37,776 nucleotides of DNA. It comes from Lenisia limosa (taxonomy: Eukaryota; Protista; Breviatea). Location: positions 1-37,776 of the forward strand of contig LPNZ01010094.1 of assembly GCA_001655205.1 (NCBI GenBank), given 5' to 3'. Shown one piece after another: positions 1 to 37,776 of the stretch. The position numbers and the translations under genes were made by a program. The notes beneath the pieces were generated by a model. It saw only the letters and a program-made list of their open reading frames with translations, did no database searches and had not been told where the DNA came from. Each line of letters starts with the position of its first letter. Positions within the stretch are counted from its first letter, which is position 1.

Positions 1-799
1 TCACAAGGATGGCTGACCAAGGTAAGTTTAAGGTTTGGCGGAATGACCACACTGAAAAACAAAGGTTTGTGCCCAGGGGAAAATACGGATTTTTTGTTTA
101 TTATTGTATATCTGCCAGATTTAGACTTCTGCCAGCGTAAATTCTCCACCTCTCGTAGTGAACAACGCTGACAACGCAGACAGACATATTATAGATTAAA
201 TACAGATATATGTCTGCAATCAATACGAATGGCCTCGGTAAAAACTGCAATGTTAACACATATGATAACATGGTAGGCATTATCTCTGTTCAACTATTTG
301 AGGAGAGTAACAAGATGGTGCCAAATTTGATGTGAAGTGACCGTTTGTAGCATTTTGGTTCAACAGATATTCTGTTCCCCGAGGATAAGTCATTTGCATT
401 TGCTGGATTCCCTTACCCAAAATTAGCAGTGAAGGTTGGTGGTGGTGATATCGTGCATACTGCTTGTAAAGAATAATCGAAACAATATGATATAAAAATG
501 CAAATTAAATATCATTTCCGAAGCAGTTTCATGCACACTAACAATTGAAAGAATATATGAAATATTGTTTTACCGACCTTCTCCCAGGCGATGGCGGTGC
601 TAAGAGGCATGGGCGGTGTAACAGTCGATTATTCACGTCAGTGGGGTTACATACTGTCGATAGGCTTAGTATACAAATAACTTGTTCATATTTATTTGTA
701 TACTTGTTCCTAATATTAGAGGGATCCCAGAGATCTTTCATTCAAAAAATTATTGAACAGCAATCAATCTTTCCAGTTCAAGATCTTACACCAGTTTAG
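1..799 (+). CDS. 3' end of an uncharacterised multi-exon gene (partial)
   Basis: Phase-compatible GT-AG exons 367-434 (ILFPEDKSFAFAGFPYPKLAVK), 588-615 (AMAVLRGMG) and 720-799 (EGSQRSFIQKIIEQQSIFPVQDLTPV*). A donor ag|GTAAGT lies at 22. No family recognised. Confidence 0.4.
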
Positions 800-1269
800 G
801 GATAAGAAAGATTGAAAAGAGGAGGTTTGATGGAAAATATAACCACACTAAATAAATCTCAAAATTTGAAATTTTATGGATAGTTTTTAAAAAGTGAAAC
901 ACCTACTTAACTTCAGTTAAACTTGAACAAAATAAAAATCTTGGATTTTCTAGGGTTTAGCAGAACAGGCATATACTATATAGATATATTACTATATATT
1001 ATAATATACAATAGTAATAAAAATATTGAAGTTCATATACACACTTAACTATATAAAGGTCTTCTGGTAATAACCCAATCACAAGCAATTGCCCACAAAA
1101 CCATACTATCCCAACGAGTTGTGACGTCTATCATTCGGTGAGATGACTAATTAATGATTAGTTATTATTGGGATATGGAAGGATAGTAGAATATGTTATA
1201 ACATAGAATTTACCTTGCATTACTTTAAATACAGTTCTGAATAAAGGTCAAAAATTCCAAATTACCTCC

Positions 1270-4200
1270 CTATGCCCAATTCTTGGTTTGATGCAATGGC
1301 AATAACAATTTAGCGTGGTCCAAAAAGATGCTCACAACATGTGAAACATCCCAGCAAGCACAAAGTACACTGCTATCAGACTTCACAGTAAGCTGATGAA
1401 ATTCAATTTGATAGATCTTACTTATTTGGGATTTTTTCAGCTTAACTTTTCCTTCATATTTATCATTCTACAGACCCTGTGGTAGAGTTATGAAGAGTAA
1501 TTGCAAGCTTAATCACGAAACACAATTCACATGTGGAGTTTGCTTGGTTTATAAACTAATTTAATGACATGTATATACGTACACTTTACCCATTTGCTTA
1601 TTGCCTGATGATAAATATATGATCAAAACAGAGTCGAACCTGAGTAGAACGTGGGGGTCCGACCGCATGACGTTATCAACAATTTAGCTCCTGTCGCCTG
1701 TCTGAACGTAGTCGCTATTCAGGTTGTCTCTCGATCCCAACGTCAAGGTATGCACTTGTCTAAAGATGGGTTAGTTTCCTTTTACTAGCGTCTGTGGTTA
1801 TCAGAATTGATAGTACATATCATATTTGTATTTTGTGCGTAACAATTTTCTCTTGGGGCTCTCAAATTTGACCGAATTTTTCGATTAATTTTTGATATCC
1901 TATATTTCCCGCTACGTCACTTTGTGAAGTAGTTTGACAATTATAGGGCTTTCTCAAGAAAAGATGAAATAGTCCATTCAGTCGAGTTTGAATATGATGT
2001 GAGTGTTTTTTTGAAATATGATATATCATATCATTTTAAAAAAATACTATTGATATCATGTACTAGCTGCAGTCTGGAGCAAAAAGCTGATCCGCGTAGC
2101 GTAGTACTCCCATAGCCCCCAACTGGTCAATCAATAACCAAGGAATGATGAAGATTTCAAGCTCATTTGGGTTCAAAGGATCTAAAACTATCTAATATAT
2201 CAAGTATTATATCTTATGTGTTTTGCTGTACAAAGTAAGGGCGCTTCATCAACAACCAATCAAACTTCTCTGCATCCAAGAAACAAATCTAGAATTTAGA
2301 TAATAAAAGACGACTTTTGTGGCTCATACAATGGCGACTTCCACCTTGTAGTCTCCGGTATTGAAATAGAAATGCGTATTTCGAGTACGTGTCCCTAAAA
2401 CAATTTTTTAAAACCAATCACAAGTTGATTTTTAAAAATAATTCAATTTTACAAAAAGCCTACCCGAACTGCCTGGAGTGTACAGAAACAAAGGCAGAGT
2501 AGAATTCTGATTTCTTGACCTTGATGGGGTACCTAAATGGCTGGAATGGTGTCAATATGCACTTTATCAACGCATGGTTCATAACATCACATTCTCGAAA
2601 AACTATTCACAATTCCAAAAGTGGTCTATTGAACTAAACCACTAATCAAGGAAATTTACGCAATTATAAGGTTATTTTCAATGATATTGGTCTGATCTAA
2701 ATTGCAACTTTCAAACCTTTTCGAAGTTCACTCTGAGATTTTCAGGAAGGGGAAGCTCGTGTTTGGCCTGTATACAGATTATGATTAAGGCATCTTTAGT
2801 ATGGCACAAAACAACATACTATGAAGGCGAAAAAACCAACGTAGTGCTTCCGACAAACCTTGTAAACTTGATCAATGGTGGACAGTGAAGGACAAATCCT
2901 TGATGGAATGGGGATCCTGACATTACAGAATAGTTAAACATTATTCTGCTGGATCGTAGAGAAGAGTGGTGAATTGGGGCCATAAATAAACTCAACCTGA
3001 TGAATGAAGGTTATGACAGTAATAAAATTGCATGGTGTATCAGATGATTTCATGTGATTATAATATATCCAAATGTCATACTGATTTTCCACATGGTGGT
3101 GGGTTGACAAGATAAGCCCTTCTGTCTGGCAAATATCTCATCGGAGAATGGCTCAACTTGTGGATAATCAATCATCTACATACGTTTAAATAGAGGGTTC
3201 GTCTGGTGATAATATTAGTTATTTGTATCAGATTGGTCTGCGTTGTGATGGCAATTCCTGAGAACATCGGCTATCCAATAGTATACCAATGGTCATCTTC
3301 ATATATAAAGTATATGACGCTATTTTTGCAGGAAGGGAAGGTCAGATGACAACTTCAATGTATTAAGGCTCTTTGAAGAAAAAAATGAAACAGATTTCCG
3401 ATTATTTTGCTCTTAATTTTTGGGGAATTTGAACATTGTTTTTTCCTATAAAATATTATGTATGTCAAAGGGGAAATTCAAAGTGCTGTGTATGTAATAT
3501 ATATACTATATGCAATACTATAAGAGGGAACGATGCCCCAATGAAGGTCAATTTATCTAATTTATTAAAAACATTCGAATTTCTGAGGTTTTCCCTCACG
3601 TCCTTGGCTCCATATGTCCAAAAGATTACCCTATTGCCATTCAGTGACAAACACTGTTCATGAAAAAAATTGTTTTCATAAAATAACGGTTAAAAATGCA
3701 TGTCATCCGCCACCTTTTTGTTTAGGTGTTTTGTGGCTCGTGCATGTATGATGCAAGATGTTCATACATGTATATATATACAATAAAAGAATTACTCCCA
3801 CCCAAGTCCCACTNNNNNNNNNNNNNNNNNNNNNNNNNNCTCCAGCTCTGGATCAATCAGCTATTTTTTTTTTGTGTTTTTTTGAGGTTTGTTATCAAAA
3901 AGTTGAGCGTTCCTTCGGTAGAGTTGTAAAATAAATAGTACAATACATATACAGAACACTGTCAAGCTCCTCCTCGTTCAAGCTAATCGGAAAATATAGC
4001 CTCGCAAATGGAATAAAGTGTATCACTAGTTGGTTAGAACCAAAACAAACCCTCCAGGGATATAAACGTCATTTCACTTTCCAATATAATCAGATATGCT
4101 TTGTAAAGATGAGAAAGGAAAAATAGAGTCGCGATATCCTTATTGCTTGATGAAAAACAAAGCGAAGGGAAAAAAGATCAAAGTCACATCACCAACATAC

Positions 4201-5180
4201 TCTGTTGTGCGCAGCAACTGTCCATTCAGGAGTTTGACATAATCACCATTTACCCCGCTAATGCTAAAACGTGAATTTCCCAAGGTGATTGTTATTTCAT
4301 CAATTATTACGATGATAATTTGTGATAAATATTACAGGCGTACGGAGGGTTCACCATGGTGTCATACACATCGCCTGATAGCTCCTGAAACTCATCCTAA
4401 CCAGTGAAAAGTTGAAAATAGCAAACCAACAAAAACATTGCCTGTCAATCACTTTAATATAACGATTATTTATGGCTTACCAAGCCTGAGAAGTACATAA
4501 CACCGACATATCCGTTTAATGAGGGCAACGGACTGCGCGGTACATATAATCCTGCCTAATAGGTCACATTGGTTGAAGGTAAATTTTGTTTTTTTTTCAA
4601 AAAAACAAAACAGTAACAACATACATATCCGTTACATTGGGAAGAACTTTCTGCAAAGCCACCTGCACTTGCTCCAAGGTAGAAGCATGAATTCCCATTG
4701 CTAAAGAGTAAAGAGAAGTAAAACATCTAGGTATAACCAAATAGACCAAGACAAATAAGTAGAATAAGTGAATCACAACAAAAACAACAACAACACGAAA
4801 TAACTGATAAACTGCTCTAATGGAACCCACAGTGTTCCACTACGGACGCTACAGTCGCTTGTAAATCTAGTCCAAGCCAAGTCCCGTGAGTCACTAATCG
4901 CCGTGTTGAGAGAGGTAACAAGGCTCTCAAGTTTGGCCTTCACGTCCAACAGCTCGCTGTACTCGGATTCCAACTCGCCTATTCCTGCTTGCATTTCGAT
5001 CAAAGTGTTGTTCATCAAACTGACATCCTCATTGCACTTGTCTAGCTCCAAGCTGAACGCAGCGAACTGAACTGTGAACCAATTCCCCGATACATCAAGA
5101 TTATCCGACCATGAAGTTTTATTACTTACAGCATAGGTAACATTATATTGGCTTCACTTTTGTTCCATAAACAACAACAA
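1270..5180 (-). CDS. Uncharacterised multi-exon protein with an N-proximal coiled coil (could be two genes; 5' end unresolved, may extend to about 6300-6550)
   Basis: Spliceable exon peptides include LELDKCNEDVSLMNNTLIEMQAGIGELESEYSELLDVKAKLESLVTSLN (heptad-like, about 4860-5052), AGLYVPRSPLPSLNGYVGVMYFSGL, DEFQELSGDVYDTMVNP, GVNGDYVKLLNGQLLRTTEYV, VIHFIPFARLYFPISLNEEELDSV, and AKHELPLPENLRVNFEK|PFRYPIKVKKSEFYSAFVSVHSRQF|GTRTRNTHFYFNTGDYKVEVAI. The putative last exon is 1392-1270 (LTVKSDSSVLCACWDVSHVVSIFLDHAKLLLPLHQTKNWA*). Not all junctions were resolved. Confidence 0.5.
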
Positions 5181-5328
5181 ATTATATTTTCACGTGGAAT
5201 CAACACGTACCAAAAGCCTTTCTCTCAACATACTTTGTTTAAAGCGGCTTTAAAGTTACATGTCACTGCGATCACACTGCTAGGATTCTACGTCGATGAA
5301 TCAACCAAAGTATTACCTCATACCCAGG

Positions 5329-5419
5329 GCTTCACTTCGGTTCGAAAAATACCGGCAAAATATCGATAGTTTTCGAGGATTTATCGAGAAATCAGTCTTG
5401 TTTCGAACCGAAGTGAAGC
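5329..5419. mobile_element. 91-bp miniature inverted-repeat element (MITE-like or foldback)
   Basis: Perfect 19-bp inverted repeat GCTTCACTTCGGTTCGAAA (5329-5347) / TTTCGAACCGAAGTGAAGC (5401-5419). A degenerate third arm CTTCACTTCGG lies at 5490-5500. No clear TSD. Confidence 0.55.
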
Positions 5420-6742
5420 TACTCATACCATTATATAACAATGAACAGTATTGATTATTAACTAGTATATAAAGGAGGCAGTTTTAGAACTTCACTTCGG
5501 CTTCAAAAAAGACACAATATTCGTAATAAGCATCAATGAATTATCATTTTGGAAGGGAAATTGGAGCTTTGACCATAGTAGACCTTTGATGATTGAAGCA
5601 AAAAATAATAATAATNNNNNNNNNNNNNNNNNCTCATCCTCTAAATCCATGAGATTGCAGTGGCATAAAGTGTTTTTGGGAATCAAAGAGGTCCAAATAG
5701 AACACATTTGAATTATGGGGTTCTGAGATGGGTACATAATATCATACATATTTGAAAATAGGGAGTTACGTCAGACCAGCAAAATCGATTTTTATCATAT
5801 TTATTCAGAAACCCAACCGCCTCACATTTGCTATATAAGTGACAGTAGCAGCGTCTGTCTCCTTGGTGGGCTCATTAACACTAACTGTGCCAACACTATT
5901 ACGTTAGTCTCGTGACACATTCATGACTGGTCATTGAAAAGTTGTAAAATGAGAATAATGATGAGTACTACTGTATAGCAATGACAAAAATACAATCAAA
6001 AGCGCCCCTCCAACTATTGGCTCATTGTTGGCAGTGACCAAAAGGTCAAGAACTAAGATGTCAGAACACAATTGGAGTGTGTGTGTACGGGGGGGGGGGG
6101 TACTGACTAAGCTTATTAGGTATATAATGCTTTTCATCTCTAACCCCTTTCCATGGAACAATTTGGACAGGAAGAGGCAAAGATCCTCCCCCTTACTTCA
6201 CATCCAGTTTCCCTCCCCATCATACCAGAAAACATATTGCTGGAACGGACATTAGTTGTAACTTCTCTGGGAGCTTCTTCCACCACTTCTCACCAGGGAG
6301 GCGTGATGAGTCCTGCTTGGTTAGTTTTTGTTTGTAATACCAGGATGATATGGGATTTTGGAGTATAACGAGGGCGGGAATATGGTATGATTGGACAGCG
6401 CACAGGTTCGCCAAGATTATTATTATTTCGTCTCGTTGTCTCGTTCTTTTTTTTCTATAATCCATAATCTGTTCTCGTCCAGCCAGGAAGCATGGGGTAG
6501 TATAAGGAAGACCTATATACACCCCATGGCCAGGAGGTTGCAGCAAAAAAAGCCGGGGGCAGTATGGTTTGGATTTGGTCCCCCAGAAAAAAAATGCATT
6601 AAAAAGCAAAAAACAATTTCCCGATCCGCCGCCGGGTCCTCTCTGTTTCCAGATATTTATTAGAAGATGAAATCGGTAGACCCGCCGGCGAACAGGGAAA
6701 AATAGACAACAACTGGGATGAAGTGGATTACGAAGAGAAATA

Positions 6743-9488
6743 ATGAGGAGGATATTTAATTTGTTTGTAGTTGTCGCTTTGGTGGCTCAGTTGACTGGTA
6801 CGGGATTCCAAACAAGTGTTGTAGCTGCTTTCTATTCTTCTATCCCCTCTTTGCTTGCTTCCCATTATTCGAATATTATATTCTGATAATAAATAAAATA
6901 TTGTGACATGATAAAGATGGTTTGTCTCCTTCTCACATTTTTTCCGACATTCCTATGTCATGTCATCTTAGATTCATTCTGCTTTCAAAACCAGCTTGAT
7001 TTCACTATGGCAATACCCCTCATTTGCACTAATTTACCGTGTGTTCTAAAAGCGTCGAAATAACTCAATGAGAAGCCCTTCTTCGTCTTGCCTTTTTTAT
7101 TTGTCATCTGCTGAAAGCTGTTCAGTATCGGTTCTAATTTCTCTAGCGGCCACGTTTGACCCGATGTTCATCGTGGCCGTTACAACTCCAATGAGCCGCA
7201 ACCAAGCCATCAACTATGCTGCAGTTCCTGAGATGGTGAGGTTTGGTAATGTGTTTTTTTGGGAGTATAGCTTCAAGTCGCACGTCAGACGGCCAAAATA
7301 CTGAAAGTAAATTCAGAGGAAAAAAAACACACAATAATGGGTGTTTTTTTTTAAGTTGGCGTGATTATGATTATCCGCCACCTTATCCGCCTCAGAATTG
7401 GTCCCCATCTCATCGTGTCATGTCAGAATCTAAATTCACTGTTTCACCACTACAGGCTCAGCGACTCACCCGAGACGGTGCTGATGGCGTGTTTGTGGGC
7501 GGAACCACGGGTGAAAGTCTGTCTCTCACTATTGCTGAGAGAAAGAAACTCCTTGGTTGGTGGAGACTGTAAGTGATTGCCAACATAATCCTGAGATAAT
7601 TATCGAGGTACACAGAAAGCTGAGTACCAGAGTTGCAAGGCAAATGATTGGGTGAATTAATATTACGACTGCCAAGTCAACAGCATGGTTCCCAAAGTAT
7701 TCGATTTTTCAAAAAATGACTCAAAAATCGAGACGATGTTCTTTTCCCACATGGTAAATATAAAACCTTATCACATCCCTTTCAGAGGCCTGGATTGCGA
7801 CTGGAGAGAAGCTCGAGATTTACGCCCATGTTTCCGCCGACACGTTGGCAGACTCATTAGATCTGGCTAATCACGCGCGGGTTGTTGGCGCTGACGCCAT
7901 TGTGGCCATGCCCCCTTCATTCTTCAAACCGGGAACCGCCAAACGTGTTTTGGAAGTTCTGGTTGGCTTCAGCACTGCAAATTTCCCAGTATAAATTAAT
8001 ACAATATATTTTTTGGTTTTTTAAAAAAGTAGCAAGATACTTTTATTTTGGGTTAAGTAAGGCCTTGGCTATGTATGCCAGTGCGTTCACTTTGCCTACC
8101 ATTTAAATCAATTAATTTTACAGAAACCTGTTGCCGCCGTGGCCTCCGAACTTCCCTTCCTCTATTACCACATTCCATCCATGACTGGTGTCAACATCAA
8201 GGTTTACGACCTGCTTAAGACCAATGACGAGACAAACCTTGTAAGCTGGGACTTCTCTTAAATGAACATATTGGTGGGAATGTTTTTTAGTCTATTAAAG
8301 CTCTAGATCCCCTCTCTGAAGGGCTTCAAAATGACTGAGATTGACGTTCATGATTTCGGCCTTGCTGCTCATGTGGGATAGCTGGAAGGGTGTTAGTTTT
8401 AGAGCTCTTTATGGTAATATGATAGTCTTTGTCGAGGTTTTATTAGAGATAATTTTTGGTAAATAAGTAATACATATTATATGTATCATTACTCTATGGA
8501 TTCGCTGGTTCAGCATACTTTTGCATCACCACTATCATCACCTTTTCAGCACAACAACTCAAAGTACTTCTCATACTTCGGCAAGGATGAGGGATTCCTT
8601 CAGGGTCTGGTTTCGGGCGGAAAGGTGATTGGGGTTTCAGATTGGTTCACAAAAAGACAGTTACATTTTTGGTTAGCAATAGATATGATATAATGTATAT
8701 AATTATACATATCATATCATATATATATATACTATGCATATCTATATATCATATATATATACTATATTAGATATGATATTTCTAAAAATTTTAAAACCAA
8801 TTTAGAACTCTCTTGGTGTGTTTCGGTTTTGGTCAGCTACAGCCTTTTGATATTTCTCATTTTTACTTTTCATTGAGTTTATGGATTCATTTTCACATTT
8901 TAGGGTGTTGTTGGATCAACCTATAACTTCGGTATCCCCCATTACAAGACTGTGAGCGCCTTCTTGGCATTTGTGTAATGAACTCTGGATATTCTGTTCC
9001 GCTACGAAACAATCAACATTTGACCGTTCAAGGTGGTCAACCAGCTCAACAAGGGTGACCTGACTGGCGCCATGGACACAATGGCCAATATTCAAAAAAT
9101 GTGCCACATTGTTGTCCAGTGAGTGGGATAAGTTCTCTTGTAGAATTGAAGATACACCAATAAGAGTACTGCACATCAAAGTTCCTGTTAATCCTCTTTC
9201 AGCTACAGCCCAACTCCATCGGTGAAGCACATCACCTCTTTTGTTGGCCCGGACCAAGGACCCACTCGATGGCCCCTTGAGGTGGGGGNNNNNNNNNNNN
9301 NNNNNNNNNNNNNNNNNNNNNNNNNNNNNNNNNNNNNNNNNNNCTTTTCAGCCTTATTCTGTATTATACCACATTACTTTTCGCTACAATAAATTCCTTT
9401 GGTTTTCAATTGACTTTCTCAGGACATGAGAGACGAGGATGTGAAAGAAATGAAGGTGGAATTGGCAAAGATCGGCTGGAAGTTTTAA
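6743..9488 (+). CDS. NPL: N-acetylneuraminate lyase (DHDPS/NAL class I aldolase family) with N-terminal signal peptide; 11 exons, 318 aa
   Basis: Exons 6743-6797, 7147-7235, 7456-7555, 7786-7961, 8124-8240, 8307-8372, 8550-8624, 8904-8951, 9033-9118, 9203-9281 and 9423-9488 sum to 957 nt with one open frame. Motifs: VAVTTP, VFVGGTTGESLSL, ADAIVAMPPSFFKP, PFLYYHIPSMTGV (catalytic Tyr), GFKMT (Schiff-base Lys), FGKDE and GVVGSTYNF. The last two are NAL-type (GxDE and GSTYN) rather than DHDPS-type. Confidence 0.9.
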
Positions 9489-9942
9489 GTATTAGTCGGA
9501 CGATGATTGGGATGTTAATGGGGGCAAGTTTGTTTAAGACATTTTTTCCTCCTATCTGAACGGTGGGGTAGTTAACCCATTTCTGGATATTCTTGCCCAA
9601 TTGGATTTGCTGATTTGGTTTGGTTTTCAGGACAAAGGGAAGGAATATCTTCTTTCTTTAAATGAAAAGGATCAAAGGATCAAAGTACAACATATCTCAT
9701 CAATATCTTCTTGATATCTTCTACATAACTCCCTTAATCACTTGTAAATCACCACTCCACAATGCCAAAATGACATTGAAATGACTAATCCACCTTTCCT
9801 ACCAATCAACTTCACTGGCCACCCCCAACTTGCCAACAACGCACCACCACCATAATACCATAATCCAAAACCAATTATATTAACCACCCAACACCATTAA
9901 CAATCCAACATGATCCCATGATCAGAAGGCAACAGGGAAGAC

Positions 9943-10262
9943 GGGAAAACGGCGCCAGGGGGCCACAGATCTGGGGATTTTTCCAATATATTTTTTTGGG
10001 AGATCTAGATATTTGTTTGTAGATCTGTCAGAGATCTGCAGAGATCTGTCGCAGATTTGTCAAGATCTGGCTCGTGTATCTGATATTCAAAAATGTCAAA
10101 AATATTGTCTTCAAAAACAACATTCTTGACGCTTTGGAGAGTGAAAAAATAATCATATTTTTAGACTGCCGGAGATCTGTCGCAGAGCTGTCGGAGATCT
10201 GTCAGAGATCTGGGGATCTTCAAAATCCCCAGGTCTGTGGCCCCTTGAACGGCGCCATTTTC
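9943..10262. mobile_element. About 320-bp MITE with imperfect TIRs and internal AGATCT repeats
   Basis: GGGGCCACAGATCTGGGGATTTT (9959-9981) pairs with 10222-10244 at one mismatch. The outer GAAAACGGCGCC (9945-9956) pairs with 10251-10262 at one mismatch. There are nine AGATCT hexamers between 9967 and 10211, and no coding capacity. Confidence 0.7.
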
Positions 10263-10343
10263 ACCATTTTTCCGTGCATTATAGAGATAATTTGGATATA
10301 ATAGTAATTGTAGAAGGTAGATAGACAGGGAAGACCTTTCAAA

Positions 10344-13300
10344 ATGAAAACCTACGCAAAGAAGGGAGAGATCTCCTTCTTTCAGGATGTAAGCGTTGCT
10401 CTTTATGTTGGATTTGACTAACGGAACTCCAGCCCCACCATCTGTCGGTGTTGATCGTGACACTCCTTGGTTTTGCAGCTTACGCTCTCACTCACAACGA
10501 GGCTTCCTATGGCCCTAAATCCGACTCTTTTATGTAAGCTTCAACATTTTCAGTGGAACCAGTACCTTGTTTATTTAAACTGTGATCTTCATGTGGCTTA
10601 ACTTTTCGATCCTCAAAATAAATAGTTTCCTTCCCCTTACTTCCCCTGAATCCATTTTGTCTTGTACTTCCGTTTTATTGACCTGTTACATACAGTTTAC
10701 TTGAGTTAAAGAGGGTATCAATCCCGCCAGCTTTTGTTTAACCTAAAGTGGTATAAACAATTCTGGTCTGTTAACAATACTTACTTTAAAAACGGATGGA
10801 GATATTCAGAATAGCCTTTCATAATACAGCGGCATTGGAGCCACTGTGCTCATTGTCGTTGTGCTTGCCGTCGGTATTATGAAGCCCACCCTGTTCGTCC
10901 GTCCCCATTCCGCCTTCTGGAAGGCTACCCAGGGTCTGTTGAATAAACTTATTTAATCTCAGAGCATTAGCAAATAACCATAGTCGAATTTTCTTTAGTT
11001 TAGCTTTCATGATTCCTTCGTTTACCCGCCCCTCCCAGGAGTTACCTTCCTCTACATCTGTGTTTTGACCTACCTTTTCTTCCTCAAGGCTGACGACGCC
11101 CGCAATGCACTGGCCTGGTTCTGGGACGATATGGGCGAACCACTCCCAGGTATGCGGGATGCTATTTTTGGTCGAGATTGTCCTTTTTTTGGGGAATTGC
11201 GTCTTTTTTGACCGTAAGGCAATAGAATTCTAGCTTTTCCCTCCCATTTTGTTGTGATAATATCCCCCACCCCCTTCCTTCAAGCTTTCTTGGATATATC
11301 CTAGGCTATCCTAACCCTTACTCTTAGACCACGATTACGCTACCAACTGCGCGATCTATCAAGAGGACCACCCCTATTGGTCCCCTATTGTTGTATGCTG
11401 GCTGTTATCATCTTTTTTCATGAGTCGATTACAATTTGTTCGATAATTTTGTTCAGCAGTAAGGAAGTGGAAGATAAGTGCAACTATAGGGGTGTGTTGT
11501 TTGTTTGTATAACGACAACATCCCCATAATGAAATAGTGCCAAATTGTTTTCCTTCAATTTTCCTCTTAAGCTCACTCCTAAGGACGTTATTATTGACCC
11601 ATTCTTCTTTGCCCATCTTTTCGGCTGGTTTGCCAAGGCCCTCATGATACGTGACCCCATGATTCTGTTCACTGTCTCGTAGGGGGGGGGGGGGNNNNNN
11701 NNNNNNNNNNNNNNNNNNNNNNNNNNNNNNNNNNNNNNNNNNNNNNNNNNNNNNNNNNNNNNNNNNTCCAAACAACTACTTCATAATTGTAATATGATGA
11801 GGAATGTTTACCTAGGCTTTTGCTTCAACCCGTTTATCTGGGCCCGTATTGTCAATGTACCCATACACAGCTGACCGTTTAGTGTCTCTTGGGAGATTCT
11901 CGAACTGATTCTCAACAACCTCCTTATCAACTTCAGAGAGTGCTGGTAAGTGGCTCAATAACTGTTTTCTTATTAGCTTTTTGCTTCTTCATTCGCTCTA
12001 CCCGTTCTTCCCCTCTTTCTCTTCTATTTGTTTATCTTCCTGATTCAACCTTATGTTCTGTTTGATTCTCTCTCCCTTTCTCTCCCTTTCTCTCCCTTTC
12101 TCTCTCTTTCTCTCTTTCTCTCTTTCTCTCTCTCTTTTTGTTATTTTATACGCACATGTACGTATATCCCCCCATATTCTTCCAATTTTACATTCCCAAC
12201 AGGTGGGACCACATCATCATCGATGTTTTGCTCTGCAACACCGGAGGAATCCTTGCTGGTGTTTGTGGGACTTGTGTGTTCTTTGTACTATTTTGTGCCA
12301 ATAAAGTCTTCTCGCTTTCTTTTCAAATTATGTTTTCAATTTTTGTGATCTTTTAGATCTGGGTGAACCGTTATCTTGAAATGAAGTCTTACAACTTCGT
12401 GGCCTTCAAAGACACAAAGGTGTGTGGTAGCTTTGAATGGTTACTTCATTTTGCTGCTATGATATAGACGACATAGTATTGAGATTTATCAAGTAGTTGC
12501 CAAGATTTAAATTGCATATTAGTATTGTCATCAATGTGAACTGCGTTACTTGGTGTCTGTTAGATAAAACCAGTGAATTGAGATCATGCTTGTGGACTAA
12601 CATTCTCAGGGTAAGACCCAGAAGGTGAAAAGAGCCCTTCAGCAGTTCTCCCCAGAAACATATGACCATTCGGCTTGGGGCTTCCTCGAGTCTCCCATGC
12701 GTTATTGGTGGGACGGGAGCACTATTCAGTGTATAATAGTCAATGTCACAGGTGTCTATACAATCAATTAGAGATCGCAATGTTTTTGTACTAACGATTT
12801 AGCCAAGTTATCTTCCTTCTGTTCTTCGCACATATGATTGATATGAACGCTTTCTTCCTTAAGGTGGGACCACTACTTGTGTTTTTTATTTCAACTTGTC
12901 CAAAGGAACGATCATACTTGACAACTCCCTATTCACGCTTCAGTTCATTCTATGGATCCCCATCCCGAACCCCATGAACACTGCGCGTCTGTTCCTTTGG
13001 GGCGCTATTGCTGCTCCTGCCATCAGAGAGTACCACCTCTACATTAATGACCCCTCGTAAGCCGCTGGCGTTATATTGAGCAAGCTGACTTTTGCGTGAA
13101 GCTGTGCGATTTTCTATCACGTCACGGTCCTTTAAGCGTGATGGTGTGGACGGCTTCNNNNNNNNNNNNNNNNNNNNNNNNNNNNNNNNNNNNNNNNNNN
13201 NNNNNNNNNNNNNNNNNNNNNNAGCGTATTCGACCCCTCCCCCCCTTTTTTTCATCTCTACACATAACTACAAGGGTGATTTTAGGATCTTTGGCTGCTT

Positions 13301-14503
13301 ATTGCATATACTAATACCATGATGCGTTCCTTTCTTTACCTCCACAGTTCCACGAAGCACCTTGGGAAAACCGCCCTTCTTGCAGTTGCTGCCGGCTTCC
13401 TTGAAATGCTCATCTGCATCAAGTTCTTCCCTCACACTAAGTTCCCCGAAAGCCCATTCGAGACGTTGGTGGATAGTATTCAAGAAAAGCTATAGCTTAG
13501 CCGGGAATTCTCATCAGTAAGATACCAAATACCCCCNNNNNNNNNNNNNNNNNNNNNNNNNNNNNNNNNNNNNNNNNNNNNNNNNNNNNNNNNNNNNNNN
13601 NNNNNNNNNNNNNNNNNNNNNNNNNNNNNNNNNNNNNNNNNNNNNNNNNNNNNNNNAACTTGTTCTGGCGTCCCTCCTCCTTGCAGCCATTGTCCTGCCC
13701 TTCGTGTTCCTTTTCGTGTTCCCAGGCAGACGAAACCGCAAGTCCTATGACGTCGAGGTCACACCTGAGCTCCCCACGAAGGTAATTTACCCGTTACACT
13801 GATACATATATATACTCTATCCTTTTTCTTGTGCAATGGTTTTGATTTATGCCCATCTTCCTTCACCATTCTAGCCCAAACACGCTGCCATCAAGGCACT
13901 CAAGAAGCCCAAGGATGACGAGTAGGGGTGGCACTCGGATCAGTGTTACCATTTCAGAGAGGGGGGTTGTAGACCGAAGTGTAACCATCTACCATGATAA
14001 CCATGCCATTTCCCCTATCATCTACCATGATTCACGGCTGCAGTGAAGAGTCTGTTGTTGATCCCGAGGAGTCCAGTGTTGTCGCTCCCTTCACCCCTCG
14101 TAGAATGGCCACAAGGTGGGAGAATGGTACAAAACTGAATGTGGAGGGGAGAAGTTTATCGGAATAGGCACCAAAAGCTAATCTAAGTTTTTTTTTTAGT
14201 TTTTTTTTTTAGATTATTTTTTGTTGTTGTTGGGGGGGGGGGTNNNNNNNNNNNNNNNNNNNNNNNNNNNNNNNNNNNNNNNNNNNNNNNNNNNNNNNNN
14301 NNNNNNNNNNNNNNNNNNNNNNNNNNNNNNNNNNNNNNNNNNNNNNNNNNNNNNNNNNNNNNNNNNNNNNNNNNNNNNNNNNNNNNNNNNNNNNNNNNNN
14401 NNNNNNNNNNNNNNNNNNNNNNNNNNNNNNNNNNNNNNNNNNNGTGACTGGCACCCCCGCCCGGGTTACTCGTCGCTCCGCCGCCACCGCCCCCAAACTC
14501 TAA
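10344..14503 (+). CDS. PTDSS: Phosphatidylserine synthase, base-exchange (PSS/PTDSS) family
   Basis: Spliced peptides: MKTYAKKGEISFFQD|PHHLSVLIVTLLGFAAYAL, FVRPHSAFWK, DHDYATNC, DPFFFAHLFGWFAKALMIRD, SWEILEL..LINFRECW|WDHIIIDVLLCNTGGIL, KRALQQFSPE, MIDMNAFFLK|FILWIP..RLFLWGAIAAPAIREYHLYIND, HLGKTALL..LEMLICIKF. These are the conserved PSS-family motifs. The charged Pro-rich tail ends TAPKL* at 14503. One or two exon edges lie in N gaps. Confidence 0.93.
12064..12135. repeat. CT-rich microsatellite in a PSS intron
   Basis: Run of TCTCCCTTTC and TCTCTTTC units. Confidence 0.8.
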
Positions 14504-14659
14504 ACCTGCGTACTAGATAGATTGCCCAGGTCTTCTTGGCTTTGGGATATTACGTATTATAATAAATTACATAACAAATTGACCAAAACTAGTCAATTTT
14601 GGCCCATACTCTCACGCGGTGTGAGGAGACTTTGGCACAATTAGCCTGACAGCAGATCA

Positions 14660-17537
14660 TTACATTGGGGTCGGTGGCATAGTGGCTTGTCGAAATACTG
14701 AAGGATGAGGGTGGAGCGAGTGGACATCATGAATAAGGACAAAAGCCCCTGTACAATAACCCGGGTAGGCCCTCAATAAATCACGGAAGGAGAAGTAACA
14801 TAAAATGATAATCATTTTGCAAAACTTATCATATCGATATGACATCACTACATGATGCTATTGATATTTTAATAAAACGAGAACAAAATTTACTTATCCG
14901 CATTGCTTACATATTATTACTCTCTCCAGAAGTTGATACGTCGGCCGCACAGACACCAAAACCTGCATAATGCCCAGTAGCTCCCTTGATGGTCAAAACG
15001 GCTATCATTGTTACGATCAGAAATACTTCAAAGCCAAAAGAAACCTGCCTACAGTGCTTTGTCCACACATATACGAGCCACTTCTTCCATAAACCCCAGT
15101 TTCTCCAAGAACAAATCTTCTGTTTGTATCATACGGGCTGTAGAGTCCAGGTAATATGCTGGTAAGTGCTATACAGTTACTCAAGATTCAAAGGCAATAA
15201 GAATTGATATAGGAAAAAATTTGGTTATGGAATTGCAAATACTTCATCAATTTAGAAATGACTTGAGGTAAACATACCTGGCATATCTTCACTGTGAGAA
15301 GTAGACCAAGTGGAAGCCACAATCTGACATGCCCCCCACTAGCTAGGGGCATGAAAGAGCAGTGTGATTAGTGGGGGGCATGAAAGAGCAGTGTGATTAC
15401 TATTGTCACAACTCTTGAGTGTTAATGCTCTTTGAACCCGTATTGACTATGTTGTGTTCATAAAAGTCCAAGAGGAGCGCCCACTCACTGCCACTATTGT
15501 GCCCATAAAAATCTCCAAGAAGCACATAGCCGTCAGACCCGCAATACCCTGAACTAAGTCAGGAATGTTTGAAGAATTAATGGGGAAAATATACCCAGAA
15601 TATTTCATGTCATACCTCAATGAGTATATCATATCCAATAAAATACAGGGGTTTGGTATATACTCCTTCTGGGACCGAAGTGAATCCCAAAGCAAGCCCC
15701 AAGTAAGAAAACAAAAGAAACACTATCTTACATTCCTCATTAGACTCAAGAACGTAAACACTAGCGCCGTTACTAGGCCCCAAAATAGAGCACTGAGCTG
15801 AATAATAAGGTGATGGTCAATGAAATCCAAACAAAGAGAATTCATCAATTTTCCGATATCTTTGCTCACCAGTTTTGCATTGAGGAATGGACGACCATCT
15901 ATCAACAGAATTACATGTCACATTCTGAAATGTCAAAGAAAAGTTCAATACTCCCCATAATACACTAATTTCTAACAATAGACGGTTGTGTCCTACCCAG
16001 ACCACTCGATGATGGCAATTATGTCAAAAGTCAAATACATACAGACTGAAAAATACATTTATTTATTATGTACAAATTGATATAGAATACTATGTAATTG
16101 TGGGGAAGAGTATTTATGTTTGAAGAACATATTGTTATCTAAATCTTTTGTATTTTGCACAGCTGAATTTGAAAAATGTTTGCTGTCTTGATGATACAGC
16201 GAACCGACAAAATATGGAGGGGCTTTTGGGAATGTAAGTTGGTTTTTTATTCATATGTAGTGGAAGCACATGTCATACTAAACATTTTCGTAAACAATGA
16301 AAAACCATTGGTATGAACCTTATATATTTTGGTATTGTTCATGACTTCAACGGAGTTAGGAAACGCATGGACAATTTAAGATTTTTTAAAATGTTTTCTG
16401 TAACAATTTACATGTATTATGAAATGAAAAATAAACAATAATGCTGTTAAACCTACTGTCTTCAGGCTTCTCACAACAATTTTACTCCACAAAACTTTCG
16501 GGAGGACACAATGAAAATGCTTCAGTAACGAAACAACGTAAGTGTTAATTCCTTACTTATTGAGTTGCTATTATATTAATATGCAATCTTCTTAATTTAC
16601 CATTTGGTCTACCTTGTGCCTCTTACGCTTAACATAACAACAACATCCACCATTCCCACCGTAACTACTGGAACTCCAATTGAACACTCCACCTGAAACG
16701 TCAAAAAACAAATTATACGAGAAGATCCTTTCCATCGAAGTCCTTCAAGCTCACCGTACATGCTCCGCCATTATTGGTATAGAAATCAGCGTCACACGTT
16801 ACTTCGGCGTTCTTCCCCATTGTGAGGGGTTTCACCCTGCAGTCGGTTGCCATCTTGGTTGTTAACCTCTTGGTTCCGGCTGTTATTGTATCAATAGTGT
16901 ACAGAAGAAAAATGGACAAAGTTTACATACCATTACCGTATCATGTGGAAAAACAGGGGGAAAGGCTCCTAAAAATCGCCCATTGTTTTGCCTTTGACCA
17001 AGACACAATGAAACCAGATATTTACTTTTGTTAGAATTAAAAAGTTAAATTTCCCCACGCAAACAGAAAATTTCTGAACGTAGGTAGCATCAGCATAGGC
17101 CTTTGTCATTACATCTTGCGGGGAAATCTGCACATACAAATTAAAATATCATACCAGGAATTTCCAGAAGTAAATGAGAGATAAAAGGAGCTGTGACGCT
17201 CTCATAATAATAACGAGTAATGATACCAACGTGAAAAGATGTAGCACAAATACACAACACTTACAGGATCAACTGCCTGGGTTCCTGGCGGTAATCTAAA
17301 AACATTAGCATACTGGCTGTTCACTTTTTTTGATAGCATCATTTATCAAAAAAAAAAAAAAAAANNNNNNNNNNNNNNNNNNNNNNNNNNNNNNNNNNNN
17401 NNNNNNNNNNNNNNNNNNNGTCGATGGTCCGTTCACTCTCGTCAGAAGCGAAGGAAGATGCAGATGAATAATATCGATGGACGCTTACATTGGTGCAAAA
17501 GCTGCAGAAAGGCAAAGAAGAAGGCAACCTTCATCAT
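14660..17537 (-). CDS. Uncharacterised multi-exon protein, probable signal peptide and C-proximal TM segments
   Basis: First exon MMKVAFFFAFLQLLHQ|GTAAGC. Internal hydrophobic exons LSALFWGLVTALVFTFLSLMRN and GIAGLTAMCFLEIFMGTIVA|IVASTWS. The last exons splice cleanly to AYYLDSTARMIQTEDLFLEKLGFMEEVA|RELLGIMQVLVSVRPTYQLLE|RAFVLIHDVHSLHPHPSVFRQATMPPTPM* (stop 14662-14660). Middle exons are only partly resolved. Confidence 0.55.
15328..15399. repeat. Combined 14-bp inverted repeat and 24-bp direct repeat in an intron
   Basis: CATGCCCCCCACTA (15328-15341) / TAGTGGGGGGCATG (15369-15382). GGGCATGAAAGAGCAGTGTGATTA occurs twice in tandem. Confidence 0.8.
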
Positions 17538-18007
17538 AATAAGGAATTTCGAGAGCAAGTTATCAGATTTCTCTCTTTCTCAACTTTCTCAGCTTTGATT
17601 TCTGGATTTCTGATGATTACAACACTTTTATTTCAAGATATTAATAAAAATAATGAAGAATCTGTCAACATGACTTCCAAAATTGTGGGGATGCAATCAT
17701 CTTTTTATTCATTCGTGGTCATAAGTACTCCTTCCCTACCCCTGAGCCCCTGAGCCTTTTTTTTTCTATATGATATATACAAGTACATTCTTATATATTC
17801 CCTTATGAAAACATTCAATTGACATTCAAAATAACAACAAGCGTGTCATAATAATGATTTCGGTACACCATACATTATTAAGAAAAGAAAACTGGAAAAT
17901 AAAATACTAAGACCTAATAAAACACATAAGACTACAGAAAAGAAAACTACTACGACCACATATCAGAGCTGGCCTCATAATTGGGCGTTACGATGCCTCC
18001 TGGCAGC

Positions 18008-21000
18008 TCATAAGCTGCCCGGTGCTGTTCGGGAAGGGGGGAGATTGGGGACATCAACGATGTCTCTGCCGTTCTGTGACCGGGTTAGCCGTGGCACATC
18101 TTCCCGAATATTGGACTCCTTCCGTATTGACCCCCAGGCAAATAGAACAGAATGAGTGCAGGTTAATTTAAATAAGGAAGCAAAACAAAAAGAGTATCTC
18201 GCATGTTGCCCCCCCCCCACATTATACTCAACTTCCCTTTTGGTGCATGTTGCGGCCCGTTGACACTCGAACTTGGGGGGTACGGTCGTGTCTGGATGGG
18301 CGGAAGAACAGGCTTCCTCTTGATCCTAAAAGTGTGAGATTCCTTAACAGAAATGTCATCAAATGAATTGCCGTACAATAGCACAATGAGAGAAAAGAGG
18401 CCTACGTGTTGTCGTTGGAATATGAGGATTCGTTCTCTAGTTCATCGCCAAATGCCATTCCACCCGTTGATGCATTGGGCTGTGGAGGGTGAGAGTAGTG
18501 CTACAAACAGTGGACTATTTGAAAGCTAACATTTTGCTTGGTTTCAAACAGCATGGCTTTAGAAATCTAAGAAAGAACACTCAAAATATTCCACTGAGTC
18601 AAACCTGGGAATGTGTCCTTCGGGGTTTGTTTTCCGGCTAAAAGGTGAGGACGACCACACTCATAATGCAACATGATGAACAGCTAAAGCGACTTTATTA
18701 CTCCTGCTTTTATAATTGAAAAAGATTACCCCTCACTCCCTTCACCCAATATCTACACCACATGGAAAACACCCCTTACCCTGAAGGAAACTTCAGCTGA
18801 GACTGTTGAAACGTCAATGGGCCTATAATCATCAGTATGGCTTAGATTCGGAATAAGTAGGTACAGATTTGAATTCTNNNNNNNNNNNNNNNNNNNNNNN
18901 NNNNNNNNNNNNNNNNNNNNNNNNNNNNNNNNNNNNNNNNNNNNNNNNNNNNNNNNNNNNNNNNNNNNNNNNNNNNNNNNNNNNNNNNNNNNNNNNNNNN
19001 NNNNNNNNNNNNNNNACGTCGGCTGAGGAGAGTGGTAAAGCCAAGGAACATTTTGATTAAAAAAATTACTCATGAAAATGGGAATTACTTTGAAAAAAAC
19101 ACACCCAATACAGTGTGTAAACCATGCTTGTTGAGAGGATAGAAAATAAATATTTGTAACACTACGAATGAAGGCTGGTAAATCCCGGGTACCAGGGGCT
19201 CTTTCCTTCGTTGTTTGATAGCCCCACAGAGAGAGAACTCGATTAATAGTCCGCCTCCACCATTGATCGATAAATCCTGAGGGGAGTATTAATTGTCGTT
19301 GGAGTGGGGGTCCAGAATGAATGTTACCAAAGACATAAACAACTAAGAAAAAAAAATGGATGAAATATCATGCTTGATCTGAGATATATGTTATGCATAT
19401 ACTCTATTCATCCACATTTTGCTTTTTCATATCCTGAAAACATCAATGTTTCCAACCTTGGTGCTTTGACTACACGTGACTTCCGTCACAGCGTAGTTTG
19501 TTTGGATGATGCGGTTGCACGTGTCAACAGTGTCTGAAACAATAAGAAAGAAAACATTTATGCTATGATATACAGCGTATGCGCCATGAAATACATTTAC
19601 TTTATCAGACACCACATACCACCAAAAAGACTGTAACGGTTCTGAAGGTCACCAACAAGGGCAGCAACGACAGGCCCCGAGTGGACCGCAATAACCAGTG
19701 AGATTGGGATGTTCTGATAGGTGAGTTTGATGTGGATGAAAATTTAGAAAAATACTGAACATCATATAATCAAGAAGCAATATTAGGACAGTTCTATCAG
19801 TTGATGGGGGTATCCTCAGAATACCTTGAACTGGAAGAGAGCGATTTCCTCAAATGCATTGATTGCTAACACCAGAGCCTAGGAAGAACGTTAGGCAAAA
19901 ACAGGTACCTCGTAATGTGTATAAGTGCATGCGTGTGGTGGGGAAATGAAGCTTTTTGGTGAGTCAATACAAGTTTTAAAACTGGTTTTGCTATTTGCTT
20001 TTGTTGTTAAAGCAAAAGGAGTTCAAGAACTATACAAACTAGCTACATGGTTTCCTACATTTGTTGCTATCGGGTTTGGAGTGTCGTTGTTCACGTCTTT
20101 GCTGAGACCTCCAACCATCAAAAAGGAATCTGGGGAAGTAAGGGGAGGGGCGGAGGAAACGCAGCAACTGAGGATTTACCAAGCCATAACCTGCTCAAAA
20201 AAGGAATATATACTACAAATCCCATAATTCTTGAAAAATAATTCAATACTTCTTGCCTCTGCAGCATACTTCCAACAGTGTCTGGCTTGAAAAGGTCGTG
20301 TTGATGAGCCAGCCGTGAGAACACACTAAAACAGTGAATGACTGGTCTCCATTTTTTGTGCTTATACAAGCTCAAGAAGCCGCGCTGCTAAAACACACGA
20401 GCTCTCACTTTGATATTCGTCCGAGTAGATCCGAGAGATCCACCGGCGAAAGCGTCAGTGTGATTTCCTCGAAATTGCGCATAACCTGTTGAAAGTCAAT
20501 TGCGATAATGGAATATTGTACCAATCTACTAAGAGAGCACGCGGGTTGAACAAAGTCCGGTCACTGCCACATTCCCCTCCCCCCACAGCGTTGACAATAG
20601 TGGCAGAGGAGAAGGTTTCAGGTTCAACCGTTTTGCCGCTCTGAGGGGGTGAGGGAAGGTTTACCCTTATTTATCAGATGTGGAAATGAAAAATTAATAA
20701 CTGCTTGTTTGAGATTAAGGCAAGATTCAAGATGTGCTTGTGTTTCTCAACTCCTTCATCAGGTAGAGTAATTCCGCTATTTGGTTACTCACCTGCAGTG
20801 CCTCTTGCACAGAAATTGGTATTGATGGCTCAATGGCAAGCTGAAAGAGTGAGTGATAGATATTGCAAGAATAAGTTGAAACACAAGACACCTTCAGTTA
20901 TGCCCACTTGGTACATATTCTCTTCGGGAGTTGAGACGTCTTGAAGAATGTACTCTAACCGCTCAATGATCTCAGGCCTGCACAGTATGACATTAGGTAT

Positions 21001-24000
21001 TTTAAAACACTCATCCTCTCTGGCAATACAAATTGCTACGACACCCCCCACCATAGAGGGCGCCTTAACGGGTTTTCAGCCCAGCATTCGACAAACAACG
21101 ACACAAGTCCGACGGGAATGTCGTGGTTCAAAGGGATGACGGGACGAAGCTGTTTGGGAGTCAAAAATATAACAAGAATCCTGAACATGCAAGAAAGACA
21201 GAAACGGCTACACCACTCAGAGGAGTTGTATAATATATGGAATTTGGAAATAGTCGATGTGTCGATTTCTGGTTCGATAATAGTACCCCCACCGGTTCCA
21301 AACAAGGCGTAGTAACAGCGCGCATAATATCGCGTCCACGCATGTTGGCGTAAGGGCGGTGGCGCGTGGCAAGCTCCCAAAGAACTAGGGGGGGGGGNNN
21401 NNNNNNNNNNNNNNNNNNNNNNNNNNNNNNNNNNNNNNNNNNNNNNNNNNNNNNGCTTGTGAATGGAGTGTGTCAGAAGAGGCAATAGTAGCACCGTTCT
21501 CATACCTATTCCGAAGGAGTAAATGTCGGACTCAACAGTGTGTGGATGCCCCTTCAGAACTTCCGGCGACGCCCAGGGTATTGTGGCTACCTGGGGGGTG
21601 ACAATCCCAACAACAATAGATTAAAACAGAAGGAGTCAGCAAAAGGAGGATAATAGAAAGAGCTACGTTTAAAAGCTCTCAACACAATTGACCCGAACCT
21701 TTCGTTGCTTCTTGTCGGACACCACACCCTCAGCAACATTGAAATCCGAAACCTGAAGCATGAAACATCAACCTGCCAAAACGACCATTCCTATCTTGGT
21801 TTGAGAGCACACCTTCAGGGTGAAACCCGAGTCAATCAGCATGTTGAGACTCTTGATGTCCCTGTGGATAATCTGGGGGGTGCATCCATGCAGACATGAG
21901 ATTCCGCGGGCAGCATCAAGAGCAAGGTTGAGTCTAAGGGGCCATGGGAGGTCCACCTAAATATTAGTTTGGATAGCCATATCCAATACTGCATATTACT
22001 ATTGTCACTAGCGGGGTACTACATATGAGAATGAAAAAGATGGAATTAGCTTGAAACTCGTTTTAAATCGCCCTCAAACAGTTGGGTTTGCAAGCAAGTG
22101 GTAAAGGGACCCCTTCTCCATCAGTTCCAGCACGATGCATCTGGAGCATAAGAGCAACCCGTAGTACAGAGAAAATATGAACAAGACGTTCAGCATTAAA
22201 TCTTAATGATTCAAATGTTACGTCTTGGGATTGCAAAGAAAATGTACCAGTCATTCCGACCTCTCGCTCGAAGGCAATGTGCAGGCTCCATGGAACATAA
22301 CAATGTTGCGATGCCTAACGAGTAAATTCCGTTTGAGAAGGATGAACTGGGCAAAGTTACTCCACAAAAAACCCTAAAACTATGGTAGAACAGCCCTCAC
22401 ACCTGAGGCGGAACAAAGTAGCACATTCCCGTCTGAAGGCTGCCTCCAATTGTGCTGCCACACTCCTGCTGTGTCAGGAATGTTCACATTTATCAGTTTC
22501 GGAACAAATCTACAAAAAAAAACACTTCAANNNNNNNNNNNNNNNNNNNNNNNNNNNNNNNNNNNNNNNNNNNNNNNNNNNNNNNNNNNNAAGTTCGACG
22601 ACGGCTCACTATACGACCGGTCTGGATGGTGAGAATCTGACTACATGACAAGATATACACATTAGATTCATCATATATATATGTATATTATTATGTACAT
22701 GAAGTATTATATTTTACATCATATCTATCTATGTATGTAGTGTAATAGTGGTGAAATAGCAGTTAATTATGCCCCCACTTGGTCCAAATGTCTGGTTCGT
22801 CATCAGCAGCGACGCTGGGGCAATAGAAACTAAGGTGTTAGCTTGAAGAGGTATCAAAATTCCATTCCTCCTAAACTCTGAATCAGAGTTCGTTCCAAAC
22901 AAAGCCCAAATTAATAAATAAGATGATAAAGTGTTACAGGCCACCATACAAATCATATAACGCAACCAATTACAAAGTGGTGTATTAAAAAATCCTATAC
23001 TATATCATATATCATATGATATATTTCACTCATTATGCAGGGAATGGGATTGGAGCTCACATGGCGGTTTTTGATTGAGGTTGTAGGCGAGGGCGTGTGG
23101 CTGATTGGCTGTGGGGGTCCGACGTTCGGTAGTCGGCGCTGTGGTGAGTGAATCGACATCAAATTTGCATTCTCCAATGTAGCAAGTCGCACATTAAATA
23201 CAGAACCACGTAATAATCATCCCAATTAATTGAACTTTTTCCTGGGTTATAAGAAAGAAAAAAATCCGGGGGAAGCTCTTTAGTTCACCAGCATATGTTT
23301 CTCTTCCTCGTACATTTATCTGTGCTGACATGCTCCAGTCCAATTCCCTCCTCAACATCATACTCATGATTGCGGTCACTCTGGGTGAGGGGGGGTTGGA
23401 GACAATAGATACAACAGTTAATGCTCATCAATGGCGAAGGCATTCGATTAGTACGATGACAATTTCCCCCCGACATACACTGTGGGTTGGTTCCTGGGGG
23501 CTTTCTTTGAGCTGACCTGACGGAGCAGAGCTTAACTATGGTGTCAGGAGGTAAAAGCAAACAAAAACGGGCAAATACAAAACAAAGACGGGGGCAGGGG
23601 TGGGGGGGTGAAGAGAAAACGCAACTCTTGGTAACACCGCCTACAACAGATCCGGACTTTCTCTGGTGTCGGCTGAACATCACACTAAATATGTGAGAAC
23701 CTGTTTCATACTTGCCACAATCGGTCTCCGATACAACCACGGCCCACTTGAAAGGATGGGTAGTGGAGTCTTTGGTAAAGACTTTGACTGCAACTGGTGT
23801 TCCCTGAAGCATCACGAGGTGAAAAGAAGAAGCTCAGAGTATATGATACATACAATATAATAAAAAAATATAATATAATATAATATAATACATAATACAT
23901 AATATATACTATAGAAATAAAAAATGAGGTAGTATCTGGCCGAAGCCCTCAACACCATCACGCTTACAAGAGATATTGGAGTATAGATTAATATGAATTC

Positions 24001-27000
24001 ACCCAATCATTTGTCTTACAACTCTGTGCACACAGTTTTTTCCGCGTACATACATAAGATACATATAAGATATGTTTGAAAACTGTGCTCATTCAGCCCT
24101 TTTACGCACCAACACAAATTAGTTACTCTTAAACGCCCACATTCAGCATGGCCCTGAAAACGATGGCCGCTGCCCCTCGACCAATCTCGGGACCAAACTT
24201 GATAGCGTCGGGATCCACTTGCCATGCCGAATAAAGGTTCCGTCGGTCTCGCCTGATCTGCGGACAGATGAAAGGTGAACAAACTTGGGGCACAACTCTG
24301 CAAAAGCATTTCCTATTCTATCTTGGTCCCATTTTCCAAGATGATACCCACACCACCGTACTTTGAGGAGCAGAAGAACAGCAATCATTGACAGGGTCGT
24401 CACAGATGCAATGAAGCCTGCAATGACAACCATACTACAAAGTCAACAGAATTACAACTACCTGAGAATGAATGATGAAATATTAACTATTTAGTTTTAT
24501 TCTATCAGAACTATTCGTCAATTCAGACAACCACGTACCTGGTTTGGTTGTCCAGAATGGTCGCAGGATCTTCAACACTACAGACGTCCAAACTAACGGT
24601 CCATCCAGGCAGCAGCTAGAAGGTGAAATGTAATCGTTTATGGAGAATCGAAGGAATACCTCATCAAACTAATCTCAAATAATCATTGCAAACTACACTA
24701 CAGCAATATGCACAGCTCCAATGTTCTCTGTTGTTGGGAAAATTATGCAACCAAAAAGATGAGATAATATGGATAACCCCCCACAGTGAAACTGCCGTTG
24801 TGGAACTGTGAAATAGACACCATCACCGTTCCTATAAAATGACAAATGCTTATCTTTGAAGAAACAAAGGAAAGTGAGGTGAAGAGGCAAAAGCAAACCT
24901 GTGTTACACTGCTCCTCAAACGGGCCAATCTTGAGCGAGTCCCTTGATTATCATGGGGGGGAAGGGCACAGTATCGTGTACTATGATATACGCTCAAGGT
25001 CCAAAATTAGGTCGTTAATTCGAATTAATGTCGTTAATTATTTACGGTCGCCAAATCAGCTATTCCCCTTCAAAACAGTAATATATTTCTGAGATATTAC
25101 TGTATTTGTTTATGAAAAGAAACATAGAAAAAAAAATAACCTTTCAAAAATTCAGTTTTTTTTTTGCAAGTTCAGCAGACTTTATCGCGAAAATTTAACT
25201 ATTTTGCGCCATTGCGCGATCCTTTTTTACGAGTTAAATTGTTGTGAAGTTGACCGTAACATGAAAAAGAGACCGTCACAGAAAATTGAATTAACAACAA
25301 TAATTCGATATTCACGACATAGTTTAGGACCACGAGTATATACTATATAATACTATTAAGCATTAGATGGAGGCTTTGCTAATGGTTTGTGCCAACTGGC
25401 TTTATGACCAATATGGGGCAATTGCCAGAACTTAAAACCTTGAACCTGATCTACCAAAATGTACCCCCAATACCCAAGGGTGATTTCTCCATAGGTGTAG
25501 ATGGAATCGAGGAAGGACTCCCGAGTGAGCGGCAACTGTGCTCTCTAAAATGTGAACCGTGGTGCTAAAAACATCGAAATTAATTGTTTTCCTGGCATTT
25601 GGCGATGAACTAGAGAACGAATCCTCATATTCCAACGACAACACGTAGGCCTNNNNNNNNNNNNNNNNNNNNNNNNNNNNNNNNNNNNNNNNNNNNNNNN
25701 NNNNNNNNNNNNNNNNNNNNNNNNNNNNNNNNNNNNNNNNNNNNNNNNNNNNNNNNNNNNNNNNAGCCCTCAACCGTACTCGGCGTGGCAAGGGCTAGCA
25801 CGGAGCTGTCTCCGGAGTAGTCCACAAGGTCGGACCGGAATTGGACAATGAACGAATCGTCCGAGTTTGGTAAAGGCACCACCTGTGTCGTCAGATCAAG
25901 GGCTGTAGATCAAAGATGTAGTCAAGCATACCTGACTCAAAAAGACGTTATCGAGGTAGCCAGGCGACTGGTTGTAGAGCTCTTGGAGGGAAAGAGTGCC
26001 TGTGGGCGACAGCATATAGTACACTGTGTTGACTGAAAACCCGTCCTAATGTGTAAACATGTTTGGAGGAATAGAAGAATGATGAGCAATCATAAAAAAA
26101 AACCTCAAGTTTAAATCAAATATTTGTATCAGGGGCACCCTACTTTGAACATTTCGAGCCCTTGGGTAACAGCAACTCCAACACCAAAAATGAAAACTGC
26201 CTAATAAGGTAAGTCGCAAGACCTGAAAACCCCCTGTTATACAAAATCGCCTCATTCCTACATCCGTATTGGGGTGGTCAAACGTCAAGTGCTTGATAGC
26301 CAAGGCAATATTGGTGGAAAAGCGTGGGTAAGATCCCGACGCTGCCAACTATAGCGGGGTTACAATAACGACAACTGTGGCTGCAGTCCCCCTCCGATAC
26401 CAAAAAAGGGTACATGACAACTCTCGATAAATTTCCATAATAACTTCGTGAGGTACTGTTTCCTATGAAATGGGTTCACATTAGCAAGAAAACGACCCTG
26501 GTACTTCATAAGTGAAGCATATCGGACTGCCTTAACACACTAATAGACCCACTGGGAGGCTCAAATTGGCGAGAACTGCCTCCAGTGATGCCAGTGAACT
26601 CTAATCTGTCAGAAGCAGACAACTAGTCAGGCAGTATTTTGAAGGAATGGTCCAACAGAAGAAATCCAAAACAAATTGCATACATATCATATAATATGTA
26701 TCGCATTAATTGGATTAGAATTGTTGTTAAATGAGTACTACATAACTCAAGGATGATCTTACTTCTTCAAACAGTTCTTTCATGAACTCTTCCAACACCC
26801 CTTACAGTTCCAAATTCATCATCCTGGTACAACGCAATGATAACGGGAAGGTCGGCATTTTCGCGAGTTTTATCACCCTGGGAAGTGACGGGCAATGATG
26901 CTGAGGTGAAATGGGTATTTGTGACGGGCAGCTGAGTGAAATGGGTATTTGTGACGGGCAATGATGCTGAGTGAAATGGGTATTTGTAACGGGCAATGAT

Positions 27001-30000
27001 GCTGAGTGAAATGGGTATTTGTGACGGGAAATGATGCTGAGTGAAATGGGTATTTGTAGAGTACAACTCTAATATTGAGTATAGCATTAAATAATTTATC
27101 TAACCCTCACCCCCCTACCACATCGGCACTCACTTCGACATCGAAGGTTTCCACCAGATGGTTGGCCAAATGCGCTATTTCGTCGTAGTAGGAGGCTCGC
27201 ATATGAATCACATTCCTCATAAAGGGATAGCGAAGTCCTGGAATGGTAAATTCTCCCTGATGGAACAATCCCATTTCTGTACAAGATTTTTACTCCCATT
27301 TCTAATAATACATCTCACCACAAACTGCTGAACAGACGTGTAATATTTAATTGTTTAATCCCCCCCCCCCCCCNNNNNNNNNNNNNNNNNNNNNNNNNNN
27401 NNNNNNNNNNNNNNNNNNNNNNNNNNNNNNNNNNNNNNNNNNNNNNNNNNNNNNNNNNNNNNNNNNNNNNNNNNNNNNNNNNNNNNNNNNNNNNNNNNNN
27501 NNNNNNNNNNNNNNCAAAAGAAATAGGATTCTTGTGGAGGAGTAAATTGGGATCCCAGAAACAATAGAGGCCACTCTGTTGGTGTTCCCCTACACAAGAC
27601 CTCAAAAAATGTCTAAATACTGATACACTCTTCTGTAAAGATGAGCTATTTGATCCACTGTGGTGTTAATATGATATGAATCAAGTTCAATGCTGTGATA
27701 CCACCCGAGACCCCCAACCTCCAATGTTGTCTCCGAGCCGAAATAGCCGAACAGCGCAAATACCTCATCATCGTTAAGCAGCTCTTTCGTGTTCATGACT
27801 GTGACATCAGGCTATGTTGGTGAGTTGACTGTTATTACCCAGTGAGGATCTCAGGATGTGAAGATATCATTTCCCATGAATAATATTACATTATCAAATC
27901 TGCTCTCATTGGTATCATCATAACCTGTACATGAACAATGCAAATGGGAACTAAATGACCATTTCAGCCCCCCCCCCCCCNNNNNNNNNNNNNNNNNNNN
28001 NNNNNNNNNNNNNNNNNNNNNNNNNNNNNNNNNNNNNNNNNNNNNNNNNNNNNNNAAAGTCAATTGAAGAAAGTATTCCACAGTAAACATAGTTGAAAAA
28101 GCAAATATAAAAAAGATAGCAAGGAAGGCAATTACGAATTGAGAGTTCTAACCCTGACACTTCAGCCCATATGAATGGAAGAAATTGCCTTCACCTGCCC
28201 ACAGCCCAAATAGCCGCTTGGGCGCCAAATAAAAATTCCAACGCGACTGGATGCTGAGTCTGCGACAAAAACGTGGACTGCAGGGTTAATAAAAGGGCTT
28301 TTCATCAAAATCATATCATCCAATTTCAAATAAAATTCCCAAAGTTCGGCTTCCCTTTTGAGGGAAAATACTCGCCAGCAACAGTGACAAAAATACTATC
28401 CCATCCCCTCCACCTGTCCAAGAACGATTGGTAGCTTATCAATGCTTGTAAAGGGGTCGACACCACAGGACTTCACCTCAAACGCCTCTTCCAAATGGTG
28501 CACTACCGTATCCCCTAAACTTGTCAATTGCCGCTTGAGAGAAATGTAACTGAAAGCAAAAGGGAGACAGTACCAACCAAAAACAAGGTTAATGTCCGTG
28601 AATACTCCGGCAGATGCGGTATTAAGAACTGTCACCTGCAAGGGTCAACATGATTACTCATTCTGAACTTGTGTATTGCTAGAGATGTTCCATTGCTTAC
28701 GTCATCATTGATGTCCATTGATCCCGAAGGAATAGACCCTTGTTTGGCCGAGTAGTAAGAGCCTTGTTTAAGGGGGGTGCCACTCATCGAGCTGGATGAA
28801 CATGATGAGGCTGTTTCCTGATAAAGTAAGCATATGGGAGGGGGGTAGTCCAAAATATCCGTATCCTAGGGTAGGAAAATTGAAATGCTGTTGGTCTCAC
28901 AAATGCAAATGTAAGACCCAGGGTTATTTTGATCAATGAACTGTTTATGTCGTATCTCAATAGTCTGGTACTTCNNNNNNNNNNNNNNNNNNNNNNNNNN
29001 NNNNNNNNNNNNNNNNNNNNNNNNNNNNNNNNNNNNNNNNNNNNNNNNNNNNNNNNNNNNNNNNNNNNNNNACAGCATCCGAACTAGCTTTCAAGTCTTG
29101 TATGACTTCGAAGATATAGGTTACTCTCATGCCCTGCCAAATTAGGAAAGCTCCAAAAGAGGAAAGTGACACGAAATATCACAGTATATAATCCCACCTG
29201 GTTGCAGCGACAATTGCAACTTCGCGTGCCCTTGCAATCCGGTGCAAATGGACCCAGTCGCAACCCCTCAATGTTAACAATTCCGTATTCCAGGAACGCT
29301 GGTGCCATGTCAGCAGCTACAATGCCTGATAAAGTTAGAAGAATGGGTGGTGTCAGTTTATACGTATCACATCAGAAAAGACACTGCACAATAAAGCTAA
29401 TCTTGGAACATCAAGGGACATTGGTATTAGGTAAATAGTGAATTCAAACACTATCCAGTCTTTTCCTCCCAAAATAACTGAGAGGGGTAAAAATTTATAA
29501 AACAAAATAATGCCATCATCATACTAGTCAGGTTTTTATCGAGACTCAGCTCCCGAAGAATACGAATAATCATTTTGCCGAGAAGAAATCCCTCAAGACT
29601 AGAAACGTTAGATGTTATGTGAAATCCCTCAAGACTAGAAACGTAACATGTTATGTGAAATAGACCCCCAAAACATACGCATAAACATCCATTGGCGGAA
29701 CATCGTCCAGTCCATATTTGACCGAACTACAAGCTGCCGCTTGGAGATACGACGAAATGATACAAGACACGGGATCTGAGCAATTTTTCTGAGGGGTGAA
29801 ATGGATTTCTGGTACAACTAAGTACTAACTCTTGGCTGATTTTGAAATTTTGATATTCCAATATTGCAAATATAACAAAAATGTAAATAATGTAAAGGAC
29901 GCGTCTATGAGTCCTCCCATCCAGGTCCCCACATAAGCTTCGGTCATGAAGTCTAACATTGCGGTACGGGTTGCAAGGTCCGGGCTTGTTATGTTGGGTA

Positions 30001-32130
30001 GGAATTGTGAGGGGACAAGAGGAACGGACGAACTGAAAAAGACCTTTGACACAATCTAGAGGATAAGTCCGTTTTGATTGTAGAGAAAAATACTCAAAAG
30101 TTATCTATCATTCCTTTATGCCTGAGTTGGATATTTTGACACAGAAGCCACCCCACAGTTGTGTAGGACACGGCGTTGAGCAAACATGAGGGAGACGTGG
30201 GGGACAAGAAAAACATGTACGTCTGATGGGTAACCATTACACGGTAATTGAGTTTCTCTTTTAAAACACCCCCCCCCCCCNNNNNNNNNNNNNNNNNNNN
30301 NNNNNNNNNNNNNNNNNNNNNNNNNNNNNNNNNNNNNNNNNNNNNNNNNNNNNNNNNNNGAGGACTCCAAGCAGTTTGTGACAAAGAAGACTACCTCAAC
30401 TTGAGTGCTACAATGTCAGACACAAAAGTGTTAACTGTTTCAAAATGTGTACTTGGCTATATTGCTTCTGAGTTATCCAGTTGAAACAGATGCCTGCCCT
30501 CCCACGATGAATCCGCAAAGCCATTCACTGCTTTTTTCGCATCATGAAGATCGATAAATAAAGGAATACTGTGGCTAATCTGTAATCTTTAGTACTTCCT
30601 TCAAAACATGTAAAATCATTTCTTGTTGAAGAGAGGTACGACAACATTCAATGTCATCATACCTTCAGCTTCAACCCGAGCTGGGCCAAAAGAGCCGCTG
30701 TGCCGTCCCGTCCGTCGGAACCTATGGTCGTAAATTGCCGAAGGAATGATAAAAACATTGTATCTAGCCAAAGAAGAGAACATTTTAATAAAGGATGATT
30801 ATGTGCAAGCTGAAATCATTACTCCCACCCACCCTTCCCTAACATATTTCAATGTCCTAAGTCAGACAGAACACCATTACTATACTTACTATACGATATC
30901 CTCCAATTCCCACCATAGGAGTTGTCCACGTAAACAACGCCGAAACGAGATACTCCCATCCGGTCGCGGGCAAAGGTTATCAAAGACACCAATTCGTCGT
31001 AGTAAGAGATTCGCATATTGATGATGTTCTCCTGGTGGTGGTATGGTAATCTCAAATCATATCATTGACAGAAAGGACGATTACGAACGAAATGATTCGA
31101 CTTAAATCAATAAATAGAATGCGCGTTTCATATACAAAGAATAAAAAGGTCCTCAAACAAGAAGAGACTTAAAATTAAAATGAGGTCAATGGTGATACAA
31201 CTCACAAACAACTGGAGCACGCAAAAAATAATATAATATATGTAGATATCGAAGCTTAAATAAAAGTTCGTTCATCCCATCATCCTGCCCACTTTGAATG
31301 GGTTTCTCAAGCTTTGGGCCCCGGAATAGGGGCCGATAATAGGCACTCCAGTCTCAACAGCAACTGTGTAGACCGCCTCAGTTGTGGGCGTCCCCACCAT
31401 GCCTAAGATTGCCAGCGTATCTGGGTCTATATACTATTAGACGAAAATATGCTCTGTTTCTGACACAATCCGTAGGGTGTAATATGGACTTGTTGGAAGT
31501 GGCTTATGTGGGAGGGGTAATGATAAAGAAAATTTGATAAGTTGATGTTATCGTTATTGAGTTTATTCTCTGATATTAAAAAAACATCAAAAACCATCAA
31601 AAACCATCAATAATTCACAAAACAAACACCCCAAGCCAAAGCAAGGGCTTTGGCTTGGGCCCTGCGGTAATGATGCTCTGGCGAGTTGCCATGAGATCAC
31701 AACCCTGTTGTCAACTTCCGATACACCCGCTGGCCTACGATCTTCAACAAGCTGTCTGGTGATAGAAACCGCTTGATCAGCGTCGTATCCGTCGTCAACA
31801 TGAAACAGCTGAAGGCCAACCCCGCCAATACCGCCCCTGAAGATCATAAATAAGGTTCACTTAGATGCTTAGAGCAGAGTAAGACCAGCAACAGCCCTAT
31901 GATTTCAATTGCAGGGAAGATATCAAAAAACAAAAAACCAACTTTTCATTTTCCTTTGATAGCGCAAGCACAACACCTTTCAAGTAAGAATCTCCAAGAA
32001 GGAAGGCTGATCCGCTGATAGACGTTGATGAAACAAAAGTGAAATTCGCCGTGCAGTCAGTACATGGTTTAACTTCGTATAACGAAGCAAACGCTATGTA
32101 CGGACACAGCAGCAAAACTAAGAGTAACAT
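18008..32130 (-). CDS. Single-pass receptor: signal peptide - 2x type I periplasmic-binding (VFT) domains - TM - TKL Ser/Thr kinase - degenerate guanylyl-cyclase-type domain - Pro/Ser-rich tail (about 45 exons)
   Basis: ATG at 32130 ([16 protein letters not shown]), followed by a chain of phase-compatible exons carrying all the motifs listed in the domain features. The putative last exon ends [19 protein letters not shown] at 18008. A few exon edges fall in N gaps, so continuity as one gene is inferred from consistent domain order and phases. Confidence 0.85.
18398..18457 (+). repeat. Copy A of a perfect 60-bp inverted duplication (partner 25593-25652)
   Basis: AGGCCTACGTGTTGTCGTTGGAATATGAGGATTCGTTCTCTAGTTCATCGCCAAATGCCA; its exact reverse complement lies at 25593-25652. 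Confidence 0.95.
19450..20850 (-). other. Class III nucleotide cyclase domain of receptor-GC type, predicted inactive
   Basis: [10 protein letters not shown]|[18 protein letters not shown]|VMRNFEEIT (cf. [34 protein letters not shown]); [17 protein letters not shown]|NSFLMVGGL (cf. DVYKVETIGDAYMVVSGL); [24 protein letters not shown]|DTVDTCNRI (cf. [33 protein letters not shown]). Confidence 0.85.
20950..24257 (-). other. TKL-group protein kinase domain (Raf/MLK/CTR1-like), catalytic motifs retained
   Basis: [28 protein letters not shown]|GTPVAVKVF ... [14 protein letters not shown]|[12 protein letters not shown] ... [16 protein letters not shown] ... [16 protein letters not shown]|VSDFN ... 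[17 protein letters not shown]|VLWELAT..PY ... [10 protein letters not shown]. Confidence 0.92.
24362..24434 (-). other. Transmembrane helix exon of the receptor
   Basis: [24 protein letters not shown], followed in the next exon by the basic stop-transfer segment IRRDRR. Confidence 0.9.
25593..25652 (-). repeat. Copy B of the 60-bp inverted duplication, intronic, abutting an N gap
   Basis: Exact reverse complement of 18398-18457; it ends at the first N (25653). Confidence 0.95.
26885..27055. repeat. Intronic minisatellite, five copies of a ~35-bp unit
   Basis: Unit GTGACGGGCAATGATGCTGAGTGAAATGGGTATTT; copy lengths 36, 30, 35, 35 and 35 nt, head-to-tail with no spacers. Confidence 0.95.
29585..29656 (-). 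repeat. 36-bp tandem duplication spanning a 3' splice site
   Basis: GAAATCCCTCAAGACTAGAAACGTTAGATGTTATGT followed by GAAATCCCTCAAGACTAGAAACGTAACATGTTATGT (two mismatches). Each unit contains TTTCTAG|TCTTGAGGGATTTC on the - strand. Confidence 0.95.
31630..31659. repeat. Perfect 13-bp hairpin in a receptor intron
   Basis: CCCAAGCCAAAGC-AAGG-GCTTTGGCTTGGG. Confidence 0.9.
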
Positions 32131-32627
32131 CGAAGTTAGTCCATCTGTATGTTGGCTAGAGGCCCAAAAAGAGCTATAAATGTCACACTAGTGTAGCTGT
32201 AACTAAATAATACAGCTTTTTATCCTCTAAACGTCCAACTGCGCAAATAATCGAAAAATGTTGCCTCGGAAGCGAGGAAGCTTCGGAAGCAAATATAGAC
32301 CATCATAGGCTTTAAAACCTATGATTAATTTATAAATTTAAGTTAACTAGTTGCTATGAAGAATATTGCTTGGTAGATAGCCTGGTTAATCCCTTGAAAC
32401 TAGAAGTACTTATGGACCATTGGTTACTTTTTAGCCACCGAAAATTCCTCTTCATCCTAAGATCCTCAGAACCTTAGAAAGATTTGTAATCTTATGTAAT
32501 TATTCTGTGTATATATTACTGAAACCTTTTGATTTATAAGCTCTTAAAGCTTCATCATCTTCTAGAGTTTTTGCTCTGCCTGTTTTAAGCATAGACGTGG
32601 ATAACATGTTGTAATTCTATTATAATA
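32131..32627. promoter_or_regulatory. Putative bidirectional promoter region
   Basis: 497 bp between two divergent start codons (32130 on -, 32628 on +). Inferred from gene arrangement only. Confidence 0.5.
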
Positions 32628-35600
32628 ATGCGACGCCAGCACAGTATAGCAGGGAGAGACTCACTGTCGAGCGTACAGTGGAGGTTTCTCCGCAATGACA
32701 TCCTTACTCCCACTGCTCCTGGTGAGCTTCATCTTAGAAATGCTAGATTAACGTCTTACAGTTCCAATTCCGTTCGCTTCCCCGTCACCCTCGCCCTCGC
32801 CGCCCATGATCAAAACTGTTGATGTGAGATTTCAGACTGAGGCCAGAGCCAGGACTAACTTAGCCAGTTGAAACCAATTCCGCCTCATGTTGCCGATGTT
32901 GGTCCTGCTGAGCGTTCGCGAAGTATTCTTCTCAATGAGGAGGAGACGGACTTGATCAACAAGGCCTTGGAGGTACACGATGACTTCGTTGTAGCTCCTG
33001 AATGTTGGCGCNNNNNNNNNNNNNNNNNNNNNNNNNNNNNNNNNNNNNNNNNNNNNNNNNNNNNNNNNNNNNNNNNNNNNNNNNNNNNNNNNNNNNNNNN
33101 NNNNNNNNNNNNNNNNNNNNNNNNNNNNNNNNNNNTGAGAGAAAAACTTATCATCTTTGTCTCTTCCCTCGCTCACTTACACAGATGCAGATCACAGACG
33201 AACACGCTCAGTTCACCCCCTGGTATGACCACGAAATGCAAGTATATATGTGTATGTATCCCTAATATAAATTGGGCGAATCACAAATATCTTGCTGAGA
33301 GCTGCTCAGTAATGATATCACATTATCAACATCCCCAGGCAGCAGAAATCAGAGAAGGCCATGCACTGGAGCCAATCCTCTCCGACCCTTTGCTGGATTC
33401 ATCCCCTACCCTTCCAAGACTCCACCACGACCACTCTCGGTTTGTCCTTCGTTGGGTGATTCCAATTGTGCTACACCTAAACATCAATGTTAATCGAAAT
33501 TACCATTTTTTTGGGCTTTGTTTGTTTTGTTGCTATCAACCCTTGTCTGTTGTCAGCCAATAGAGTTGATTTGGGGTTTTTTTTTTTTGTTTCATTAATT
33601 GTCCAATTTTANNNNNNNNNNNNNNNNNNNNNNNNNNNNNNNNNNNNNNNNNNNNNNNNNNNNNNNNNNNNNNNNNNNNNNNNNNNNNNNNNNNNNNNNN
33701 NNNNTTGTTGGCGAAACAGGAGCCAACCTGTTTGTGGCTATTGGTACATATTCCATACATCAATGTTCTTAAGGTACTTACAGTATCTTGCACTTTTCGC
33801 GATATTTCAGTTATCTTGAAACAAGTAACTGCTGGAGCACCATGGTATCGAAAATATAGTTATGTTTATAATTTTAGCACCTGTTGAAAGCCCTCCTGCA
33901 ATTGCTCCTGAATTGTCAACAAGTACCCAACTGCTTCCTTCAAGGGTTAGCCGACGCGCATGTTCAGAACATCTTTCATACTAGCTAGTACACTGTGCGG
34001 GTCACATTTGAACGTCATGTGACAGACACGCTCGTTAATCATGATAACCATCCAGACGACTTGGCGTGAACGAAGACCTTCTCTAGCCATCCCTCCGCCG
34101 GGGTCACGGCGAGGCTCTGTTGTGTCTAGAACCAGTACGTCAAACGCATCAACACCATCCCCTCTCGCAAGCTGTATGATGGGGGTGCATAATAAAAGTC
34201 TTCTTGAACCTTGCTTCTTTCCTGTACCAAAAAACAGCGATCTTTAGACAATCGATTTATTTTCCCTAGCACCAGTGCAAGATTTCATATTGCCCCGCAT
34301 TGTGAGTGGTGAAGAGGATCTCCCTCAAGTCGAAACGAAGTCCAAGGGAAACGAAGTTTGTGGGAGCTATTGTCGTCTTCAATTTCTTCAGTCACTTTTC
34401 TTTATGTTTTCTTCTTTTATAATATCAAACAAATTATCCTAAGTCCTGTACTGACCCCCCCCCCCCNNNNNNNNNNNNNNNNNNNNNNNNNNNNNNNNNN
34501 NNNNNNNNNNNNNNNNNNNNNNNNNNNNNNNNNNNNNNAGGCAAAACCTCCGCTTCCAAGGGTATGTTCAAAGATTATCAGTCCTTCATGATTCGGAGTT
34601 ACCCAAGCTTTCTAACATATTTGTTCCATTTCGTGTTATATAAAGAATTTCTTACGTGATAGTTCCCCACCATCCCCGGACCGCCAAAGCAAACGGAGCC
34701 CTCCCTCCGTCCCGGCCTCGCAAAGAGATCCTCCGAAGGTCGAGGAGCGGTGGTGCAGTGGCGCACGGACGCCGCATCGACGCCTGACGCACATTGGCGT
34801 GGTCGGACTGGGCCGATTAAGGTGAGCCACAGTTTTAGGGTTTGAACACCTGGGGTACTTTATAACGTACCAGGGTACCGGACCAACGTCAAAGACACCA
34901 ATGGAACGTGAAGTGGAACGAGGTGGGACCGGTGGTACGAAATACTATTACTACCGCGTTATTTTATTTCTCATCTCAACAAAACATATATGGCCACTCT
35001 ACTTTTTTATATTTTGTTCTAATTCATATTCGCTAACGCTGCCAAAATGGACCGTTAACGTTGCAGTGACCAATGAGTTTAAGCAGTGGATGGCCGAACT
35101 TGGGGATACCTCCATACACAACGTTGGGGGGTGAGCAAGCAGGATACTGGATCAGTCAGAATAGTGAAGGCTGAAAAAAAACTACTTTATGTTTTTTTTA
35201 TCCTGTTTAAAATTGACACCACTTGTATTATATTACAATTTTGCCTCGAATCATCAAGGTAAGCAATCCTCTCCCTAATAGTATCAAAGAGCTGGAAATT
35301 CTTTTGACTACAACCTTTACTGCAATATTCATCGACCCCCTCCCCCGCAGGATGACCGACATACTGAGGAAGATTTAGCCTTCCAGCGAAGAGTGCCGAA
35401 AACAAAACAATTCCTTCAGGTTTGTTGGTTGGCACTTGAGTGGGAAAATGACCACTAGTGAAAATTTATCGAGAAAAACTACTTCTTTTCGCTTATAAAA
35501 AAAATGTTGTATTAATCTATGTGCCTATTCTCCTTTGTCTTTGCTTTTGAACAAGCACTGATCCCACAGGCCCTTGAAGTTGAAACCCTTCCCGAGGGCT

Positions 35601-37138
35601 TATATGGAATAAAGACGCCAATAACTGGGGTATGTTGGGTTCTGTGTTTCTTATTAAAATAACTGTTGCTCAGAAATATTGAGACTGCTTTGTATTTATT
35701 TCCTTCCAGGCATTCCCGGACAACATTGAGTGGGAGCACGAAATGGTTAATGCCGGTGAGAGGGTAACAGCAAAGTGTTTATGTATGAAAAAATTTGATA
35801 TGATCTCCTTCAAAATAAGAACCAATGATTCTCACTGACTTAGAGGACCTTATGCCTGCGCATATGCGACTACGCCAGAGGGCCGCTGAGGACAACTGGA
35901 GCAGAGCAGGTGCGAGATAATCCTATTTAAATGTTTTTTTGCGTACTCCATGCTTGACTATCTCTACCTGCTTTCTTTGTGAAGTCAGCAGTGTTATAAC
36001 ACGAACTAGTGCACAAAGTGTTGGCAGGGCCCGAACGGGGCCATCAGCCTCGTGACCTTTCCGCTTTGCCCCCCTTGAAATCCACGTTCAACTCCGCACC
36101 GCCCAAGAGGAAACCGAAGTGAGCTGGCATTTTATTGAACATTTATTTATCATGGGGCTTGTTTCAATATAGAATTCGCACTATTTTATTGACATAATTT
36201 AATGAAAGAACCAGTAACCTGAAATACTATACTTCATCACAACTCCCAGGGACTATTTGACATGATTTAACATATCCCTTCAGGAAGACAAACTACGGAA
36301 AGTACTACATCCCAGTCCGCCATTGGTCCGAAGGAGATGCGTCTCTAAAGAAGCGGTGAGATGTTGTTTATTATAACGTATTGTTCTCCCCTGTATTTGC
36401 AGTTAAGATAAACGATTGGGTGTTTTATAGTTCAAATCCTCTCATCAATATGTCAGCTTACTTTTTAGATTCGAAGAAATGAATCGCGCACCTCCCGAAA
36501 TGGGCTATGACAATGACAAGGAAAATGAAGGAGGTGAGTTGGTCCAAACCCACCTTTGTTACCCCCCCCCCCATGCTGGAGNNNNNNNNNNNNNNNNNNN
36601 NNNNNNNNNNNNNNNNNNNNNNNNNNNNNNNNNNNNNNNNNNNNNNNNNNNNNNNNNNNNNNNNNNNNNNNNNNNNNNNNNNNNNNNNNNNNNNNNNNNN
36701 NNNNNNNNNNNNNNNNNNNNNNNNNNNNNNNNNNNNNNNNNNNNNNNNNNNNNNNNNNNNNNTTAAGGTGCTAACTCTTACATAATGAAACAACCTACCT
36801 ACGCTCAATTCTGCATTATAAATACGCCGCAACCCTAACACCACACAGAAGAGGACAGCCACGCTCAACGCCAGTATCTCAGTCGGACGCTTCATCGCCT
36901 CTACTCAAGCCGGGTTTATAAGGAGTATGAGGGGAGGAGAGGGGGCTAAGTTCATCAAAAGACTCATCATTGTCCTTTCCTCATGTTGTCCATTTATTTG
37001 GTCACTTACAACAGGTTTCTCCTTGAACAAGGGCATCGAATGCCTGACTTCCTTGATGGGGTCGATGTAACTTTATCCACGAGAAAGTGGGCTTTGGGAC
37101 GAAGGGGTCAAGCCCCAGCAAGTACACACTTCTTTTGA
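32628..37138 (+). CDS. Multi-exon Pro/Ser-rich protein with C-terminal FAM47/WDR97-like motifs
   Basis: About 20 phase-compatible exons running from MRRQHSIAGRDSL to ...KTNYGKYYIPVRHWS...LHRLYSSRVYK|EFLLEQGHRMPDFLD...THFF* (stop 37136-37138). The YG(K/A)xY..W plus LY....K.F....G.R.P.FL pair recalls FAM47-family and WDR97 C-termini (from memory, not searched). Confidence 0.6.
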
Positions 37139-37571
37139 TGGGATGGGATCATTGTTCACTGTATAAAAGCTTGGATCTCCCTACCCCCCATTTTACTTGA
37201 CTTTCTTTGAGTTTTGCTTTCAAAAAAACATTGGGAGCAACCTTCTCATAGTTGCAGAGGCCCCGCTGCCAAGATAACCAATACTGTATACTCAGCAATG
37301 CGATCCTAATGGTGCCGCAATAGGTTGGTTCTTGGCTGTGTTTGGTCTAAGTGTTGGAACTTGTATTGACCTTATTTTTGTGTCTGGTTATTGTCTTATT
37401 TCATTTAATCAATAGTTACATTTCAGATCGTCAATTTCATTCAAGGGGATGCGTGGTCCAATAATTTAGCTTTCTTAGAAATGTATTTCTTCCTTATTTA
37501 AAAGGGCTAATAGTACATTAGATGGTACAACTGAGAAAAAATAATTAAATAATGGTACTCTCGCAGTACAC

Positions 37572-37669
37572 TTAGATCCCATGAAACTCTTGGCACTCCA
37601 AACTATGGCCCATAATCGTTTCCATGGGGTAATCGTCGCCGCAGAACTCGCATGGTATCATCACTACTT
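37572..37669 (-). CDS. Last exon of a gene extending beyond the window; C-terminal C2HC zinc finger (TRAFD1/XAF1- or UBZ-like)
   Basis: CCCAG| acceptor, then VVMIPCEFCGDDYPMETIMGHSLECQEFHGI*, giving CxxC-x11-H-x3-C spacing. Confidence 0.65.
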
Positions 37670-37776
37670 CTGGGCAGTTAAATGACAACAACGCTTGATT
37701 ACTCTGCCATTTGGCATAATAAAAAAGGACTGAACAATTTTGATCTCTGATTATTGTTGCAAATAATGTGGGGGAA

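Follow-up and report, generated by a model that had tools for sequence, protein, structure and literature searches.

Does this locus of Lenisia limosa encode a single receptor in which a live kinase is joined to a dead cyclase, and if so, to which of the known receptor families does such a protein belong? The preliminary description of the window (the whole 37,776-nt stretch of contig LPNZ01010094.1 analysed here) regarded it as an inverted animal receptor guanylyl cyclase, with the kinase active and the cyclase inactive. The reading preferred here, with a probability of roughly 60%, is that of one intron-rich gene whose predicted product, ~1,350 aa long, is a type I receptor Ser/Thr kinase spanning the membrane once; its dead class III cyclase-homology domain (CHD) would most likely have a dimerising or allosteric function.

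Gene model and domain order

The gene is carried by the minus strand. In the spliced model it consists of about 46 GT-AG exons between 32130 and 19085, and encodes ~1,350 aa from the ATG at 32130, the same start as was proposed earlier, to the first in-frame stop past the CHD (19087-19085). The order encoded is signal peptide, Venus-flytrap domain (VFT), VFT, one transmembrane (TM) helix, TKL kinase and class III CHD (Table 1), in agreement with the order previously described. The spliced model was assembled by script from the window coordinates, while Pfam was run on unspliced exon pieces. A simple splice/codon gene finder, which predicted too many small exons and took the wrong reading frame at 30055-29933, was used as a scaffold only and corrected by the homology between VFT1 and VFT2. 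The reading frame is kept along the exon chains, and the introns have GT-AG sites and share the donor consensus GTNNG. A weak hint of expression is given by the polyA RNA run X1, in which 5% and 14% of the sampled words from the 3' part of the gene are present.

Table 1. Positions of the features in the window
Feature	Position	Strand	Basis or remark
Exon 1: ATG 32130, signal peptide, VFT1 start	31943..32130	-	Sequence read; E1-E7 chain in frame
VFT1, type-I periplasmic-binding fold, exons E1-E10	29198..32130	-	Pfam on exon pieces and HMM
VFT1 exons E1-E5	32130-31943, 31836-31739, 31426-31293, 31031-30914, 30721-30663	-	
VFT1 exons E6-E10	30579-30506, 30407-30360 (into gap 30281-30359), 30222-30157, 30055-29933, 29325-29198	-	
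VFT2, exons E11-E25	24539..28635	-	In-frame chains, VFT1 homology, receptor-cyclase HMM, tblastn to Acrasis P0222
VFT2 exons E11-E15	28635-28414, 28277-28195, 27950-27890, 27811-27719, 27589-27515 (into gap 27374-27514)	-	
VFT2 exons E16-E20	27256-27134, 26877-26773, 26348-26262, 26200-26144, 26045-25932	-	
VFT2 exons E21-E25	25882-25775, 25544-25474, 24942-24899, 24831-24785, 24615-24539	-	
Transmembrane exon	24362..24434	-	Followed by KIRRDRR (positive inside)
TKL kinase domain, 11 exons, ~290 aa	20908..24257	-	Hand splicing, in-frame translation, Pfam, PDB, blastp
Kinase exons 1-6	24257-24141, 23803-23748, 22465-22403, 22314-22261, 22140-22080, 21956-21813	-	
Kinase exons 7-11	21752-21699, 21590-21506, 21384-21293, 21149-21052, 20977-20908	-	
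Kinase VAVK Lys	23785-23783	-	
Kinase HRD Asp (IHRDIKSLN)	21860-21858	-	
Kinase DFN	Asp 21746-21744; Asn replacing Gly 21740-21738	-	
Degenerate class III CHD, 9 exons	19085..20840	-	Pfam, PDB, hhalign, P0278 alignment, splice scores
CHD exon	20840-20793	-	N-terminal helix
CHD exon	20640-20587	-	
CHD exon	20485-20409	-	Starts with Val 20485-20483 at the metal-Asp-1 position
CHD exons	20325-20270, 20129-20059	-	GN for GD; Asn codon split, 20270 + 20129-20128
CHD exons	19878-19825, 19713-19620	-	
CHD exon	19533-19457	-	TVD: Asp 19525-19523 replaces Asn; Arg 19513-19511 kept
CHD exon	19276-19085	-	Stop 19087-19085
Assembly gap	18878..19015	.	Downstream of first in-frame stop; 3' UTR, or intron if more 3' exons exist
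Inverted repeat, perfect, 60 nt	Arms 18398..18457 and 25593-25652	.	

In the ectodomain, Pfam matched Peripla_BP_6 on exon pieces in profile order (35-75, 71-108 and 109-154), together with weak matches to PF25495/PF25493, and exon E4 is assigned to Peripla_BP_6/ANF_receptor in the protein atlas. VFT1 ends C-terminally in GPFAPDC..CNCRCNQ. In the spliced model VFT1 and VFT2 align with each other over 336 aa (26% identity, E 1.8e-8), which marks an internal duplication. Against an HMM of three receptor adenylate cyclases they score 62.4 and 59.8 bits, respectively, and the whole ectodomain 121.5 bits; blastp gave E values of 1e-17 (to an Acrasis kona cyclase), 5e-14 and 7e-12. Acrasis P0222 as an ectodomain query retrieved just one more Acrasis protein. 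Judged from these alignments, the ectodomain is homologous to that of the heterolobosean receptor adenylate cyclases, and its earlier likening to the trypanosome-type receptor cyclases is upheld.

The TM helix is separated from the kinase by about 20 residues. The kinase was described earlier as having kept its catalytic motifs, and the Lys, the alpha-C Glu (in FRRECATL), the HRD Asp, the Asn and the DFG Asp are indeed all present, as are SPE and CW..P..RP. HRDIKSLN is a catalytic loop of the Ser/Thr type. Since the catalytic residues are kept, the kinase is probably the output enzyme; its activity is not certain, because DFN stands in place of DFG and the glycine loop has the sequence GRGAAA. 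Pkinase/PK_Tyr_Ser-Thr was matched by Pfam on two kinase exons. The solved structures nearest to the kinase exon are of TKL kinases, i.e., plant RLK (BIK1, BAK1), IRAK, RIPK2 and CTR1, and the kinase-homology domains of NPR1 and GC-C do not occur among the best 60 of its 85 PDB matches (E ≤ 0.001).

The cyclase-homology domain

Three of the catalytic positions of the CHD are replaced (Asp1 by Val, Asp2 by Asn, and the transition-state Asn by Asp), the Arg is kept, and the substrate pair is Asp/Ser. When mapped on a canonical CHD, FADI becomes NAVM, IGD becomes VGN, and VN..AR becomes VD..NR; in the RIGIH motif, Val takes the place of Arg. Conservation is good in the dimer-interface and beta4-beta5 region. 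The loss of the cyclase's catalytic residues was therefore read correctly in the preliminary description.

Guanylate_cyc is matched by Pfam on exon 19713-19621 with an E value of 6e-4, and the nearest solved relatives are soluble GC, GC-C and NPR1. This is the one CHD exon that is significant alone; the assignment of the remaining exons depends on the spliced model, and the short CHD exons gave zero matches to solved structures. The spliced CHD aligns with the canonical CHD of Mastigamoeba P0278 over 143 aa (pairwise E 1e-6). In contrast, it scores 0.6 bits against an HMM of eight CHDs of the cyclase-kinase family (see below), phmmer found no significant match to these CHDs, and hhalign placed them in register with P 0.0015 only. 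On these sequence criteria, the subtype is that of the animal cyclases, IIIa-like.

The segment from the kinase end to the N-terminal helix of the CHD comprises about 15 residues, prolines included, and a coiled-coil signalling helix is therefore absent; a long helical linker was not borne out. The introns between kinase and CHD measure only 67-152 nt. Fourteen further introns served to train splice-site matrices, on which the donors of the adopted junctions (20908/20840, 20793/20640 and 20587/20485) score 8.2, 3.7 and 8.2 bits, respectively, and the three junction exons correspond to the canonical N-terminal segment of a CHD, being aligned to LPASVVDVLKKEPGKTIAQKFDSVTIL of a normal CHD. An alternative junction, from a donor GTACCA at 20915 to 20528, would read YSIIAIDF and keep metal Asp 1. 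It was rejected because its donor and acceptor score only 0.4 and 1.6 bits and because the adopted exons can be aligned with the N-terminus of a canonical CHD.

Because the metal Asps and the transition-state Asn are replaced and the substrate pair is changed, a homodimer of this CHD should make no cAMP or cGMP, as judged from the cyclase mechanism. CHDs are obligate head-to-tail dimers, and the dead CHD is therefore most likely a dimerisation or allosteric module, a reasonable though putative role. Since the Arg is kept and the change from Asn to Asp is conservative, the CHD could also form half of a heterodimeric cyclase. In such a scheme a putative partner CHD would supply the aspartates, and the receptor would control cyclic nucleotides as well as phosphorylation; the conserved interface and beta4-beta5 region would suit it. 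However, the transition-state residue is Asp, the substrate pair is neither Lys/Asp nor Glu/Cys, and, with the RIGIH Arg changed to Val as well, the 'C2-like' side is damaged too. A working half-cyclase is thus considered unlikely.

Relation to known receptors

The order of binding-protein ectodomain, TM, kinase fold and CHD is shared with the animal receptor guanylyl cyclases (NPR1/NPR2, GUCY2C), and the CHD is nearest to GC/AC IIIa. The differences are several. The animal receptors have one ANF_receptor VFT, an RGC-group pseudokinase without the HRD Asp, a coiled-coil signalling helix, and an active CHD (two Asp, Glu/Cys, Asn, Arg), whereas the Lenisia protein has two VFT repeats, a TKL kinase with HRD and DF(N), no such helix, and Val, Asn, Asp/Ser, Asp and Arg in the CHD. 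Of the inverted animal receptor first envisaged, the live-looking kinase and the lost CHD residues stand; a specific kinship is not supported, the kinase being TKL with neither NPR1 nor GC-C among those best 60 matches.

The kinetoplastid and heterolobosean receptor adenylate cyclases (ESAG4/GRESAG4; PF25493/PF25495 + PF13458 + PF00211) share the homologous tandem VFT, the GPF..C motif and the single TM. In these receptors, however, an active CHD that belongs to a different subtype directly follows the TM, while here a kinase of ~290 aa is interposed and the CHD is dead. The Venus kinase receptors of invertebrates combine a VFT ectodomain and a single TM with an active kinase output (PMC4026697). 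They resemble the Lenisia receptor in these features, its kinase being live-looking by motifs, but their VFT is single and class-C-GPCR-like, their kinase is an insulin-receptor-like tyrosine kinase rather than a TKL one of Ser/Thr type, and they have no CHD.

A live kinase beside a cyclase is not unique, contrary to what the preliminary description implied. 'Cyclase kinases' (receptor-TM-kinase-cyclase-kinase) have been reported, 67 in Acanthamoeba and 43 in Physarum (PMC4053784, PMC4758236). Homologues are found also in Mastigamoeba, Pelomyxa and Pandoravirus, and in Mastigamoeba at least nine proteins combine ANF_receptor/Peripla_BP_6, kinase and Guanylate_cyc. Like the Lenisia protein, the amoebozoan cyclase kinases have an extracellular sensor, frequently a bacterial binding-protein domain (SBP_bac_1, PBP_like_2, ANF_receptor), one TM helix, and a live TKL kinase that immediately precedes a class III CHD. 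Their kinases are also the best matches of this kinase: among 150 proteins retrieved with the whole kinase, the best are the cyclase kinases P0065, P0104, P0059, P0078 and P0111 (36-41% identity), with the top identity of 41% to K1 of P0065 (blastp E 1e-54 for the spliced model). In contrast, in nearly all examined cyclase kinases whose CHD is intact, this domain is followed by a second kinase; the sampled CHD, that of P0078, has retained the catalytic residues and belongs to the fungal/trypanosomal type (FSDVESST). The Lenisia receptor has an IIIa-like CHD with replaced catalytic residues, a tandem VFT from another lineage, and one kinase: in tblastn searches with the 150 kinases, the kinase exons were confined to 21000-24330, and no second kinase was found in the 19 kb downstream of the CHD, even at E 20.

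From sequence comparison, therefore, the receptor appears to be an unusual variant of the amoebal kinase-cyclase receptors and not a relative of the animal receptor guanylyl cyclases. Receptors with kinase and cyclase behind an ectodomain of the binding-protein kind have been published before; the novelty lies in the degenerate, animal-type (IIIa-like) CHD, in the VFT being a tandem and in the presence of one kinase only.

It may be asked whether the gene is a derived cyclase kinase of the amoebozoan type that has lost its second kinase and its cyclase activity, as the kinase matches and the kinds of ectodomain used by that family would suggest. Such a derivation seems improbable, because the CHD is of another subtype and hardly scores against the family profile, the ectodomain matches the Acrasis receptor adenylate cyclases and not the ANF_receptor domains of Mastigamoeba, and in the FastTree phylogeny the kinase forms a long branch (1.33) without a starred clade or supported placement. 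A tentative and somewhat better reading, though still a doubtful one, is independent assembly, in which a tandem VFT of the trypanosome/heterolobosean type would drive a live TKL kinase, and the IIIa-like pseudo-cyclase would dimerise the receptor or pair with half-cyclases of the genome.

Continuity of the gene and its meaning

The window contains 20 assembly gaps, six of which were flagged by the program for the gene region. Four of these six (21398-21454, 22531-22590, 25653-25764 and 27981-28055) are intronic, and the exons on either side join in frame. Exon 27589-27515 runs into the gap at 27374-27514, with no GT preceding the gap. Two gaps beyond the program's list were found, one cutting exon E7 (30281-30359) and one intronic (28975-29071). 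An end of the gene at 18008, as first proposed, would require further 3' exons past the gap at 18878-19015; the 27 residues following the CHD resemble non-coding sequence, and there may be additional exons beyond the stop. No ortholog sharing this architecture came to light, and the HRD exon matched nothing above 63% identity among 1.84 billion representative proteins.

That the model fuses two adjacent genes (a receptor kinase and a cyclase remnant) or represents a decaying pseudogene is the least probable alternative: the gaps, the two exons cut by them, the out-of-phase junction from E9 (29933) to E10 (29325), the arm of the perfect inverted repeat at 25593-25652 that adjoins a gap (25653-25764) within a VFT2 intron, and the lack of a copy in the protein library would fit it, but the 20 cytoplasmic exons are in frame and stop-free, the kinase-CHD introns are short, the CHD part has neither a start codon of its own nor space for a promoter, and the exons of its N-terminal helix directly follow the last kinase exon.

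If the protein is a single receptor kinase as preferred here, the tandem Venus-flytrap domains outside the cell would presumably close on a small ligand, and inside the cell the TKL kinase behind the membrane helix would be the probable output enzyme. Ligand binding would most likely act through the dead CHD, by which the two kinase domains would be positioned relative to each other.

The value of the finding is limited for now, as it concerns a single predicted gene model in a gapped assembly, and the general kinase-cyclase design has already been published. If the independent-assembly reading is true, the receptor would mirror the animal receptor guanylyl cyclase in nature, and the chain of binding-protein, kinase-fold and cyclase-fold domains would have arisen at least twice, with one or the other enzyme silent. 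In the animal receptor guanylyl cyclases a dead kinase controls a live cyclase, and in the amoebozoan cyclase kinases both enzymes are live; the series would be completed by a receptor in which the kinase is live and the cyclase dead. Such a receptor would, moreover, extend the sensors known for eukaryotic receptor Ser/Thr kinases by a tandem solute-binding ectodomain, and would offer a natural test of a CHD dimer acting purely as a scaffold for kinase activation.

Gene layout and assembly gaps

The window has a G+C content of 41% and contains 20 N-gaps, many of which abut homopolymers of G or C. Most gaps have 10-14 G or C in a row at their edges (e.g., 27360-27373, 27967-27980, 30269-30280 and 21388-21397). 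The assembly was evidently interrupted at homopolymers, a trait of the Physarum genome also (Physarum genome paper).

The stop-free pieces in 18008-32130 place the coding strand on the minus strand and show the CDS to be split into short exons. The whole gene model, with X placed at the breaks, comprises about 1,369 residues. Of the words sampled from 19016-21397, 5% occur in the polyA RNA run (47 Mb), the sole RNA run of the organism, and for 19016-19290 the share is 14%; these are word shares and not splice junctions, and they are compatible with low expression.

Features of the receptor gene (minus strand) and of the window
Feature	Positions	Observation
VFT1 exons E1-E10	29198..32130	
VFT2 exons E11-E25	24539..28635	
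Block 1 (E1-E7)		In frame; ends at gap 30281-30359
Block 2 (E8-E9)		In frame
Block 3 (E10-E15)		In frame; ends at gap 27374-27514
Block 4 (E16-E26)		In frame; continues into TM exon and on into kinase
Junction E9/E10	29933-29325	Out of phase
Kinase	20908..24257	
Model B small exons	20840-20793, 20640-20587, 20485-20409	
CHD	19085..20840	
Gap	30281-30359	Interrupts an exon
Gap	27981-28055	In intron; flanking exons joined in frame
Gap	27374-27514	Exon upstream has no donor before gap
Gap	25653-25764	In intron; flanks join in frame, ATPST-RAQLPL
Gap	22531-22590	In intron; flanks join in frame, HPFK-SVAAQLE
Gap	21398-21454	In intron; flanking exons join in frame, SFGI-V-LWEL
Gap	18878-19015	Past first stop
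Inverted repeat, arms	18398-18457, 25593-25652	Perfect, 60 nt
Tandem repeats	26931-27058, 29585-29656	In introns
ORF piece (+)	7243-7572	Contains TRDGADGVFVGGTTGESLSL

Possible extra 3' exons are seen in 19085-18008 (e.g., 18500-18405, with a GTAGGC donor), which would yield the end at 18008 given in the preliminary description; they are parted from the CHD exon by gap 18878-19015, with no link across it. The second arm of the inverted repeat (25593-25652) adjoins gap 25653-25764 exactly. The repeat may be genuine, an inverted copy within an intron of what might be the end of a 3' exon, or it may mark a chimeric contig end, and it may be an assembly artefact. One of the intronic tandem repeats has a 35-nt period with 58-nt overlapping copies of 97-100% identity, and the other consists of two 36-nt copies of 94% identity. 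The plus-strand ORF piece looks like a member of the DHDPS/N-acetylneuraminate-lyase family.

The tandem ectodomain

On the raw, unspliced exon pieces, Pfam Peripla_BP_6 matches at consecutive profile positions (35-75, 71-108 and 109-154), and PF25495 and PF25493, the pair of Pfam families derived from trypanosome adenylate-cyclase ectodomains, match weakly. The scaffold from a crude splice/codon finder was then corrected by the homology between the two Venus-flytrap domains, VFT1 and VFT2, giving four in-frame blocks. Exon E9 ends in phase 0 and E10 (the GPF..C exon) requires phase 1, a clash that reflects either a missed micro-exon or alternative donor, or else a base error. The tandem VFT ectodomain proposed earlier is upheld, because VFT1 and VFT2 align with each other over 336 aa at 26% identity (E 1.8e-8), an HMM built from three receptor adenylate cyclases gives the gene model 121.5 bits, and in BLAST an adenylate cyclase of Acrasis kona (PF25493 + PF13458 + PF00211) matches it at E 1e-17.

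Kinase and cyclase-homology domain

The cytoplasmic exons were spliced by hand from the sequence and then checked by script. The resulting model has 20 exons from 24257 to 19085, in frame throughout, and its introns are all GT-AG (60-1282 nt), with a common donor pattern GTNNG. Pkinase/PK_Tyr_Ser-Thr matches two of the unspliced kinase exons in Pfam. The kinase displays a glycine loop, VAVK, an alpha-C Glu within FRRECATL, IHRDIKSLN, DFN (Asp retained, Gly replaced by Asn), WASPE and DIYSFGIVLWEL. The best matches of the HRD exon are plant receptor-like kinases, IRAK, RIPK2 and CTR1, and of the 85 matches that it gives at E ≤ 0.001, the best 60 include no receptor-guanylyl-cyclase (rGC) kinase-homology domain. 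These matches and motifs together mark it as a TKL kinase with every catalytic residue.

The junction between the kinase and the cyclase-homology domain (CHD) admits two in-frame splice models, which were scored with matrices trained on 14 other introns. Model A, with a GTACCA donor, reads YSIIAIDF and would retain the first metal Asp; it was dropped, its own donor and acceptor scoring 0.4 and 1.6 bits, versus 8.2, 3.7 and 8.2 bits for the donors and 6.7, 8.8 and 4.9 bits for the acceptors of model B. Model B, with three small exons, was adopted because of these scores and an independent alignment: its exon product aligns residue for residue with LPASVVDVLKKEPGKTIAQKFDSVTILFADIVEF in the normal cyclase domain of the Mastigamoeba protein P0278, a segment that forms the canonical N-terminal helix and the first strand in the cyclase fold. 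Over 143 aa, the CHD matches the P0278 domain at a pairwise E of 1e-6. In P0278 (m51a1_g8760, 1661 aa), the second, canonical IIIa-type CHD that is the best match here is accompanied by ANF_receptor/Peripla_BP_6, fragments of a kinase and of a cyclase-kinase-type CHD, and PAS domains; the gene model of this protein may be a fusion.

Guanylate_cyc matches the unspliced exon 19713-19621 at E 6e-4 (19.8 bits, under the Pfam cut-off of 21.9), and the best solved relatives of this exon are soluble guanylyl cyclase alpha/beta, GC-C and NPR1. Residue states were read from the P0278 alignment and from an in-register hhalign comparison with 95 other cyclase domains (P 0.0015). The first metal Asp is Val, the second (GD) is Asn (GN), the purine-specifying pair (canonically Lys/Asp or Glu/Cys) is Asp/Ser, the transition-state Asn (TVN) is Asp (TVD), and the Arg of RIGIH is Val; the transition-state Arg is kept. 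Class III cyclases work by an established two-metal mechanism, on which these states predict that a CHD homodimer should be inactive. In its spacing GPVVAALVG(4)RYSLFGD the CHD follows the animal-type (IIIa) subgroup, and a profile of cyclase-kinase CHDs gives it only 0.6 bits.

Relatives and overall architecture

Among 1.84 billion protein representatives searched with the HRD exon, none exceeds 63% identity, and by this search neither a copy nor a close orthologue is on record. Eight of the best 150 matches are kinase-cyclase-kinase proteins, with SBP_bac_1, PBP_like_2, Kelch or DUF4215 ectodomains; such proteins rank top (36-41% identity) when the whole kinase is the query. They belong to the published 'cyclase kinase' family, which has 67 members in Acanthamoeba (PMC4053784) and a further 43 in Physarum (PMC4758236); additional searches turned up Pelomyxa and Pandoravirus members. 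At least nine Mastigamoeba proteins, with gene ids of Mastigamoeba balamuthi (PMC8136499), combine ANF_receptor/Peripla_BP_6, a kinase, Guanylate_cyc and a second kinase. In the kinase tree, the present kinase lies on a long branch without support.

The receptor lacks two defining traits of the amoebozoan cyclase kinases: a second kinase, which was not found downstream of the CHD within the window, and their CHD subtype. The inserted kinase sets it apart from trypanosome-type cyclases. The preliminary description had proposed an inverted animal rGC with a live kinase and a dead cyclase. In terms of gene-model logic and homology, the architecture it described is real, and the kinase and CHD residue states are as it claimed. 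The receptor does not belong to the animal rGC family. The most fitting description is a tandem-VFT receptor TKL kinase that ends in a pseudo-cyclase, a putative three-part mosaic of a receptor-adenylate-cyclase-type ectodomain, a kinase nearest to those of the cyclase kinases, and a CHD of the animal-cyclase subtype.

Follow-up and report, generated by a model that had tools for sequence, protein, structure and literature searches.

A receptor kinase gene of Lenisia limosa with a probably non-catalytic cyclase homology domain

The window, that is, the whole 37,776-nucleotide stretch of Lenisia limosa DNA that was analysed, carries on its minus strand a many-exon receptor gene in which a kinase domain is followed by a class III cyclase homology domain (CHD). 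Since almost every catalytic residue of the CHD has been lost, the cyclase part of the receptor is probably a non-catalytic module. The domain is nevertheless encoded in an intact frame and is homologous to class III cyclases over its whole length, and the kinase upstream of it possesses the motifs of an active enzyme.

Catalytic positions of the cyclase homology domain

Eight key positions were taken from Table 1 of PMC6005667 and read in the register of a paralogue (L037) on contig C68 of the same genome, hereafter C68, whose guanylyl cyclase (GC) domain is complete. Four of the eight are changed non-conservatively, two conservatively and one probably, and one is strictly kept (Table 1). Most of these readings had been put forward in the original prediction, which was made by eye, and they hold: valine and asparagine stand in place of the two metal-binding aspartates, the ribose-binding asparagine has become aspartate, the guanine-specifying Glu and Cys positions read Asp and Ser, and the catalytic arginine is retained. 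It had further been argued that no alternative acceptor could restore the second metal aspartate, whose codon is split by an intron. This is borne out by the junction itself, as the first base of the codon is fixed by the donor and the other in-exon donor reaches a stop.

The claim that the domain is not an autonomous two-metal cyclase can be extended by two positions, namely the phosphate-binding arginine, which is replaced by valine, and the first lysine of the KGKG motif, which is probably lost. What a competent homodimeric class III cyclase possesses, both metal aspartates, the asparagine of the Asn/Arg pair, and the phosphate-binding arginine and lysine, is thus not found here, and it is because of these losses, that of the lysine being the probable one, that the CHD should be unable to make cGMP or cAMP alone. 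The base-recognition pair of the GCs reads Asp-Ser, in which the aspartate is one methylene shorter than glutamate; serine at the cysteine position is tolerated in GCs, for which a Glu-Cys/Ser pair is cited (PMC6005667).

Aspartate at the ribose-Asn position was not seen in any of roughly 20 further CHD loci that were surveyed in the genome. Where the motif was recovered in these loci it reads GD..N.A[SA][RK], except for two loci with FG[NT]TMNYASR. Judged by its residues, the CHD of the window is an unusually degenerate copy among those of the genome.

Table 1. Exons, domains and key residues of the window gene, with their counterparts in the paralogue C68
Feature	Position	Strand	Reading	Comparison with C68
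Kinase domain	20908..24200	-	about 11 exons; motifs read directly	
CHD exon E1	20793..20840	-	helical lead-in preceding the domain; acceptor ..ctttcag, donor gtgagt	..ILPPHIAAALAE, matched by eye
CHD exon E2	20587..20640	-	..VEPETF..TIVNA; first beta strand to the residue before metal Asp 1; donor gtgggg	in register, z = 5.1; GKTVEPETF ~ GRPVEPETF
CHD exon E3	20409..20485	-	acceptor ..caacag; first codon GTT at the metal Asp 1 position	..MFSDIV..; z = 2.5, p about 0.009
CHD exon E4	20270..20325	-	..DLFKPDTVG + final A (20270); donor GT 20269-20268	..DLYKVETVG + G; z = 7.1
CHD exon E5	20059..20129	-	acceptor ..ccccag; begins AT (20129-20128), then ..FLMVGGL..	z = 4.4
CHD exon E6	19825..19878	-	alpha-3 region; placed on length and splice sites alone	z = 0.6, not significant
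CHD exon E7	19620..19713	-	carries the phosphate-Arg position, the His of HSGP and the base-specifying Cys position	z = 8.3
CHD exon E8 (short form)	19476..19533	-	DTVDTCNR..; alternative form extends to 19457	z = 3.0
CHD exon S1	18759..18822	-	from the splice chain	..IHVSKEVAFRLQGAF..; tblastn with the C68 exon: 61.5% identity, 13 residues, E = 0.002
CHD exon S2	18579..18659	-	last strands; KGKG-equivalent position	S1+S2 block: 32 residues ungapped, 11 identities, z = 6.2
Terminal exon S3	18402..18500	-	tail and stop codon 18404-18402; acceptor alternatively 18480/18479	C68 tail ELENSASY ~ ELENESSY in S3 (E = 0.09)
Metal Asp 1 -> Val	20485-20483	-	GTT	C68 register
Metal Asp 2 -> Asn	20270 (A) + 20129-20128 (AT)	-	AAT; codon split by intron	
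Ribose Asn -> Asp	19525-19523	-	GAC; DTVD	
Base-specifying Glu -> Asp	20282-20280	-	in E4	
Base-specifying Cys -> Ser	19632-19630	-	in E7	
Phosphate Arg -> Val	19695-19693	-	in E7; four residues before the His of HSGP; absent from the original prediction	
First Lys of KGKG -> probably Gly	18635-18633	-	Lys one residue later; depends on the 3' exon model	in register
Transition-state Arg kept	19513-19511	-	CGC; sole key residue strictly retained	

Gene model and register

When joined, the 11 small exons of the CHD region give an open reading frame of 251 codons with a single terminal stop, and the modelled introns of this region are GT..AG in every case. Between PETF and the arginine, 137 residues can be aligned gap-free with the intact GC domain of C68, at 29% identity (40 identities, 71 positives; z = 12.6, 20000 shuffles), which upholds the ungapped register that had been drawn by eye. 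The segments of 53, 53 and 20 residues are of identical length in the two proteins despite this low identity, and with E6 in place the distance from the second metal position to the histidine of HSGP is exactly 53 residues, the same as in C68. Furthermore, the window gene (A|AT) and C68 (G|AC) both have a phase-1 intron at an identical point of the Asp 2 codon, which supports the splice model. At their metal-Asp motifs, the exons of C68 in turn align to solved chains of sGC alpha and AC-V C1.

The homology of the domain to the class III CHD (PF00211 fold) therefore extends over its whole length, as seen in the C68 alignment, in the C-terminal block and in the matches of E7. On its own, E7 scores 19.5 bits against Pfam PF00211 (E = 7.7e-4), just below the cut-off of 21.9, and its best matches in the PDB are GC domains (3ET6 and 3UVJ). 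In the Pfam searches with single exons it was E7 alone that matched, with E3, E5 and E8 giving no match, and phmmer searches of the PDB with E8, E4 and the S1 region returned no cyclase because these queries were too short. The fold motifs had been described as well conserved; this is correct for the larger part of the domain, E6 being the exception, with no significant similarity to C68. As no indel separates the CHD from so distant a paralogue, its fold may well be under constraint and, judged from the alignment, would be intact.

The 3' end of the domain, conversely, does not lie at 19450, where it had been placed: C-terminal strands continue at about 18822-18579, and the stop codon follows in S3. 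A 3' end with a stop soon after E8 (..DMKKQNVDE or an alternative) was considered and dropped, the missing strands and the tail having been located further downstream by tblastn guided by C68. A 204-codon open frame at 19367-18756 has neither a Pfam match nor a paralogue, and was taken as mostly intron. The 3' boundary of E8 is ambiguous, with a donor at 19475 or at 19456, as is the junction from E8 to S1, whose intron holds a 138-base N-run (18878-19015); because this run sits just upstream of S1, the 5' boundary of that exon is uncertain. The contig contains 20 N-runs. The window and C68 share a 65-base stretch, which was found to be a dispersed repeat and not a conserved intron element. In addition, 58 bases from the end of the terminal exon recur, inverted and without mismatch, in an upstream intron.

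Kinase domain and receptor architecture

The kinase upstream of the CHD shows a GRGAAA loop, VAVK with its lysine at 23785-23783, the alpha-C glutamate, HRD at 21866-21858 (as HRDxKxxN), DFN at 21746-21738, and SPE, and its HRD exon matches both Pkinase and PK_Tyr_Ser-Thr in Pfam. All of the residues of an active, TKL-like kinase are therefore present, namely the lysine, the alpha-C glutamate, the HRD aspartate, the asparagine and the DFG aspartate. On these motifs the kinase looks active, although its activity is not certain, because DFN replaces DFG and SPE replaces APE. Both the kinase and the transmembrane exon are intact. Only about 25 residues lie between the last kinase helix and the lead-in to the CHD, and there is no long coiled coil of the sort that aids the dimerisation of animal GC domains. 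Beyond the CHD the frame stops at 18402, roughly 40 residues past its last strand, and translation downstream to 17900 contains no kinase-like frame that could represent a second kinase.

C68 shares with the window gene the order of kinase and then CHD, an HRD exon that is 63% identical, the intron in the Asp 2 codon and the ELEN..SY tail. Unlike the window gene, it is complete at the eight key cyclase positions (..FSD.., ETVG|D, R-x-G-x-H, RYC, GDSIN..SR and KGKG); its kinase is canonical, with GxGxxG, VALK, HRD, DFG and APE.

The animal receptor GCs, such as GC-A and GC-C, are built alike, from a periplasmic-binding-protein-type ectodomain, one transmembrane helix, a kinase-fold domain and a GC-type class III domain. 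In these proteins a kinase-homology domain without kinase activity is joined by a coiled coil to an active cyclase (PMC1435932). The window gene differs in each respect: its kinase possesses the lysine, the glutamate, HRD and the aspartate of DF(N), its cyclase is dead, and its linker is short. The dead kinase-homology domain, coiled coil and active GC of the animal type are thus not what is found, and in terms of domain state the window gene mirrors the animal receptor GCs without belonging to their family.

Among free-living amorphean protists, Acanthamoeba castellanii has 67 receptor nucleotidyl cyclase genes (PMC4053784), which similarly combine an extracellular receptor domain and one transmembrane helix with an intracellular cyclase fused to Ser/Thr kinase domains. 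However, the Acanthamoeba cyclase has a kinase on both sides, whereas the window gene has one kinase, then the CHD and a short tail; the second kinase after the cyclase that marks the Acanthamoeba type is missing.

Possible roles of the cyclase homology domain

Because both of its half-sites are damaged, we read the CHD as a pseudo-cyclase that a receptor kinase has retained for dimerisation or regulation, a reading to which we give an even chance. The window gene would then encode a single-pass receptor, with an ectodomain of periplasmic-binding-protein-like modules, one transmembrane helix, a Ser/Thr kinase of the TKL type and a C-terminal pseudoenzyme. Its cyclase domain would have descended from an active GC domain like that of C68, with length and core retained, and most likely survives as a head-to-tail dimerising or regulatory module. 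As far as is known, class III cyclase domains always form such a head-to-tail dimerising module. The dimerised CHD may hold or orient two kinase domains, and we therefore propose that the output of the receptor would be phosphorylation rather than a cyclic nucleotide. We infer, rather than demonstrate, that the gene is expressed, that its CHD dimerises, that its kinase is active and that, as the original prediction suggested, the CHD has been selected for a non-catalytic role; selection has this standing because neither a transcript nor an orthologue was found.

The same searches bear on an explanation that we regard as rather unlikely, in which the gene, or its 3' cyclase part, is an unused relic, its losses are the first steps of neutral decay, and the openness of the frame stems in part from the choice of exon borders. 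With E7 as query, HMMER found neither a self match nor an orthologue among 1.84 billion representative proteins; the three matches, at about 50% identity, comprise unrelated 12-TM-type cyclases and an odd fragment of repeats. No transcript-derived fragment turned up in word searches that covered the S1 region, the region of the last kinase exon and, as a length proxy, the P0002 CHD region. The metagenome loci matched by the kinase exon are generic TKL kinases with no CHD nearby, and no allelic copy of the window gene was found. As the published Lenisia transcriptome data have been called sparse (preprint), however, the missing transcript is weak evidence either way. Losses in both half-sites, the unrecognisable E6, the ambiguous 3' junctions with their alternative early stops just after E8, and the inverted copy of the terminal exon end would also fit decay. 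Conversely, 11 consecutive small exons remain in frame with canonical borders at every modelled intron, and the kinase and transmembrane exon upstream are undamaged. The exact agreement of the segment lengths with C68 further argues against a relic, since neutral decay to this degree of divergence should have left indels and stops.

A second explanation, which we consider improbable, is that the CHD works only in a heterodimer, in which a cyclase such as the C68-type paralogue supplies the metal aspartates and the phosphate-binding arginine. The window CHD would then contribute the C2- or beta-like half, with the base pair and the arginine, so that one site would be weak or regulated and the other a dead pseudo-site, an arrangement known from sGC and the membrane ACs. 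The loss of the metal aspartates with retention of the transition-state arginine is indeed the pattern of mammalian AC C2 and sGC beta (PMC6005667, Table 1), and in known half-site cases the degenerate pseudo-site has turned regulatory (PMC6005667). The serine at the cysteine position would be tolerable in a GC, C68 combines an identical kinase-CHD architecture with a full set of residues, and metal Asp 1 is also missing from other CHDs of the genome (L029 and L030). Yet sGC beta and AC C2 keep the asparagine, the base pair and the lysine and are themselves halves essential for catalysis, whereas in the window CHD the asparagine is lost, the base-specifying glutamate is changed to aspartate and the lysine is probably glycine in register. 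In mammalian AC, replacement of this asparagine reduces kcat ten- to a hundredfold. The window CHD may pair with an active paralogue, as raised in the original prediction, but the idea is weakened by this damage to the C2-like half.

Finally, an error of the gene model or assembly that hides canonical residues is very improbable: the contig has its N-runs, and three of the altered codons are one base away from canonical ones, but at least six independent positions are altered, none of them adjoining an N-run, the valine codon directly follows the sole AG within 30 bases, and the junction of the asparagine codon is fixed by its donor, whose only in-exon alternative leads to a stop, and by the intron phase common with C68.

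If the CHD were merely a decaying tail, the finding would be an ordinary one. As a pseudo-cyclase retained in a receptor kinase, it is a variant of a kind of pseudoenzyme that is already known, while the variant itself is new. Pseudokinases are well studied; fully dead class III cyclase domains in an otherwise intact signalling receptor, conversely, are hardly described, and in the papers considered from a full-text literature search the word 'pseudocyclase' was used for something else. Should the gene be expressed and its product folded, C68 with its live cyclase and the window gene with its dead one would form a clean natural pair, which could reveal non-catalytic roles of cyclase domains, for example in dimerisation or in allosteric nucleotide binding.

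The window gene also bears on the origin of the tandem of kinase homology and cyclase domains in the animal receptor guanylyl cyclases. Breviates have been placed as the sister group to apusomonads plus opisthokonts (preprint). Speculatively, a single receptor family may form a natural series, in which C68 combines a live kinase with a live GC, the window gene combines a live kinase with a pseudo-cyclase retained for dimerisation or allostery, and the latter mirrors the animal receptor GCs. Were this improbable reading true, both arrangements would have arisen from a bifunctional kinase-cyclase ancestor by the reciprocal death of one domain, and a cyclase domain would be able to act as a scaffold for kinases.

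Splice model and register of the cyclase homology domain

The window is an entire contig of intron-rich eukaryotic DNA (G+C about 38-44%, 20 short N-runs) in an assembly of 49 Mb and 11,727 contigs. The ectodomain frames of its many-exon gene match the periplasmic-binding-protein families PF13458 and PF25495 (Pfam) weakly, and the class III cyclase homology domain (CHD) starts about 25 residues past the last kinase helix.

Features of the kinase-CHD gene in the window
Feature	Position	Strand	Basis
Many-exon gene	signal-peptide-like start near 32130 to stop 18402	minus	frames read
Transmembrane exon	near 24430-24360	minus	5' of kinase domain
Kinase loop, GRGAAA		minus	direct reading
Kinase VAVK Lys	23785-23783	minus	direct reading
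Kinase alpha-C Glu (present)		minus	direct reading
Kinase HRDIKSLN, HRD	21866-21858	minus	direct reading
Kinase DFN	21746-21738	minus	direct reading
Kinase SPE	about 21575	minus	direct reading
CHD E1	20840-20793	minus	splice sites
CHD E2	20640-20587	minus	splice sites
CHD E3	20485-20409	minus	splice sites
CHD E4	20325-20270	minus	splice sites
CHD E5	20129-20059	minus	splice sites
CHD E6	19878-19825	minus	splice sites
CHD E7	19713-19620	minus	splice sites
CHD E8	19533-19476, alternatively to 19457	minus	splice sites
CHD S1	18822-18759	minus	GT..AG chain guided by C68
CHD S2	18659-18579	minus	GT..AG chain guided by C68
CHD S3	18500 (or 18479) to 18402	minus	GT..AG chain guided by C68

The spliced model was searched exon by exon, and joined exons were used for pairwise display and shuffle scoring against C68 and for the frame and stop check. 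E7 is the sole exon recognisable as cyclase when taken singly in Pfam and PDB searches (PF00211, 19.5 bits, E = 7.7e-4; best PDB matches the GC domains 3ET6, 3UVJ and GC-C). Because none of the other CHD exons is long enough to be recognised singly, register was taken from the closest in-genome relative, the kinase-CHD paralogue on contig C68 (L007/L037), which was found by PF00211 and again by the kinase exon. Its TKL kinase is canonical (GEGSYG, VALK, HRDLKSAN, DFG, APE), as is the GC domain 3' of it (MFSDIV, YKVETVG/D, R-L-G-F-H, RYC, LFGDSINFASR, KGKG; slashes mark exon boundaries), and its exons align exactly at the metal-Asp motifs with the chains of sGC alpha and adenylyl cyclase V C1 whose structures are solved.

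The window CHD and C68 form an ungapped alignment of 137 residues, beginning at PETF and ending at the conserved Arg (40 identities, 71 positives), which scores 179 against -127 +/- 24 for shuffles (z = 12.6). By exon, the in-register z values are 5.1 (E2), 2.5 (E3), 7.1 (E4), 4.4 (E5), 0.6 (E6, not significant), 8.3 (E7) and 3.0 (E8). Furthermore, both genes split the metal Asp 2 codon with an intron of identical position and phase (G/AC in C68, A/AT in the window), which independently supports this junction; the change is therefore a G-to-A at the exon's last base.

The interval of the original prediction runs no further than 19450. An earlier candidate, in which the CHD ended at early stops there, was superseded once C68-guided tblastn located the downstream strands and tail. 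The last C68 exons matched 13 residues at 18803-18765 (E = 0.002) and the tail motif ELENESSY at 18443-18420 (E = 0.09), and the S1+S2 block aligns with C68 over 32 ungapped residues (z = 6.2). The E8/S1 junction is ambiguous, with a second donor at 19456 and an acceptor bordering the N-run 18878-19015, which could hide sequence; this ambiguity leaves the residues of the finding unaffected. All modelled CHD introns are GT..AG, and the E1-S3 model comprises 251 codons with a single terminal stop; that the losses described below stem from an artefact of gene model or assembly is very improbable.

A 204-codon open frame (19367-18756, minus strand; 46 codons inside the N-run) crosses what is presumed to be the intron between E8 and S1. 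The frame has neither a Pfam match nor a paralogue in the genome, and the only part of it that looks coding is the final 21 or so codons, exon S1. The 58 bases around the end of the terminal exon, stop codon included (18400-18457), have a 100% identical inverted copy at 25593-25650, next to an N-run in an intron further upstream in this gene; the copy could reflect misassembly or be an element for long-range pairing within the pre-mRNA.

Losses at the catalytic positions

The eight key class III positions were taken from Table 1 of PMC6005667. The original prediction had both metal-binding aspartates and the ribose Asn replaced, and these readings hold: metal Asp 1 is Val (GTT, 20485-20483, the opening codon after the only local acceptor AG), metal Asp 2 is Asn (A at 20270, AT at 20129-20128), and the ribose Asn is Asp (DTVD, GAC at 19525-19523). 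The base-specifying Glu and Cys were likewise read correctly as Asp (20282-20280) and Ser (19632-19630). To these is added a loss that had been missed, the phosphate Arg, now Val (19695-19693); the phosphate Lys of KGKG is Gly in register, with Lys at the next residue, contingent on the 3' exon model. Of the eight, only the phosphate/transition-state Arg is kept (CGC, 19513-19511), as predicted. The C1-like half is therefore gone (3 of 3 residues), and the C2-like half is also damaged. As judged from these residues, the domain would be incapable of two-metal catalysis by itself.

Among CHD loci surveyed in the same genome, most retain metal Asp 1, and the ribose Asn is kept wherever its motif is readable (GD..N.A[SA][RK], or FG[NT]TMNYASR at two loci); the window CHD is the most degenerate of the readable copies. 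Two loci without metal Asp 1, L029 (C5834:48847-48930, MFCSFV) and L030 (C10328:4552-4629, GFFGVE, with the Asn-containing GDTINTAAR kept), are candidate beta/C2-like half-sites.

The adjoining kinase and known architectures

The kinase domain, read exon by exon downstream of the transmembrane exon, is complete and retains all its catalytic residues. It has DFN for DFG and SPE for APE, whereas the C68 paralogue is canonical at both, and may be regulated or work unusually. A repeat of about 65 bases that is dispersed in the genome lies in a kinase intron (23975-24055), with at least 40 scored copies at 86-95% identity, 867 candidates genome-wide on the initial scan, and no Rfam match over the gathering score.

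In animal receptor GCs the kinase-homology domain lacks kinase activity, and a coiled coil and a live cyclase accompany it (PMC1435932); the window gene is the reverse and lacks their defining features. Unlike the receptor cyclases of Acanthamoeba, 67 in number, in which the cyclase domain lies between two kinase domains (PMC4053784), it has one kinase and no second.

Possible fates of the domain

The reading frame, modelled splice sites and segment lengths (53, 53 and 20 residues, equal in both genes) are preserved relative to a paralogue of 29% identity, and we infer from this that the fold is probably still constrained. The account we favour, at about even confidence, is a receptor kinase that has kept its ex-cyclase domain as a module for dimerisation or regulation, without catalysis. 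The domain could instead act as the half-site partner of a paralogue that complements it, supplying only a crippled C2-like half; the half-site domains sGC beta and AC C2 retain Asn, Arg and Lys (PMC6005667), a set that the window CHD does not retain, and such a role is doubtful. Equally unlikely is a decaying relic, for which the extent of the losses has to be set beside the preserved frame and segment lengths.

A full HMMER search with E7 returned no orthologue or transcript-derived protein, only three unrelated matches about 50% identical. Word searches for transcript-derived protein were empty, metagenome loci matched by the kinase exon carried no CHD, and the genome held no second, allelic copy. 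Lenisia transcriptome data are termed sparse in a recent preprint, so the absent transcript matches say little on expression.

The residue losses are real and extensive, the gene's expression and function putative. The gene varies on what is already known from kinase-cyclase receptors and from degenerate cyclase domains, and is no new kind of system. On C68 (G000:C68:1-6740, terminating within the ectodomain), a kinase at about 1180-2800 (GxGxxG, VALK, HRD, DFG, APE) directly precedes a CHD at about 3070-4060 with all eight key residues. This paralogue looks like a bifunctional kinase-cyclase receptor, and may be evolutionarily more interesting than the dead copy.
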